Positions 1 through 64,000 of a stretch of DNA of 64,000 nucleotides are shown piece after piece. The stretch comes from Candidatus Latescibacterota bacterium. Its GTDB lineage: Bacteria; Latescibacterota; UBA2968; GCA-2709665. The notes beneath the pieces were generated by a model, which saw only the letters and a program-made list of their open reading frames with translations, ran no database searches and was not told the origin of the DNA. The first letter of the stretch is position 1; each line of letters opens with the position of its first letter. The DNA lies in NCBI GenBank assembly GCA_965248435.1, contig OZ252100.1:1600001-1664000 (forward strand). The letters are read 5' to 3'. The translations under genes and the position numbers were made by a program.

Positions 1-780
1 GTCGCTGAGACAGGGCTGAAAGGCGGTCTGGGCGGAAAACGCATCGTGGTACAAGGCCTCGGAAACGTCGGCTACCACGCGGCGAAATTCCTCTCAGAGG
101 AAGATGAGGGCCTAATCACCGGCATCATCGAGCGAGACGGGGCCATCGTCTCTGAAAAGGGACTTTCTGTGGAGGAGGTCTCCAAGTACAAGCAAGAGAC
201 CGGGGGCGTCAAAGGGTTCCCCGGTGCAGACTATGTCGAGAACGGAAACACCGTCCTCGAAGCCGACTGCGACCTCCTCATCCCGGCGGCCCTCGAAGGC
301 CAGATCACGCTGGAAAACGCCCCGAGAATCAGGGCCCCACTCATCGCCGAAGCCGCGAACGGTCCGGTCACCTTCGAAGCGGATAACTATCTTCGCGAGC
401 ACGGGAAGATCATCATCCCTGACGCCTACGTGAACGCAGGGGGTGTCACGGTCTCCTATTTCGAGTGGATCAAGAATCTCTCGCATATCAAGTTCGGGCG
501 CCTGGACCGTCGGCACGAAGAGATGCGCGGGCAGAACGTGATGGACGCGATCGAAGATGCGACCGGCAAGAGGATTCCAGATGCCTTTCGGTCCAAGCTC
601 AGCAAGGGGCCCGACGAAATCGATCTGGTCCGTTCCGGCCTGGACGACACGATGCGTGAGGCCTATCAGCATATCAGGGAAATCTATCGAACCAAGGACG
701 ACGTCCCGGATCTCAGGACCGCCTCATTCGCGCTGGCCATCCGGAGGATTTCCCAGGCCTATCTCGAAATGGGGCTGTAG
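1..780 (+). CDS. gdhA: Glu/Leu/Phe/Val dehydrogenase (glutamate dehydrogenase), 5'-truncated by the window edge
   Basis: Frame open from base 1. Contains VQGLGNVG Rossmann motif, EAANGP and NAGGVTVSYFEW signatures. Confidence 0.9.
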   Translation, partial: VAETGLKGGLGGKRIVVQGLGNVGYHAAKFLSEEDEGLITGIIERDGAIVSEKGLSVEEVSKYKQETGGVKGFPGADYVENGNTVLEADCDLLIPAALEGQITLENAPRIRAPLIAEAANGPVTFEADNYLREHGKIIIPDAYVNAGGVTVSYFEWIKNLSHIKFGRLDRRHEEMRGQNVMDAIEDATGKRIPDAFRSKLSKGPDEIDLVRSGLDDTMREAYQHIREIYRTKDDVPDLRTASFALAIRRISQAYLEMGL

Positions 781-927
781 CATGAGTCTAACGAAGCCTG
801 GCACGACCGCAGACCACAGACGGCGCTGGTGAGGATGCACAGCTAGAGGAAGGATGATTTAAGAGGAAGGATTTGAGTTGGTGAACGGGGGGTGAGGCCC
901 TTCGCGTTCAAGTTAGCGTCGTCTACA

Positions 928-2232
928 TCACAGCCGCGGTCCGTCGTCCGCGGTCCATTTCCTGATTTGTTCCCCCGCATACAACGCCTGATGCAGCACG
1001 GCCTCATAGAGCTGATCCCGCTCACTGTTTGGAATGCGCTCACCTTTCTCATCCCTGTAGTCAATCACGTGCGAATAGACCGGCGGCATCGGAAGACCTC
1101 GCGATCTGTAGAACGCACACAGTCCGCGGAAGTCGTCCATCGCCTCCGCTTGAAGATGCGGAAACCCGAATTTTGCATCCTGTTCCTGGTCCAGCCGCAG
1201 GTGCGCGTGGATCCGCATCTCGTCCAGCCCGTCGATCAGCTCGGGCCGATCGCGAAGGTCGGTCAGGTGCTCCGTGATGAAACCGCGCCAGTCCCCCTTC
1301 CTGCCCTGCACCTGTACCAGAATCGGCGACCCATCCGCGTAGTGTGAGATGAAGTCAGCCAGCTTCGGGTGCTCGGACGGCTGCTCCAGGCGGGTCGAGT
1401 TTCCAAGGTTGATCCCGCAGACCCCGATGCCGTGGTCCGCGTAGATTCTCGCATGTTCAGTCGGATCCGCGAAGTTCATCCGGCTGTGCCCCGCGTCAAG
1501 CCGGATCTGCACGACCTCCTTCAGGATCTTTTTCGCCTCCGCTTCACTCACGCCGAGTTCCTCGACGATCAGATCCCTGCCCTCTACCGACAGGTACTCA
1601 TCCCAAAATGCGACGACTTCCTCGGCGTACATCAGGCTCTGACCGCGAGTCGGGTCCAGCCCGACCATCAGCCGCTTTCCTGAGGCCTCGGACAGCCGGA
1701 AGAGTTCGGCCGCGACGCGCGCCACGTTCCGCGCGATCAGTGGATTCAGCTCCGCTTCGCGCCCTTCTATATCGCTTCGCATGATCCCCGCCAGAGACTG
1801 AACGAAGATGTGTGGGACGGTTCCGTTGTGCAGGTGCGGCAGCAGATGCAGCCCCTTGCGCATCGTCTCGAGCTTCTGGTCTTCCGCCCAGGACACGCCG
1901 TTCCTCGCGATCAGGTCCTCCCGGGAGGTCCCCCACTTCATCGACCCTCCTGCAATCCCCGTCGCGATCAATCGGCGATCCGCCAGGTGTTCCTTCAGCC
2001 GCCCGAGCTCGCGGGTTTCCCTGTAGCCCTCCCCTTCCTCGATCAGAAGGCCGTCTACGACAGGGCCCGCGAGGCGCACTTCACAGACCGGGTCCAGCCC
2101 GACCCGCGCGAGTTCCGCTTCCATCCCGGGGTAAATGTTCTCCACGATATCGACCAGGTCCTCCGCCGTCTCCCGCCCGGAAAAGACCCTTACCCCGCCT
2201 ACTCCGAAGGGAATCCCGTTACTATTCTTCAT
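928..2232 (-). CDS. Divergent EboE-like xylose-isomerase-type TIM-barrel protein
   Basis: Segments GKRLMVGLDP..EEVVAFW..LGVSEAEA..QIRLDAGH..FADP..GIGV and EMRIHAH resemble EboE motifs by recall. SD-like GGAGGG upstream. Confidence 0.55.
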   Translation of the reverse strand: MKNSNGIPFGVGGVRVFSGRETAEDLVDIVENIYPGMEAELARVGLDPVCEVRLAGPVVDGLLIEEGEGYRETRELGRLKEHLADRRLIATGIAGGSMKWGTSREDLIARNGVSWAEDQKLETMRKGLHLLPHLHNGTVPHIFVQSLAGIMRSDIEGREAELNPLIARNVARVAAELFRLSEASGKRLMVGLDPTRGQSLMYAEEVVAFWDEYLSVEGRDLIVEELGVSEAEAKKILKEVVQIRLDAGHSRMNFADPTEHARIYADHGIGVCGINLGNSTRLEQPSEHPKLADFISHYADGSPILVQVQGRKGDWRGFITEHLTDLRDRPELIDGLDEMRIHAHLRLDQEQDAKFGFPHLQAEAMDDFRGLCAFYRSRGLPMPPVYSHVIDYRDEKGERIPNSERDQLYEAVLHQALYAGEQIRKWTADDGPRL

Positions 2233-2461
2233 TTCAAGCCCTCCAGGAAGGTTTTCTTAATGCCAGGCTGAAAAATTGTATAATTAACCTATTAATAATA
2301 AATGCTTTATGATCTAATTCTCAATCCCGGGCAGTCGTGTGATCTGGAATACATCGCCTCAGACGTTTCATACCGATTCATGAGAATAGGGACGGAGGCA
2401 CGCCTCGCAGTTCCGATATCGGCAGATGAGTATGAAGCCCGTTTCAACATCAGTGGAAACC

Positions 2462-2815
2462 ATGGCCAACATCATTGTCATCGATGACGATCTGTTCGTG
2501 CGGGACGTCATAGCCAAGGCACTTCAGATGCACGGCCACGACGTCCAGGCCTTCGAGGACGGAGGACCGGCGCTCGAGCTTGGCGATTTCGAGAAGGCCG
2601 ACCTGCTGATCACCGACCTGCGGATGCCGACGCCCGGGGACGAGGTCGTTTCCACACTCAAAGAACGAGGCGTAAAGATTCCCATGATCGTCCTCAGCGG
2701 TTACCTGGACAAAGATCAAACGGAGCGCCTCGACAAACTTGGCGTGGTACAGATGCTGGAGAAACCGTTCAAGGTCCTTGAGATGGTTCAAATCGTCAAC
2801 ATATGGCTCGCTTAA
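2462..2815 (+). CDS. Single-domain response regulator (CheY-like receiver)
   Basis: IIVIDDD, TDLRMP (phospho-Asp), LSG and KPF motifs. Start placed at MANII. Confidence 0.88.
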   Translation: MANIIVIDDDLFVRDVIAKALQMHGHDVQAFEDGGPALELGDFEKADLLITDLRMPTPGDEVVSTLKERGVKIPMIVLSGYLDKDQTERLDKLGVVQMLEKPFKVLEMVQIVNIWLA

Positions 2816-2820
2816 AGGTG

Positions 2821-2923
2821 GACGGCAGACCACAGACCGCGGACCGCGGCTTTGCCGTCCACGATTCACGATTCACGATTCCCGGTTTTATTCCGCAATC
2901 CCAAATCCGCAATCCGCAATTGA
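2821..2923. repeat. Cluster of heptamer tandem repeats (GACCRCR, CACGATT, TCCGCAA)
   Basis: gacggca gaccaca gaccgcg gaccgcg; (cacgatt)x3; tccgcaatcccaaatccgcaatccgcaattg, which recurs identically at 15821. Confidence 0.85.
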
Positions 2924-2941
2924 ATCCCGATCCACGCTCTT

Positions 2942-4300
2942 CTAACTTACCTCACATCCACTAAGCCTGCACACCACATCGAACACCACCTGCGTCGCGA
3001 ACTGGACGTTATAGGTCGAGACCCGCTCATCGTGACCGTGCGCGAGCTCATAGAAGTTGAAATTCGGCTCCCATCGCATCGGTATGAACCCGTAGATCTG
3101 GATGTCCAGATGGGCGAGCCACCTCGCGTCGGTACCGCCCGTCGATAGATGCGGCGCGACCGCCGCCTCAGGATCGAATCGCGCGACCGAGGACCGGATC
3201 GCGTCGAACAGTTCTGTTTCGTGATCGAACTCGTTCGCCGGATTGAACGGGCGCGCCTCCTCGGTCTCGATCTCGACGTCCTCCCCGACGATCTCCCTCA
3301 ACTCTTTCGTGAACGTCGCCTCGTCCACGCCCGGAAGCGGCCGCCCGCTCAGCGACACCCGGGCCTCGGACGGGATCACGTTCCGCTTCAGCCCCGCGTT
3401 CATCATCGTCGGGGCGCAGGTGTTCCGGAGCGTCGCATCCAGCATCAGCCGGGTCGGCTCGTCCACGGGCAGTTCCTTCAGTGCGGCATCTGCCTCAGCT
3501 GGGTCCAGAAGCTTCAGCGCCAGGTCACGCACCTCCGGCCGCCTCTGTGCCTCCGCGATCCCTTCGATGAAGGCGCCGCCGCTCCTCGTCACACGGTGGG
3601 GCATCTTTTGCTCCCCAAGGGCCTGGAGGACCCTGCCCAGGTGCGCGATCGCGTTGTCGCCGTGCGGAACGGAGCTGTGTCCGGGCCTCCCCCTCGAGAT
3701 CAGATCGACCGCCGCACCTCCCTTTTCACCCACCTGGCAGGTATAGATCGGCATTCCGTCCACCTTGACCGCATACCCGCCCCCTTCGTTGATTCCGAAC
3801 TCCGCGTCGAAGACCTCGGGGTGGTGTTCGGCCAGCCATCGGATGCCGTAGGACGCCCCCATCTCCTCGTCGCCGGCCGCGACGACCACGAGGTCCCGTT
3901 CCAGGGGAAGTCCAAGACGTTTGCAGAGCCGGATCACCTGGACCCCCACCACCGCCGTCAGCTTGGAATCGAACGCGCCGCGTCCCCAGACGTAGCCGTC
4001 GGCCACCTCTCCCGCGAACGGGGGATGCGTCCACTTGTCCGGCTCGGCCGGCACGACATCGGTGTGAGACATCAGCAGCAGCGGTCGCTTCTTTCCCGTC
4101 CCCTTCAGACGAACCACAACGTTTCCCCGCTCTGGCGTCGACTTCAGGACCTGCGGGTCGAGCCCCTCCCCTTTCAGCAGGCCCTCGAGGTAGAGGGCCA
4201 GCGGCAGTTCGTTTCCGGGAGGATTCGTCGTGTCGAACCGAAGCAGCTCTTGAAGGAGGGCCACGCCCTCATTACCCACGTCGTCCCAGTCTACTCGCAT
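2942..4300 (-). CDS. M20/M25/M40 family metallo-hydrolase (ArgE/DapE/Acy1-like)
   Basis: SHTDVVP, GRGAFDSK, DEEMG, NEGGG, GHSS, GGTDAR and HGHDER motifs. AGGAG SD before ATG 4300. Confidence 0.9.
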   Translation of the reverse strand: MRVDWDDVGNEGVALLQELLRFDTTNPPGNELPLALYLEGLLKGEGLDPQVLKSTPERGNVVVRLKGTGKKRPLLLMSHTDVVPAEPDKWTHPPFAGEVADGYVWGRGAFDSKLTAVVGVQVIRLCKRLGLPLERDLVVVAAGDEEMGASYGIRWLAEHHPEVFDAEFGINEGGGYAVKVDGMPIYTCQVGEKGGAAVDLISRGRPGHSSVPHGDNAIAHLGRVLQALGEQKMPHRVTRSGGAFIEGIAEAQRRPEVRDLALKLLDPAEADAALKELPVDEPTRLMLDATLRNTCAPTMMNAGLKRNVIPSEARVSLSGRPLPGVDEATFTKELREIVGEDVEIETEEARPFNPANEFDHETELFDAIRSSVARFDPEAAVAPHLSTGGTDARWLAHLDIQIYGFIPMRWEPNFNFYELAHGHDERVSTYNVQFATQVVFDVVCRLSGCEVS

Positions 4301-4452
4301 TGCTTCTCCTTTGAGTATCCCGGCCAATATCAAACGACTAACCGCTTGTGTCAAGCGGTTCCCTGAATCACAATCGACTTGCGCAGGTTTGCTCAATTGC
4401 GTAGAATCTTGTGTTTAACCGATTAGGATACCGCATTGTGAGGTATATTTCC

Positions 4453-4478
4453 GTAGGGGCAGGCCCCCGCGCCTGCCC
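4453..4478 (+). repeat. GTAG-type REP palindrome, copy A1
   Basis: GTAG + GGGCAGGC-ccccgc-GCCTGCCC. Near-identical copy at 7764. Confidence 0.8.
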
Positions 4479-4531
4479 GTGCTCTTCGCTCAAAGATTCG
4501 GGTCTTTTGTATCCAGGTAATTCAGAATGCC

Positions 4532-4656
4532 GTAGTCGCACCCTTCAGGGTGCGGCAGGCTGACACCAGATTCGTGAGGCCTGCGCTGTCTTCGACTGAA
4601 TCAGCACCCTTTACTCGGATTTCACGGGGGTGCCGCAGGCTAAAGCCTGCGACTAC
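4532..4656. repeat. Inverted pair of GTAG-REPs (REPIN-like)
   Basis: GTAGTCGCACCCTTCAGGGTGCG at 4532-4554 (+) and GTAGTCGCAGGCTTTAGCCTGCG at 4656-4634 (-). Confidence 0.8.
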
Positions 4657-4699
4657 ATTAGAATCGGCCCCGAAACTCGGGCAACGGAAATCCCGAAGA

Positions 4700-5368
4700 A
4701 TGGACGACTCGAAACCTCCTAGGCTTCTCGGACGACACCTCGCACCCCCGGCGCTCTGCCTCTTTCTGATTCTCATCGCCTTCCAACCCCTCTCCGCCGA
4801 TTCCATAGAAAACTACAAGCAGGTCCCGATCAAAGAGGGCGACCGCTGCTTCATCTGCAATATCGAACTGGTGGACGGCGGGGTCGCATTCATCTACCGC
4901 GGCAGGCGCGTCACGGTCGCCTCTTTTCACGTCCAACAATTCCTCGATGCTCCCCTGAAGTACTTTTCCAGGCTGCAGCCCAGGGGTGCCCTGTTTCAAG
5001 AGGACGCGATCCTCGAAAGACCGATGTGGTCGGGCTGGCTCCTGCTCGGCATCTGGTTGGCGGTGGGTCTGGTCTCTGCCGCGATCTCTACCCACCTCGC
5101 CCTCAGAAAGGGTCTGCCGCCCGTCACCTGGTTTGCGATCGGGCTGGCCACCAACCTCTTCGGCCTGCTGCTCCTGCTCAGACACCGCGCGGAGGCAGAC
5201 GTCTCTCTACCACCGCACCTGGCCAAGATCCCCACCACTCTCAACCCGGTTGAATGTCCCGCCTGCCGTGCTGAGAACCACCCGTCCGCAAAGCAGTGCT
5301 CCGCGTGCGGGGCTCAGTTGAACCCCACAGCCGTGTCCGAAGTGGAGCGGAGCGGGATGGCCCCGTAA
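4700..5368 (+). CDS. Membrane protein with N-terminal signal/TM, a CxxC YHS/TRASH-like segment, two TM helices and a C-terminal zinc ribbon
   Basis: CFIC..YRGRRV..FLDAPLKYF, hydrophobic helices, CPAC..N...CSACG. The upstream part of the long ORF overlaps REPs, so start set at 4700. Confidence 0.7.
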   Translation: MDDSKPPRLLGRHLAPPALCLFLILIAFQPLSADSIENYKQVPIKEGDRCFICNIELVDGGVAFIYRGRRVTVASFHVQQFLDAPLKYFSRLQPRGALFQEDAILERPMWSGWLLLGIWLAVGLVSAAISTHLALRKGLPPVTWFAIGLATNLFGLLLLLRHRAEADVSLPPHLAKIPTTLNPVECPACRAENHPSAKQCSACGAQLNPTAVSEVERSGMAP

Positions 5369-5389
5369 CCCTCTCCATCAAAATCATCC

Positions 5390-7681
5390 TTGGAAGGATC
5401 GTCTGATTTGTTTCGACGCATTCAGACCTGGTTAGAAGGCAACTTCTTTGCGACAGCGGACGGCCCGTCCAGACGTCCGCAGCTCTCGAAAGACCGTGAA
5501 AGCAACATCCGCGGTCTTTTCATCGTCGGAGACCTGGCCGGGGCGCCCGTAATCAAACTGGCCATGGAGCAGGGCTACGACACGATCGAGCACATCGCTG
5601 CACTGCCTCGCCCAGACAAAGACAGTGAAGACATCCTCGACGTCATCATCGTCGGCGCGGGCGCGGCCGGCCTCAACGCTGCCCTCGCAGCCAAGGACAA
5701 GGGCCTCTCATGCCTGCTGCTCGAAAAAGAGAAGATCGCAAACACGATCGAAAATTTCCCGGAAGGAAAATGGGTCTACGCGGAGCCTGACACCGTGCCT
5801 CCGAAGGGCAAGCTCTGGCTGGATGGGGCACGAAAAGAAGACCTGATCAAGCGATGGCACCAGATAGTGGATGAACACGGGCTGGATGTCCGCACCGAAG
5901 AGCCTCTGACCGGACTGTCGAAAGAATTCGGTCTGTTCACGATCACGACGCCGAAGGCCACATACCGCGCCTGCTTTATCGTCCTTGCCACCGGACAGCG
6001 CGGAAATCCCCGGAAGCTCGGGGTCTCGGGCGAAGAACAGGAGCACGTCTACCACCGGCTCTACAGCCCGCGCAAGTATCACGATGAGGACATCCTGGTC
6101 GTGGGCGGCGGCAACAGCGCGATCGAAGCCGCGCTCACATTGAGCGACCAGAACCACGTCACCCTGTCGTATCGTGGAGCCGAGTTCGCGCGCCTCTTCA
6201 AGGACAACCGGCAGGCGCTCGATCAAGCCGTTGAAGCCGGAAAGGTCCGTCTGGTTCTCAGCTCCAACGTGACCCGCTTCGAGAACGGGTCGGCGGTCCT
6301 GTCTCTGGACGGCGAACCCGAGACCCCCATCGCTGCGGATCACGCCTTCATCCTCATCGGTTCCGAAGTCCCTGTCACCTTCCTCAAATCGCTCGGCATC
6401 AAGCTGGAGAACGAATGGAGCGGCTCGCTCCTCCGCAGCGTCGCCGTCGGGCTCGCCGCCCTCGTCGGCCTCTGGTTCACCGGCGGACAGACCGACCTCG
6501 TCCCCGAAACCAGCGCATCCCTGTCCGAAGTCGCAGGCATCGTCCTGGCTGCAGTCTCCGTCCTCGCCCTCATCCTCCTCGGCCGTGCCGGTGACCGGTG
6601 GGCCTGGCTCTGCCTCTCCTTCATTGTTTGGTACACCATCTACGGCGTTAAAGTCGGGAGCGGCGAGGAATTCTGGCCCTTCAAGAACTGGGGTTATTCC
6701 GCGTTCTCCTTTTTCGACCGCCCCTGGAGCTTCTGGTATACGGTGATGTACACCGGACTGATGACCGTCTTCGGCATCCAGGCCCTGAAGCGCTGGGGCC
6801 TGGACCGTAAAGATCGCTTTCAGGTCTGGCGCTTCGTCTGCCTGATCGGGTTCCAGGTCCTCTTCTTCTTCATCATCCCGGAATTCCTCTTTCAGTGGGC
6901 CGTCAAGTTCCGCTGGGTCGGCGACCTTGCGGACGACCCAGTGTTCGCGGAGCAGGGCTGGCGCAGCTACGGCATCATCTACGCCTGGCCGCTCTTCTTC
7001 TACACCTTCTTCTACAACCCGCATCATATCTGGGTCATCTGGGGCGTGCTTCTCACTTTCGTGATCATCCCCATCTTCGTCCTGTTCAACGGTAAGCGCT
7101 ACTGCTCCTGGATCTGCGGCTGTGGCGGCCTGGCCGAGACCTTCGGAGACCGATGGAGGCATCTCGCGCCCAAAGGCAAGTCCGCCCTTAAATGGGAAGG
7201 CATGAACTTCGTGGTACTCTTCCTGGCCACAGCGGTCACGGTCATCATGCTCGTCAAGGATACCTGGGGCCTGTTCTACGAGCAGGCCGATCTCTCCATG
7301 GCGATCTATCGCATCTCCGTCGACGTCTGGCTCATCGGTATCCTCCCCGTCACCCTCTATCCCTTCCTCGGCGGCAAGATCTGGTGCCGCTACTGGTGTC
7401 CCCTCGCCAAGATGATGGACCTCATGTCCAAGCTTTACCTCAAGCTGGGCATCAGCAGGTATCACATCACCTCCAACGACAAGTGCATCGCCTGCAACGA
7501 GTGTTCTCGGAACTGCCTCGTCGGCATCGACGTCATGTCCTTCGCCATGAAGCAGGAAGTCCTCGACAACTCGAACAGCTCATGCATCGGTTGCGGCATC
7601 TGCGTCACCGTCTGCCCGATGGACGTCCTCTCGTTTACCCCTCGCCCTCAGCAACCGCTGGTGCAGGTCGAATCGGCCTGA
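5390..7681 (+). CDS. Fusion of a thioredoxin-reductase-like NAD(P)/FAD oxidoreductase and a polytopic membrane 4Fe-4S domain (NapH/YccM-like)
   Basis: IVGAGAAG and VVGGGNSA Rossmann motifs, many TM helices, YCSWICGCG, WCRYWCP, and ferredoxin motifs CIACNECSRNC and CIGCGICVTVCP. Confidence 0.85.
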   Translation: MEGSSDLFRRIQTWLEGNFFATADGPSRRPQLSKDRESNIRGLFIVGDLAGAPVIKLAMEQGYDTIEHIAALPRPDKDSEDILDVIIVGAGAAGLNAALAAKDKGLSCLLLEKEKIANTIENFPEGKWVYAEPDTVPPKGKLWLDGARKEDLIKRWHQIVDEHGLDVRTEEPLTGLSKEFGLFTITTPKATYRACFIVLATGQRGNPRKLGVSGEEQEHVYHRLYSPRKYHDEDILVVGGGNSAIEAALTLSDQNHVTLSYRGAEFARLFKDNRQALDQAVEAGKVRLVLSSNVTRFENGSAVLSLDGEPETPIAADHAFILIGSEVPVTFLKSLGIKLENEWSGSLLRSVAVGLAALVGLWFTGGQTDLVPETSASLSEVAGIVLAAVSVLALILLGRAGDRWAWLCLSFIVWYTIYGVKVGSGEEFWPFKNWGYSAFSFFDRPWSFWYTVMYTGLMTVFGIQALKRWGLDRKDRFQVWRFVCLIGFQVLFFFIIPEFLFQWAVKFRWVGDLADDPVFAEQGWRSYGIIYAWPLFFYTFFYNPHHIWVIWGVLLTFVIIPIFVLFNGKRYCSWICGCGGLAETFGDRWRHLAPKGKSALKWEGMNFVVLFLATAVTVIMLVKDTWGLFYEQADLSMAIYRISVDVWLIGILPVTLYPFLGGKIWCRYWCPLAKMMDLMSKLYLKLGISRYHITSNDKCIACNECSRNCLVGIDVMSFAMKQEVLDNSNSSCIGCGICVTVCPMDVLSFTPRPQQPLVQVESA

Positions 7682-7763
7682 TCCCGCGGTTTCGATTGCC
7701 TGTTACGTCCCCCGTGAAAATTCATTATCTTGTTTACCATAGCGTCTTCACCGGATGTATCGT

Positions 7764-7789
7764 GTAGGGGCAGGCCTCCGTGCCTGCCC
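7764..7789 (+). repeat. GTAG-type REP palindrome, copy A2
   Basis: GTAGGGGCAGGCCTCCGTGCCTGCCC, matching 4453-4478. Confidence 0.8.
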
Positions 7790-7855
7790 GACTTTTGGCC
7801 ACCGGTGGCCTGATTTCATCACCACGATCCACGACTCACGAATACCGGAGGCATC

Positions 7856-8695
7856 ATGCCATCGCCTGTAATCGATAACCGAGATTGGTCAAAGCTGACC
7901 CTCGGCCAGCGCATCCAGCAGCTCGAGGTCGAAGGCTACTTCGTCCTGCCCAACCTGCTCACGCCGGACCAGATCGCACGCATCAAGGCCCAAACGGCCC
8001 AGCTCCCCACCACCGGCGCCGATTACAGTGTCCACAAACAGGTCTGTTCACACGTCGAATTCACCGGCGGGGCGATCACCGAGCTCGCGGCCCATCCCCC
8101 GACCCTCGCATTCCTGAAGGAGCTCTTCGGAGACGAGATCCTCATCATCTCTTACGACTACCAGCGCTCCGAACCGGGCCACCCCGGTATCAGCCTGCAC
8201 ACCGACGGCCAGCCCTGGGGCTCCAATATTTTCGGCTATGAGGGGACCTGTCCCAAGATCGTCCGCGTGCTCTACTACCTGGACGACCTCACGCAGGACG
8301 TCTCCCCCTTCCGTGTTGTCCCCCGGTCTCACCTCTCGTTCCACGTCGACCGGAATCCCTACACGCGGTATGAATCCCATCCCGAAGAGGTCATGGTCCC
8401 GGCGAAGGCCGGTTCGGCCGTCTTCCTGAACCACTTCACGTTTCACGGCAACTTTCCCAACACCGGCGATCGGTCTCGCGAGCTGCTGGCCATCGCCTAT
8501 CGCCCGGGCTGGGCAGGACCGGTGCAGGAGGTGCCGCGCTGGGACGAATCTGAAGTCGCGAAGCTCCCGGATCACATCCGCCCGCTCTATGGAGACACAA
8601 ACACCCGTCACTGGGACCACGAAGGTGGCAACAAACCGGCCGACATGAAAAACGAAGCACCGGGCATGAATCCGAGCCGTTGGGAGAGAGTCTGA
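7856..8695 (+). CDS. Phytanoyl-CoA dioxygenase (PhyH) family Fe(II)/2OG dioxygenase, copy 1
   Basis: EVEGYFVLPNLL, HxD (LHTDG), VVPRSH, FHGNFPN..R. GGAGG SD. Confidence 0.88.
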   Translation: MPSPVIDNRDWSKLTLGQRIQQLEVEGYFVLPNLLTPDQIARIKAQTAQLPTTGADYSVHKQVCSHVEFTGGAITELAAHPPTLAFLKELFGDEILIISYDYQRSEPGHPGISLHTDGQPWGSNIFGYEGTCPKIVRVLYYLDDLTQDVSPFRVVPRSHLSFHVDRNPYTRYESHPEEVMVPAKAGSAVFLNHFTFHGNFPNTGDRSRELLAIAYRPGWAGPVQEVPRWDESEVAKLPDHIRPLYGDTNTRHWDHEGGNKPADMKNEAPGMNPSRWERV

Positions 8696-8728
8696 CGGCG
8701 GACTGCAGACCGCAGACCGCGGACGGCA
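8694..8728. repeat. GACCGCA-type heptamer tandem (5 units)
   Basis: gacggcg gactgca gaccgca gaccgcg gacggca. Confidence 0.8.
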
Positions 8729-8924
8729 GTGGTAATACAAGGAGCATCGCCCCCGTGTCCCCGAGTGCCCTCTGGCTTACGTATCAACTCTACTCTCACA
8801 AGGGATCTCGCGGGAGTATCGAGGGGCGTGGGATCAGGAAATCGTTACCATTCGACTGCTTTGATGTTTCCGTGCCCTTCCGTGCTTCTTCGTTTCTTTC
8901 CTTATCCAACTTTCTGGAGTCGTT

Positions 8925-9764
8925 ATGTCCAACCCACGCATCGACGACCGCGATTGGTCGAAACTCATGCTGGGTGAGCGCATCCGCCAGATCGAAGTCG
9001 AGGGCTACGTCGTCATCCCCGACCTGCTCTCACCCGATCACCTCGCCCGCCTGAAGTCCATTACGGACAACCTGGAGACTCACCACGTGGACTACAGCGT
9101 TCATCAGCGGGGCGCGCGCGACGTCCAGTGGATCGGCGGGGAACTCACCGAGCTGATCGCCCACCCGCCCACCATCGCCTTCCTCCGCGAGCTGTTCGGC
9201 GACGAGATCATCTTCTCGCACTACAACTACGCCCGTTCCGAGCCCGGTCACCCCGGCATCAGCCTCCACACTGACGGACAGCCGTTCGGCTCCACGATCT
9301 TCGGCTATCTCGGAAGCGTGCCCGCCATGGTCCGCGTCCTCTACTACCTGGACGACCTCACGCCCGAGATCTCCCCGTTCCGCGTCATCCCCCGTTCTCA
9401 CCTCTCCTTCCACGCCGACGGCAATCCCTACCAGCGGTTCGAGGGCCATCCCGAGGAGCTGATGGTCCCTGCAAAGGCCGGCTCCGCCTGCCTGATCAAT
9501 CACCGTGTCTTCCACGGCAACTTCCCGAACGTCGGCGACCAGCCCCGTTCCATGCTCGCCATCGCCTACCGCCCGGGCTGGGCCGGACCACTCGAAGAGG
9601 TCGATTCGTGGGATCCTGAAAAGGTGGCGTCGCTTCCGAACGCCGTGAAACCCTTCTTCAAGGACCGCAACTCCCGCGAGTGGGTCTTCGACGGCGCCAA
9701 CAAACCGGCCGGAATGAAGCGCGAAGCGCCGGGCATGAATCCCAGCCGATGGGAGCGGAAATAA
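8925..9764 (+). CDS. PhyH family Fe(II)/2OG dioxygenase, copy 2 (tandem paralog)
   Basis: Same length (279 aa) and motifs as 7856-8695. Both end EAPGMNPSRWER. Confidence 0.88.
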   Translation: MSNPRIDDRDWSKLMLGERIRQIEVEGYVVIPDLLSPDHLARLKSITDNLETHHVDYSVHQRGARDVQWIGGELTELIAHPPTIAFLRELFGDEIIFSHYNYARSEPGHPGISLHTDGQPFGSTIFGYLGSVPAMVRVLYYLDDLTPEISPFRVIPRSHLSFHADGNPYQRFEGHPEELMVPAKAGSACLINHRVFHGNFPNVGDQPRSMLAIAYRPGWAGPLEEVDSWDPEKVASLPNAVKPFFKDRNSREWVFDGANKPAGMKREAPGMNPSRWERK

Positions 9765-9769
9765 GAACC

Positions 9770-9900
9770 GACCGCGGACCACAGACCGCGGACCGCAGCA
9801 GCATACAGAATCATAGTCAATCACCGCTTGCCGCAGTCTGTCGACTGCAGACTGAAACCGCCTGGGTTTCCCGCCGTCTGCGGTCTGCCGTCTGCGGTCC
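9770..9900. repeat. Inverted blocks of GACCGCR heptamers
   Basis: gaccgcg gaccaca gaccgcg gaccgca near 9770 and the reverse-oriented cgccgtc tgcggtc tgccgtc tgcggtc near 9873-9900. Confidence 0.75.
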
Positions 9901-9918
9901 ACATCAAAGGAGCAACAC

Positions 9919-10647
9919 ATGTCCGCAGGACTCTCCAAAGAAGATCTCGAGCTTCTTCGTAAATACGATACGCCTACAGTCTGTAACGCGATCGAGTGTT
10001 TCAAGGTCCGCCCGCAGAACACCGGTTACATGGGCAGCCGCATCAAGTGCAACTTCCCCGAGATGCCGCCCATGGTCGGCTACGCAAGCACGGCCACCTA
10101 CCGGTCCGACCTGCCGTCCCGGGAAGGCGACGTATACGAGACCATAGACAATCAGGTCGACACCTTCAAGGACCTGCCCGGTCCGACCGTGGTCGTCTAT
10201 CAGGACCTGGACGATCCGCCCGTGGCGGCCACCTTCGGTGACGTGATGTGCAGCTGCTTCCAGGCCTTCGGGGCCGTCGGCCTCGTCACGAGCGGCGGTG
10301 CCCGTGACCTGGAGCAGGTCCGGGAGCTCGGGTTCCAGACCTTCAGCAGCGGCGCGATCTGCGCCCACGCCTATTCCCACACCCTGGAGATCAACGGCCC
10401 CGTTCGCGTCGGCGGGATCACCGTCTTCGCGGGCGACCTGATCCACGGCGATGCCAACGGCGTCACCACTATCCCAAACGACATAGCTTCAGAGATGGCG
10501 CACGTCCTGGAGGACTACGCCGCTGCCGAAGCGGTCGTGCTCAACTACGCGAAGAGCGGCTCCGTGACCCCCAAAGGCCTCGGCGAAGCCCGCGCGGAAT
10601 GCAAACGAATGATCGACGCGATCGCAGAGCGGGTCGCGAAGAAGTAG
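9919..10647 (+). CDS. RraA family / HMG aldolase-like protein
   Basis: YDTPTVCNA, GYASTA, FGDVM, GGARDL, GDLIHGDANGV. AAGGAG SD. Confidence 0.85.
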   Translation: MSAGLSKEDLELLRKYDTPTVCNAIECFKVRPQNTGYMGSRIKCNFPEMPPMVGYASTATYRSDLPSREGDVYETIDNQVDTFKDLPGPTVVVYQDLDDPPVAATFGDVMCSCFQAFGAVGLVTSGGARDLEQVRELGFQTFSSGAICAHAYSHTLEINGPVRVGGITVFAGDLIHGDANGVTTIPNDIASEMAHVLEDYAAAEAVVLNYAKSGSVTPKGLGEARAECKRMIDAIAERVAKK

Positions 10648-11895
10648 ATGCTTTTCAACAAGCCACGAGCCCTTGACTACATGGACCGCTACGGTCTCGA
10701 CGCGCTCGTCGCCACCTCGCCGGTCAACATCACCTACTTCACGGGCTACTACCTCTGGCTCGATCCTGTATTCAAGGAGTTCATGGTCTCCCCCGGAGCA
10801 TCCAGCAACCTGTTCCAGGCCTACGCGGTATTCACGGCCCGGGGCGAAACGGGACTGGTCGTCAACCCGGTCACCGCCGTGAACGCCGCCGACCTCGGGG
10901 TGAGGGACCTCTACACCTACGGGGACGCCGGCCTCGATCAGTCCCTGCCGCGCGGGACGATACCCGGCGCCTATCGGCGATTCGAGGAGCTGCTTCAAAC
11001 CTCTGGAAAGCACGAGACCCCGACAGACGCCCTTCTCGCCCTGCTGGAGGATTACGGCCTCTCGAACGCCCGGATCAGCCTGGAGACCGAGGGGCTTCCG
11101 TTCGACATGAAAGAAACCCTGCATCAGGGTTTGCGGCGCGCTTGCATCAAGGACTGCACGAACCTCATTCGCCTGATCCGCGCGGTCAAGACCCCGGAAG
11201 AGATCGTCCGTCTCACCGGCGCTGCGGAAATCAACGAAACAGCTGGAATCGAAGCGCTCCATCTCGCGCGTCCCGGGCGCTCCATCCAGGAGGTCGTCGC
11301 CCACTTCCGAGCGAAGGTCGCCGAACTCGGCGCAGATTTCGACCACTTCCTCTTCTGCCCGGAAGGTCTCGGCCTCGCCAGTGAAATCGATTACATATTG
11401 AGAGAGAACGATCTGCTCTACGTCGACTTCGGCTGTTTCTACAACTATTACGGATCGGACACCGGTACAACGCTATCGTTGGGAGAACCATCCGGCCCCT
11501 TACTCGAAAGACATAAAGGGGTGCGTGCCTCCCTCGAGGCCGGCGTCCAGCAGCTGCGGCCAGGGACGAAATCTTCGGAGGTAAGGGCCGCGATGTGGGA
11601 TACCCTCACGCGATCGGGTGTCCAGACAGCTCATCCTCACGGCCACGGCATCGGCCTCGAAGTCAGAGATTACCCCATCATCGTGCCGGATAACGGCCTT
11701 CACATCCGGGACGACTGCATCGACGTCCCTTCAGACCTCCCGTTCGAGGTCGACATGGTCGTGAACCTGGAGGTACCCGTCTACATGCCCGGCGTCGGCA
11801 GCGTGCACACCGAGCAGTCGTTCGTAATCACCGCGGACGGCTGTCGACCTTTGACGCCGCAGGACCGGGCGCATCCCGTCCAATCGGAGCCTTAG
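10648..11895 (+). CDS. Xaa-Pro peptidase (M24) family protein
   Basis: Creatinase-like N-terminus, RAVKTPEEI, VDFG..YGSD, HGHGIGL, LEVP, TEQ. Starts immediately after the upstream stop. Confidence 0.85.
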   Translation: MLFNKPRALDYMDRYGLDALVATSPVNITYFTGYYLWLDPVFKEFMVSPGASSNLFQAYAVFTARGETGLVVNPVTAVNAADLGVRDLYTYGDAGLDQSLPRGTIPGAYRRFEELLQTSGKHETPTDALLALLEDYGLSNARISLETEGLPFDMKETLHQGLRRACIKDCTNLIRLIRAVKTPEEIVRLTGAAEINETAGIEALHLARPGRSIQEVVAHFRAKVAELGADFDHFLFCPEGLGLASEIDYILRENDLLYVDFGCFYNYYGSDTGTTLSLGEPSGPLLERHKGVRASLEAGVQQLRPGTKSSEVRAAMWDTLTRSGVQTAHPHGHGIGLEVRDYPIIVPDNGLHIRDDCIDVPSDLPFEVDMVVNLEVPVYMPGVGSVHTEQSFVITADGCRPLTPQDRAHPVQSEP

Positions 11896-11906
11896 CAATA
11901 ATCCCA

Positions 11907-11970
11907 CCCCTCTCCTGCCTGCGGGAGAGGCATGTCCCGAGCCTGCCGAGGGAGGCCGGGGGTGAGGGCC
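11907..11970. repeat. CCCTCTCC...GGAGAGG...GGGGTGAGGGCC palindromic element, copy 1
   Basis: Related copies at 12783 and 13645. Confidence 0.75.
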
Positions 11971-11974
11971 ACCA

Positions 11975-12757
11975 ATGGAAAACGCAAACCCATTCAGAGA
12001 GAAGATCGCAAACGGCGATATCCTGATCGGTCCAGGCATTACCTTCTCCGATCCGACGGTCACCGAGGCCCTCTGCAACACCTTCGACTTCGTCTGGATC
12101 GACATGGAACACAACCCCCTTTCGCTCGAAGCGGTCCAGGGACATATCATTGCGACCCGGAGCAGCGATACGACCGCCCTAGTTCGCGTGACCTGGAACG
12201 ACCCCGCCATCATCAAGCCGGTCCTGGACATCGGCGCGGACGGCGTCATCGTCCCCTGGATTTGCAGCGTCCAGGAGGCCGAACGCGCCGTGAAGGCCTG
12301 TCTCTACCCACCCGAGGGCATCCGCGGCTACGGCCCCCGCCGTCCCTCCCGATACGGCCGTGAAGGGGGCGCGGAATTCTGCAGAAAGGCGAACGAAACC
12401 GTCATCGTCCTGCTTCAGCTCGAACACATCGACGCGATCAACAGCCTGGACGAGATCCTGGACATTCCAGGACTGACCGGGATCACCGTCGGCCCGAACG
12501 ACCTCTCCGGTTCCATGGGTTTAATGGGTCAACCCCAGCACCCCGACGTCGTGAGCGCAATCGAGACCGCCGTCTCAAAGGCACGTCAGAAAGACGTTCT
12601 GATCGGCATGCCGACGTTTGACGCGAACGATGCGATCCGGTGGATCGAAAAGGGCGTGCAGTGGGTCCTCGTCGACGACGACTACGGCCTCCTCACCGCC
12701 TCGGCCGATCAGATCGCAAAGGAAATATCCGACTACACGCGAAACAAAAAACTTTAG
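11975..12757 (+). CDS. HpcH/HpaI class II aldolase (GarL-like), copy 1
   Basis: WIDMEH, LVRV, VLDIGADGVIVP, YPPEGIRG, QLEH, VGPNDLSGSMG. Confidence 0.9.
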   Translation: MENANPFREKIANGDILIGPGITFSDPTVTEALCNTFDFVWIDMEHNPLSLEAVQGHIIATRSSDTTALVRVTWNDPAIIKPVLDIGADGVIVPWICSVQEAERAVKACLYPPEGIRGYGPRRPSRYGREGGAEFCRKANETVIVLLQLEHIDAINSLDEILDIPGLTGITVGPNDLSGSMGLMGQPQHPDVVSAIETAVSKARQKDVLIGMPTFDANDAIRWIEKGVQWVLVDDDYGLLTASADQIAKEISDYTRNKKL

Positions 12758-12782
12758 GCGGCCACACGAAGCTCTTTGCCTT

Positions 12783-12825
12783 CTCCCCTCTCCCACGTGT
12801 GGGAGAGGGGCCGGGGGTGAGGGCC
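12783..12825. repeat. Palindromic element, copy 2
   Basis: ctcccctctcccacgtgtgggagaggggccgggggtgagggcc. Confidence 0.78.
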
Positions 12826-12838
12826 AACAGGAGAATCC

Positions 12839-13621
12839 ATGAAAAACGCGAACGCATTCAGAGAGAAAATCAAGAACGGAATAATCTGCATAGGCTCGCG
12901 CATCACCTTCACGGATCCGACCGTGACCGAGGCGCTCTGCACTACTCTGGACTATGTCTGGATCGACATGGAGCACACCGCCTTGACCGTCGAATCCGTA
13001 CAGAGCCACATCCTAGCCACGAGAGGCAGCGACACCGCCGCCTTCGTCCGGGTCACCACGAACGATCCCAACCTCATCAAGCCGGTCCTGGACATCGGTG
13101 CCGACAGCGCCATCGTCCCCATGATCCGCAGCGCAGAGGAGGCCGAACGCGCCGTGAAGGCCTGTCTGTATCCTCCGGACGGCATCCGCGGCTTCGGCCC
13201 CCGAAGCCCTTCGGGATACGGCCAGGAAATGGGTGCGGACTTCTGCAAGAGAGCGAACGAAACCGTCATCCCCATGGTCCAGATCGAACACATCGACGCC
13301 ATCAACTGCCTGGACGAAATCCTGGACGTCCCCGGGCTCGCCGCGGTCGAGGTCGCCCCCTACGACCTCTCCGGAACCATGGGACTGATGGCACAGCCGG
13401 ACCATCCCGAGGTCGTCAGCGTCATGGAGTCCGCCATTCAGAAGTCGCGGGAAAAGGGCATCCTCGTCGGCACGACCGCATGGGACGCAGCCGGCGCGAT
13501 CAACTGGATCGAAAAGGGCGCGCAGTGGTTGATGGTGAATGACGACTTCGGCCTGATGCTCATGTCCGCGAACCGGATCGCAAAGGAAATCAGGGACTAC
13601 ACGCAGAAGAAAAACGGTTAG
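12839..13621 (+). CDS. HpcH/HpaI class II aldolase, copy 2 (tandem paralog)
   Basis: Same length (260 aa) and motifs as 11975-12757. Confidence 0.9.
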   Translation: MKNANAFREKIKNGIICIGSRITFTDPTVTEALCTTLDYVWIDMEHTALTVESVQSHILATRGSDTAAFVRVTTNDPNLIKPVLDIGADSAIVPMIRSAEEAERAVKACLYPPDGIRGFGPRSPSGYGQEMGADFCKRANETVIPMVQIEHIDAINCLDEILDVPGLAAVEVAPYDLSGTMGLMAQPDHPEVVSVMESAIQKSREKGILVGTTAWDAAGAINWIEKGAQWLMVNDDFGLMLMSANRIAKEIRDYTQKKNG

Positions 13622-13644
13622 GCAACGAGCAAGTCAAATGCCTT

Positions 13645-13751
13645 TCCCCTCTCCTGCGTGCGGGAGAGAGCTTGCCCCGGACTTGCCTGCCCCGGACCTT
13701 GATCCGGGGATCCGGGGGGTGCCTGAGCGAAGCGAGGGCGGGGTGAGGGCC
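13645..13751. repeat. Palindromic element, copy 3, with nested CCCCGGA/TCCGGGG palindromes
   Basis: cccctctcc..gggagag, then ccccggacttgcctgccccggaccttgatccggggatccgggg, ending ggggtgagggcc. Confidence 0.72.
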
Positions 13752-13808
13752 GCATTTCGAGATACGCCGATACGAGATACGATTTCTCGCAAAGAGGAGG
13801 GCGCTCAG

Positions 13809-15704
13809 ATGCCCGCTAAGAATCCCCACGAAACAATTCGCCTAACAATGGCCCAGGCCCTCGTGAAGTACCTGAAGGCCCAGTACAGTGAGCGCGACGG
13901 GACAAGCAGACGCCTGATCCCTGCCATCTTCGGCATCTTCGGGCACGGCAACGTCGCCGGTCTGGGCCAGGCCCTCGTCGAGTACGCGAGGGACCTACCC
14001 TATTACCAACCCTTCAACGAACAATCGATGGTCCACACCGCATCCGGATTCGCGAAGGCCAGCCTCCGGCTCGCCACGCTGGCCTGTAGCTCCTCCATCG
14101 GTCCGGGCGCCACGAACATGGTCACCGGCGCGGCCACGGCGACCGTCAACCGCCTGCCGGTCCTGCTTCTCCCCTCGGACCATTACGCCACTCGGCATCA
14201 GGAACCCGTGCTTCAGCAATTGGAGAATCCTGTGTCCGGCGACGTGAGCGTCACAGACTGCTTCCGTCCCGTCAGCCGCTTCTTCGATCGCATCTCCCGA
14301 CCCGAGCAGCTGCTCACCGCGCTGCCTGAAGCGATGCGGGTCCTCACCGATCCCGCCGATACGGGTACTGTGACCCTCGCGCTTCCGCAGGATGTGCAGG
14401 CCCACGCCTACGACTACCCCCTCCACTTCTTCGCGGACAGGATCTGGTCGATCGAGCGGCGAGTACCCGATCCCGGGCGCATCGAAGAAGCCATCCGCCT
14501 CCTCGAGGATTGCGATCGGCCGTTGATCATCGCGGGCGGCGGCGTGCTTTACTCTGAGGCCGGGAAAGAGCTCGAGACGCTGTCTGACCGATTAGGCATC
14601 CCTGTGGGTGAGACCTTCGCCGGCAAGGGCGCGATCCAAAACGGATCTCCCCTCCTGCTCGGCGGCATGGGCGTTGCGGGGACCGCCTCCGCGACCCGGG
14701 TCGCCAACAGCGCGGACCTGGTCATCTGCGTCGGAACCCGACTTTCCGACTTCATCACCGGTTCACATTCGCTCTTTCAAAACCCGCAGGTAAAATTCAT
14801 CAGCGTCAATGTCTCCGGGAATGATGCCCATAAGCAGGGCGCGCTGCCGATCGTTGCAGACGCGCGTGAGGCGCTGCGTTCACTCGTCGAGGCCAGCGCC
14901 GAAGCAGGGATCAAACCGAGCGAGAAATATGTCCACGAGATCGGAATCGTGAAGCAGGAATGGGAGGGAATTCTGAAGGAAGAGGTCTACAGACAGTTTC
15001 CAGGAGAGGCCATGGGTCAAGGCCAGGTCGTCGGGACCTTGAACGAAGCGGCCCACGCCGGGGATACGATCATCTCAGCGGCCGGAACAGCGATCGCAGA
15101 TCTGTTTAAATTGTGGGACGCGAGCAACAGTCGAGCCTGCCGGCTGGAGTTTGGAAACTCCTGTATGAGCTGGGAGCTGCCAGCCGGCCTCGGCACCCGG
15201 ATGGCCCAGCCGGAAGGTGAGGTTTTCGTCTTCATCGGCGACGGCGCCTATCTGATGAACCCGATGGAGATTCTCACATCGATCCAGGAAAGTTTGAAAC
15301 TCACTGTAGTCGTCTCCAACAACCACGGATACCAGTCTATTCGACTGCTCCAGATGAACCGGGTCGGTCACAGCTTTGGAAACGAATTCCGTGCCCGCGA
15401 CGAGGAAACGGGTCTGTTGGAGGGAGACTATCTGGAAATCGACTACGCCAAAAACGCGGAGAGCATGGGCGCCAGGGTGTGGAACGTCGCCACGCCCGAC
15501 GAGTTGGGAAGCGCACTGGAGGAAGCTCGCGAAGAGGCCCGGACCTGCGTCATCGTCGCCGAGGTGGAGAAACACCGCTACACGCCCGACTCCGGGGTCT
15601 GGTGGGATGTCGAAGCAGCGGAAGTGACGGAGGACGCCACGACCCGGAAGCTAAGGGTAGACTATGAAGAAAATCGCGCGAGGCTGCAGCGGTTCTATTA
15701 CTAG
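13809..15704 (+). CDS. iolD: 3D-(3,5/4)-trihydroxycyclohexane-1,2-dione acylhydrolase (TPP-dependent)
   Basis: RLTMAQALV, GIFGHGNVAG, SIGPGATN, PVLQQLE, GDGAYLM..NNHGY TPP motif. GAGGAGG SD before 13809. Confidence 0.9.
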   Translation: MPAKNPHETIRLTMAQALVKYLKAQYSERDGTSRRLIPAIFGIFGHGNVAGLGQALVEYARDLPYYQPFNEQSMVHTASGFAKASLRLATLACSSSIGPGATNMVTGAATATVNRLPVLLLPSDHYATRHQEPVLQQLENPVSGDVSVTDCFRPVSRFFDRISRPEQLLTALPEAMRVLTDPADTGTVTLALPQDVQAHAYDYPLHFFADRIWSIERRVPDPGRIEEAIRLLEDCDRPLIIAGGGVLYSEAGKELETLSDRLGIPVGETFAGKGAIQNGSPLLLGGMGVAGTASATRVANSADLVICVGTRLSDFITGSHSLFQNPQVKFISVNVSGNDAHKQGALPIVADAREALRSLVEASAEAGIKPSEKYVHEIGIVKQEWEGILKEEVYRQFPGEAMGQGQVVGTLNEAAHAGDTIISAAGTAIADLFKLWDASNSRACRLEFGNSCMSWELPAGLGTRMAQPEGEVFVFIGDGAYLMNPMEILTSIQESLKLTVVVSNNHGYQSIRLLQMNRVGHSFGNEFRARDEETGLLEGDYLEIDYAKNAESMGARVWNVATPDELGSALEEAREEARTCVIVAEVEKHRYTPDSGVWWDVEAAEVTEDATTRKLRVDYEENRARLQRFYY

Positions 15705-15820
15705 ACCCCAATTAGGATTCACAATCAACGATCACTGACCTTAGCCCTTGCCTTGCCATCGCCGCTACCCGATTTTCTCAGCGTATTCTGGGTCTCTGCG
15801 GTCTGATTTTGCGTTTTCTA

Positions 15821-15851
15821 TCCGCAATCCCAAATCCGCAATCCGCAATTG
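15821..15851. repeat. TCCGCAA heptamer block identical to 2893-2923
   Basis: tccgcaatcccaaatccgcaatccgcaattg between convergent genes. Confidence 0.8.
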
Positions 15852-15884
15852 GATGACGATCAACGAGAATCGCGGTTCTGCTCC

Positions 15885-16208
15885 TCACCCAGGCGCCGGC
15901 GCGATCCCGACCAACAAGACGACGCGTTCTGTCCCTCTATTCGTGACCCCGTGATCCACACCTGAAGGCGCCCACACCGTCTCTCCAACCCCCGCGGTCC
16001 TGGACTCCTCTCCAACGCGAAACTCCCCTTCCCCTTCCACGACGAAGTAGAACTTATCCTGTCCTTCGTGAGTATGAACGGCCTGTTCCTGACCCGGTTC
16101 GAGGCAGTTCAGGCCGAGCAGGAGTCTCTCGCTCTTGAACAGCGTAGACTTGAAGAACTTTTCTGGATTTGAACCCGTGTGATCGCGGTAGTTTACAAAG
16201 TTCGACAT
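15885..16208 (-). CDS. Cupin domain protein
   Basis: LEPGQ..HTH...FYFVVEGEG..APSGVDHGVTN. Confidence 0.85.
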   Translation of the reverse strand: MSNFVNYRDHTGSNPEKFFKSTLFKSERLLLGLNCLEPGQEQAVHTHEGQDKFYFVVEGEGEFRVGEESRTAGVGETVWAPSGVDHGVTNRGTERVVLLVGIAPAPG

Positions 16209-16286
16209 GGATAACCCCTTGAGTAGTGTACTTCCGGTACCCGGTACCCGTGTTTTGTATTCCCGGTACCCGCTCTAAACGCTTCT

Positions 16287-18386
16287 TCAGAATTCATTTG
16301 CGACGCGAAGATGCACCTTCCCCTGTCCGGGACTCTCTCCCTTTGCCAGGCCGTAGTCGAGCCCGATCTGACCCATCCGGCTCTCCAGCCGAAGTCCTGC
16401 CCCATAGCCAACCGGCAGCAGCCAGGCGCCTCCCCTGTCGGTACCCGATTCCTTCAAGGCACCCAGATCCGCGAAGAGGAACGCGCGGGATCTCCGCCCC
16501 AGCAGCAGGCGCCACTCCAGATTCATCCACGAAGCCTGTGTCGCCAGGAAGGCCTCCTCTCGGTGCCCGCGAATCGTCGCGCTACCGCCCAGTCGCAGTC
16601 GCGCTTCCGGAGGCACCCGGCCTGACTGCATCACACCCTCCGCGCGAAGCGAGACCGCCGCAACAGATCGCCCGCCTGTCGGAACAAAATGTGCAAGCAG
16701 TACCGCGAACTGCCTCCGCGATCTCCGCACCTCGCCGGTCTCTACTCGGCCCCAGTTGAGCGTCCCTTCGTATCGGGACCCGCCCTTCGGATTCCAGAGG
16801 TCATCGCGTGTATCGTATCTCACCCCGGCCTCCACTCCCCAGAACTGGCTCCCGATAACCCCTTCGAGGTCCCCCTGACCGGGTCTTACACCCTCTCGGC
16901 GCAGCCCTATTCGAAGGTTCAGATCCGGTGTCACCGCAAACGCGGCCGCACCGCCGAGTTCGTTCTCCACAAAACCGACACGCTCACGGACCGACACGTG
17001 AAACTCGCCCGACAGGGGAGTTCCGAAGGCCCAGGGCTCTCGATATCGCAGCTCGAGGTCCGAGGACTCAGGACCCCGACGCCCCCACGAGGCGTGGACC
17101 CCCCGGCCCGTCCCAAGGAAACTCTCGAAATCGAGTGAGAATTGACCCGTCAGGCCGCGGCTTGCGCCAGGGGGACCTGGCGCATACCCCAGACCCCCCT
17201 CTACTCTTCCCGCGCTGCGCTCTCGGACATCGACCACCAGTGCGGTCCGTCCCGGGAGGGAAACGCGATCCAGTCGCGGCGGCTTCACTTCCAGCAGGTA
17301 GGGCAGCCTTCGCAGAGTCTGCACGGCCCGATCCACGCGCCGCTGGTCATAGATCTCGCCCGTCTGGAGCCGCGTCTCGCGCGCGAGCACATCTGCCTTC
17401 GTCGCGCGATTCCCCGCAAAGAGGACCGTGTCGATTCGCACGAGCGGCCCCTCATCGATCTCAACACGCACCTGACTCACGTCGCTCCCAGGTCGGATCA
17501 CAACTTCCGGCCGCAGAGCGCAGTAGGGATATCCCTGATTCTCGTACAGATCGAGAACGGCCTCCAGGTCTGCCTCGAGCCGGTCCGGCAACAGCCGCAC
17601 GCCTGGACGGCTGTGCATCACCTCCATCAACGCGTCACGCGTCAATTGATGATTCCCGGTCAGCTCCACAGATTCGATCCGCGTTGGTTGCCCCTCACGG
17701 ATCGCGAACACGACCGAGGCCCGCCCGCCCGACAGCTTGACCTCCGGCCGGTGAAGCGATACCTGCCAGTAACCCGCCTCCCGGTATCCATCCAGGATCC
17801 GTTCCAAGTCTCGTTCCAGGACGCGCGTATTCAGAGCAGATCCCTGCCGGGTCAGAAGCCACTCCAGCACGCGGCCCTCAGACATCCTGTGCGCCCCCTC
17901 GATCCGCACCCGACGCACGATTTGCCCCTGGGTGGGAGTTTCGCCCCAGCTAGGTGTCTGGCCCAGGATGAGCCCGAGCGCGAGAAAACAGAGGATCATA
18001 ACGGCCCTTCTGATCAGGGCCGCGGTGTGCGACACCCTTGCGCCCAGACCCGTTCCTCCTCCCAAGGGGTTGGGGCCCTCTGTGGGACAGGGTGAGGAGC
18101 GGGGGTGGAGATGTGGGCGAATGGAAATTCGCGGGGCGGGGGCGGGTCCCACGGCGGGCATCAGGCGGGGGGAGGAGACCAAAGCTGGTGCCGAGTCCGC
18201 CCTTGCCACTGAGGGTAAGATGCCGCGGCCCGAGCCCACGCGGCGATTGAGCGGCGCCCTTCTTTTGCCTACTTTTCTTGTGGCGAGACAAGAAAAGTAG
18301 GCCGCCGGAGGCAAGAGGTTCTGGGGTGTGGCGAACAGCTTAGGGATCCAAGAGAGATAGCCACTTTTTTCTCCCAATCTGCTCAT
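16287..18386 (-). CDS. BamA/TamA (Omp85) family outer-membrane protein; start uncertain (18386 or 17999)
   Basis: POTRA-like segments (VRIEGA, IREG..TRIESVELTGN, IDEGP.VRID..FAGN), RLGGSATIRG loop-6 motif, C-terminal ..NEF. GGGGAGGG SD before ATG 18386. Signal-like MILCFLALG begins at 17999. Confidence 0.85.
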   Translation of the reverse strand: MSRLGEKSGYLSWIPKLFATPQNLLPPAAYFSCLATRKVGKRRAPLNRRVGSGRGILPSVARADSAPALVSSPRLMPAVGPAPAPRISIRPHLHPRSSPCPTEGPNPLGGGTGLGARVSHTAALIRRAVMILCFLALGLILGQTPSWGETPTQGQIVRRVRIEGAHRMSEGRVLEWLLTRQGSALNTRVLERDLERILDGYREAGYWQVSLHRPEVKLSGGRASVVFAIREGQPTRIESVELTGNHQLTRDALMEVMHSRPGVRLLPDRLEADLEAVLDLYENQGYPYCALRPEVVIRPGSDVSQVRVEIDEGPLVRIDTVLFAGNRATKADVLARETRLQTGEIYDQRRVDRAVQTLRRLPYLLEVKPPRLDRVSLPGRTALVVDVRERSAGRVEGGLGYAPGPPGASRGLTGQFSLDFESFLGTGRGVHASWGRRGPESSDLELRYREPWAFGTPLSGEFHVSVRERVGFVENELGGAAAFAVTPDLNLRIGLRREGVRPGQGDLEGVIGSQFWGVEAGVRYDTRDDLWNPKGGSRYEGTLNWGRVETGEVRRSRRQFAVLLAHFVPTGGRSVAAVSLRAEGVMQSGRVPPEARLRLGGSATIRGHREEAFLATQASWMNLEWRLLLGRRSRAFLFADLGALKESGTDRGGAWLLPVGYGAGLRLESRMGQIGLDYGLAKGESPGQGKVHLRVANEF
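18012..18326. repeat. ~300-bp dispersed repeat, copy 1
   Basis: Aligns by eye along its length with 21572-21870. Contains palindrome cttttgcctacttttcttgtggcgagacaagaaaagtagg. Confidence 0.85.
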
Positions 18387-18415
18387 GCCCTCCCCGAGAT
18401 TCCGTGAATAGCCTT

Positions 18416-21400
18416 TCAAAACGTCGCCCTCATCTCCATCCGTCCCGCGTGAATCACCGGCCGTTCCGGCCGCACCCGCCCATCGTAGGTCGCAAACGCC
18501 GTCAGATATCGCGCCAATCGGTAATCCAGGCCGAGGCGCCAGACAACGTTCTGTCCCTCCCGATTTCCTTCCGCCAACCTGAGGAAGAGGGGCATCTGCC
18601 CCGTACTCGTAACCCTCACCCAGTCCATGCTTCCCCTGATCCGGCCCCGCCCCAGAAGCGCGCGCTGGAGCTCCGGACCTACAGAGAGCCGCCGCGCCTT
18701 GAGGGCACGGAGTTCTTCCTGGTCCCACCCCATCCCCAGACGCAACCCTGTACGCCACCCGCGGTCGATCCGCCAGCGCCCAAGCAAGGAAAAAGCGCTC
18801 GACTCGATCCCGTATGCAAACGGTCCTTCCCCTTCACGACCACGGCGACCACTCGACAGATCGGACTCCAGATCGAATCCCGCTCCGAATCGGAACCGAC
18901 CCCGCGCAGCCAGTTCCGAAAGGTGCGTTTGCCCGTCCTCTGAGAGGTTGCGGTCGAGTCCACTGCGCCGCCTGGAAGTGATCCGGAAGGAAGCCCGGCG
19001 GTTGTATCGGAACAGATGGAGCCTCGCGCGCCGTTCCCTCCCTGCGCTGAAGATCTCAGGGCCGGTCCTGAATCCCGAGAGGTCCCACGGGGCCACCCCG
19101 CTTTCTCCCGGGAAGACCTTCCGCGCCGCCTCCATCGAGAGGTCTACCGAAATCTCAGAAAGGAGACGCTGCCACTGCGCTTCAGGCGATCTCAGGAGAC
19201 GGTGACCGGCAACCTCGAAGCGCAGCCCGAGTGCCGCCTCCCGGACGGGCTGAAACCCGCCCTCGAATCCGTAATAGGGATCGAAGTCGCCGTGTGTGTC
19301 CGGCACGAACTCCTCCCGGTCCTCTTCCCCGTCGCCATCCACGTCTTCCCAGACAAAAGTGCCCTTTCCCTCCCCCACGAAGACAAAAACCGATTCTCGC
19401 CTGGGCGCACCTGTGCTCGAAATCCTGTAGGTGAACTGCTGCGAAAGTGCGCCGCCAAGGGGAGCGTAGGACAGGCGGACGCTCGCCAGATCCGCGTCTC
19501 GTCCTGAGCTGCTCGATGCGAGAAAGCGTGTCCGGCTGTACGCACCCGAGAGTGAAAGCCCCTTCCAGCCTTTCAGGTCTCCACGATTGACGAGCGACCA
19601 GCTCTTCAGGCTGTCCTGCCACGCGCCCTGCAGTCGTCGCGTCTCTTTGATCCCGAGATCGGTCGTCCACGACCACCTCCTGGCGTCGCTCTTGCTCAAC
19701 GTCCAACCCAGCTCCCGGGTCTTCACGCCTTCGGGGGTGTGAGTGCTCCCGATCGGGGAGGCGTAGAAAACGGACGCGTAGGCCGCCGCGTCGCCCAGCG
19801 CCGTCTCGGATTGGAATCGAAAGCCAGGTCGGACGCCCCAGATCTCCCCGGAAACATCGCCGTACTGACGAACCTGCTTACCGCCCCCCCTCGAAATTTC
19901 TTCAAAGCGATAGCCGACCTTCGTGGCGTCTGGACGGGAGAGGTTGAACCCCAACTCTCTTCTCGAGGCCGGATGGATCCCATCCTTGCGTCCATAACCC
20001 ACGTTCATCCTCATCCCCGTGCGCGGCAAGTACTCAAGTGCCATCTCCCCGGACCGTTCGCCCTGCCGTTCCTGTTCCGGGACCCATCCCCACTTCCCCT
20101 CGATATCCACCGGGTCAATTCGATCGAATGTTGAAAACTCCGAACCGATCTGTCGGTAATGCGTGCGCAGACGAACGCGCCCGACCTCGAGTCCTGACAA
20201 CCTCAAAGGGCCTGGTGCGAGATCGGCTCCGAACCGGAAGGCACGCCCGCGTTGATCTTGAGCTCCCGGTTGAAACGCGTCAGCGCTCCCTGAGCTCAGA
20301 CCCACCTCTCCGTTCAGCGTCAGACCCTGGAACGGGGCGTAAGAGGCATCCAGCACCGTCACCTGATGACGGGACACCGTGCCCGGATCACCCCCCGACG
20401 CGGGAATCGGTATCCCTGGCTGATCCGACTCCCTGATGAAGGTCGTCCCGATCTGAACGCGCCCCTCTGAAAGATCAGCTTCGCCCCGCAGCCCCATCAG
20501 CCGGCGCCTATGACCGCCGTGCAGGTACTGATATTCCACTGTAATCCGGGACTCTGCGGAAATCGGCCGAAAGGGCGTGAACGTCAGGAGCCCCCGCTCG
20601 TAGTCCACGACATAGTCCTGCCCTTCACCGCGTTTCAGCTTGCGGCCGTTCAGATAGACGCGCTCCGATCCCGGAACAATCTCCGTGGTGCCGCCCCCTT
20701 CATCACCTCCCGAAAGCCGGTAAGGTCCCTGGTAGCCTTCAACCGGAGCAACGCGGCGGGAAACCCATCGCCCCCTCGATACGGCGCCGAACGCCTTGAC
20801 GGTTCCGTAAGGAAGCGAGAACCCGAGGCTCGCGCCCTGCAGCTGTCTTCGATATCGCCCGAATGTCGTCTCGTTGAACACGACATCCTGATCGCCGAGA
20901 CCCGCATTGATCGATCTGGACCTGACTTGAAAATGGATCCTGTCGATCTCCTGAAGGCTTCGTGTACGGCCGCCGGACTGCAAAGGAAGGTCCTGGTCGG
21001 AAAGCATCGCCAGCAGCTCCACGCCTTCCGCAACCTCTCCCGATACCTGAACGCGGAGCGACTGGCGCAGCTCCGGACCACGGTTTGAGCCCATCGCAAC
21101 CTGAATCCGTTTGCTCCCACCGATCTCCAACCTCGGTTCCCCGACAGACGCCTGAGACCTTACCGTCCGACCGAGGTTGTGTTTGATGCGTTGAGTGCGT
21201 CTGACCGATCGCTGCGTTTCGATCGCCCGCTCGGTGCCCTGACGCCGCCTGTAGACTTGCCGAAGGACTTGAGGCAGCTGCCGGAACTTGACGGTCACTG
21301 GCGTACCCCTCGCAAGGTCCTCGAAAAAGCTCAGCAGGGCCTCGTCTTCCTCTATCAGGTAATCCTTGCCGCGCCGCTGCAGACGTCCCGCCACCCGGAC

Positions 21401-21964
21401 CGACTCGGAGGCATTCAGAATCGGGCGTTCGGAGATGCGGTAGGGACCCCGGCTTCCGTCTGCCTTGAACGTGCGCTCCACATCGAACAGCGTCACCGGC
21501 TTCTGATTTGGCACGTCACATAAACCTGGGTCGGGCATGTAGAGGAGAACGAAGAGAGCAAGGAATCCAGCGATCAGGGCCGCGGTGTGCGACTCCCTTG
21601 CACCTTCATTCCTTCTTCTCCCAAGGGGTTGGGGCCCTCTGTGGGACCGGGTGAGGAGCGGGGGTGGAGGTGCGGGCGAATGGACATTCGCGGGGCGGGT
21701 GCGGGTCCCACAGCGGGCATAAGGTGTTGGGAGGAGTTCAGCCCTTTTGCCGAGCCCGCCTATTCCACTGAGGGTGAGGTGCCGCGGACCGAGCCCCCGC
21801 GGCGCCTGAGCGGCGCCCTTCTTTTGCCTACTTTTCTTGTGGCGAGACAAGAAAAATAGGCCGCCGGGGGTTCGGGGTTCGGTGGAGTAGGGCGAATGCC
21901 TCAAGGATTCAAGAAACACGACTGTTTTTTCTCCGAAAACGAAGGACTGCTTGTCGTCAATCAC
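18416..21964 (-). CDS. Large predicted outer-membrane beta-barrel protein with SprA-like N-terminal motifs; true start uncertain
   Basis: Hydrophobic signal-like AGFLALFVLL, two GPYR...SE.V.(A/N)G..(L/Q).RG..DY.(I/V)(E/D) motifs, amphipathic beta-strand pattern, C-terminal MRATF. Confidence 0.7.
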   Translation of the reverse strand: MIDDKQSFVFGEKTVVFLESLRHSPYSTEPRTPGGLFFLSRHKKSRQKKGAAQAPRGLGPRHLTLSGIGGLGKRAELLPTPYARCGTRTRPANVHSPAPPPPLLTRSHRGPQPLGRRRNEGARESHTAALIAGFLALFVLLYMPDPGLCDVPNQKPVTLFDVERTFKADGSRGPYRISERPILNASESVRVAGRLQRRGKDYLIEEDEALLSFFEDLARGTPVTVKFRQLPQVLRQVYRRRQGTERAIETQRSVRRTQRIKHNLGRTVRSQASVGEPRLEIGGSKRIQVAMGSNRGPELRQSLRVQVSGEVAEGVELLAMLSDQDLPLQSGGRTRSLQEIDRIHFQVRSRSINAGLGDQDVVFNETTFGRYRRQLQGASLGFSLPYGTVKAFGAVSRGRWVSRRVAPVEGYQGPYRLSGGDEGGGTTEIVPGSERVYLNGRKLKRGEGQDYVVDYERGLLTFTPFRPISAESRITVEYQYLHGGHRRRLMGLRGEADLSEGRVQIGTTFIRESDQPGIPIPASGGDPGTVSRHQVTVLDASYAPFQGLTLNGEVGLSSGSADAFQPGAQDQRGRAFRFGADLAPGPLRLSGLEVGRVRLRTHYRQIGSEFSTFDRIDPVDIEGKWGWVPEQERQGERSGEMALEYLPRTGMRMNVGYGRKDGIHPASRRELGFNLSRPDATKVGYRFEEISRGGGKQVRQYGDVSGEIWGVRPGFRFQSETALGDAAAYASVFYASPIGSTHTPEGVKTRELGWTLSKSDARRWSWTTDLGIKETRRLQGAWQDSLKSWSLVNRGDLKGWKGLSLSGAYSRTRFLASSSSGRDADLASVRLSYAPLGGALSQQFTYRISSTGAPRRESVFVFVGEGKGTFVWEDVDGDGEEDREEFVPDTHGDFDPYYGFEGGFQPVREAALGLRFEVAGHRLLRSPEAQWQRLLSEISVDLSMEAARKVFPGESGVAPWDLSGFRTGPEIFSAGRERRARLHLFRYNRRASFRITSRRRSGLDRNLSEDGQTHLSELAARGRFRFGAGFDLESDLSSGRRGREGEGPFAYGIESSAFSLLGRWRIDRGWRTGLRLGMGWDQEELRALKARRLSVGPELQRALLGRGRIRGSMDWVRVTSTGQMPLFLRLAEGNREGQNVVWRLGLDYRLARYLTAFATYDGRVRPERPVIHAGRMEMRATF
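21572..21870. repeat. ~300-bp dispersed repeat, copy 2
   Basis: Same ends and interior as 18012-18326, with scattered substitutions and a small indel. Confidence 0.85.
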
Positions 21965-22121
21965 GTGGCAATAGGACTCCGTGGCCTTTTCGAACGACGA
22001 ATCGGTCGTGTCCCACAGGACACGACCTGAGACGAACGACGGTTGCCGTCACCAACAAAAAAGGGACATCCCTACCCGCAGGCAGAATATCCCGGCGACT
22101 GGATCTATCCCCCTGATTCGC

Positions 22122-23078
22122 TCATTTTCTCAGGACGAGAACTCGAAACATTTGGACGCGGCTGTTTCCCGAGTCCAACACGTAAAGCACGTCGTTGGGC
22201 CCCATCGCCACCCCCCTGGGCTGATTAAAGGCGTCGGGGTCCGCCCCCGCCCGGGGACCGCCGAACCGATCCACGAACGTTTTGTTCTTCAGATCATACA
22301 CAATGATTCGGTGATGTCCGGTATCTGCGACGAAGAGCGTCTGCTTGGGGCCGAGGCAGAGTCCGCTCGGCTCCGAGAGCGAACCGTCACCCAAACTCCA
22401 CTTGAAGCTGCCGAATGCGTCGAATATCGCCACACGGCCGTTCTCGCCGTCGCTCACGTAGACATCCCCTTTTTCGCCTACCGTGATCCCGAGGGGCCGA
22501 CGCAATTTTCCCGAGCCGTATCCGTATCCGCCAAAGGTCCGATCCGTTGTACTGTAGCTACTGATCTGAATAATCTGGTCCGCGTCCGTGTCGCTCACAA
22601 AAATCTCACCGTCCAGCGAAACGGCGATGCCGCCGAGGGACGCCAGGGGGTGCGGACCTTCCACGTCACGTCCACCGACGACTGCCAGAAGCTGAAGGTG
22701 GGGACCAAAGATCTGGATCCTGTCGTTCCGGCTGTCGGCGACGTAGATTTTTAGACCCCTGGGCGTAGCCAGGCCGACCGGCTCGTTGAACCGAGCGTCC
22801 TCCCACCCGAAACCACCGACTTCGGAGTGGTAATTTCCTTTCAAATCGAACTTCTGGACCCTGTCGTTCCCTGTATCGGCTACATAGACCATGCCCAGCG
22901 GCCCGACTGCGATTCCCCCGGGCTGATGAAACTGCCCTTCTCCGCTCCCTTTTTGACCAAAGGAAGAGACGAACCGAAGGGCTACCTGCGGCGGCGCAAC
23001 CTCCCCAGCGAAAACGACGGCGGGAATCAGGACTCCCGCGACCGCGTGTCGAAAACCTATACCCCCCATCCTGGACAT
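22122..23078 (-). CDS. Secreted NHL-repeat (6-bladed beta-propeller) protein
   Basis: Signal peptide followed by repeated F..P.GI....vYVAD.gN.RVQ.F units. Confidence 0.88.
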   Translation of the reverse strand: MSRMGGIGFRHAVAGVLIPAVVFAGEVAPPQVALRFVSSFGQKGSGEGQFHQPGGIAVGPLGMVYVADTGNDRVQKFDLKGNYHSEVGGFGWEDARFNEPVGLATPRGLKIYVADSRNDRIQIFGPHLQLLAVVGGRDVEGPHPLASLGGIAVSLDGEIFVSDTDADQIIQISSYSTTDRTFGGYGYGSGKLRRPLGITVGEKGDVYVSDGENGRVAIFDAFGSFKWSLGDGSLSEPSGLCLGPKQTLFVADTGHHRIIVYDLKNKTFVDRFGGPRAGADPDAFNQPRGVAMGPNDVLYVLDSGNSRVQMFRVLVLRK

Positions 23079-23115
23079 CCCTCCTGTCCGCTGCGGCCGC
23101 CGGTGACGGTTGCGG

Positions 23116-24342
23116 CTACAGTTTGAGATTTTCCTCCAGACTCTTCACGGCCCTCGCCACATCCTCCCGGTGTCCGAAAGCACTGAGCCTGAAGTAGCCC
23201 TCACCGCTCGGCCCGAAGCCCGTGCCGGGCGTACCCACGACGTGCGCCTCGCTCAGGAGCTTATCGAAGAATGCCCACGAACTCATCCCACCAGGCGTCC
23301 GAATCCAAACGTAAGGGGCGTGCCTCCCCCCGAACACTTTCAACCCCAGTGCTTCAACGGCTTGCCGGATCAGGGCGGCATTCTCCATGTAGTAGCTCGC
23401 CAGAACACCGCACTCGCGCTGGCCCGCTTCCGAGAGGACGCCGAGCCCGCCTTCCTGAACGATGTTCGAGGCCCCGTTGAACATCGTATTCTGTCGTCTG
23501 GTCCACATCGACCTCAGCGTTCCGGGTTCCGCATCTTCGGCCACGAGGTCGGCCGGAACGACGCTCCATCCCAATCTGACCCCCGTAAACCCGGCGATCT
23601 TGGAAAAACTGCTTATCTCGATCGCACACCGCTTGGCGCCCGGGATCTCATAGATGCTCCTCGGCAGGTCCGGGTCCGAGATGAAGGGTGCGTATGCCGC
23701 ATCGAAAAGGATAACGGCGAGATTCCGGGTCGCAAAATCAACGAGACCTTCCAGGTTTTCTCGGGTTGCGACCGCGCCCGTCGGATTGTTCGGACTGCAG
23801 ACGTAGATCAGGTCGACCTTCTGTTCCGGAAGGTCTGGGAAGAACCCGTTCTCTTCGGTGCACGGCATGTAAACCAGGCCTTCATACTGATCCTTTTCGC
23901 AGTTCCCGGTCCGGCCGGCCATCACATTGCTCTCTACATAGACCGGATAGGCCGGGTCCTGCACGGCCACGACATTATCCAGGCCGAATATCGATTGGAT
24001 GTTGGCAGAATCCGACTTTGCACCGTCGCTCACGAATATCTCGTCGGCATCGACCGTCGCACCCATCTTACCATAGTGTGCGGCAAGCGCCTCTCGCAGC
24101 TCAACATTGCCCTCCGAGCCATCCGCGTAGCCCGTGTAGGTCTCGACGTCTCCGAGCTTGTCGACCCCGCTGCGGAGCGCCGAGATCACCGCCGGCGTCA
24201 ACGGCTCGGTCGTATTTCCGATACCCAGTCGCATCACCTCCACACCCGGGTTCGAATCCAGGAAGGCCCGAGTCCGTTTCGCGATCTCCGGAAACAGGTA
24301 TCCTGAAGCCAGCTTGCCAAAGTTCTTATTGATTCGCGCCAT
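23116..24342 (-). CDS. dapL: LL-diaminopimelate aminotransferase
   Basis: GYLFPEI, LGIGN, VSDGAKSD, CSPNNPTG, SFSKIAGFTGVRLG, TPGTGFGPSGEGYFRLSAFG. Confidence 0.95.
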   Translation of the reverse strand: MARINKNFGKLASGYLFPEIAKRTRAFLDSNPGVEVMRLGIGNTTEPLTPAVISALRSGVDKLGDVETYTGYADGSEGNVELREALAAHYGKMGATVDADEIFVSDGAKSDSANIQSIFGLDNVVAVQDPAYPVYVESNVMAGRTGNCEKDQYEGLVYMPCTEENGFFPDLPEQKVDLIYVCSPNNPTGAVATRENLEGLVDFATRNLAVILFDAAYAPFISDPDLPRSIYEIPGAKRCAIEISSFSKIAGFTGVRLGWSVVPADLVAEDAEPGTLRSMWTRRQNTMFNGASNIVQEGGLGVLSEAGQRECGVLASYYMENAALIRQAVEALGLKVFGGRHAPYVWIRTPGGMSSWAFFDKLLSEAHVVGTPGTGFGPSGEGYFRLSAFGHREDVARAVKSLEENLKL

Positions 24343-24456
24343 GCTTAGAGAATCTTCCTCATTCATTAAGTCATTAGCCGACTCGTCTTCTACTTCAATG
24401 TTTCAGCTCCACCGACTCCATTCTCCTGGCACTTCTGCTCTTCTTTCTCGCCAGAA

Positions 24457-24485
24457 AATATACGTTCCCGCCCCGGCAATGTCAA
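24457..24485 (-). promoter_or_regulatory. sigma70-type promoter for dapL and the downstream outer-membrane genes
   Basis: TTGACA-17 nt-TATATT on the minus strand. Confidence 0.6.
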
Positions 24486-24579
24486 AAACCCTCCCCGCGA
24501 GCAGCATCCCGCTTAAAACGAAAAACGCCGCCTCCAGTCTTCCAGAAGCGGCGATGCACGAGAGTCGAAACACTCAGGT

Positions 24580-25137
24580 TCAAACTTCCATAATCTCTTC
24601 TTCCTTTTCAGCAAGAATCCCGTCGATCTCTTTGATAAACTCGTCGGTCAATTTTTGCACCTCTTCCTGTCCTTTCTTGGATTCGTCTTCCGGTACATCC
24701 CCCTCTTTCTGAGCCTCTTTGAGTAGATCGTTAGCATCGCGGCGGGCATTCCGCACCGAGATCCGTCCCTCTTCCGCCATATGTCTGACGATCTTCACGA
24801 TCTCTTTTCGGCGTTCCTCTGTCAGCTGCGGTATCGGAAGACGAATGTTGGTCCCGTCGTTCGCTGGAACCAGTCCGAGGTTTGAGTTCATGATCCCCTT
24901 TTCGATCTGGGGGATAACCGTTTTGTCCCACGGCTGAATAACGATCAAACGCGGTTCCGGGGACCCCACGTTGGCCACCTGATTGATCGGTACCTGGGAT
25001 CCGTAATACTCAACCCGAATGCTGTCAAGTAAACCGACGTTGGCCCGCCCGGTTCTAACGGTGAGCGTCTCGTCTCGAAATGCCCCTACAGACTTTCGCA
25101 TCTCGGTTCTGGTCTCCGAGAGAATCTCTTTGACCAT
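24580..25137 (-). CDS. frr: Ribosome recycling factor
   Basis: RTGRAN, YYG..PINQVA, QPWDK, LTEERRKE, RNARRDAN. Confidence 0.97.
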   Translation of the reverse strand: MVKEILSETRTEMRKSVGAFRDETLTVRTGRANVGLLDSIRVEYYGSQVPINQVANVGSPEPRLIVIQPWDKTVIPQIEKGIMNSNLGLVPANDGTNIRLPIPQLTEERRKEIVKIVRHMAEEGRISVRNARRDANDLLKEAQKEGDVPEDESKKGQEEVQKLTDEFIKEIDGILAEKEEEIMEV

Positions 25138-25147
25138 GCCGCTCCCC

Positions 25148-25747
25148 TCAACTTTCTTCTCCAAGTACGAACCGCGCGAAGCGCCTGACCGTGACGTTTT
25201 CTCCGCACTTAGCCTTCAGCTCCGTCACCAGATCATTTATGGTCTTCTCTGGGTCCTTTACAAAGGGCTGTTCCAGCAGGCAGGCATCTTCAAAGTACTT
25301 CTCCAGGCGCCCTTCCACAATGCGCTCGATCACCTTTTCAGGCTTTCCTTCCCCGAGGGCCTGTTCCTTGAAAATGGATCGTTCCCTCTCCACGAGGTCG
25401 GGATTCAAGTCCTCTCTGCTTACAGCCAGCGGCGCGGTCGCAGCGATGTGCATGGCCAGATCTCGGGAAAAATCCTGAAATTCATCTGTCCGTGCCACAA
25501 AGTCCGTCTCACTGTTTACCTCGACCATAACGCCCAGCTTGTTTCCAGTATGAATGTAGGAAGTGATCACCCCTTCCTTCGCAACCCGGCCCATCCGATC
25601 CTCGGACTTGGCGATACCCCGGGAGCGCAGGATCTCGATCGCCTTCTCCGTGTCCCCATCGGCCTCCTCCAGCGCCCTTTTGCAATCCATCATTCCTACG
25701 TTGGTCTTCTGGCGCAGTTCCTGAACTTCCTTTGCAGAAATCCCCAT
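25148..25747 (-). CDS. tsf: Elongation factor Ts (short ~199-aa form)
   Basis: LRQKTNVGMMDCKRAL, EVNSETDFVA, LLEQPFVKDP, RRFARF. Confidence 0.96.
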   Translation of the reverse strand: MGISAKEVQELRQKTNVGMMDCKRALEEADGDTEKAIEILRSRGIAKSEDRMGRVAKEGVITSYIHTGNKLGVMVEVNSETDFVARTDEFQDFSRDLAMHIAATAPLAVSREDLNPDLVERERSIFKEQALGEGKPEKVIERIVEGRLEKYFEDACLLEQPFVKDPEKTINDLVTELKAKCGENVTVRRFARFVLGEES

Positions 25748-25763
25748 CAGCCACCCTTGAATC

Positions 25764-26546
25764 TTAGCGTTTGCCCGTATCCACGATTTCGGTAATCTCG
25801 GTACTCGCGACCGCAATTTCCGGCTTGCCGACTTCTTCAGACGCCTGCCCGATATGCTCCTCGCGCACCTTCTGGCCCTCGAGGATGGCGTCCGCCATAA
25901 TACGGGTGATGAGCATGATCGACCTGATCGCATCATCGTTGCCCGGTATGGGATGCTCAATCTCGTCTGGATCGCAGTTCGTGTCCACGAGGGCGACAAT
26001 CGGAATTTCCAGCCGATTGGCCTCACCCACCGCGATCTTCTCCTTTCGAGTGTCCACAACAACGGCGAGCCCCGGGAGACGACCCATATCCCGGATGCCG
26101 CCCATGGACCTTTGGAGCTTTTCTCGCTCCCTCTCGAGCTGGAGTACTTCCTTCTTCTTCAAGTGCTCATACGAACCATCCCCGCTCATCTTGTCGAGAC
26201 CCTCTAGACGTCGGATGGACTGACGAATCGTCTGGTAGTTTGTGAGCATGCCGCCCAACCAGCGTTCGGTCACGTGAAACATCCCGCATCTCTCGGCCTC
26301 CCGACGCACAACCTCTTTAGACTGCTTCTTCGTGCCCACGAACAGGATGGCTTCACCGTTCTCCGCGGCTTCGCGAACCGCCTCGTAAGCAGTTTCGATC
26401 AGCTTGAGCGTCTTTTGGAGATCGACGATATATATGCCGTTGCGCTCCGTGAAGATGTACTTCCTCATCTTCGGATTCCACCTTCGGGTCTGGTGTCCGA
26501 AGTGTACTCCGGCTTCAAGAAGCTCTTTCATGGTTACAACAGCCAT
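25764..26546 (-). CDS. rpsB: 30S ribosomal protein S2
   Basis: [43 protein letters not shown]. Confidence 0.98.
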
Positions 26547-26604
26547 TCAACCTCCAAGACGTGACAGTCAGTTGCCGCTTCGCATGCGTCCCAGTAAATT
26601 CACA

Positions 26605-27003
26605 CTACCGCTTGGAAAACTGGAAGCGACGCCGAGCGCCGGGCTGTCCCGGCTTCTTTCGCTCCACGACCCGCGGATCACGCGTCAGCAGGCCTGCCGA
26701 GCGCAGGGGTTTTCTCAACTCCTCATCGATGGCCACTAACCCCCTCGCGATCCCGAGACGAATCGCACCCGCCTGGCCGCTCAAGCCGCCACCTTTTGCA
26801 CGGGCGACAATGTCGTAGGTCCCCGTTGCTTCGGTAACGCCAAGCGGCTGTTCAATGATCATGACGAGGGTTTCCCGCCTCAGATAATCCAGGGCCTCTT
26901 TACCGTTGATGGTGATCTTTCCAGACCCCTCGAATAGCTCAACGTTCGCTGTGGCACTCTTTCGGCGGCCTGTCGCCGAAACAATCGCTTTGCTCAAACT
27001 CAC
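26605..27003 (-). CDS. rpsI: 30S ribosomal protein S9
   Basis: [32 protein letters not shown]. Confidence 0.98.
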
Positions 27004-27455
27004 CTCCGCTCAAAAGCATTCGAACCCACATCGATCGTCTCTGGGTTCTGAGCCTGATGTGGATGGTCGGGCCCGGCATAGATCCTTATCTTTTTCATCA
27101 TCTTTCGACCTAGCCGGTTCTTCGGAAGCATCCCTTTTACAGCGTGCTGGATCACGAGCTCCGGACGCTTCTCGAGCAGTTCACTCAAGCTTCGAGTCTT
27201 GAGACCGCTCGGGTAGCCACTATAGCTGGTATAAACCTTCTGGTCCGGTTTGTTGTTGCCTGTCACCTTTATGCTGGATGCGTTGATCACGACAACGTGG
27301 TCGCCTGTATCAACGTGAGGCGTGTAGATCGGTTTGTGTTTCCCTCTCAGAATCTTGGCCACCTCACTCGCAAACCGCCCGAGGACCTTTCCGTTCGCGT
27401 CGGCGATGTACCATTTTCGTTCCACTTCCTCTTTCTTGGCGCTTAGTGTCTTCAT
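27000..27455 (-). CDS. rplM: 50S ribosomal protein L13
   Basis: [45 protein letters not shown] before ATG 27455. Confidence 0.98.
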
Positions 27456-27504
27456 CTGACCAGATCTTCTCCTCGAATGCAGGTTAGGGCAAGTTGAGCC
27501 TTTA

Positions 27505-27532
27505 AAAATACGATTCCGGCCCTGTTTGTCAA
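27505..27532 (-). promoter_or_regulatory. Probable proximal promoter of the rplM operon
   Basis: TTGACA-16 nt-TATTTT on the minus strand. Confidence 0.5.
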
Positions 27533-27555
27533 GCAGTAAGAGACCCGAACCTGTT

Positions 27556-27614
27556 GAAAATAAAAGGCGTCGCACGGCGGGAATCCGGGTGTCCGGTCCA
27601 TCTCCGTGCGACGC
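27556..27614 (-). terminator. Intrinsic terminator upstream of rplM
   Basis: 11-bp stem GCGTCGCACGG/CCGTGCGACGC with a large loop, followed by CTTTTATTTTC. Confidence 0.65.
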
Positions 27615-27630
27615 ATAACGTTCGACAGCA

Positions 27631-27770
27631 TCCATCTCGCGGTCTGTGAAACTTAAAGACCGCCCAAAAGGACGGATTGCGTGCCGTTCGGTGACTGTTT
27701 AGATTCGCCAGGTGCGCTGCCAAACGAGATGGAATCCCGCTCCTGGCGAGCGCATCTAACTACAGCCACC
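27631..27770 (-). ncRNA. Candidate structured RNA or leader
   Basis: Long hairpin GGTGGCTG/CAGTCACC, TTAGAT/ATCTAA, TCGCCAGG/CCTGGCGA. Loop TCCATCTCG is complementary to downstream CGAGATGGA. Extra hairpin GCGGTCT/AGACCGC. Confidence 0.5.
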
Positions 27771-27791
27771 TCCACTGGTCTCATCGCTCAT
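27756..27791 (-). CDS. Candidate 11-aa peptide MSDETSGGGCS
   Basis: 10-nt SD AAAGGAGGTG 5 nt before the ATG, directly downstream of a consensus-like promoter. Confidence 0.5.
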   Translation of the reverse strand: MSDETSGGGCS

Positions 27792-27819
27792 TCGACCACC
27801 TCCTTTCCGTGTAACCGCA

Positions 27820-27848
27820 AATATAGGTGATCGTTTAGGGCAAGTCAA
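27820..27848 (-). promoter_or_regulatory. sigma70-type promoter for the small-ORF/RNA unit
   Basis: TTGACT-17 nt-TATATT, overlapping the dppC stop codon. Confidence 0.6.
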
Positions 27849-28768
27849 CGCCATTTGCCCACACTTACGTAGGCCTGCATTCTGGGGTCGAAGGCATCCC
27901 GTAGTCCATCCCCGAGAAGGTTAAAGGCCAGCACCGTCAGGAAGATAGCGAGGCCGGGGAAGGTCAGGACCCAGGGCGCGCTCAGGATCAATTCCCGGCC
28001 ACCGCTCAACATGGCCCCCCACTCCGGTACGGGGGGCTGCGCTCCCAGCCCGAGGAAACTTAGCCCTGCGGCGTCCAGGATCGCGGTTGCCAGCCCGAGC
28101 GTGGACTGAACGATCAGAGGCGTCAGACAGTTCGGGAGGAGGGCAACCCGCAGGATCCGGAAGTCACCCGCGCCCAGCGCTCTGGCCGCCTGGACATAGT
28201 CCGTTTCTCTCACCGAAAGCGCCGATGCGCGGGCCAGCCGGGCATACTGCGGGATAGCGACGATGCCCACGGCCAGCATGGCGTTCTCCAGGCCGGGGCC
28301 GAGGACGGAGACGATCCCGATGGCCAGCAGAATGCTCGGAAAGGCGAGCATCAGATCCATGGCCCGCATCAATACCTGATCCAGCGGGCCGCCCCAATAG
28401 CCTGCGGAAAGTCCGATGGCCGTCCCGAACACCAGGGAAATCATCACAGCCACCACGCCCACCCGGAGTGAGATCCTGGCTCCGTGGAGGACCCGGCTGA
28501 GGATGTCCCTTCCGAAGTCGTCGGTGCCGAACGGGTGCGTCAACGAGGGGGCCGAAAGGCGATTGTAAAGATCCTGGGCGAGGGGGTCGCCAGGGGAAAT
28601 GATCGGGGCCGCCGCAGCCAGCAGCAGGAAGGTGATCAACAGCAGACCCCCAAGCACTGCGAGCCGGTTACCTTTCAGTCTAAGCCAGATCTTCTTCGAC
28701 TGGCCGACGGAAAGGCGCGCGTTAGGCAGGCGATTCGTGCTGCCGGCGACAGATTCATCTGGCGCCAT
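27845..28768 (-). CDS. dppC: Dipeptide/oligopeptide ABC permease C
   Basis: HPFGTDDFGRD, GARISL, YVQAARALGA, SFLGLGAQPP.PEWG, NLLGDGLRDAFDP. Confidence 0.9.
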   Translation of the reverse strand: MAPDESVAGSTNRLPNARLSVGQSKKIWLRLKGNRLAVLGGLLLITFLLLAAAAPIISPGDPLAQDLYNRLSAPSLTHPFGTDDFGRDILSRVLHGARISLRVGVVAVMISLVFGTAIGLSAGYWGGPLDQVLMRAMDLMLAFPSILLAIGIVSVLGPGLENAMLAVGIVAIPQYARLARASALSVRETDYVQAARALGAGDFRILRVALLPNCLTPLIVQSTLGLATAILDAAGLSFLGLGAQPPVPEWGAMLSGGRELILSAPWVLTFPGLAIFLTVLAFNLLGDGLRDAFDPRMQAYVSVGKWR

Positions 28769-29765
28769 ACTTGATCCTCGGATCCAGCCAGGCGTAGAAG
28801 AGGTCCGTCAGCAGGTTGATGATCACGAACGTCGTAGCGATAAGCAGCACGCCTCCTTGGATGGCTCGAAAATCGCGCGCGTAGACCGCCAGGAGCAGCC
28901 AGCGACCCACGCCGGGCCAGGCGAAAATGGTCTCGGTAATCACCGCACCCCCAAGCAAGTAGCCGAACTGCAAACTGATCACGGTAAGGATCGGAATGAA
29001 CGCATTCTTCATGCCGTGACGCAGGACCACGGCACGCTCCGAGAGCCCCTTCGCCCACGCCGTACGCACATAGTCCTCCCGCAACACCTCGAGCATGCTG
29101 GAACGGGTCATCCTCGCGATCACGGCGGCGGGAACCGTCCCCAGCGTCACTGCGGGCAGGACCAGGTGCCACAGGGCATCGCCGAATGCTCGAACGTCAC
29201 CGACGAGCAAGCTGTCCACCAGGTAGAGCCCGGTTGCGGAGGGGATAAACAGGGTGCTGCTGATCCGCCCGGAGACCGGAAAGAGCCCCGCGGCAAGCGC
29301 CAGTGTCATGATAAGAATCAGCCCCAACCAGAAGATGGGCATCGAAACGCCCATGAGTGAAGCGGTCATCCCAAGATAGTCGAGCAGAGACCCACGTCGA
29401 ACGGCGGACAGCAGACCCGCCGAGATCCCCAGAATCATCGCCAGTGCCATGCTCGCCAGGGTGAGTTCAATCGTAGCAGGGAATCGGCTCAGAAGCTCAA
29501 CGGAAACCCTCTCGTGAGTCTTGATCGACCGGCCCAAATCCCCCTCGAGCAGGCCCGCGAGGTAGCGCCCGAACTGGATGTGGAGGGGGCGGTCCAGCCC
29601 CAGTTGGTGTCGCAGGGCCTCGACGCTGCTCGCGCTTGCGCGCTCACCCAGCATCACCTGTGCCGGGTCCCCGGGTACCAGATGGACCATCAGGAACACC
29701 AGCACGCTGATTCCCAGGAGGGTGGGAATCAAGAGCAGCAGACGTTTGAGCAGGAAGGCGCGCAC
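28755..29765 (-). CDS. dppB: Dipeptide/oligopeptide ABC permease B
   Basis: PGDPA, GDLGRS, RFPATIEL, RSSMLEVL.EDYVRTA, ETIFAWPG, LDPRI. Confidence 0.9.
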   Translation of the reverse strand: MRAFLLKRLLLLIPTLLGISVLVFLMVHLVPGDPAQVMLGERASASSVEALRHQLGLDRPLHIQFGRYLAGLLEGDLGRSIKTHERVSVELLSRFPATIELTLASMALAMILGISAGLLSAVRRGSLLDYLGMTASLMGVSMPIFWLGLILIMTLALAAGLFPVSGRISSTLFIPSATGLYLVDSLLVGDVRAFGDALWHLVLPAVTLGTVPAAVIARMTRSSMLEVLREDYVRTAWAKGLSERAVVLRHGMKNAFIPILTVISLQFGYLLGGAVITETIFAWPGVGRWLLLAVYARDFRAIQGGVLLIATTFVIINLLTDLFYAWLDPRIKYGAR

Positions 29766-29912
29766 GGATGAAATCGGCTGGTAGGGAGGTTATTGGAAGG
29801 TTTTAGCCAGATGTTAGGGCCAAGGCTATAAGCGTTGTTGTAGAACACACCGACTTAACGATTATACGCATACTGGGGCCGATCCTGGGATTTTTCCCGA
29901 AATCGCGCAAAA

Positions 29913-30115
29913 CGATCAGGGCCGCGGTGTGCGACTCCTATGCAACCACCTGATGAACGTATCTCGTATCTCGTGAAGCGTATCTCGTCCGAGGTATCTT
30001 GCAAGTTCACTACTCGAGGTGTCGACGAGTTCTGGTGAGCTCCGGTGTTGGCCAGATACGAGATGCGAAATACGAGATACGGGTTTCCGGCCGCCGGAGG
30101 CAAGAGGCTGTGGGG
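29913..30115. repeat. Third copy of the dispersed repeat: conserved ends with a heptamer-palindrome interior
   Basis: Left end cgatcagggccgcggtgtgcgactcc, right end ggccgccggaggcaagaggctgtgggg. Interior has (cgtatct)n and inverted (agatacg)n. Confidence 0.75.
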
Positions 30116-30139
30116 TTCCTTGTGAAGAGCTTGTGCAAG

Positions 30140-31693
30140 CTACTCCTCGGCAAGCTCCACGTTGTGGAACCACTTGCTGCCGGTCGGATGGAGGAGGAAT
30201 CCGCTTACCGACGTCCTGAAGGCGGCCGTCTGTGCGGCGTGAACCAGCGGAACCCACGGTGCGTCTCGGTTCACGATCTCCTGGGCCTGTCGATAAAGTG
30301 CCGTGCGGGAATCGATATCGACTTTACGCTGGGCGTCAACGAGCAGCTCGTGAAGCGCGTCGCTCCGGTAGAACGCGATGTTGTTCGCAGGGTATTCCGT
30401 CGCGTTCTTGTCCAGAAGCACGTACAGGAAATTGTCCGGGTCCCCGTTGTCTCCGGTCCAGCCCAGAAGGGCCATGTCGTGCTGGCCGCGCTGCACCTTG
30501 TCCAGATAGGTCCCCCACTCGAAGGTGACGATCTCCGCCTCGATCCCGACTGCCGTCAGGTCGGCCTGAATCGCCTGCGCGATCTTCAGCGGCTGCGGCA
30601 TGTAGGGTCTTGGCACCGGCATCGCCCAGAGCGTTGTTCGAAACCCGTCGGGAAAACCGGCTTCCGCCAGGAGCGCTCGAGCGCGTTCCGGATCGTATGC
30701 GTAGCCCTTTACCTCCTCGTTGTAGCTCCAGAGCGTGGGCGGGATCGGATTGACGGCCGGAATCGCCATGCCTTGATACAGGTTGTCCACGAGGGCCTGC
30801 TTGTTGACCGCGTGGTTGATCGCCCGCCGCACGTCAAGCAGGTGGAAAGGCGGGCGGTCCATGTTCATCGCGAGGTAGCCCACGTTCATTCCGGCCTGAG
30901 TCAACAGCTGCAGGTTCGGATCCGCCTCGATGTTAGGGATGAAATCGGGCACCAGGTTGTCCATCCCGTGAATCGACCCCTTGGTGAGCGCGATCAACCT
31001 GACGGAATTCTCCGGAATACTCTTGAAGATCAGACGATTGACGCTCGGAGGCTTTCCCCAGTAGTCCGGATTCTTCTCGAGTACGACCCGGTCGTCCTTG
31101 ATCCACTCCACAAAACGGAAGGGCCCGGTCCCCACAGGGTGCCGGGGATAGTCATCCCCCCATCGCCTGACCGCGGTCGGGCTCACGATGGCGCAGAAGT
31201 TCATGGCCAGGTTCGATAGAAACGGTGCGTTGGGCCTGGACAACTCGATCTCCAACGTATATTCATCCACCGCGCGCACATCCCGCACGATCTCACTCAT
31301 CGACATGCTGTTCCAGTACTGATAGGCCCCCTCTACACGATGCGACGGGTGGTCCTCCTTGAACTGTCTGCCGAGTGAAAAAACCGCAGCCTCTGCGCTG
31401 AACTGGGTGCCGTCGTGAAAGCGGACATCCCTTCTCAAATGAAACGTCCAGGTCAGCCCGTCATCCGAAATCTCCCAGGATTCTGCGAGTTCGGGGATCA
31501 CCTCCGTCTTCTCGGGCCTGAAGGTCACGAGCGTCTGATAGATGTTGTCGCAGACCTTGAACGACTCGCCGTCTGTCTCCAGGGCGGGGTCGAGCCCTAC
31601 GGAATCGCCGCCGCGACCGTAAACCAGGGTGTTCGACTCCTGTGGCGCGCACGACATCAACGCCATCAACGCCGCAAAAGCGATCAATCGCAT
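30140..31693 (-). CDS. dppA: Peptide ABC transporter substrate-binding lipoprotein (SBP family 5)
   Basis: Lipobox LMSC, LAESWE.S.DGLTWTFHLR, PVGTGPF, RPYMP, GWTGDNGDPDNF. Confidence 0.92.
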   Translation of the reverse strand: MRLIAFAALMALMSCAPQESNTLVYGRGGDSVGLDPALETDGESFKVCDNIYQTLVTFRPEKTEVIPELAESWEISDDGLTWTFHLRRDVRFHDGTQFSAEAAVFSLGRQFKEDHPSHRVEGAYQYWNSMSMSEIVRDVRAVDEYTLEIELSRPNAPFLSNLAMNFCAIVSPTAVRRWGDDYPRHPVGTGPFRFVEWIKDDRVVLEKNPDYWGKPPSVNRLIFKSIPENSVRLIALTKGSIHGMDNLVPDFIPNIEADPNLQLLTQAGMNVGYLAMNMDRPPFHLLDVRRAINHAVNKQALVDNLYQGMAIPAVNPIPPTLWSYNEEVKGYAYDPERARALLAEAGFPDGFRTTLWAMPVPRPYMPQPLKIAQAIQADLTAVGIEAEIVTFEWGTYLDKVQRGQHDMALLGWTGDNGDPDNFLYVLLDKNATEYPANNIAFYRSDALHELLVDAQRKVDIDSRTALYRQAQEIVNRDAPWVPLVHAAQTAAFRTSVSGFLLHPTGSKWFHNVELAEE

Positions 31694-31772
31694 CGTCTAC
31701 CCTCTCTAAAAATCAACCTCGATCCCTCTTTAGGCGAATCTACTTCTGAATGAATATTTTTTCGCCAAAAGA

Positions 31773-31809
31773 ATCCTCCCCCTTTGGAAAAGGGGGGCAG
31801 GGGGGATTT
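31773..31809. repeat. CCCCCTTT..AAAGGGGGG palindromic element
   Basis: atcctccccctttggaaaaggggggcagggggatt. Confidence 0.6.
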
Positions 31810-31859
31810 GTTTCCATGTCGGACATCGATCTGCCCTCAACCGTGTCCAGGGACTGGAC

Positions 31860-31899
31860 AAAAATTCGGCCAGCAGTCCGCTCGCTTGTCTGCTGGCCG
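31860..31899 (-). terminator. Intrinsic terminator after the isomerase gene
   Basis: Stem CGGCCAGCAG/CTGCTGGCCG followed by AATTTTT on the minus strand. Confidence 0.55.
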
Positions 31900-31922
31900 T
31901 GTGCTACTCCATTGTAGATATC

Positions 31923-32921
31923 CTATTCGGAAAACGCGTCGTCGAACGCACGGCCTGGGAGGTCGAAATCCATGCTGTTCACGAACGCGCAGGCCTCCGC
32001 AGCGCCCACCTCTCTGTCCATACCGGAATCTTCCCACTCGACCGAAAGCGGACCTCGATAACCGATCTCGTTCAGGGCACGGATCACTTCCTCGAAATCG
32101 ATGCTGCCCCGACCCAGAGATCGGAAGTCCCACGAGCGATCCGGGTCCCCGAAGGACGTGTGCCCGCCGAACACCCCCGCGCGCGTCGGAACAGGTGAGG
32201 AATACGCATCCTTCATGTGGACGTGATAGATTCGGCTCTTGAACTCTCGTATGAATCCGACGTAATCTACGTTTTGATAGACCAGGTGACTCGGATCATA
32301 GTTGAATCCGAACTCTTTCCTATTTTTCAGGGCTTTCAGTGCCCGAGCGGCGGAACTGATGTCGAAGGCGATTTCGGTCGGGTGGACCTCCAGGGCGAAC
32401 CGCACCCTGTTCTCTTTGAAAACATCCAGAATCGGGTTCCAGCGATCCGCGAACTCTTCGAACCCAGCGTCGATCGCCGAGGCGTCCGTGGGCGGAAACG
32501 AGTAGAGCAGATGCCAGATCGAAGACCCGGTGAAGCCGTTGACCACCTTCACGCCCAGCGCCGCAGCCGCCTCGGCCGTCACGGTCATCTCTTTCGCAGC
32601 CCTGCGGTTCACGCCATCCGGCTTTCCGTTCCCCCAGACGTGGGCGGGAACGATCGCTTCGTGGCGGGCGTCGATCCGGTCGCACACCGCCTGCCCCACG
32701 AGGTGATTGCTGATCGACCACAACTGGAGCCCGTGAGATTCCAGAATCTCGTGGCGGCTTCTGCAATAACGGTCACTCGCGGCCGCCTTGCGAACATCCA
32801 TATGGTCGCCCCAGCAGGCCAACTCCAGACCGTCGTAGCCCCACGCGCTCGCCTTCTCTGCGAGCAACTCGAGTGGGAGGTCGGCCCACTGTCCAGTGAA
32901 CAGCGTGCAGGGTCTGGGCAT
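31923..32921 (-). CDS. Sugar phosphate isomerase/epimerase (AP endonuclease 2 TIM barrel)
   Basis: [38 protein letters not shown]. Confidence 0.88.
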
Positions 32922-32942
32922 CTTTCCCTCCTTTGGACCGTT

Positions 32943-34118
32943 TCAGATTCTCGGAACCTTCACCCACTTCTTCGATTTCGCGGACAAACTCACCGCCTCC
33001 AACACCGCCTGCACCCGGGTCCCCTCTTCGAAGTCGGGCGAGGCCTTTCGGTTCGCGGCAATCGCCTCCAGGAAATCCTTGATCTCGTGGATGAACGTGT
33101 GTTCCCATCCGATGATGTGACCCGGGGGCCACCAAGCCGAAATGTAGGGATGCACACCCTCGTTCACGATAATCTCCCGGAACCCCTGGACGTGGCCCTC
33201 GTCTTCTCGAGAGAAATACTGGAGTTCATTCATCTTCTCTAGGTTGAAGGCGATGCTCCCTTTGCTGCCGTTGATCTCGAACCGGTTGTGATTCCGCCGT
33301 CCCGCCGCGAATCGCGTGCCCTCGAACGACCCGATCGCCCCGTTCTTGAATCGGGCGAGGAAGAGCGTCGCGTCATCCACGGTCACCTTCCCCTTTCGCC
33401 TCCCGCTACCGCTGCTGGCCCGGAGTGAAGCACCAACCGAATCAACGAGCGGACGCTCCTTGATAAACGTCGTCTCTGCTCCGACCACGGAGTCGATCTC
33501 CCCCACGAGATGGTAAGCCAGGTCGACGATATGTGCATTCAGGTCCCCGTGTGGGCCCGACCCTGCCTTAGACTTCTGGAGACGCCAGACCAACGGGAAG
33601 TCCGGGTCGAGGATCCAGTCCTGGAGGTAGACGGCCCGCCAGTGGTAGATCTGCCCGATCTTCCCTTCCCTGATCAGTTCCCTGGCTAGCGCGATCGCGG
33701 GTACCCTGCGATAATTGAAGGCCACCATCGTCTTCTTTCTGGAGCGCTTCGCGGCCTTCAGCATCTCCCTGGCCTCTTTCAGGTTGTTGGCCAGAGGTTT
33801 CTCGCAGATGAGGTGCTTTCCGGCATTCAGCGCGGCGATCGCCATCCGGACGTGCTCATTTCCGGGCGTGCAGATATCGACCACATCGATATCATCGCGC
33901 GCGACGACCCGGCGCCACGAAGTGTCGCATTCTTGCCAGCCGAACTCTGTCGCCGCCTGACGGACAGCCGCCTCGTCACGGCCGCAGATCACCTTCATCG
34001 CAGGTTCCGTCCCGGTATCGGGAAAGAACATCGAAACGTCGCGATAGGCATGGCTGTGGGCCTTCCCCATAAAAGAATACCCGATCAGTGCGATGTTCAG
34101 CCGTTTCGGTTTCGCCAT
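32943..34118 (-). CDS. Gfo/Idh/MocA family NAD-dependent oxidoreductase
   Basis: IGYSFMGKAH, CEKPLA, FNYRR.PA, YLQDW, GDLNAHIVD, WPPGHIIGWEH. Confidence 0.9.
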   Translation of the reverse strand: MAKPKRLNIALIGYSFMGKAHSHAYRDVSMFFPDTGTEPAMKVICGRDEAAVRQAATEFGWQECDTSWRRVVARDDIDVVDICTPGNEHVRMAIAALNAGKHLICEKPLANNLKEAREMLKAAKRSRKKTMVAFNYRRVPAIALARELIREGKIGQIYHWRAVYLQDWILDPDFPLVWRLQKSKAGSGPHGDLNAHIVDLAYHLVGEIDSVVGAETTFIKERPLVDSVGASLRASSGSGRRKGKVTVDDATLFLARFKNGAIGSFEGTRFAAGRRNHNRFEINGSKGSIAFNLEKMNELQYFSREDEGHVQGFREIIVNEGVHPYISAWWPPGHIIGWEHTFIHEIKDFLEAIAANRKASPDFEEGTRVQAVLEAVSLSAKSKKWVKVPRI

Positions 34119-34157
34119 GCGCGTACCTTTAGCCTGTTTCTCAGACGATCGACTGAA

Positions 34158-35090
34158 TCAACCTTCAAACGCGCCCTGAATCCCGCGTCCCTTCTTGACG
34201 ACCTTCGTAGCCAGACGGATGGCAAACTCGACGGCCTCGCTCAATGCCTGATCCGAGCAAAGGCCGTGGAGCAACGCCGCGTTGAACGTGTCGCCCGCCC
34301 CTGTCGTGTTGGCCCCGTGCACCGGCTCCGTCGGAAGGCTAAGAACAGCTTCCCCCGCCCCTCCGAACGCCGCACCCTCTGCACCGCGTTTTACTACAAC
34401 ACGGTCGGGCCCCAGGTCCAGCAACCGCTCCACAAGCTCGCCCTCCTTTGCGTCGGACGCCCAGACGGAGAGTTCTGACTCGGTCCCGAGCAAGCAGTCC
34501 ACATCCTGCCACAACGCGTACATGTTCTCCGGGGTCACCATTCCGCCGAACCAGGGTCCAATGTCGAACGCGACCTCTGTCCCCCGCGCTCGGAATGCCT
34601 TGAAGCAGTCGCCCAGCCGCTCGATGTCCTCAGGAACCATCCCTCCGTGGCCCCCGACGAAAAACCATTTGCTGCTCGTCTGGTCCCGCGAGAACAAAAA
34701 GTCGACGCGTTCTCCCCTGAAATAAAAAGACCGCCGAAGCCCCTCGGCGTCCAGAAGAATCACGTTCACCGCCGTAGATGGGCTCGGTGGACTGATGACG
34801 TCGACGTTCGCCTCGTCGAGTCGAGATCGCAGAACGGATCCGAATGCATCGTTCCCGATCTGCGTGTTCAATGTCACACGACGGTTCAGCCTGCCGAGTG
34901 CAAGGGCCGTTCCACCCCCCTGTCCGCCTAGCACAGATTCAACGGGGCCGTCCAGAAAGTGCGTGTTGCCCGCACCAAAATCGTCTATCGCAGCGCCCAT
35001 TTCGGAAGGCACATCTCGAACCAGCAGGTCGAGCGCCGTGTTTCCTGCGATGTGAACATCAGGTGATTCTAAACCGTTCTCTTGACCCAT
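34158..35090 (-). CDS. PfkB family carbohydrate kinase
   Basis: LGGQGG, IGNDAFG, VKRGAEGA, NTTGAGDTFNA. Confidence 0.88.
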   Translation of the reverse strand: MGQENGLESPDVHIAGNTALDLLVRDVPSEMGAAIDDFGAGNTHFLDGPVESVLGGQGGGTALALGRLNRRVTLNTQIGNDAFGSVLRSRLDEANVDVISPPSPSTAVNVILLDAEGLRRSFYFRGERVDFLFSRDQTSSKWFFVGGHGGMVPEDIERLGDCFKAFRARGTEVAFDIGPWFGGMVTPENMYALWQDVDCLLGTESELSVWASDAKEGELVERLLDLGPDRVVVKRGAEGAAFGGAGEAVLSLPTEPVHGANTTGAGDTFNAALLHGLCSDQALSEAVEFAIRLATKVVKKGRGIQGAFEG

Positions 35091-35154
35091 CGCGATCTAC
35101 ACCGTTTCACCAGGACAGACCAGGCCTGCTGTTGACTTTCTCTGACGGGATATC

Positions 35155-36477
35155 CTATGCGATGGACTCGAGTCCCGACCGGATCGCATTCATGATTCGA
35201 TCCGCCTCTCTCTCGGTCAAGATCAGGGGCGGAGCCAGAAACAGCGTGCTCTCGGGTCCCGCCATCACGTGACTCATCTTTCCGACGATCACGCCCTCCT
35301 CGAGTATTCGAGCCTGCACCCGAGACGTGCGACCGGCATCCAGCATCTCCCCATCCTCACCCACCAGTTCTATGGCGAGCATCAGGCCCTTGCCTCTCAC
35401 CTCACCCACGAATCGAGACGCGAGGTTTTTAAGACCCTCCAGGAGATGGCGTCCGACGCGATCGGCATTTTCCCAAAGGCGTTCTTTCAGCAGAATCTCG
35501 ATGTTCGCGAGGGCGGCGGCACAGCACGCGGGGTGGCCGCCGTAGGTGCTGATCGATGAGTACTCGCGATCCTCCTCCGGTTCGCCCAGGAAGGCCTCGA
35601 AGACGCCCTTAGTAACGGCACACGCGCCTAAAGGCAGGTACCCGCTTGAAATTCCCTTCGCCATCGTCATCACATCGGGCACCACACCCCAATGCTCGGA
35701 GGCGAACAGCTTTCCTGTTCGGCCAAATCCGGTAATCACCTCATCCAGGATGAGCAGCAGTCCGTACCTGTTGCAGATGTCTCGCAGGCCGGGGATATAG
35801 TCGTCCGGGGGAACGAGCACCCCACCTCCTCCGATGATCGGCTCCGCGATCACGGCAACGACCGTTTCAGGACCTTCGCGTTGAATGGCCTTTTCGATCG
35901 CCCCCAGACCGTCCACGCCGGGCAGCGGCGGCTCCACGTGGACAAACCCCGGCGCCAGCGGCTCGAATTTCTCCCTGCGCTTCACCTGGCCCGTCGCCGA
36001 CATGGCGCCATAAGTGAACCCGTGATACCCCTGGTAGCGCGCGATGATCTTGTGGCGGTTTTCTCCGGGAAACTTCTGAAGACCGTACTGCCTCGCAACC
36101 TTGATCGCGGTTTCGTTCGCCTCCGATCCGCTGTTGCTGAAGAAGACGTGGTCGAGATCGCCTGGCAGGATCTCGCCTAAAAGCGCTGCCAGCCTTGCCG
36201 CCGGTACGTTGATCTGTGTTTGAGGATAGTAGGCCAGCTGCTTCATCTGCTCGTAGACCGCTTCGACGATCTCTTCCCTCCCGTATCCCACGTTCACATT
36301 CCAGATTCCCGCCATGGCGTCGATATAGTGCACCCCCTCGGAATCCACGACTTCAGTCCCTCTCGAATCCTGAAACACCAGGAGGTCTTTCTTGTCAAGA
36401 GACCGATGTTGAAGCATGGGGTGCCATACGTGTGCGCGGTCTTGTTTTCGAATCTCTTCCAGGTTGATTTCAGACAT
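35155..36477 (-). CDS. Class III (omega) aminotransferase
   Basis: DAMAGIWNV, NSGSEANE, YHG, EPIIG, DEVITGFGRTG, MAKG, TYGGHP. Confidence 0.92.
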   Translation of the reverse strand: MSEINLEEIRKQDRAHVWHPMLQHRSLDKKDLLVFQDSRGTEVVDSEGVHYIDAMAGIWNVNVGYGREEIVEAVYEQMKQLAYYPQTQINVPAARLAALLGEILPGDLDHVFFSNSGSEANETAIKVARQYGLQKFPGENRHKIIARYQGYHGFTYGAMSATGQVKRREKFEPLAPGFVHVEPPLPGVDGLGAIEKAIQREGPETVVAVIAEPIIGGGGVLVPPDDYIPGLRDICNRYGLLLILDEVITGFGRTGKLFASEHWGVVPDVMTMAKGISSGYLPLGACAVTKGVFEAFLGEPEEDREYSSISTYGGHPACCAAALANIEILLKERLWENADRVGRHLLEGLKNLASRFVGEVRGKGLMLAIELVGEDGEMLDAGRTSRVQARILEEGVIVGKMSHVMAGPESTLFLAPPLILTEREADRIMNAIRSGLESIA

Positions 36478-36554
36478 CTCGACCTCCGGGCATCTCGAGT
36501 TGCGTTCGACTTGACTTTTCAGTGGGGCAGTGCGAACTTTCAGATTCGCGGCGC

Positions 36555-36583
36555 ATCATAGCGCATTCAAATTCCAAAGTCAA
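36555..36583 (-). promoter_or_regulatory. sigma70-type promoter for the aminotransferase operon
   Basis: TTGACT-17 nt-TATGAT. Confidence 0.6.
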
Positions 36584-36600
36584 GGGTTAGTGCTTCAAAT

Positions 36601-38091
36601 ATGCCTGTAGAAACAAAATCATTGCAGACCTCGGACCGCCCGGACGGATCAAGACCGCTCGCGGCGTTCCCCTCTTCACAGCCGAGGCAAACCGAATCGG
36701 ACCGCCCAAACATCCTGCTCATCATGTCAGATGAGCACGCGCCGATGTTCAGCGGGCCTTATGGACATCCTCTCGTTCAAACCCCGAACATGGACCGGCT
36801 GGCCCGCGAAGGCGTCACCTTCGAAAACGCCTACTGCAATTCACCCCTCTGCATGCCCTCGCGGATGTCGTTTATGACGGGGCGCTACATCAGCAACATC
36901 GCGACCTGGGATAACAGCACACCGCTCGCCTCGGACGTCGTGACCTGGGCCCACATCCTGGGCGCCGAGGGATACGACGCGGTCCTCTCAGGGAAGCAGC
37001 ACTTCTGCGGCCCGGACCGGCTCCACGGATTCAGGGCCCAGCTTGCCAGGGACCTCCACGCCGAATGGTCTCACGCCGTCTTCGACTGGGACGAGGGCAC
37101 GCCTCGGGCGAACGAACCGTGGCTGGGTCTCGACGAAGCCGGTCCAGGCACGACCGAAGAGATCGAGGTCGACGATCTAGCTGAGGTTCAAGCGATCGAC
37201 TACTTGAAGGATCCGTCACGTCAGGACCAGCCCTGGATCCTGAATGTCTCTTTCATCGCACCGCACTTTCCGCTCGTTGTACCCGAGCGCTTCTTCAATC
37301 TCTACCCCACCGATCGCATCGATCTTCCGGAGATCCCTCCGGGACACCTCGAGAACCAGCACGCGGTCTACAAACGCATGCGCAGCATGTTCGGACTCAT
37401 CGATTTCCCTGAAGCCCACGTGCGCAGGGGTCGCGCCGGCTACTATGGCCTCATCACCTATCTCGACGAAAAGATCGGCCGGTTCCTCAGCGTCCTGGAG
37501 GAGACCGACCAGATCGACAATACGGTCGTCATCTACACGAGTGACCACGGCGAAATGAACGGTGAGCACGGGATGTGGCGTAAATCCAATTTCTATGAGG
37601 CCTCTGCTCGCGTGCCGCTTCAGGTTGTCTGGCCGGGACACCTGCCGGGCAATCGCCGCATCACCGGGGTCGTCTCTCTTGTCGATCTCGTGGCCACGCT
37701 CGTCGACATCGCGGGCGCCTCCTCTGGTGTGCCTTTGGACGGAGACAGCCTCCTGCCCCTCATGCTCGGCAAGGCGAGCGATTGGAAGGATACGGCCTTC
37801 TCGGAATACTTCGCACACGGCGTCGACAGGCCGATGGCCATGCTCCGAAGGGGCCGATACAAGCTCAATTACAGCCTGGGCGATCCCCCTGAACTCTACG
37901 ACCTCGCCGAAGACCCCAACGAATTTCGCGACCTCGCCCGGGACCCGAAATTTGAATCCCTGGTTGAACAGATGCAGTCGGAGCTCCTGTCCGACTGGGA
38001 CCCGGTCGAGCTCGACCGGCAGGTGCGGCAAAGTCAGAAGGATCGGCGCCTGCTCGATCAGGCGACTCAAGGCGCCTGGCGATTCCCGTAA
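36601..38091 (+). CDS. Sulfatase, choline-sulfatase-like (Cys-type)
   Basis: PNILLIMSDEH, TPNMDRLA, CMPSR formylglycine motif, GKQH, PHFP, SDHGE. Confidence 0.88.
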   Translation: MPVETKSLQTSDRPDGSRPLAAFPSSQPRQTESDRPNILLIMSDEHAPMFSGPYGHPLVQTPNMDRLAREGVTFENAYCNSPLCMPSRMSFMTGRYISNIATWDNSTPLASDVVTWAHILGAEGYDAVLSGKQHFCGPDRLHGFRAQLARDLHAEWSHAVFDWDEGTPRANEPWLGLDEAGPGTTEEIEVDDLAEVQAIDYLKDPSRQDQPWILNVSFIAPHFPLVVPERFFNLYPTDRIDLPEIPPGHLENQHAVYKRMRSMFGLIDFPEAHVRRGRAGYYGLITYLDEKIGRFLSVLEETDQIDNTVVIYTSDHGEMNGEHGMWRKSNFYEASARVPLQVVWPGHLPGNRRITGVVSLVDLVATLVDIAGASSGVPLDGDSLLPLMLGKASDWKDTAFSEYFAHGVDRPMAMLRRGRYKLNYSLGDPPELYDLAEDPNEFRDLARDPKFESLVEQMQSELLSDWDPVELDRQVRQSQKDRRLLDQATQGAWRFP

Positions 38092-38127
38092 AAAAAAACG
38101 GCCCTTCTCGGGCCGTCGCTTTCTTCT
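38091..38127. terminator. Hairpin terminator between convergent genes
   Basis: A-tract + ACGGCCC-ttctc-GGGCCGT. Confidence 0.55.
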
Positions 38128-38148
38128 TCCACGCAAAAAAACTCCGAT

Positions 38149-38913
38149 TCACTTCATCAATCCCACCTCACGGAATCGGTCCTCCAGTTCCCGCATCAGC
38201 GCCTCGTATGTCTGGCTTCTGACGAACTGGGCGGCCCGGCCCACCTCCTTGAATCTTGTCTGATCCACCCACCCCATCCTACCGACCCAGGCAAACTCTG
38301 CGACCTCGGAGAGCAGCGCAGCGAACCGTTCCGGGCAGCAATAGACCACCGGCGCAACCGAGGCCCACACCTTGATGCCAGCCTGCCGCAGCCTCCTCAT
38401 CGTCTTCAGCCGCAAACCGATCGTCGGGGCGTTGGGTTCCAGACGCTGTCGCACCCGGTCGTCGTCCGTGGGCACTGAAAACCCGACCTCGACTCTTTTA
38501 CCGAACGACTTCAGCAGATCCAGATCTTCCAGAATGAGTTGACTACGTGTATGCACCGTCAGACGCGCGAGGTTGCATTCCAGGAGGACCTTGAGACAGT
38601 CCCGTGTCAGCCGATACTTTCGCTCGACGTACTGGTATGGGTCTGTGGCCGATGACATAAAGACCCGTTTGCCCCAGACCTTCGCACGCGCCTTACCAAG
38701 GAGGAAGGCGGCGTTCACCTTGGGCCTCACCCATTCACCCCAGGCGGACGGATGCGCCTCCGCGAACGGATAACTCATCACATAGCAGTAGGCGCAGCCC
38801 ATGCCGCACCCCTGGTAAGGATTGAGTGAGAAGTCATAGCTCGGGTAAAGCGTAGAAACCTCGTCCTGCGGGGTAAGAATTGAGCGCGCGGCGGCTTCCT
38901 CGACTTGAAGCAA
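38149..38913 (-). CDS. Spore photoproduct lyase (SPL)-family radical SAM protein
   Basis: SLNPYQGCGMGCAYCY, SSATDPYQ..E, LEPNAP...RL. Confidence 0.88.
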   Translation of the reverse strand: MLQVEEAAARSILTPQDEVSTLYPSYDFSLNPYQGCGMGCAYCYVMSYPFAEAHPSAWGEWVRPKVNAAFLLGKARAKVWGKRVFMSSATDPYQYVERKYRLTRDCLKVLLECNLARLTVHTRSQLILEDLDLLKSFGKRVEVGFSVPTDDDRVRQRLEPNAPTIGLRLKTMRRLRQAGIKVWASVAPVVYCCPERFAALLSEVAEFAWVGRMGWVDQTRFKEVGRAAQFVRSQTYEALMRELEDRFREVGLMK

Positions 38914-38970
38914 CGTCTTTCCACCCTTCTTCTTCGAGCACGGTTTGACAAACCCGAAAACGGGTGTAAA

Positions 38971-38999
38971 ATTATACTGAACATCTGTTCACCTGTCAA
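38971..38999 (-). promoter_or_regulatory. Consensus sigma70 promoter with a GAAC-N4-GTTC (LexA-type) box in the spacer
   Basis: TTGACA ggtGAACagatGTTCag TATAAT (17-nt spacer). Confidence 0.75.
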
Positions 39000-41103
39000 G
39001 GCCCAATGAGCTGAGCCTCCGCTTCGCTGCCCTTCCGAACTCCTTGTTTCCCGTCCATCGCTCCAGGAAGGCCTCGAAAGCCTCTCCCGCCGCCTCGCGA
39101 TTCCCGAGCTGTTGTTCGATCGAGCCGACCTTGTAGAGGGAAAAGGCCCCCATTTCGTCCGTGGATTCCGAAGCCAGAGCATAGGCCTCTATGGCTTCGT
39201 TCAGGCCGCCCGCCTTTTCGAGCGTCACGCCAAGGTTGTAGGCCACCTGGTAAGCATCCGGCCGCACCTTCAGGTGACGGCGGTAGACCGCGATGGCCTC
39301 GGCCCGATACCCGTTCTCCGAGTAAAGTGAGCCCAGATTTACGGCTGCGTCAGTATAACCCGGGTCCGCATCAAGCACCTTGAGATAGGCCTCCATCGCC
39401 TCCTGGTTTCGACCGAGCTCCTGACTGGCAAGGGCAAAATTGTATCGCGCCAAGAGGTGGTCTGGATCCAGTCTGAGGGCCCTCTCGAAAACGTCTACAG
39501 CTTCCTCAAACCGCTTCAAACGACCGAGCTGAGTACCGGTGTTGACCCAGGAAGCAACGTGAAGGGAATCGGTGAACAGCGCCTGCGTGTAGGCCGTGAG
39601 CGCCTGCTTTGCCTCACCGCGTTTCTGATGGATTACGCCGATATTATAATGGACTTCCGTATAGTAGGGGTGAATCAGGAGTGCTTCCTGGTACTCTCGA
39701 TAGGCCCCGTTCAGATCGCCACGCATTCTGAGTGCGCCGCCGAGGTTGAAATGAACCTTCGCGCTGCGCGGGGCGGTCGCCACGGCACTCGCGAAAAGCG
39801 AATGGTTGTCCTTCCAGTCCGCGTTTCTTAGCATCGTTCTCGCACCGTAGCCTAACAACAGCAAGGCCGCGAGGCCTGCAGCAGCCCAATCCGATCGGGT
39901 GCGGGTCAGCACCCGAAACCCTGTCCCGATCCAGAGCGCAAACCCGAGGCAAGGAAGGTAGAGCAGTCGCTCACCCATAATCGTACCGATCGAGAAGAAC
40001 AGGTTGGATACGGGCAGCAGGGTGACGACTGGGATCAGGGCGCCCAATCCCCACCCGGAGTCTATCCTGCTGCGAAGCCCCTGGACCGCAGCCCACGCTA
40101 CGCCGACAACCACAGCCACACCGAACCAGAATCTGAAGTCGAACGCCGTCCCCACTACGGGGATCTGGTCGTAGGAATAGTCTGCGGAAAGGCTAAGGGG
40201 GAGCAGCAGCTTAACGAAGTAAGTCCCCAGAACGGCGATGGCCGTCGACACGCGCTCCAGGGTCGATGCGTACGCGAGAGGATTATCCAGGAAGAGCGGC
40301 CGCTTTGGGAGTAGGACGGATCCCACGACGGCACTTCGCCACACAAGAAAGAGGAGGAGAATCGCGACGTAGGGCCCGTACCGCCTCAGACTTTCGCGGT
40401 CGATCCAACGGCCATTGCCGCGACCGAACAAACAGTCGTATCCGGCCAGGAGACCGACGAGGACCGCGGCTTGCTCTTTGCAGAGACACGCTGCCAGACT
40501 TGCGACGACCGACGCTGCGAGGAGCGAACGTCTTTTCATCTCTATCGCGCTGATGTAGAGCAGCCAGGCGAGCACGAGCCAGAACCCGCAGAGAAGCTCC
40601 GAGCGCCCGACGATTCCGTTGACCGCTTCTGTCTGAACGGGGTGGAGGACGAACACGAGCGCGCTGAGCCCTGCCGAAGCGACATCCCCCAAAACGCGCC
40701 ACGCGATCCAGAACACAAGCATTCCGTTCAGGAGATGCAAGACGACGTTGAACAGGTGGTATCCAAAGGGATCCAACCCGTGGATCTGGTAGTTCAGTGC
40801 AAAAGTTAGAGTCGTGATCGGCCTGAAGAGCCCGAGTTCCGCTCGCCCGGGCCAGTATGGCTCCGAGAAGATTCGACCTAGATCGATCGCCTTCACGGTC
40901 GGATTTTCGACGACGATCGCCTCGTCATCGAACGTAAACCCGTTCTGCAGGCTGTTCGAGAACGCGACCGTGCCGAAGACTACGACAAGCAACGGAAAGA
41001 AGAGATCGGGTCTTCTCGTTTGTCTAATCCAACCCAACATCGGCGATTCGAGCTCCCGGTTAAGAATAGGCGAGAACTTCGACAATGAACCAGGCAGATC
41101 CAT
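38989..41103 (-). CDS. TMTC-like GT-C glycosyltransferase with C-terminal TPR repeats
   Basis: NGFTFDD, FRP, HPVQTEAV..IVGR, KEQA, LSADY, ERLLYLP, then multiple TPRs. Confidence 0.85.
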   Translation of the reverse strand: MDLPGSLSKFSPILNRELESPMLGWIRQTRRPDLFFPLLVVVFGTVAFSNSLQNGFTFDDEAIVVENPTVKAIDLGRIFSEPYWPGRAELGLFRPITTLTFALNYQIHGLDPFGYHLFNVVLHLLNGMLVFWIAWRVLGDVASAGLSALVFVLHPVQTEAVNGIVGRSELLCGFWLVLAWLLYISAIEMKRRSLLAASVVASLAACLCKEQAAVLVGLLAGYDCLFGRGNGRWIDRESLRRYGPYVAILLLFLVWRSAVVGSVLLPKRPLFLDNPLAYASTLERVSTAIAVLGTYFVKLLLPLSLSADYSYDQIPVVGTAFDFRFWFGVAVVVGVAWAAVQGLRSRIDSGWGLGALIPVVTLLPVSNLFFSIGTIMGERLLYLPCLGFALWIGTGFRVLTRTRSDWAAAGLAALLLLGYGARTMLRNADWKDNHSLFASAVATAPRSAKVHFNLGGALRMRGDLNGAYREYQEALLIHPYYTEVHYNIGVIHQKRGEAKQALTAYTQALFTDSLHVASWVNTGTQLGRLKRFEEAVDVFERALRLDPDHLLARYNFALASQELGRNQEAMEAYLKVLDADPGYTDAAVNLGSLYSENGYRAEAIAVYRRHLKVRPDAYQVAYNLGVTLEKAGGLNEAIEAYALASESTDEMGAFSLYKVGSIEQQLGNREAAGEAFEAFLERWTGNKEFGRAAKRRLSSLGLDR

Positions 41104-41130
41104 ACCCGTTGAAGCGCCATCGATCTCAAT

Positions 41131-41159
41131 ACTATAGGTCTGTGTTACAACCTTGTCAA
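41131..41159 (-). promoter_or_regulatory. sigma70-type promoter of the TMTC-like gene
   Basis: TTGACA-17 nt-TATAGT. Confidence 0.65.
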
Positions 41160-41239
41160 CGTGACAACCCCCGTTGCGCGTTTCGCCTGGGAGTGTCTCG
41201 GTTCATATCGAACAATGAAACACCGGACGCATTCAAGAG

Positions 41240-41272
41240 AAAGGGCCGGCAGCTTTGAGCTGCCGGCCCTTT
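41240..41272. terminator. Strong, potentially bidirectional intrinsic terminator
   Basis: AAAGGGCCGGCAGC-tttga-GCTGCCGGCCCTTT. Confidence 0.8.
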
Positions 41273-41403
41273 GCACTTGTATGTTCGGCTCCAGACCGGT
41301 CGAGTCTGGCCAGCTCGCCTCCCTGCTTTGCCAGGACCTCCCTGTGTGACATACAAGCGGCATAGACAGACCCGGCAGTCAGACCCCATGCTGACCGCCG
41401 GGA
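41273..41403 (-). ncRNA. Candidate structured small RNA
   Basis: Hairpin CCCGGCGGTCAG/CTGACTGCCGGG, then a multistem closed by CTTGTATGT/ACATACAAG, directly before the terminator. Confidence 0.45.
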
Positions 41404-41511
41404 CTCATTTCAGGATAGATCGGAGGTTGAAGAATCCCTTAAGAAAATTATCGACATTTCGACCCTGCGTCTTGAGCCCGGATCTCTCCAAAGCTCCCCG
41501 GCGACGCAGGT

Positions 41512-42288
41512 TTATCCAACCGATCCCACGGATCGTCTGTAGGAAGTCGCCAGACCCAGCAGGACGAGATCCGGCTCGATCCGGTGCGGGTGCTGCAAGA
41601 ATGGCGACAGGAATTCGGCGTCCCCCCCGGTGAGACAAACCTGAGTAGCGGCGTCCACTGCGCTCACCATCTCCTGGATTACTCGATCTACTCCGCCCGC
41701 CGTCGCGTGAACCACTCCCGCCAGGATACACTCTCGGGTGTCCTGGCCGAGGACGGTTTCGGGTTCCACAAGCTCCACCTCTGGAAGGAGGCTCGTCTTC
41801 GCAGAAAGTCCAGAGATTGCGGTACGGAGCCCGGCCGTGATCGCGCCCCCCAGAAAACGTCCGTCTGCGGAAACCATATCTATAGTCACGGCAGAACCGA
41901 AGTCGACGACAATCACCGACCCTTTAGAAAAGCGATAGGCCTCGCCCGCAGCCAGCAGTCTATCTATTCCGACCGCTTCTGGATGCGGGACAGCCACGTC
42001 CATACCCAGATCCATGGACGGGTCTGCGGTCACGAAGGGGGTTGTGCAGACGGCCTGAATACCGGTCCTCAGTCTATCCGTCATCCCACGTACGACGGAA
42101 GAGCAAACAACAGCCTCTAGGTCGTCTGGACAGATGCCTCGGCCTTCGAGCGCCTGTCTCAGATCTTCCGCGTAGGATTCGGCCGAACGGTCGAGCGCCG
42201 TTGGCCAGGACCAGCGGTGCGCGATGCCTTCACCCTCGGAGAGCCCACAGCCGATTCGGGTATTGCCGACATCAAGAAGAAGAAGCAT
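41512..42288 (-). CDS. coaX: Type III pantothenate kinase
   Basis: LLDVGNT, SSVV, VGIDR, VDFGSAVTID, GGAITAG, TGGDA. Confidence 0.93.
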   Translation of the reverse strand: MLLLLDVGNTRIGCGLSEGEGIAHRWSWPTALDRSAESYAEDLRQALEGRGICPDDLEAVVCSSVVRGMTDRLRTGIQAVCTTPFVTADPSMDLGMDVAVPHPEAVGIDRLLAAGEAYRFSKGSVIVVDFGSAVTIDMVSADGRFLGGAITAGLRTAISGLSAKTSLLPEVELVEPETVLGQDTRECILAGVVHATAGGVDRVIQEMVSAVDAATQVCLTGGDAEFLSPFLQHPHRIEPDLVLLGLATSYRRSVGSVG

Positions 42289-43321
42289 CGTCACCCCGCT
42301 CATTCGATTCACGGATTTCGTCGACCTCACCAAACTGAACGGACGCCAACCCGCCCTCGTCAACCCTGACACTCAGGGCGCCGCCCGGAGTGAGGTCCTC
42401 GGCGATCCCCTCTACTTGCCCATCTGCCGAGCGCGCGCTGATGCGCCGCCCCAGGATGGCACTCCGCGCCTTCCAGAGGGCTCGGATTCTCTCGGGCGTC
42501 ATCGAGCGAGTGATCGATTCCAATCTCTCAAGAATCCTGCTCAGGAGGACCGTTCGCTCCGGAGGATGCCCAAAGACGATGTTGAGAGATGTGGCGCTCC
42601 CACGGAGGTCCAGAGGAAAGTCAGTGACATCCTGCGCGACGTTGATCCCTATTCCGACCACCGCGAACGAAACGTCTGGTCCATCCAAACGAGTCTCTGT
42701 GAGGATACCGGCCAGCTTCCGACCTTCCAGCAAGACGTCGTTCGGCCACATCAGGTCGGGATGAAGCCCTGTCATCGCTTCCACGGCTTCTGCTACCGCC
42801 ACCCCGGCCCCAAGGGTCAGCATCCACGCCCCATCTGCCGACAAACTGGGCCTGAGCAGAATCGAGAACCAGAGCCCGACCGCGACCGGCGAATACCAAT
42901 CCCTGCCGCACCGACCCCGGCCAGCGGTCTGATGCTCGGCCAGGATCAAACTTCCGTGCGGTGCACCCCCCAACCCGGCCTCCATCGCAAGATCGTTCGT
43001 GGATCCGACCTCCAGGTGGCACGCGAAGTGATGCCCGAGGGCCTCGGTCGACAGGCCCTCGTGAAACCTCCTTCGATTCACGACGTCCACTGCTGCTCGA
43101 AGCTGGACGGATCGGGCGCCATCTATATGTATAGGATACCCCAGCCGTCGAATGGCTTGGATCGCACCCTCCAGGTCCGCTTCGCTCCCTCGAATCGTCT
43201 CCCGCAGGTCCGCCTGGCTGCAGACACCCTGGTTTTCAGCCAGGACCTCGAGCACCTTGTAGGAATGGGATGTGTTCAGCTGAGAGATCGCAGAATTCTC
43301 TACCCGGGCTGAGGGGTTCAC
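42272..43321 (-). CDS. birA: Biotin-[acetyl-CoA carboxylase] ligase with probable N-terminal HTH
   Basis: GSTND, AEHQTAGRGR.GR.W, WPND, KLAGIL, GIGINV. GTG start overlaps the nadC stop. Confidence 0.92.
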   Translation of the reverse strand: MNPSARVENSAISQLNTSHSYKVLEVLAENQGVCSQADLRETIRGSEADLEGAIQAIRRLGYPIHIDGARSVQLRAAVDVVNRRRFHEGLSTEALGHHFACHLEVGSTNDLAMEAGLGGAPHGSLILAEHQTAGRGRCGRDWYSPVAVGLWFSILLRPSLSADGAWMLTLGAGVAVAEAVEAMTGLHPDLMWPNDVLLEGRKLAGILTETRLDGPDVSFAVVGIGINVAQDVTDFPLDLRGSATSLNIVFGHPPERTVLLSRILERLESITRSMTPERIRALWKARSAILGRRISARSADGQVEGIAEDLTPGGALSVRVDEGGLASVQFGEVDEIRESNERGDDASSS

Positions 43322-44214
43322 GATGACCTCGACGCCTTTCCACGGCCTCCAAACCGGAGGCTGATATCCAGTGCGTCCACCGAGTGAGTCAACGCGCCGA
43401 TGGAGATCACGTCTACCCCGGTCTCCGCCACGTCTCGAACGTTGTCCAGGGTAACATTCCCGGAGGCTTCGAGCAGCGGTCTGATCGGAGGAAGCTTCTG
43501 GACGGTCTCGACAGCCCGGCACATCTGCTCCAGGTCCATGTTGTCCAGCATGATCCAATCGACGCCCACGGCGATCGCATCCTCCAGTTCCGCCAGGGTT
43601 TCCACCTCTACCTCGATCTTGACCGCGCGGCCCTCTTTTTCCATGGCGTTTCGAACCGCGAAGACGGCAGGGCCGATTCCGTCCGCGGCCTCGATATGGT
43701 TCTCCTTGAGCAGAACCATGTCGTAGAGCCCCATTCGGTGATTCTCACCGCCGCCCACCCTCACGGCGTACTTGTCCAGCATACGGAGACCTGGCACTGT
43801 CTTTCTCGTGTCAAGGATCCGCGCCCCCGTCCCTGCGACCACTCGGACGAAACGCGCCGTAGAGGTCGCGATCCCGGACATCCGTTGAAGAAAATTGAGA
43901 GCGGTCCGCTCTGCCGTCAGGATCCCTCTCGCCGGCCCTGAAACTTCCGCAATGATCTGCTCCGGACCGACAGCATCGCCGTCCTGCAACATCCTCTCGA
44001 AGTGGATTCTGGAATCCAGCTCCTCGAACGTCCCAGCGGCGACATCCAGACCGGCCACGATGCCTTCTGCGCTCGAGATCAGGTGCGCTTTACCGCTTGC
44101 GGTGGCCTGGGTCGTCCAGAGTGTGGACAGGTCCCCCGACCCCACATCCTCCTCGATGGCCCGATGGATCACCTTGCCTACCGTCTTTAAATCCAGAGAT
44201 GGAATCCTGCCCAT
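43318..44214 (-). CDS. nadC: Quinolinate phosphoribosyltransferase (carboxylating)
   Basis: AIEEDVG.GD, ERTALN, DTRKT.PG, HRMGL.D, KENH, IMLDN, EASG. Confidence 0.96.
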   Translation of the reverse strand: MGRIPSLDLKTVGKVIHRAIEEDVGSGDLSTLWTTQATASGKAHLISSAEGIVAGLDVAAGTFEELDSRIHFERMLQDGDAVGPEQIIAEVSGPARGILTAERTALNFLQRMSGIATSTARFVRVVAGTGARILDTRKTVPGLRMLDKYAVRVGGGENHRMGLYDMVLLKENHIEAADGIGPAVFAVRNAMEKEGRAVKIEVEVETLAELEDAIAVGVDWIMLDNMDLEQMCRAVETVQKLPPIRPLLEASGNVTLDNVRDVAETGVDVISIGALTHSVDALDISLRFGGRGKASRSS

Positions 44215-44245
44215 TCGGCTCCACTCCACGAGGCTCGGCCTACAA

Positions 44246-46258
44246 TCAGGTCCCACCCGTCGTTTCCGTGCCCTCACGCATTTCTGCCTTGACCCGTGCG
44301 ATCTCATCACGAACCTCGGCTGCTTTTTCGAATTCAAGATTTGCCGCAGCCTCTGCCATCTTCTTCTCCAGATCGGCGAGGAGATCCACCAGGTTCGTCC
44401 CCACATCATACACTGATGCCTCTTCAGCCACCTCCAAGACGTCCTTCTTGACGTCTGCAACGGCCGTGGACTGAAGAATCTCCTCCCTGGACTTGTAGAT
44501 CGTCGTCGGGGTAATCCCGTGTTCCTCGTTATGTGCCTCCTGCAGTGCGCGCCGCCGAGCGGTCTCTTCGATCGCCCGGCGCATCGAGTTCGTCACCTTA
44601 TCCGCATACAGAATCACTTCGCCCGCCTGGTTTCGTGCGGCGCGGCCCGATGTCTGAATCAAAGAGCGCTCAGACCGAAGAAACCCCTCCTTGTCGGCGT
44701 CAAGGACCGCCACAAGGGAGACCTCGGGCAGGTCGAGGCCCTCACGAAGGAGGTTGACGCCAACAAGCACGTCGAACTCGCCGAGCCTCAAGCCTCGGAT
44801 GATCTCCACGCGATCCAGCGAGTCGATCTCCGAATGCATATAGCGCGCACGCAAGCCGAGGTCACGCATGTAGCTGGTCAGGTCCTCGGCCATCCGTTTC
44901 GTGAGCGTGGTAACCAGAACACGCTCCCCCTTTTCGATCCGCGTGCGCGACTCGTTAATGAGATCGTCCACCTGGCCGCGAACAGGGCGCACGACCATCT
45001 GTGGATCCAGAAGCCCGGTCGGACGAATAATCTGCTCCACCACAACACCCTTGCACTGCTCCAGCTCATAGTCGGCCGGGGTTGCAGACATGAAGATGAC
45101 TTGATCGATCTTCTTTTCAAACTCCTCGAAATCCAGCGGCCGATTGTCGAGCGCGGCGGGCAAACGAAAGCCGTGCTCGACGAGTGTCGTCTTGCGAGAC
45201 CGGTCTCCGCTCCACATGGCGCGAACCTGAGGAATCGTCACGTGAGACTCATCGATGACCGTCAAGAAATCATCGGGGAAGTAGTCGATCAGCACATAGG
45301 GCGCTTCGCCCGGCGCGCGACCGTCGATGTATCGAGAATAGTTTTCTATCCCCTGGCAGACGCCGATTTCTCGCATCATCTCGATATCGTATCGCGTCCG
45401 AGTCTCAAGCCGCTGAGCCTCCAGGAGTTTTCCCTGATTTCGAAACTTCTCGAGCTGCTTCGCCAGGTCGATTTCGATCTGCTCGATCGACCGCTCGATC
45501 CGGTCAGCTGTGGTCACATAGTGTTTGGCTGGATAGATCGAGACCCGATCCGGTTCATCCACAACCTCACCTGTCACCGTGTCGACCATCGAAAGCGTTT
45601 CGACCTCATCCCCCCAGAACTCTATTCGGACGGCAACCTCCTTGTCAGGCGGGAAGACTTCCACAACATCCCCCCTTACCCTGAACGTGCCGGGACCAAA
45701 CTCGATATCGTTACGCGAATAGTAGATGTTGACCAGCCCCCTGAGCAGCACGTCCCGGTCGATTCGCTGACCACGCTCCAGGTCGGCGTGCAGCGCCTTA
45801 TACTCTTCAGGACTCCCGATTCCGTAGATGCAGGAGACGCTCGCGACGATAACGACATCCTGCCGCTCCATCAGGGCGCTCGTCGCACGAAGCCTGAGCC
45901 GGCTGATCTGCTCGTTGATATCGACTTCTTTCTCGATATAGGTATCCGTAACCGGCTTGTATGCCTCCGGTTGATAATAATCATAGTAGGAGATGAAGTA
46001 CTCTACCGCGTTGTTCGGGAAGAAACTTTTTAACTCGCCATAGAGCTGGGCCGCAAGTGTCTTGTTGTGAGAAATCACCAGGGTCGGCCTCTGGATGGTT
46101 TCGATCACCTTGGACATCGTGAATGTCTTACCCGTACCCGTAGCCCCCAGGAGCGTCTGATGCCGAAAACCCTGTCTAATGCCCTCAGACAGTTCGGCAA
46201 TCGCGTGGGGCTGATCCCCTGCCGGTTCAAAAGGTGAAATCACTTCAAATTGCGGCAC
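44246..46258 (-). CDS. uvrB: Excinuclease ABC subunit B
   Basis: [47 protein letters not shown]-terminal UVR. Confidence 0.98.
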
Positions 46259-46548
46259 GTGACGCCCTCGTTCGAAGGCCCATCGGCGGATAAGCGCTGG
46301 GATCCGGACGGGCTAAGTTAAGTCGATAACCTAGTTTAATTTAGAGAGAGCAGGACTCAGAATCAAGGTGCATCCTCCGGAGATCGAGGGTCGGATCAGA
46401 ACCGGTCCGATGTCCCCACCTGAGGTTCAACCCTCATGGACTCGATAGATTTATTGAGGTCCTATCTTGCATCGGGTATCCGTTTCAATAGATATAACCC
46501 ATTGTTAAAACAATAGATACGGGATTTCATTCCAAATGCGCGCTCGCC

Positions 46549-46564
46549 CGGCACGCGGCTTGCA
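46549..46564 (+). promoter_or_regulatory. Possible sigma54 (-24/-12) promoter
   Basis: CGGCAC-gcggc-TTGCA (GG-N10-GC), preceded by an AT-rich tract. Confidence 0.5.
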
Positions 46565-46697
46565 AATGCTCTACATATCCTGCACACTAAGTGCGGGAAA
46601 AGGCGGGAGTGCGGTCTACCCGGCTGACCGGCTCCCGCCCCCTTTAAACCGAAAGCGGAATGATATCCCTGAGCAGGACACTTTGGGGGGACTTGAT

Positions 46698-47612
46698 TTG
46701 AAACGGTTCGTGATTCTGCCATTACTTTGGGCGGGCTTCCTGTCGCCCGGGGAGCTGGCTGCAGGGTCGTGGACGCTGCCAAAGGGCGACTTTTGGAGTA
46801 AGGTCACCTATCTGAAGCAGTCCACGAATCAAGAGTACGTCAGCTCGGGCGGGCAGGGCCGACCACCTGACCCGGCCGTCCAGTACTTTCCCGGAGACCG
46901 TGCCCGCTATCGCTTCGACGGACAGTACAGCTCCTGGGCGGTCTTTCTAGATCTCTTTTATGGAATTACAGATCGATTCGACGTGGGGATTCAGGTCCCC
47001 TTCTTTCGACAGGAATTCGTCGACGACGCCCTCCTGACCGGGTTCGGGGAGCCCAGAAGGGCAACCGGTTTCAGCGATGTGAGGGGGATTTTGAAGTTTC
47101 GTGCGATTAGAGAGCCTTTTATAGGCACCCTTAAACTAGGTGTGAAGGCACCCACCGGCCAGTTCCTGAATGAGGATGGCATCATCCCTGTCGGGGAGGG
47201 ACAGTGGGACTTCGATTTCATCCTCCAGGCCGGGCGGTCGTTCTGGCCCATTCCAGCTTACGCCAACGCCGAAATCGGCTATCGACTCCGACTGAAGAAT
47301 GACGAAATCGACCGGGACCCTGGAGATGAGTGGATCTTCCTCGGAGAAGTCGGTGCCAACCCGGCGAAAAGGATTCTGGTCGCCCTCAAGCTGGAGGGAA
47401 TACGCGGGAAAAGGGCCACCGTCATTGGACTGAGCAACCCCTCTACGATCAAACGTGTCACCTACCTGTCACCAACCGTGGCGCTGGGACCCTTTGGAAA
47501 CACGAGCGTAGAGTTTGCTCTGCGGATCTCTCTGAATGGTCACAACTTCCCCGCCGGCCAAATGCTCATCGCAGGTGTCTCTTATTCAGGCAATCCCTTC
47601 CGAAGACGCTGA
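46698..47612 (+). CDS. Secreted, probable outer-membrane beta-barrel protein (transporter-like)
   Basis: TTG start with signal peptide MKRFVILPLL, WTLPKG, YGITDRFD, GFSD, KAPTG, and alternating beta-strand pattern. Confidence 0.65.
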   Translation: MKRFVILPLLWAGFLSPGELAAGSWTLPKGDFWSKVTYLKQSTNQEYVSSGGQGRPPDPAVQYFPGDRARYRFDGQYSSWAVFLDLFYGITDRFDVGIQVPFFRQEFVDDALLTGFGEPRRATGFSDVRGILKFRAIREPFIGTLKLGVKAPTGQFLNEDGIIPVGEGQWDFDFILQAGRSFWPIPAYANAEIGYRLRLKNDEIDRDPGDEWIFLGEVGANPAKRILVALKLEGIRGKRATVIGLSNPSTIKRVTYLSPTVALGPFGNTSVEFALRISLNGHNFPAGQMLIAGVSYSGNPFRRR

Positions 47613-47618
47613 TTCCCT

Positions 47619-49058
47619 TCAGGCCTGTAGCTCTGCTTCGACGTGCTGAAATTCGCGGTCTGCCTTCAGAACCGGATCCACTTCCTCGGCCACAAACGCC
47701 GTCACCTGCTCGGGTGCGCGGCCGATGAACGCCTTCAAATCCAGAACCGAATCCAGCTCTCCGCGATTCATCCCAAACGCGTCGTCTCCCGCAATCCGGT
47801 CCAGCAGGTCATTCGCCTCCCCTTCCTCTTTGACCAGACGCCCGGCCTCCATGGCGTGAATTCGCAGACGCTCGTGAAGCGCCTGGCGGTCACCCCCTCG
47901 CTTCACTGCCTCCATCAGGATGTTCTCGGTCGCCAGGAAGGGAAGCTCCTGATCGATATGGCGCCGAATCATCTTTGGATAGACGACAAGACCGCGCACG
48001 ATATTGATGTAGAGGATCAGGATCCCGTCAATGGCAAGGAACATCTGGGGGAGGGACAGTCGTTTGTTGGCCGAATCGTCCAGCGAGCGCTCGAACCATT
48101 GCGTCGCGGCGGTGAAAGCCGGGCTCTGTGCGCTCGTTATCACATAGCGTGAGAGCGCGCAAATCCGTTCGGAGCGCATCGGATTCCGCTTGTAGGCCAT
48201 CGCAGAAGAACCGACCTGATCCTTTTCGAACGGTTCCTCGATCTCCTTCAGAAATTGGAGCAGCCGAAGATCGCTCCCGAACTTGTGCGCAGATTGGCCG
48301 ATTCGGGAGAGCAGGTCCCCGACCTGAGAATCCACTTTGCGTGGATAGGTCTGGCCCGTCACTGGATAGGTCGTTTCAAAACCCATCTTTTCGGCCACCC
48401 GCCGATCCAGGGACACCACTTTTTCCGAATCCCCGTCAAAAAGCTCCAGGAAACTGGCCTGAGTGCCGGTGGTCCCTTTGGCACCACGGAAACGAAGGGC
48501 CGACAGATGATGGCAGAGGTCGTGATAGTCCAGGATCGCGTCCTGAAGCCAAAGGGTCGCTCGCTTGCCCACGGTGGTCAACTGCCCCGGCTGAAAATGA
48601 GTGAACCCGAGCGTCGGCAGATCCCGATACTCCAGCGCAAACGATTTGAGATCCTCGATCAGATTTAGCAGCTTCGTCCTGACGTTTTGAAGGGCCGCTC
48701 TGATCTGGATCAGCTCCGTATTGTCCCTAACATATTCACTCGTGGCGCCCAGGTGAATGATCGGCTTGGCCTCTGGACACTGGATCCCATACGCGTAGAT
48801 CTGGGACATCACATCGTGTCTGATTTGTCGCTCGCGCGCCCGGGCCACATCCAGGTTCAGTTCATCCACGAAACGGCGGAGCTCGTCCAGCTGTGAGTCG
48901 GTGATGGGCAGTCCCAGCTCCTGCTCGGCCTCGGCCAGCGCGACCCATAGTCTGCGCCAGGTCGTAAACTTTTTCACGGTGGAAAAGGTTTCCGCCATCT
49001 CCTTACCGGCGTATCGCTCCACGAGTGGGTTCTCGTACTTCTCTTCAGGCCCTGACAT
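47619..49058 (-). CDS. purB: Adenylosuccinate lyase
   Basis: RHDVM, IHLGATS, GFTHFQP, KGTTGT, GSSAMAYKRNP, ERSLDDSA. Confidence 0.96.
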   Translation of the reverse strand: MSGPEEKYENPLVERYAGKEMAETFSTVKKFTTWRRLWVALAEAEQELGLPITDSQLDELRRFVDELNLDVARARERQIRHDVMSQIYAYGIQCPEAKPIIHLGATSEYVRDNTELIQIRAALQNVRTKLLNLIEDLKSFALEYRDLPTLGFTHFQPGQLTTVGKRATLWLQDAILDYHDLCHHLSALRFRGAKGTTGTQASFLELFDGDSEKVVSLDRRVAEKMGFETTYPVTGQTYPRKVDSQVGDLLSRIGQSAHKFGSDLRLLQFLKEIEEPFEKDQVGSSAMAYKRNPMRSERICALSRYVITSAQSPAFTAATQWFERSLDDSANKRLSLPQMFLAIDGILILYINIVRGLVVYPKMIRRHIDQELPFLATENILMEAVKRGGDRQALHERLRIHAMEAGRLVKEEGEANDLLDRIAGDDAFGMNRGELDSVLDLKAFIGRAPEQVTAFVAEEVDPVLKADREFQHVEAELQA

Positions 49059-49073
49059 ACTCTGATCCTCGGT

Positions 49074-49535
49074 CTAAGCGGGGGCGGGTGAGCTACCATG
49101 AATCGGATCATCCGGATCGATCGGAGGGATGCTGGGTCCGTCTGGATGGGCCTCCGAAAGCGGCGAACCTTCCCCAGTCCCTTCTTCAGCCTGTCGCTGC
49201 CGTTCGGCCTCCTTGCGTGCCCGATCGATCTGCTTCTGAATCACGAGGGCCTGCCGAAGCACTCTCACAATATCCTTGCATCTGTAGGTCTGAAAGACCG
49301 AAAAGAAGATCGCGACCAGGGGGATCGTGATGACCCACAAGTTGACAACGGTAAAGAGACCAAAAACGATAAAAATGGCCATCAGGCACAGGGAAGAGAT
49401 CACGCTGTAGCCCCACCTCTTCTGTTGTCGCTGATAATCTTGATAGAGCTCTCTTAAAGCCTCCGTCGGGTCGTCAGATCGAGCGGGTTGGGTGCGCCTT
49501 CGCCACGGGGGCCGCAATCGTTTCAGCCATCGCAT
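49074..49535 (-). CDS. Hypothetical membrane protein (2 TM)
   Basis: Two hydrophobic helices, tightly packed between neighbours on the same strand. Confidence 0.55.
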   Translation of the reverse strand: MRWLKRLRPPWRRRTQPARSDDPTEALRELYQDYQRQQKRWGYSVISSLCLMAIFIVFGLFTVVNLWVITIPLVAIFFSVFQTYRCKDIVRVLRQALVIQKQIDRARKEAERQRQAEEGTGEGSPLSEAHPDGPSIPPIDPDDPIHGSSPAPA

Positions 49536-49547
49536 AGAAGACTGTCC

Positions 49548-50207
49548 TTACCCGGATGGCGGAACGCCGACCACTAGGCTGAAAATCAGCCAGGTCAGGC
49601 AAACGGAAAGCGCCCCGCCTGCGGATACTTGTGAAAAGGTATGGGAACCCAGTTCAACTCGGGCCCAGGAGACGACGATCGGCACAGGAATCAGGAACAG
49701 GGCCTGAGGCCCCACAAGAAAACAGAGCGCCGCCAGGGGGCCCCACGCCCCGACGGCGTGCAGGCTGATCTTCCAACGGAACGAAATGCCAGCAAGCAGC
49801 AAGCCGTTTGCTGCGTAACAGAACATCAAAGCCAGGAGCGCCGGTGGCGCTGAGGCCCACGTGAGGGCGGCCGTCCCGAGCAGAAAACTAAGGCTCCCGA
49901 ACAGGAGCGGACCTCTCCGATCCCGTGTCACCGGGATGAACAGATCCTCGATCTGACCCCGGATCTTCAGCATCCAGACATAGCCCGTGGGCAGCACAAC
50001 CCCGAAGAAAAGGCAAATCGCAACCAGGAGGCCATAACGCTCAGCGCGGCCCTCAAGCCCGACGGTAACCGCGACGAACACCACCGCGGCAACAACGGGC
50101 GGATTGATCAGAAAAGAGATCCCTCTCGCCAGCAGGTGGCGCGTGCTGGGTCGGCCCAAAGTTCCTGCGCGGCTCAAGCCGCTGGCGAAAGTGCTCGAAC
50201 GGCCCAC
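49548..50207 (-). CDS. PAP2-like polytopic membrane protein
   Basis: About 6 TM helices, WKISLH and WARVELGSHT motifs. Confidence 0.7.
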   Translation of the reverse strand: MGRSSTFASGLSRAGTLGRPSTRHLLARGISFLINPPVVAAVVFVAVTVGLEGRAERYGLLVAICLFFGVVLPTGYVWMLKIRGQIEDLFIPVTRDRRGPLLFGSLSFLLGTAALTWASAPPALLALMFCYAANGLLLAGISFRWKISLHAVGAWGPLAALCFLVGPQALFLIPVPIVVSWARVELGSHTFSQVSAGGALSVCLTWLIFSLVVGVPPSG

Positions 50208-50315
50208 CCCAGTCCCCTACATATATAATGAAACACGGGCAACGCGTTAAGGGCCCCCCAGCGAGGCTGGATTACAGGCGAATGCAGCATCCCGGGCATA
50301 TGCCACAAAAAGAAC

Positions 50316-50342
50316 TAAAGCAGATCCTATATCCGCCGATAT
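50316..50342 (+). promoter_or_regulatory. sigma28 (FliA) promoter of flagellin
   Basis: TAAA-15 nt-GCCGATAT. Confidence 0.8.
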
Positions 50343-50551
50343 TCATACAGAACAATACAACTCAGTATCAAGAAGTTCTATACCCTTTCAAGTCGGCCAA
50401 AGGTCCTACCTTTGGTCCCAAGGCGCCGCCCGGACGGTCTTTCCGGGCCCGTCTCAGGACGGAGACGGAAAGCTCCTGAATCAGTCCGTGTTCTGAAAGG
50501 GAACACAGCTAAGGACGGATAAAGGGAGTCTCGAAACAAGGAGGTTTTCAA

Positions 50552-51742
50552 ATGGCACTTCGGGTAAACAACAACATCATCGCAATCAACACCCGGCGAC
50601 AGCTCTTGATCAACAACAGAGAGCTGGCGACGAGGATCGAACGCCTCTCCTCCGGGTTGCGAATCAACCGGGCAGCCGATGATGCAGCAGGCCTTTCAGT
50701 TTCAGAAGGGATGCGCGCGCAAATCGGCGGATTCCGACAGGCCACCCGGAACGCTGAACAGGGCACCAACCTGATTCAAACAGCTGAGGGCGCCCTCAAC
50801 GAGGTCAGCGACATCCTCATCAGGATGAGAGAACTGGCGGTGCAGTCTGCCTCATCTACGCTGAATGACGGCAACAGGACGGCACTCAACGCCGAAGCCG
50901 TACAGCTCACGACCGAGATCGACCGAATCGCGAACGCGACGAGCTACAACAACATCACGCTCTTGAACGGATTCGGGAATACGGTAAACAAGACCGTTTC
51001 CACGGCCCTTGCGTCGAACACGACGGGCGTGGTCGACACCTCAATCACGGGTGCGGCCGCGGGAACCTACACGTTCATCGATACCGACAATACGGACAAC
51101 CAGATCACCCTCGGAAACGGTATCGCCTCACAGACCATAGACATCGGTCCGGCGCTGGACACCGACGGAGCCGCAGGCGCGGTCGTGGCCTCTGGAAGCG
51201 CCATCGTGGCCAACTTCGACCGCCTCGGAATCCAGCTGACCCTGACTGGCCAGCGTGCGGCATCACTCGCCACTCCGGCCAGCGACGGATATCGGGATGG
51301 AGAACTGGATGGACTGATCCTCCAGGTCGATTCGGGTACGGGTGGGTCCTTCCAGATCGGCCCGGACAACACGGCCGTCCATCGTTTTGAGGTCAACATC
51401 GGGGACATGCGAGCCACTGGGGCACAGCTGAACCTTTCCGGGGTCTCACTCAGCACCCTGGAGAGCGCCCGATCCGTCATCTCAACCATAGACCTTGCAA
51501 TAGACACTGTGGCTGGACAGCGCGGAGATCTGGGGGCCATCCAGAACCGACTGGGCTTTACCATCCGGTCACTCGAAAATGCCATCGAGAACCTCCAGGC
51601 ATCCGAGTCCTCGATCCGAGACGCGGATATCGCCGAGGAAGTCTCCAAATTTACGAGAGCGCAGATTCTGGTCCAGTCGAGCACGGCCCTCCTCGCCCAG
51701 GCGAACGCCGTGCCGCAAAACGCGCTCACACTTCTCCAATAG
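50552..51742 (+). CDS. fliC: Flagellin
   Basis: ERLSSGLRINRAADDAAGL, IQTAEGAL, RMRELAVQS, RGDLGAIQNR, SSIRDAD, LAQAN. AAGGAGG SD. Confidence 0.96.
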   Translation: MALRVNNNIIAINTRRQLLINNRELATRIERLSSGLRINRAADDAAGLSVSEGMRAQIGGFRQATRNAEQGTNLIQTAEGALNEVSDILIRMRELAVQSASSTLNDGNRTALNAEAVQLTTEIDRIANATSYNNITLLNGFGNTVNKTVSTALASNTTGVVDTSITGAAAGTYTFIDTDNTDNQITLGNGIASQTIDIGPALDTDGAAGAVVASGSAIVANFDRLGIQLTLTGQRAASLATPASDGYRDGELDGLILQVDSGTGGSFQIGPDNTAVHRFEVNIGDMRATGAQLNLSGVSLSTLESARSVISTIDLAIDTVAGQRGDLGAIQNRLGFTIRSLENAIENLQASESSIRDADIAEEVSKFTRAQILVQSSTALLAQANAVPQNALTLLQ

Positions 51743-51858
51743 ACATCGCCTGAGCCAGGTTCCAGGCTCACCTGGGAAAGAAGCAAGGCGCAGCGGCCCC
51801 CCGCCACCGCTACCGCCTTAGGACCCGGCGGGATCGAGCAGTCTGTTGTTACCCGAAT

Positions 51859-51895
51859 GGGCCGCAGGTACCGTCACCTGCGGCCCCGTTTTTTT
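51859..51895 (+). terminator. Intrinsic terminator after flagellin
   Basis: GGGCCGCAGGT-accgtc-ACCTGCGGCCC followed by a T7 tract. Confidence 0.8.
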
Positions 51896-51963
51896 GTAAC
51901 TCACGAAAAAATATGAAGCCTGGTGAACGACGTGTCAACCCTTTGCTCTCCATTCCTTCCGGC

Positions 51964-51992
51964 TTGACAATGACTTTTGATTGCTCTATACT
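51964..51992 (+). promoter_or_regulatory. sigma70-type promoter for fliL-amrBA
   Basis: TTGACA-17 nt-TATACT. A DnaA-box 9-mer TTATCCACA follows at 52012-52020. Confidence 0.7.
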
Positions 51993-52067
51993 TTGGGGCG
52001 CAGCAACCAGGTTATCCACAAGTGACACAAATAGTTGTGCGAATAGCCACCTGCGAGGACTTACCCT

Positions 52068-52535
52068 TTGAATCGCTACATGCCTATGGTGATGCTCGTG
52101 GTCTTCGGTCAGGCGATCATCGCCTATCTCCTCGTGGACCAGGTCGTGCTTCGTAGGCTGTATGGCCTGCCGACTGAAGAGATTCGGGAAACGCAAGCCG
52201 ACATCCCGATCGGTGACGAGCCGGAGGCCATCTACCGGGGGCTGGGCGAATTTTTGTTGACCCCCTCCGATACTGCCGGTACGCAGGGCCTGCGCCATCT
52301 TAGGGCCACGATTTCCCTGGGCGTCTCGCCCGCAAAGGCTGAAGAGCAGCTCCAAGCCCAGAATCCTCGTCTCAGAGACGCGATCATTCGTATCCTGACG
52401 GCCAAGGCGGTCGAAAAACTGGACGACCCTGAGGACAGAGAGTTTATCAAAGACGAGATCCGCTTCACGCTGAACAGACTGCTCAAGCAGGGTGAAATCC
52501 TGGAGGTTTATTTTACGGACTTCATCGTCCAGTAG
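52068..52535 (+). CDS. fliL: Flagellar basal body-associated FliL family protein
   Basis: N-terminal TM, P.LRDAIIRILT.K..L......LK.EI...LN, VYFTDFIVQ. Confidence 0.85.
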   Translation: MNRYMPMVMLVVFGQAIIAYLLVDQVVLRRLYGLPTEEIRETQADIPIGDEPEAIYRGLGEFLLTPSDTAGTQGLRHLRATISLGVSPAKAEEQLQAQNPRLRDAIIRILTAKAVEKLDDPEDREFIKDEIRFTLNRLLKQGEILEVYFTDFIVQ

Positions 52536-52537
52536 AG

Positions 52538-53971
52538 GTGCGCGTGTCTGGTCCAAGGCAAAACATCCGCCCCTCTGCCGTTGCCGGTCAGTTCTACCCA
52601 AAACGGGCTTCCGAGTTGAGGCTTCAGGTCGAAGACATGCTGGCCCGAGCCTGCGATGCGGAGATCGAGGGTGAGATCCGAGGGCTGATCGCGCCTCACG
52701 CCGGCTACGCCTTTTCAGGTCAAACGGCAGCTGCGGCCTACAGACAAGTCAGGGGGAGGACCTACGACACGGCAGTCGTTATGGCGCCCAGCCACCGGGA
52801 TGTCTGCGACGGCGTCTCGATCTTCCCTGGCGACGGATACGAAACCCCGCTCGGGGTCGTCCCCGTAGACGTAGAGATGATCGACAGGCTACTCGAAGAA
52901 GACGCTTCCCTAAAAAAATCCAGTGCAGGACATGCAGTAGGCGCTTCCCAGAGTCCCTCCTGTGGCCACTCGGGCGAACACGCCGTTGAAGTTCAGATCC
53001 CTTTTCTCCAGATCGTCCTGCCGCGGGGCCTGCGTTTACTGCCGATCGTCATGGACTGCCGGTCCTTCGAAACCTGTAGGCGCCTGGCAGATGCGCTTGT
53101 GCGGGCATCTGAGGGAAGGCGGATACTCATCGTGGCGAGTTCGGATCTCTACCACGGTTACAGCCGGGAAGCGTGTGTCAAGAGTGATGACCACACGCTG
53201 GAGAAATTGGAATCGGCGGATCCTCAGAGGTTCTCAGATGCGCTGGAGAAGGAAACGGCCCTGGCCTGTGGTGGGGGGCCAATCGTTACAATGATGGAAG
53301 CGGCTCGCCAGCTGGGCGCTTCTCAAGCGCTGGTCGTTGCTCGGACAAATTCGGGTGAAGTGACAGGAGAACGAGCAGGATACGTCGTGGGCTACGGTGC
53401 CGCCCTCCTATACGGCCCTGAGCGTGCCGCCGGGTTGGTGGATTCAGACCGCGCTCAGCTCGGAATGATCGCGCGTCGAAGCGTAGAAGACACGGCCTGC
53501 GGAAGGGTTTCGGAAGATCCGGTTCTAAACTCGCCTGGACTTGGAAGAGAACTGGGGGCCTTCGTCACGCTTCGAAACTGCGGAAGGCTTCGCGGCTGTA
53601 TCGGAGACATCGATGCACACGACCCGCTTGCTCAGACAGTGCAAAAAATGGCTTCCGCTGCAGCCTCACGGGACCCCCGCTTTCCACCCATTTCCAAAGA
53701 CGAGCTCGGCGTGATAGAAATTGAAATATCTGTGCTCGGTCCGGTTCAGCGCGTGATGTCAGCCGCTGACATCACGGTCGGAAAACACGGACTTTGTGTA
53801 CGGAAGGGAACGAATCAAGGTGTCCTGCTGCCACAGGTGGCTGTGGAGCAGGGCTGGGACGGAACCGAATTCCTCAATCAGGCCACGCTTAAGGCGAACC
53901 TTCCCCAAGCGGCCTGGCAGGAACCAGATGCAGAGATCTGGACCTTCACGGCCGAAGTCATCTCGGTATAG
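52538..53971 (+). CDS. amrB: AmmeMemoRadiSam protein B (Memo) fused to protein A (AMMECR1)
   Basis: RPSAVAGQFYP, PHAGYAFSG, EHAVEVQIPFL, ASSDL, CGGGP, then GAFVTL..LRGCIG, DPRF, EISVL, LLPQVA. Confidence 0.9.
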   Translation: MRVSGPRQNIRPSAVAGQFYPKRASELRLQVEDMLARACDAEIEGEIRGLIAPHAGYAFSGQTAAAAYRQVRGRTYDTAVVMAPSHRDVCDGVSIFPGDGYETPLGVVPVDVEMIDRLLEEDASLKKSSAGHAVGASQSPSCGHSGEHAVEVQIPFLQIVLPRGLRLLPIVMDCRSFETCRRLADALVRASEGRRILIVASSDLYHGYSREACVKSDDHTLEKLESADPQRFSDALEKETALACGGGPIVTMMEAARQLGASQALVVARTNSGEVTGERAGYVVGYGAALLYGPERAAGLVDSDRAQLGMIARRSVEDTACGRVSEDPVLNSPGLGRELGAFVTLRNCGRLRGCIGDIDAHDPLAQTVQKMASAAASRDPRFPPISKDELGVIEIEISVLGPVQRVMSAADITVGKHGLCVRKGTNQGVLLPQVAVEQGWDGTEFLNQATLKANLPQAAWQEPDAEIWTFTAEVISV

Positions 53972-54016
53972 CCATTCTATTTCAGCGACAACTACACCCT
54001 CCGTCTCCGGATTGAA

Positions 54017-56605
54017 ATGAAACTCCGATCCACGCTTAGCCTACAATCTACGAGCGATCTACGACAGATCGCTACAAACACTGGCCTTTCCGCCGATTCT
54101 GTGCGAAACAAATCGGAGTTGGTGGACCTCTGCTGTCGCCACCTCTCAAAACCGGCGCAAGTCCGTGACAGAATGAAAGCGCTGAACTCGGCCCAGACAG
54201 ACTTTATTACCACACTGGCTGCCGAGGGAGGAGAATTGCTGGAGGCGGAGGCGATTGAAGAGCTATGCGGGGGTTTGGTTCATCGATTTCACGGCATCCT
54301 GATCTCCCTCTCGGGTGTCGGCCTCGTCTTCCAGGACCGTGAATCACTGGGGCCAGACTACAATCTCGTGGGAATCCCAGAGCCGCTGCTGAAAACGATT
54401 CCAGTTCCACCTGGCCATCAGAAGCGGTTGAGGACCGTAATGAAGCCGCTCTCGATCGGTCACCTCCGTGCTTTCGCAAGTCAGGCAGGCACGCGTTTGC
54501 TCGATCACCGCAGACCTTTCGTCATCCAGGCCATTCGGGACCACCTCCTGGATCCAGACAGATTGAGAGACTATGTCAACAGCCTGTCAGATGAGAAGCG
54601 GGTCATCCTGGACGAGCTGTTGAAGTCTGGGGAGACGACACAGGAAACCGTCAGGCAGAACCAGGGAGAAGATGCCGTCCGACAGCTCAGTGAAATGATC
54701 CGGAAGACGCCGATCTTCTTGGCGCAGGAAACGGATTCGGCGCGAGACCGGTCGCCCATCCGCCTCGCCTCAGACCTCTCCAGCGCACTGCAATCGCTCG
54801 CAGATTCCCACGGAGGCAGCCTGGAAAGTCGTCCTGAGGAATTCCTGGGGGAGGGGGTTCAGGCACCGAAGAAAGTCAAAGAAAACGCGAGCAGCCTCTT
54901 TCGGGATCTGGCCAATCTGCTGGGTCTCCTCGCGCGACGTCGTCCTTCTGCACTCAAGACCGGAGGAATCGCAAAACCCGTTCTGAGGGAGGCAAGGAGG
55001 AACTGTAAGGAGGAGGAGGATCCAGGCTACACCGAATACCTGATGCTGTTCATTGAGGAAGCAGGGATGGCCCGGCCCGAAGCGGGGATATGGCGACCTG
55101 AGCCAGATGCCGGAGAAAAACTCGAAGGCGAGGCGGACATCCAGAAAGCCATGTTTGCCTTTTGGCAGGAGACAGATCGCTGGAACGAGTGGAGTGCCGA
55201 AGCCAGCAAGCGCAAAAGTCAGCGCAGTCGAATGATGGCCCTCAAGGACTTTCGGCAGGAGATCCTTCAGGGATTGCGCAAATGTCCGGTGGACCGCTGG
55301 ATCTCATATCCCAAGTTCTATAGCCTTCTACTAAAATCCTCCGAACCTTTTCGAAGCCACGTGCAACATCCGAACTCTGGGCGAACCTTGGCAGCAGGTG
55401 GAACGACAGCAGAAGAACTGCTTCGCCGTACGCTGAGTGGCGTCCTAGCGTGGATAGGGCTGATTGAGCTAGGAAATCCGGAACTTTACGAACTCCCATT
55501 GCATCGCAACGCATGCCCCCTCTTTCGAATCACCAGGGCGGGAGACGCACTCTTACGGGGTGCGTTTTCAGAGCGGCCAATCCAGCGCTTCCAACCCACG
55601 AACCCTGAAGCCAGAATCGTGCTGCAGCCGAACCTCGAGGTGCTCTCGCCGCCCGACCTTCCACACACGGCCTATATCAAGCTATGGACCCTCGCCGACC
55701 TGAAGTCCGTCGACATCGTTACACATTTCCAGATCACCCGAGACTCGCTACGTGAAGGCATGAACGCTTGGACTTCCGGGGACGCCATCCGGCAGTTCCT
55801 GGTGAATTGCAGCTCAACGGGAATCCCGGAGGTCTTGGAGAAGCTCATCCAGGAATGCGAGAGCCGACACGGTGAGATCGAAATAGGGCGGGCATCGGGG
55901 TATCTGGCTGTGGGCAGCGAGGACCTGCTCGATGAGCTTTACGCCCAGAAATCTGTCGCCGCCCTGATGGGAGTCCGAACCTCTCCCCGATCCGGCATAT
56001 TGAAAGCGCACGCGAGACCCGAGGCCCTCGTCCAGATGCTCCAGAAAGAGGGCTACATGCCCAAACTGATCGATGACTCGATAAATACGCACGACGGACA
56101 TCTGCAACTAGCCTTGAAGGGGTCCGATCTGTCAGAGCTCGTTGCATTCTTGGAAACCGCCACAAAGATGCTCAGAGACCACGCGTCGGATCCGCCTAGA
56201 GAGCTGGACCATCTCCTGAGCCGGCTCAGAAGAGGACTCAGGCAGCTTCCGGATCAGCAGCGGCTGGATGCGCGGTCCCGGTACGAACGGGCGTTCGAGA
56301 AACTGCTCCGGCCCGCTTCAGGCGACACCGGGGTTCATGACCTGCTTCGCTACGCGGGAAAAAACCCGTCGAGCGACCCCGAAGAAATTCGATCTATGTT
56401 CAGGTATGCGATCGACCACCATCTATGCCTGGAGATCCACTACCCCTCGATCGATGCCCGCCGCGTGATCGAACCCGCGGCAGAAGATCCGTCGATGCTC
56501 TACGCGTTTTGCCGCGAACGGAACGGAGACCGGGTCTTCCGAATAGAAAAAGTCGGCCTGGCGCGGCTAACGGGGGACAGGTTTGAATCTAAGCATCGCG
56601 CTTGA
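54017..56605 (+). CDS. Helicase-associated (XPB N-terminal-like, Helicase_C_3) domain protein with C-terminal WYL domain
   Basis: LQPNLEVL..ITRDSLREG..G..IP segment; C-terminal LEIHY..RRVIEP..LYAFC..R...RVFRIEKV. Confidence 0.75.
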   Translation: MKLRSTLSLQSTSDLRQIATNTGLSADSVRNKSELVDLCCRHLSKPAQVRDRMKALNSAQTDFITTLAAEGGELLEAEAIEELCGGLVHRFHGILISLSGVGLVFQDRESLGPDYNLVGIPEPLLKTIPVPPGHQKRLRTVMKPLSIGHLRAFASQAGTRLLDHRRPFVIQAIRDHLLDPDRLRDYVNSLSDEKRVILDELLKSGETTQETVRQNQGEDAVRQLSEMIRKTPIFLAQETDSARDRSPIRLASDLSSALQSLADSHGGSLESRPEEFLGEGVQAPKKVKENASSLFRDLANLLGLLARRRPSALKTGGIAKPVLREARRNCKEEEDPGYTEYLMLFIEEAGMARPEAGIWRPEPDAGEKLEGEADIQKAMFAFWQETDRWNEWSAEASKRKSQRSRMMALKDFRQEILQGLRKCPVDRWISYPKFYSLLLKSSEPFRSHVQHPNSGRTLAAGGTTAEELLRRTLSGVLAWIGLIELGNPELYELPLHRNACPLFRITRAGDALLRGAFSERPIQRFQPTNPEARIVLQPNLEVLSPPDLPHTAYIKLWTLADLKSVDIVTHFQITRDSLREGMNAWTSGDAIRQFLVNCSSTGIPEVLEKLIQECESRHGEIEIGRASGYLAVGSEDLLDELYAQKSVAALMGVRTSPRSGILKAHARPEALVQMLQKEGYMPKLIDDSINTHDGHLQLALKGSDLSELVAFLETATKMLRDHASDPPRELDHLLSRLRRGLRQLPDQQRLDARSRYERAFEKLLRPASGDTGVHDLLRYAGKNPSSDPEEIRSMFRYAIDHHLCLEIHYPSIDARRVIEPAAEDPSMLYAFCRERNGDRVFRIEKVGLARLTGDRFESKHRA

Positions 56606-56630
56606 CTTCTGGTTTTGTGAAGCATATATT
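56602..56630 (+). promoter_or_regulatory. sigma70-type promoter
   Basis: TTGACT-17 nt-TATATT. Confidence 0.55.
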
Positions 56631-56761
56631 GCCCAGGGTTTCCGGAGCACAGTTTGACCCCCGACAAATCGCTCTGGAGGCCTGCGCGGCCATCAGCGAC
56701 GCTTGGCAGAAACCGCATTGCTGGTGGCCTTTCTTTGCCATCTACGGGAGGTAGAAACGTT

Positions 56762-59683
56762 ATGAAGTGGATGTCTCTCCTGGCGGGGTTGTCCCTCTGC
56801 TGGGCAGGATCGGCTGGTGCTCAAGCCATCGGTGAAGTCACAGACATCCAGCTCCTGGGTGGAACAGCGACAATCACCCTCGACCTTTCGGTGAATGACT
56901 ACGAGTTGATTCTCTATCCAACGATCCAGGATGAGCCGGACACCGCCCGAACTTTCTCTTATACGGTTTCCAGCACGACCCCTTCTTCCAAGATTGCCCT
57001 CACGCGCATGCCTAGCCCCGTCGGCGTGACAGATCGCGATCGCCTCGAGTCAGTGCTCCGCCGACGCGAGCGGGAATTGGCCGACCGACTCGATGGCCAG
57101 AAGCCATCGCCACGGCCCGCGTCTAAAATCGCTGCACAGGTTGGCGATGTTCGGACCTTCACGTTTAGTGCATTCGGGGACGTGACCGAGGACCGCTCCG
57201 TCGAGACCACGCTGGTCGCCACGAGTGATCGCGCAACCGCCTATCTCGATGACGCGCTGCCCGCCGCAGACGAGAACGTGACGATCACGCAGATCGAGGA
57301 TGTGCTCACCACTTTCAGTACAGACACCTACCCGGTCCTCACCACAACGTTTGGGACCGCTTCCGACGTTGATGCGGATGGCAAGGTCGTCTTCTTGTTT
57401 ACGCACCTCGTCGATGATGTCGGCGGCATCGCAGGATTTTATTCCTCCTCCTCCTTGTTTTCAGCTGAGCAGGGCGGCAACGGTAATCTGGCTGACATGA
57501 TGTTCATCAGCCCGACCCGGGCGATCAACTCCTACGAGTCCCTCTTGGCCCACGAATTCCAGCACCTGATCAATTACAACGAACACGTGCTCGTGCACGA
57601 CGGCGATCCAGAAGAGAGCTGGATGAACGAAGCCCTCTCCCACGTCACCGAAGACCTGGTGGGCGGACACGTGGAAGGCGGGAATCCAACCCTCATAGAG
57701 GAATTCATGCGGGACCCGGGGGCCTACCGTTTGAATGGAGACGCGCTCCTCAACTCGGGAATCCGAGGATCGGCTTACTTGTTCTTGCGCGGATTGATCG
57801 AAGACTTCGGTGAAGCCCTTCCAGGTCAGCTCGTTCAGACAGATGTCTCGGGTATCCCAAACGTGGAGGCGACAACAGGTCAAGACTTCGAGACGCTCTA
57901 TCGGACCTTCGTCGCACGGGTCTTTTTGAGTGGGACCGGCCTCAGTGAGGAAACTCAGTCTAACTACACATTTCCCTTCTTTACCGAAACGACAACAGGG
58001 CATCGTTCAATTCCCCCACCGGGCGAGACGGTGATTTCGAATCAGGTGGCCACCGTATCAAGCAGCGTCAAACCACTCGCGCCGGAGTTCATCCGAGTTG
58101 CCGGGACCGGAATCGAGCAGAGCTTTGATATTCAGACAGAGGTTGCCGGGTCGTTTCAGGCCTTGCTCGTCGCCCTGCCCAAAGGCTTCATCCCTTCACT
58201 ATCACTGCCCTCCGGTTTCTTTCCTGGTATCGTTCTGGACGCGCCATTTCAGGGCGGCTACACTGAAGGAGAAGCAGTCACCGTGTCCGGTTCGATCCCG
58301 GATTCGGAGGGAAACGAACTTCTCTTTCAATTTGTCTCATTAGAGGGAGAAGCTGATACCGTAAAATTCATAGCACGTGTGGCAGACGGTCGGTTCGGTC
58401 TTCCCATTCTGTTTTCACAGACAAGGGCGGGGAAATACAACTTCCAGCTCTTTCTAGGTCAGACAGGTGCCACACTTCCGTTCGTCGGGGGCTTTTCTCC
58501 GGTTGTTGTAGATGAACGCTCCGGCCCGATCGACCTGCCGGTGGATTTCTTTGCCGGGATCACGCTCGATTCCACTTTGCCGACCCATTACGAGGCAGGA
58601 ACCGGCATCTCTCTGTCCGGTGTTGTTTCCGATCCCTCGGTGGAAGCGCTTTTGATGACCTTTACCTCCGAGGCCGATGGCCAGGAAATCAGGGTCCAGA
58701 CAGTCACTTCCGGAGGACAGTTCCGGAAGGGATTCCTGTTCACGCCGGACCAGACCGGTACTTATTCCCTTGACCTTTTCGGGGGACTCGAGGGAGAGAG
58801 CCTTTTCCCACTCGGTTCCTTTGACCCCGTTACAATTACGTCGAGTGGAAACGAACGCATCTCCCTGCCCGTAGACTTCTTCGACTCCATCCTCCTCGAT
58901 CTACCCCTGCCCGGGACCTACCTGGGGAACAAGACAGAGGTCCTCTCGGGACGAATAACAGAGTCCTTTGTCGAAGCCCTCATAATGATCTTTAATCCCA
59001 ATGGAGCTGAGCAGGAGATCCGGGTAGATGTTGAAGTCTCCGAAGAGGTTTTCCACCAGGAACTTGCGTTCACGTCAGACAAGGCGGGTAGCTACACGCT
59101 GGACCTATTTGGAGGATCTTTCACGACAGGAGAGTTTCTGTTGTTGGGCTCGTTCCCGCTTGCTGAGATCCTCATACCCCAGCCGGACATCCTCGTCCGC
59201 CAGGCCTCTATCTCCTGGGAGGACGTCCCGATCGGCGAAAGCTCCGGGCTTCAAATAGAGGTCGTCAATGCCGGCAATGAGGACCTCGTCCTCACCGACA
59301 TCGGCCTCGAAGGTGACCTGTTTTCAGTCACCCCGATGGACGCCACGGTTTCCGGCGGAGACAGCATCACCGTTACCGTCACCTTTACGCCCGCTTCCAC
59401 GGGCGCCTTCACGGCCCTACTCGAAATCCTCAGCAACGACCCCGACCAGGCGTCTCTTCAGGTCTCCCTGACCGCATCCGCGATCGAGCCGGAGCCATCC
59501 ACTGGCCCGTCGCCCGATTTCGATGGGGACGGCAAGGTGGGCTTCCTCGATTTCGTTGCGTTCGCGCTCGTCTTCAATTCCGTGGAGGGGGACGGGAATT
59601 ACGATCCCAAATTCGATCTTGACAATGACGAACAGATAGGATTTCTGGATTTCGTGGCCTTCTCCGTTGCCTTTGAAGGGTAA
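56762..59683 (+). CDS. Secreted M30-like zinc metallopeptidase with three 110-aa repeats, an Ig-like (ASH/choice-of-anchor D) domain and a C-terminal dockerin-like EF-hand pair
   Basis: Signal peptide, DVDADGK, LAHEFQHLIN..WMNEALS, repeats at 58199/58529/58859, N.G...L...VTFTP...SNDPD, DFDGDGKVGFLDF / DLDNDEQIGFLDF. Confidence 0.82.
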   Translation: MKWMSLLAGLSLCWAGSAGAQAIGEVTDIQLLGGTATITLDLSVNDYELILYPTIQDEPDTARTFSYTVSSTTPSSKIALTRMPSPVGVTDRDRLESVLRRRERELADRLDGQKPSPRPASKIAAQVGDVRTFTFSAFGDVTEDRSVETTLVATSDRATAYLDDALPAADENVTITQIEDVLTTFSTDTYPVLTTTFGTASDVDADGKVVFLFTHLVDDVGGIAGFYSSSSLFSAEQGGNGNLADMMFISPTRAINSYESLLAHEFQHLINYNEHVLVHDGDPEESWMNEALSHVTEDLVGGHVEGGNPTLIEEFMRDPGAYRLNGDALLNSGIRGSAYLFLRGLIEDFGEALPGQLVQTDVSGIPNVEATTGQDFETLYRTFVARVFLSGTGLSEETQSNYTFPFFTETTTGHRSIPPPGETVISNQVATVSSSVKPLAPEFIRVAGTGIEQSFDIQTEVAGSFQALLVALPKGFIPSLSLPSGFFPGIVLDAPFQGGYTEGEAVTVSGSIPDSEGNELLFQFVSLEGEADTVKFIARVADGRFGLPILFSQTRAGKYNFQLFLGQTGATLPFVGGFSPVVVDERSGPIDLPVDFFAGITLDSTLPTHYEAGTGISLSGVVSDPSVEALLMTFTSEADGQEIRVQTVTSGGQFRKGFLFTPDQTGTYSLDLFGGLEGESLFPLGSFDPVTITSSGNERISLPVDFFDSILLDLPLPGTYLGNKTEVLSGRITESFVEALIMIFNPNGAEQEIRVDVEVSEEVFHQELAFTSDKAGSYTLDLFGGSFTTGEFLLLGSFPLAEILIPQPDILVRQASISWEDVPIGESSGLQIEVVNAGNEDLVLTDIGLEGDLFSVTPMDATVSGGDSITVTVTFTPASTGAFTALLEILSNDPDQASLQVSLTASAIEPEPSTGPSPDFDGDGKVGFLDFVAFALVFNSVEGDGNYDPKFDLDNDEQIGFLDFVAFSVAFEG

Positions 59684-59689
59684 GCCGGC

Positions 59690-60364
59690 CTACACTGGCC
59701 AGGTTTCCTCTCGGTAGGCCATGTCCCAGAACATCCACTCATACCGGCTGGTCGTGATGAAATGCTCGACCATGGCCTGTCTTCCCTCCGGTGAAATTGC
59801 CTCAGCAACCCGATTCGTTAGGGCAAGCACGTCCTCCACGATTTTACCGAATTCCTCCCCTCCATAGGTCTCGATCCACTTTCGATAAAGGGCGTTCGGC
59901 GACCCCTTCCGAATCAGAACCTTCCCGACTTCCCAGTAGATCCAGTAGCAGGGCAGGAGCGCTGCCAATCCCTCGGAGAACGGGCGGCCGTAGGCCACCG
60001 CGAGCAAATAGCTCGTGTACGCACGATTCGTCGGCGTCATTGGGGTAGATCGAACCGCTTTTTGAGAAAGGCCGAAATCGCTGAAAAATTCGCCGTGCAA
60101 TGCCCGTTCGACTTCGATGGCACCCGCGGCGTGAGTGTTGAACATGGCAACGTCCTGTTCTTCGGGCGCCTTGGCGGCAGCAAGACTCAGCGCCCTGGCA
60201 TATTCGCTGAGGTAAAGCGAATCCTGCACGATGTAGAATTTGAAGGCCGACAGATCGAGGCTGCCGTCCGTCAGACCCCTGACAAAGGGCTGGTCAAGAA
60301 TCGCGCCGAAAATATCGGCGATCTCAGACCATAGGTCCGATGTGAACTGCCGCACGCGAGGCAA
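59690..60364 (-). CDS. tenA: Thiaminase II / aminopyrimidine aminohydrolase
   Basis: PFV.GL..G.L...F..YIVQD..YL, PTNRAYT, LLPCYWIY, YRKWI.TY, YEWMFW. AGGAGG SD before TTG. TTGACG-17-TATGAT promoter at 60432-60460. Confidence 0.92.
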   Translation of the reverse strand: MPRVRQFTSDLWSEIADIFGAILDQPFVRGLTDGSLDLSAFKFYIVQDSLYLSEYARALSLAAAKAPEEQDVAMFNTHAAGAIEVERALHGEFFSDFGLSQKAVRSTPMTPTNRAYTSYLLAVAYGRPFSEGLAALLPCYWIYWEVGKVLIRKGSPNALYRKWIETYGGEEFGKIVEDVLALTNRVAEAISPEGRQAMVEHFITTSRYEWMFWDMAYREETWPV

Positions 60365-60587
60365 TGGGCCACCTCCTCTCCTGAAATCCCCTTCGTTAGA
60401 CTTTGAATTCTGCGCGGGCCAAACGCTCCATATCATACCAAGACCCGACTCGGCCGTCAAGCCTGGCAGCAGTCAATTTTCGTTTGTGTTTAGACACCGT
60501 CTGTCGTATTATTCGTTCGACTGAAAGATAGCCATTCAGCGCAGTTCAAGAAGGAATCGAGCAAAACTCTATCGGGGGTTATACTCT

Positions 60588-60939
60588 GTGCAGATTCCTC
60601 CTCCCAACGTCCAGCAAGGCGTAATGAAACGCCTCAAGGACCACGCAAAGAAGAGGTATGAGGGCAAGCGGGGTGTCACAGAAATACGTGGACACATCAA
60701 GGGCAATCGCCTCTTCCTCGAGGTGGTCAAGGAGGAAGGAAGGCGTAGTTGGAAGAATGTTTAAGATGGGCACGGTCAGAGGCGTTGCGCGTTTGGCCCG
60801 CCTGGATTATCTGGGTCCAAACAAGTGGAAGTTTCTGATCTACAAGTCGGACAAGAAGGTCTACGGACCCTACGGCGCGTTGCAGGAGGGCACGATAGAG
60901 GAGTGCCTGGATGCCGCAGCGGACGTCTATTTGAAATAG
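60588..60939 (+). pseudogene. Small hypothetical protein gene split by a frameshift
   Basis: ORF 60588-60764 (MQIPPP..RLKDHAKKRY..LFLEVVKE) continues in the +1 frame (EGVVG..ARLDYLG..W.F.IY..GTIEECLD). GAAG is duplicated at ~60735-60742. Confidence 0.6.
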
Positions 60940-61143
60940 CCTGAGGCGCATCGCGTTCATCTCCCTCCCGAAGAAGCCATCCTGCCATAAAAAAACGATC
61001 TCTCGCCAAGACGAAGCCTGGTCTTTGACCTCCGCAGCAACGCCCTCAACCAAAAGGCATTTCCCAGCAGAGACCCTCTCTTCAGAGCGACCACAGCTTC
61101 CAAAATACGGTTCACCCGACCCTCAGCTACTCATGAGGTATCC

Positions 61144-62187
61144 ATGGCTAAGTTGATCGATCTCAGGAGCGACACCGTCACAAAACCGTCTGAAGGCATG
61201 CGCCGGGCGATGGCGGACGCCGAGGTGGATGACGATGTCATTGGCAGGGATCCCACCACGAAAAGGCTTCAGGAAACGGCCTCTGCCATGTTCGGAAAGG
61301 AGCGGGCCTTGTTCGTTCCCTCCGGAACGATGGCGAACCTCATTGCATTGAAGGCCCACGCACAGCCAGGGAACGAGGTCATCAGTTCAGACAGCGCCCA
61401 TATCATCCACGCCGAAGTCGGGGGCCTCGCTGCGGTAGCGATGCTCCAATCTCGACCCATCCCCGCTCCGGAAGGCTACTTCACGGGCGATCAGGTCGAG
61501 GCCTTGATCCGCCCCGGAAGCTTCTGGGCCCCAAAAACCGGCCTGGTTGAAATCGAAAACACGATGAATGCCCCGGGTGGAAGGGTCTTTCCACAGCATC
61601 ACATCGACGACATCTGCCGGCTCGCACACGATCACGACGTCCCCGTCCACATGGATGGTGCGCGGGTGTTCAACGCGGCGATCGCTTCGGAGACCCACGT
61701 CAACAGAATCGCTCAGGGATGTGACTCCGTCTGCTTCTGCCTCTCCAAGGGCCTGGGCACACCGGCCGGCTCCCTTCTCCTCGGCACCTCGGACTTCATC
61801 GAGAAGGCCTTCGGAATCCGTCAGATGCTCGGCGGAGGGATGAGGCAGACCGGCATCCTCGCCGCTGCCGGCCTGTATGCCCTGGAACACAACGTCGAGC
61901 GGCTGGCCGAAGACCACGCGAACGCCCGGCTGCTGGCCGATGGCTTGGCCGAAATCGAAGGCATAGGCGTCGATCCCGAGACCGTGGAGACGAACATGGT
62001 CTCCTTCGATCTGTCGAAGACAGGTTTGACCAGCGCGGAATTTGCCGAGTCTCTGCGAGAACGAGGTGTCCTGACCACCGCGCCTCGGCGGGCTCTCGTC
62101 ACACATCTCGATTTCAACCGGGAGGATATCCTGGAAGCGGTGAGGGCGATCGGGGAGGTCGTCGGGGACGGTCAGAAACAGTCCTGA
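61144..62187 (+). CDS. ltaE: Low-specificity L-threonine aldolase
   Basis: DLRSDTVT, PSGTMAN, IENT, HMDGAR, CLSKGLG, GGGMRQ, DHANA. Confidence 0.92.
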   Translation: MAKLIDLRSDTVTKPSEGMRRAMADAEVDDDVIGRDPTTKRLQETASAMFGKERALFVPSGTMANLIALKAHAQPGNEVISSDSAHIIHAEVGGLAAVAMLQSRPIPAPEGYFTGDQVEALIRPGSFWAPKTGLVEIENTMNAPGGRVFPQHHIDDICRLAHDHDVPVHMDGARVFNAAIASETHVNRIAQGCDSVCFCLSKGLGTPAGSLLLGTSDFIEKAFGIRQMLGGGMRQTGILAAAGLYALEHNVERLAEDHANARLLADGLAEIEGIGVDPETVETNMVSFDLSKTGLTSAEFAESLRERGVLTTAPRRALVTHLDFNREDILEAVRAIGEVVGDGQKQS

Positions 62188-62238
62188 ATCCCCGTCACAG
62201 TCAGGCATCTCTTCGCTCAACTCACCGAAGGGGACGCG

Positions 62239-63135
62239 ATGGCGGCCAAAATCCTGAGTGGAGAAGCGGTATCACAAGCGATGCGCGCCGAGATGGCCGA
62301 AGAGGTGGCACGTCTCAAGGAAAGGAATGTGATTCCGGGGCTTGCAGTCGTCCTGGTGGGCGATGACCCCGCTTCGATCTCTTACATAAAGGGAAAACGC
62401 AGGGCCTGCAAGAAGATCGGCATCCACTCGATCGAGCACAATCTAGATGCAACCGTCTCGGAAGAGGAAGTCGTCGAAGTCGTCAACGGCTTGAACGCCG
62501 ACAAAACAATAAACGGCATCCTCGTTCAACTCCCCCTCCCCGGGCATCTGGACGAACAAAAGATCCTGTCCAGGATTGACCCAGCGAAAGACGTCGACGG
62601 CCTGCACCCCGTCAATCTTGGAAAACTCCTCCGCAGCGATGACGGATTCCTGCCGTGTACGCCACACGGTATCCAGCAGCTCCTGCTGCGCAGCGGAATC
62701 GAGATCGAAGGCAGGCACGTCGTCATCGTGGGGCGAAGCATCCTTGTCGGCAAGTCCCTCGCAAACATCCTCCTTAGAAAGGTCCCGGGGGCGAACGCGA
62801 CGGTCACCGTATGCCACACTGGCACCCAGGACATCGCGCAGTTCACTCGTCAGGCCGACATCGTCGTTGTGGTGGTGGGGCGCCCCAAGACCCTCACCCC
62901 AGACATGATCTCTAAGGGTGCTGTCGTCGTCGACGTCGGGGTCAACAAAGTTTCGGACCCATCCAGAAAACTGGGATACCGCCTGATCGGCGACGTCGAT
63001 TTCGAAGGCCTGTGCGAAAAGGCGAGTGCCATCACACCGGTGCCTGGCGGCGTCGGTCCCATGACCATCACGATGCTGCTGCACAACACCATCCGATCCG
63101 CAAGGAAGGCCCACGGACGCTCCTCCTCACTCTGA
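62239..63135 (+). CDS. folD: Bifunctional methylenetetrahydrofolate dehydrogenase/cyclohydrolase
   Basis: PGLAVVLVG, GILVQLPLP, KDVDG, PCTP, GRS..VGK, TPVPGGVGPMT. Confidence 0.97.
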   Translation: MAAKILSGEAVSQAMRAEMAEEVARLKERNVIPGLAVVLVGDDPASISYIKGKRRACKKIGIHSIEHNLDATVSEEEVVEVVNGLNADKTINGILVQLPLPGHLDEQKILSRIDPAKDVDGLHPVNLGKLLRSDDGFLPCTPHGIQQLLLRSGIEIEGRHVVIVGRSILVGKSLANILLRKVPGANATVTVCHTGTQDIAQFTRQADIVVVVVGRPKTLTPDMISKGAVVVDVGVNKVSDPSRKLGYRLIGDVDFEGLCEKASAITPVPGGVGPMTITMLLHNTIRSARKAHGRSSSL

Positions 63136-63220
63136 GCCCTTCCCCTGATTTCCTCGTATCTTCGAATACACTCCCCCTGAACTGAATCTTTTCCCGGATC
63201 ATACCCCTGGACATGCCGGA

Positions 63221-63249
63221 TTGACAGAAAGGCTCGGTTCGGGTATCCT
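63221..63249 (+). promoter_or_regulatory. sigma70-type promoter
   Basis: TTGACA-17 nt-TATCCT. Confidence 0.55.
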
Positions 63250-63293
63250 TTCAGAGTTTCGAATCTCCTTCAAGACCAACCAGGGGGCTTTGT

Positions 63294-64000
63294 ATGAAAA
63301 AGACGACCATCGCTTTTGTCTTGATATTTCTTCTGTCCCAGGGAAATCCCGTGCATTCACAGGAACGCGAGGGCGACTTCGACGGAGACGGCAAGGTCGG
63401 CTTTCTCGACTTCGTCGAATTCGCCGTGGGCTTCGACAAGGCTGAAGGGGATCCGGGCTTCGACGCGCGGCTCGACCTAGACGCGAGCGGAAAAGTCGAC
63501 TTCTTCGATTTCATCAGGTTCACCGAGGCCTTTGCGCAGGACAACCCACCGCCCGAGCCGGACCCGGTTCGCATCCTACTCTATATCGCCGACCTTGTAG
63601 GTAATAAGGTAGATGTACTCGATACGGAGACCAATCTACTCGACCCCGCTCGCCAGATTTTGGTGTCTCAGCCGCGCGGCCTGGCTTTCTCCTCTCAAAA
63701 CGGGCGGGTCTACATCGCGAGTGTGGACACATTTCACGCAGTCTTTCAAAGCGGCTCGATAGATTATTCGATCCCCCTGCTGGATCCTCCCGCCGAGCCC
63801 GGGGGCAACCCCGTGAGCCGGGCTGGTTACAAAGTTGCGCTTTCCCAAGACCACAAATTTGCGTATATCACGGAGGAGGTGGCGGGGCAGGTCGAAGTGA
63901 TCGACCTCACGAGCGCTCAATCCGTTACCCAGATCCCGGTCGGTCCCACACCTGTCGGAATCGTCGCATCCAGCGATGGCCAGGAGATCTATGTAGGGCA
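63294..64000 (+). CDS. Secreted protein with an N-terminal dockerin-like EF-hand pair and a YVTN/YncE beta-propeller, 3'-truncated (absent from the ORF track)
   Basis: Translated by hand: MKKTTIAFVLIFLL..GDFDGDGKVGFLDFVEF..DLDASGKVDFFDF..LYIAD..V.VLDT..PRGLAF..AYIT...V.VID..IPVG.TP.GI. Confidence 0.82.
   Translation, partial: MKKTTIAFVLIFLLSQGNPVHSQEREGDFDGDGKVGFLDFVEFAVGFDKAEGDPGFDARLDLDASGKVDFFDFIRFTEAFAQDNPPPEPDPVRILLYIADLVGNKVDVLDTETNLLDPARQILVSQPRGLAFSSQNGRVYIASVDTFHAVFQSGSIDYSIPLLDPPAEPGGNPVSRAGYKVALSQDHKFAYITEEVAGQVEVIDLTSAQSVTQIPVGPTPVGIVASSDGQEIYVG

Follow-up and report, generated by a model that had tools for sequence, protein, structure and literature searches.

What kind of element lies upstream of rplM in this genome: a leader that controls the ribosomal-protein genes behind it, a gene for a very short peptide, or a small RNA in its own right? 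An earlier note on the window (the whole stretch of 64,000 nt that was analysed, from contig OZ252100.1 of a Candidatus Latescibacterota genome) had left two readings side by side, a leader-peptide attenuator for rplM-rpsI and an independent small RNA with a micropeptide ORF. The second comes close to the evidence: promoter and terminator are conserved, the unit is single-copy, and start, frame and stop are kept across phyla. Judged by comparative sequence analysis, the locus is a real small RNA, transcribed separately and carrying a tiny, putatively translated reading frame. The stretch ~27812–27557 on the minus strand encodes the RNA, which has its own promoter, an extended Shine-Dalgarno (SD), an ORF of 11 codons, a fold supported by covariation and a terminator that is strong; the parts are listed here with their neighbours.

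27848–27820, (−): promoter of the small RNA; −35 TTGACT 27848–27843, spacer 17, −10 TATATT 27825–27820
27812–27557, (−): predicted transcript, ~256 nt, conserved over the whole stretch; start (A 27812) deduced from the −10 spacing, end placed within the T-rich tail
27807–27794, (−): extended Shine-Dalgarno (SD1), 14 nt able to pair with the genome's own 16S rRNA 3′ tail, one pair being G-U
27806–27797, (−): SD AAAGGAGGTG, read from the sequence
27791–27756, (−): mini-ORF MSDETSGGGCS, 11 codons plus TAG
27798–27794 with 27780–27776, (−): helix P1, start codon in its loop (RNAalifold pairs 17–21 with 35–39)
27811–27809 (CAC) with 27775–27773 (GTG), (−): helix P0, 3 bp, assigned by homology
27770–27690, (−): central hairpin domain, comprising P2 (27770–27762 with 27698–27690), inner helices and an apical loop
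27773–27766, (−): second SD-like GGAGGTGG (SD2), in the 5′ arm of the 27770–27690 hairpin, buried by P2
27731–27726, (−): apical loop CATCTC of the central hairpin domain
27686–27623, (−): third domain, a branched local hairpin holding the first GAGATGGA copy as one helix strand
27638–27631 and 27604–27597, (−): GAGATGGA copies, the second overlapping the terminator
27614–27557, (−): intrinsic terminator; outer stem 27614–27604 with 27577–27567, inner hairpin, T-rich tail 27565–27557
27604–27599, (−): GAGATG inside the terminator, complementary to the apical loop
27532–27505, (−): rplM promoter, separate from the small RNA, TTGACA-16-TATTTT (promoter scan)
27455–27000, (−): rplM (ribosomal protein L13), downstream neighbour; Pfam Ribosomal_L13, E = 1.4e-46

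The promoter TTGACT-17-TATATT, proposed in the earlier note, was recovered at the same position by a promoter scan with 10/12 consensus matches, and both hexamers are conserved in all aligned relatives within the order. Between 27000 and 28300 there were two promoter-like sites versus 0.4 ± 0.5 in shuffles; the other is that of rplM, which had correctly been credited with a promoter of its own and whose TTGACAA is kept past the terminator in relatives. The proposed 11-bp terminator with its T-rich tail also stood: RNAalifold paired positions 221–230 with 260–269 and 239–243 with 248–253, and five of the ten outer-stem pairs carried both-sided changes. It was absent from the output of a simple terminator scan because its loop is a compound hairpin of >8 nt. 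An RNA-library contig of 340 nt covers 27460–27790, and a relative's copy is likewise covered by RNA-library contigs. Assembled contigs of this kind cannot give ends, strand or level, DNA may contaminate RNA libraries, and stretches that lack contig cover (for example, the permease gene) are no proof of silence.

The predicted fold has an energy of −110.9 kcal/mol versus −89.1 ± 4.9 in shuffles (z = −4.4; 0/200 shuffles as stable). Conservation in relatives, on which the earlier note had staked its proposal, was borne out: the unit was kept in 40/41 relatives by BLAST, and in an RNAalifold analysis of 28 sequences of the order, 19 of the 56 pairs showed compensatory changes. P1 does not vary inside the order, and the equivalent helix is paired in 81–94% of cells in other phyla. 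P0, only 3 bp and likewise invariant in the window's order, is 4 bp across other phyla, with both-sided changes at 3/4 pairs; cells with both-sided changes number 40 across phyla, versus 10.3 ± 2.5 in shuffles (0/500 shuffles reach 40). P2 comprises nine pairs in the order, one of them occurring as G-C, G-U and A-U (RNAalifold), and buries the final codons of the ORF together with SD2, the second SD-like sequence that the note had correctly described as partly buried in the long hairpin. When the P2 3′ strand was sought across phyla as best complement, the result was no better than that of a reversed-strand control (mean 6.3 versus 5.9); at position 6, A was paired with T in 8/10 cases, which we take as a hint only. 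RNAalifold further paired 61–63 with 115–117, 72–75 with 111–114 and 77–79 with 107–109 as inner helices of the central domain. For the third domain it paired 137–139 with 205–207, 143–144 with 200–201, 147–152 with 193–198 and 159–162 with 187–190, with both-sided changes in 10–13 sequences.

The small RNA is single-copy and present in 52/53 genomes of the window's order. Within the window's phylum, the exact search pattern was confined to that one order (20/21 and 30/31 genomes of two families, 0/115 others), the window's own genome included. Two MAGs with matching copies carry the label Candidatus Latescibacterota. Beyond this phylum, a copy was found in a Zixibacteria-labelled MAG, and a covariance-model search matched 15/151 sampled genomes in the phylum of G169, a Terriglobales-labelled genome. 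We regarded the weak covariance-model matches (21–28 bits) in 8/79 other genomes of the class as noise. In G038, a complete genome of the same order, an insertion element splits the small RNA, which is therefore dispensable there.

That the element belongs to no known family, as had been supposed, is true at Rfam gathering thresholds (0 matches across the entire window); with permissive filters, however, RF02471 (Ms_IGR-5, 'Actinobacteria sRNA') matched the window copy over model positions 1–184 of 184 (23.4 bits, E = 0.0059), and this was the sole RF02471 match at E <= 1 in the 5.67-Mb genome. The score lies below the gathering score of 45 bits. Scores fall along a gradient. Within the window's order they were 41.2, 39.1, 30.5, 27.1, 24.3 and 23.4 bits; elsewhere a Mycolicibacterium scored 185, a Blastocatellia-labelled copy 49.6, two copies from the phylum of G169 43.8 and 42.5, and the Zixibacteria-labelled copy 42.5, with Acidobacteriota- and Zixibacteria-labelled copies spanning 42–50. 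Motifs outside the search pattern (P0, a P1 loop with the start codon in frame, a stop at the fixed position and a compound hairpin at the end) occur in the RF02471 order as well. On sequence and structure comparison, the small RNA is a diverged, sub-threshold member of RF02471.

The order common to Ms_IGR-5 and the window RNA runs from 5′ ACAC through an extended SD, a start codon lodged in a hairpin loop, a second GAGGTGGCTG strand and the stop to CTGGCGAAT, CAGTCACC and a compound terminator, and both are free-standing and single-copy per genome. The window RNA differs from Ms_IGR-5 in lying outside Actinomycetota, the range that Rfam names, in an ORF that uses another frame (11 codons, ending ...SGGGCS), in a P0 cut to 3 bp, and in its linkage to rplM in most of the order. 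It also has an extra ~65-nt domain (27686–27623) relative to actinobacterial copies, and a CATCTC/GAGATG loop-to-terminator complement that was not seen in them. Ms_IGR-5 was reportedly first described by Li et al. in 2013, in Mycobacterium smegmatis. According to the accessible text of later studies, actinobacterial Ms_IGR-5 was validated by RNA-seq in S. lividans (PMC8079986), forms a transcription unit of the small-RNA kind in S. avermitilis (PMC8780764) and, in both M. abscessus and M. smegmatis, bears reads in Ribo-seq (PMC4974804); in the literature searched, we found no function described for the family. Although listed as an actinobacterial small RNA, Ms_IGR-5 extends well past Actinomycetota, into a Latescibacterota-labelled order, the phylum of G169 and a Zixibacteria-labelled MAG, and the RF02471 gathering threshold overlooks these non-actinobacterial members.

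SD1 was invariant across all 69 aligned sequences, and its duplex with the 16S tail is predicted at −26.4 kcal/mol, versus −14.4 at the ribosome-binding site of rplM. Three occurrences of the 14-mer were counted in 5.67 Mb, one being the antisense of the 16S gene itself; outside rRNA, the genome has SD1 and one other site of this kind. Some copies in the phylum of G169 carry GGAGGTGATC as their SD extension, a perfect complement.

In all lineages, a start codon 5–14 nt past the SD opens a frame of 11–19 codons, which one fixed stop position (TAG, TAA or TGA) closes in 103/104 distinct sequences. The perfect SD and MSDETSGGGCS ORF described in the earlier note were confirmed in this context: in the order, 33/33 distinct sequences have an ATG 7 nt past GGAGG and 11 codons closed by TAG. 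At 80/80 pattern-scan loci, a frame open to the same stop position begins with a start codon, which is ATG, GTG or TTG, or CTG in four. By set of distinct sequences, the ORF was kept in 33/33, 58/58 parsed and 12/13, the last set having been collected by covariance model rather than by the search pattern. Nine ORF lengths, from 11 to 19 codons, occur, such that loop-length changes preserve the frame; ORFs in other frames reach past SD2 in only 14/104 sequences. SD2 itself sits 5–6 nt ahead of the last sense codon. The 18-codon second ORF that the note had placed straight after the stop does have its ATG (27755–27753), but its length among 40 distinct sequences lies anywhere between 7 and 97 codons, and it was rejected as a coding unit.

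Relative to other phyla, the window's order is short of one nucleotide past SD2 and of two ahead of it, which keeps the frame open while the peptide changes from ...EVAxx to ...SGGGCS before the stop. Because the window's order uses another frame over the same stretch, translation appears to be conserved across lineages, as far as sequence comparison can indicate, and the peptide does not. ORF nucleotides are also constrained by structure, so ORF conservation inside the order proves little and the argument rests on the comparison between phyla. Between phyla, ribosome loading is conserved, as is a frame that stays open up to a fixed stop; the peptide is not.

The reading we consider probable, though well short of certain, is that of a free-standing, ribosome-engaged small RNA of ~256 nt, a diverged Ms_IGR-5, in which translation of the mini-ORF melts the core helices. 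P0 would close SD1 and P1 into one 5′ hairpin, in which the 14-nt 16S-tail complement bulges out unpaired and the P1 loop carries the start codon. From there the 11-codon ORF would first cross the P1 and P0 3′ strands and then the 5′ strand of P2, its stop falling a few nucleotides past P2. We infer that the ribosome is the partner of this RNA: binding of the 30S subunit would open P1, and translation up to the fixed stop would unzip P0, P1 and P2, such that the central domain must refold. The resulting conformation may then set stability or exposure of the 3′ domain, giving a readout of how actively the RNA is translated. The fold, the conserved ORF and the separateness from rplM are demonstrated by the analysis; translation itself, the refolding and what follows from it are inferred. 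The comparison suggests a class of small RNAs that would have their structure operated by their own translation.

A more ambitious version, which we regard as tentative and on balance unlikely, would make the small RNA an ancient cross-phylum ribosome sensor: the ribosome would be the ligand, and translation would flip the fold and so report free translational capacity. The exposed 16S-tail complement would capture 30S subunits, a mini-ORF of irrelevant sequence would be obligatorily translated, and SD2 would hold the terminating ribosome at the fixed stop. Placement at the head of the rplM-rpsI-rpsB-...-frr cluster in the order would hint at ribosome homeostasis.

Could the peptide be the functional product, M-x-[DE]-x-T-S-G-G-[GD]-C-[SR], with RNA structure tuning its synthesis? 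The conserved ORF, start, stop and strong SD fit such a micropeptide gene, as do a C-terminal TSGGGC that is almost invariant inside the order and an Asp or Glu throughout at codon 3 (GAT/GAA/GAC). Yet the conserved residues are encoded by helix strands, the N-terminal residues vary freely, all other phyla read the same nucleotides in another frame, and ~190 nt of conserved, covarying RNA 3′ of the stop would be left without explanation; we judge a functional peptide decidedly unlikely. Dual-function small RNAs such as SgrS/SgrT, RNAIII/hld and SR1/SR1P offer a likeness: like the window RNA, they are short transcripts that have a promoter and terminator of their own and combine a small ORF (here putatively translated) with conserved structure. 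In those systems, however, the peptide is conserved and functional and the base-pairing seed is known, whereas the window RNA has a peptide that is not conserved across lineages and an ORF that passes through the structural core rather than beside it.

The same overlap of ORF and helices might instead mean that the RNA is purely non-coding, its SD-like sequences and ORF being structural by-products and its action one of base-pairing or protein binding. Most ORF nucleotides are indeed strands of covarying helices, the peptide of the window's order is not conserved in other phyla, the family is classed in Rfam as a small-RNA gene, and many classical non-coding RNAs also give Ribo-seq footprints, as the accessible text of one study states (PMC4974804). 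This account is very unlikely in our view given how the frame behaves: the start codon in the loop is free of pairing constraint and is nevertheless in frame and SD-spaced in 103/104 distinct sequences, alternative frames are as rare as noted above, the frame survives loop-length changes across all nine ORF lengths, a stop codon of one kind or another is maintained at one position, and the two length changes in the window's order offset each other to leave the frame open.

The stable SD1 duplex, the rank of SD1 as one of the genome's two strongest sites outside rRNA, its invariance (69/69) and the perfectly complementary GGAGGTGATC extension would also suit a 30S decoy, in which the exposed 14-nt complement titrates 30S subunits or the free 16S tail and binding, not translation, is the activity. 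We hold this to be highly unlikely, as it leaves the conserved frame and stop without explanation and a single-copy small RNA would need ribosome-like abundance for titration.

There remains the relation to rplM, which starts 323–543 nt downstream on the same strand at 32/35 loci of the order and is missing downstream at 2/35. Two genera of the order, and 78/78 pattern-scan loci of other phyla, have no S9 or L13 gene next to the small RNA; in those other phyla, homologues have unrelated neighbours and several face a convergent gene (neighbours of actinobacterial loci were identified via a GC3 filter and Pfam). When the ORF region or a stop-codon footprint was held unpaired in silico, the terminator hairpin persisted in 6/6 RNAs, and no antiterminator alternative was found in the constrained folds of these six RNAs. 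Because neighbours differ by phylum, rplM has its own promoter, conserved and past the terminator, and the terminator survives ribosome-occupied folds, the attenuator reading of the earlier note is unsupported, and the small RNA is probably not a switch for the adjoining ribosomal-protein genes. That ribosome position on the mini-ORF sets the terminator, and hence read-through into rplM-rpsI-rpsB-...-frr, is the least credible proposal, in spite of the nearby ribosomal and translation genes, the one RNA-library contig (27790 to 27460) that crosses the terminator and the complementarity of the apical loop to sequence within it, since ~140 nt separate the stop codon from the terminator and the peptide has no conserved regulatory codon run.

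Rfam includes an L13 leader family; no ribosomal-leader family matched 27350–27950 at E <= 10. The window RNA is like ribosomal-protein leaders, the L13 leader included, in lying upstream of rplM-rpsI, and unlike them in terminating before the rplM promoter and in occurring elsewhere without rplM. Leader-peptide attenuators can release small RNAs, as the accessible text on trpL/rnTrpL of Sinorhizobium describes (PMC6614838). Such systems share with the window RNA a short ORF that remodels downstream RNA (putatively, here) followed by an intrinsic terminator, and the released RNA can act in trans; the window RNA differs in having no antiterminator that we could find, no regulatory codons, a downstream gene with its own promoter, and unrelated neighbours in other phyla. 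For annotation, the element should be named neither an rplM leader nor a peptide gene.

The complementarity of the apical loop had been noted earlier for two GAGATGGA copies. Both are present, but the first was ruled out as a loop partner because it is a strand of the covarying local helix formed by 147–152 and 193–198, and so is no free partner. Pairing of the loop with the terminator (CATCTC/GAGATG) is kept as a candidate and is a possibility on sequence grounds: one flanking C-G to A-U change and the joint absence of both motifs from genus g9 favour it, whereas uncompensated changes in L181 and the lack of the flanking pair in L002 and genus g6 count against it. Separately, a base-pairing or protein-binding activity would have candidate sites in the CATCTC loop, which is conserved and single-stranded, and in the 3′ domains.

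All of the features listed in the earlier note are present on the minus strand of the window:

27848-27820, minus strand: small-RNA promoter TTGACT-17-TATATT (promoter scan)
Upstream of the mini-ORF, minus strand: Shine-Dalgarno sequence (SD) AAAGGAGGTG (sequence reading)
27791-27756, minus strand: mini-ORF MSDETSGGGCS* (sequence reading)
27773-27766, minus strand: second SD-like stretch GGAGGTGG (SD2), within the 5' arm of the ~80-nt hairpin
27770-27690, minus strand: ~80-nt hairpin (sequence reading)
27731-27726, minus strand: loop CATCTC (sequence reading)
27638-27631 and 27604-27597, minus strand: two copies of GAGATGGA (sequence reading)
27614-27604 with 27577-27567, minus strand: terminator stem of 11 bp, then a T-rich tail (sequence reading)

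A 266-nt stretch folds at -110.9 kcal/mol versus -89.1 ± 4.9 in shuffles (z = -4.4; 0/200 as good), and two promoter-like sites, the small-RNA promoter among them, lie in 27000-28300 (shuffles 0.4 ± 0.5). By Pfam, the upstream genes encode an Opp/Dpp-type ABC importer (SBP_bac_5 and two BPD_transp_1 permeases) and the downstream genes L13, S9, S2 and, farther along, RRF. The OppC-like permease ORF ends at 27845, its stop codon overlapping the small-RNA -35 hexamer (27843-27848, minus strand), which puts the promoter right where the transporter operon ends.

The element is real and conserved. BLAST recovered it in 40 of 41 genomes, including the window's own, from two families of one order, and relatives' alignments keep both promoter hexamers, SD, ORF, hairpin and terminator. 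A covariance model built on the 5' core (R1) gave a single strong match (50-59 bits) in 52/53 genomes of the order; in the remaining class it gave matches of 21-28 bits only (8/79 genomes). Of the phylum's 168 genomes, 51 carry the exact core pattern; every one of them is in the window's order, and none of the 115 phylum genomes outside it has the pattern. Across 28 sequences, RNAalifold predicted 56 pairs, 19 with compensatory changes, comprising helices P1 and P2 (one P2 pair varying G-C/G-U/A-U), further helices inside the central hairpin, a branched third domain and a compound terminator. In a few of the order's genomes the 5' core has an additional, partial match (BLAST E = 1e-4; 24.9 bits by R1), as at G026:C1:4613925-4613972, with second weak matches also in G030 and G084; these may be fragments or merely other strong ribosome-binding sites. 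In one complete genome of the order (locus L034, G038:C1:3073300-3076500, minus strand), the small RNA is split ~10 nt past the stop codon by a ~1.4-kb insertion, a natural disruption that leaves the promoter, SD and ORF half intact; the 9 nt AGTTAGGTG occur at both junctions, and the insertion itself bears a long, oppositely oriented ORF, a putative transposase.

Rfam at gathering thresholds gave no match anywhere in the window, but with permissive filters RF02471 (Ms_IGR-5, "Actinobacteria sRNA") matched 27668-27812 along its full model with 23.4 bits (E = 0.0059), its sole match in the 5.67-Mb genome at the threshold used. A core-pattern scan of 185,579 species genomes returned at least 120 matching stretches; the 80 listed are mostly from Actinomycetota, with others in MAGs labelled Terriglobales, Blastocatellia and Zixibacteria. 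Two further MAGs, labelled Latescibacterota, carry copies that match the ones in the window's order. Scores against RF02471 grade continuously, from a Mycolicibacterium copy (185 bits) through a Blastocatellia-labelled copy (49.6), two in the phylum of comparison genome G169 (43.8, 42.5) and a Zixibacteria-labelled copy (42.5) to the window's order (41.2, 39.1, 30.5, 27.1, 24.3, 23.4). R1 matched 15/151 sampled genomes of the phylum of G169 at E <= 1e-5, and 73/151 genomes of the phylum of G168 (67/145 without six unpublished genomes). The element is thus a distant Ms_IGR-5. It is a variant within an established family that lacks a functional characterisation, and it extends that family beyond Actinomycetota, where the score is sub-threshold.

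Across phyla, the 4 nt directly 5' of the extended SD (SD1, 27794-27807) pair with the 4 nt directly 5' of SD2 as a helix, P0. Three of its four pairs have both-sided changes (40 cells versus 10.3 ± 2.5 in shuffles; 0/500 reach 40), and slid controls collapse; the 16 rows counted as unpaired are the window's order, whose alignment register is shifted and whose P0 pairing is limited to CAC/GTG (3 bp). The start codon sits in a loop closed by P1, and SD1 is thus displayed as a bulge between P0 and P1. SD1 can pair over 14 nt, including one G-U, with the 16S tail of its own genome; the predicted duplex has -26.4 kcal/mol, versus -14.4 at the ribosome-binding site of rplM. Of the three places in the genome with this 14-mer, one is the 16S gene read antisense. 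The third, and thus the sole further non-rRNA site, falls outside the window at G000:C1:5142108 (plus strand), 3 nt 5' of a 74-codon ORF whose product resembles a small hydrophobic protein.

In all 80 listed pattern-scan loci, a start codon 5-11 nt past AGGAGGTG (ATG, GTG or TTG; CTG in some Acidimicrobiia-labelled MAGs) begins a frame of 11-17 codons that ends at a fixed place, 14-15 nt from the start of GAGGTG, in TAG, TAA or TGA. A stricter script, whose regular expression left 14 of these loci unparsed, found the canonical ORF in 33/33 distinct sequences of the window's order, 58/58 parsed from the pattern scan and 12/13 of the covariance-model set, the exception extending five codons farther; other-frame ORFs passing SD2 numbered 2/33, 8/58 and 4/13. 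The start codon is free of pairing constraint in the P1 loop, whose length differs among copies, but only in steps of whole codons. In copies from outside the window's order, the C-terminus reads ...E-V-A-x-x*; the order reads the same nucleotides one base over (...S-G-G-G-C-S/R*), its frame staying open because one nucleotide fewer 3' of SD2 is offset by two fewer 5' of it. As the peptide differs but the frame to the stop is kept, what selection seems to maintain is translation as far as that stop rather than the peptide.

The mini-ORF passes along the 3' strands of P1 and P0, then the 5' strand of P2, and 5-6 nt separate the end of SD2 from the last sense codon, a distance that could let a terminating ribosome keep hold of SD2. 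We infer both translation of the mini-ORF and its consequence, and on balance lean towards a small RNA operated by the ribosome as the mechanism. Thirteen RNA-library runs from marine or seawater metagenomes contain parts of 26600-28800. Contigs from the four runs examined, which indicate presence only, include one of 340 nt over 27460-27790, one of 190 nt that carries a relative's copy of the element, and others over rplM and rpsI. Passages in the literature describe Ms_IGR-5 as validated by RNA-seq in S. lividans (PMC8079986), as a small-RNA transcription unit in S. avermitilis (PMC8780764) and as carrying ribosome footprints in M. abscessus and M. smegmatis, with the caveat that many non-coding RNAs show them too (PMC4974804).

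The earlier note saw the loop as complementary to two downstream GAGATG copies. The first forms one side of a local helix, each pair of which shows 11-12 both-sided changes (RNAalifold). The second, inside the terminator's internal loop, stays complementary, forming six standard or wobble pairs with the loop hexamer in 26/28 aligned sequences (counted by eye). A loop-terminator tertiary contact is possible: a flanking pair is C-G in some genera and A-U in others, and genus g9 lacks both motifs, although locus L181 carries uncompensated changes and the flanking pair is absent from locus L002 and genus g6.

Termination-reinitiation past the stop is conceivable, as an ATG (27753-27755, minus strand) abuts it ~10 nt past SD2, and 35 of 40 distinct relatives have GTG there. 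The second ORF suggested earlier has this start, but we rejected it as a conserved unit: the frames span 7-97 codons in the 40 distinct sequences, with no product conserved.

The element is probably not an rplM attenuator, one of the two readings offered in the earlier note: rplM starts 323-543 nt downstream in 32/35 loci of the order (one other ends at a contig end), but two loci in other genera lack rplM, neighbours outside the order are unrelated, three of them convergent, and the terminator persists in 6/6 RNAs when the ORF or stop-codon footprint is forced single-stranded. In those constrained folds the central domain refolds, with a penalty of 24-33 kcal/mol. Among the 80 listed loci, S9 adjoins the element only in two of the window's order; neighbours elsewhere include a class IV aminotransferase, THAP4-like heme-binding protein, GNAT acetyltransferase, M24 peptidase, hydrolase, OPT transporter, 2-hydroxyacid dehydrogenase, NUDIX and FUR. 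The separate rplM promoter also predicted is borne out by a second promoter, TTGACAA..., ahead of rplM in relatives' alignments. A GAGAGGAGGTGA motif followed by a conserved hairpin, absent from the window, lies in the rplM 5' UTR ~45 nt upstream of the start in most relatives (L007:1850-1905, with equivalents in loci L003-L019 and several of L023-L036) and could be a separate L13-type leader.
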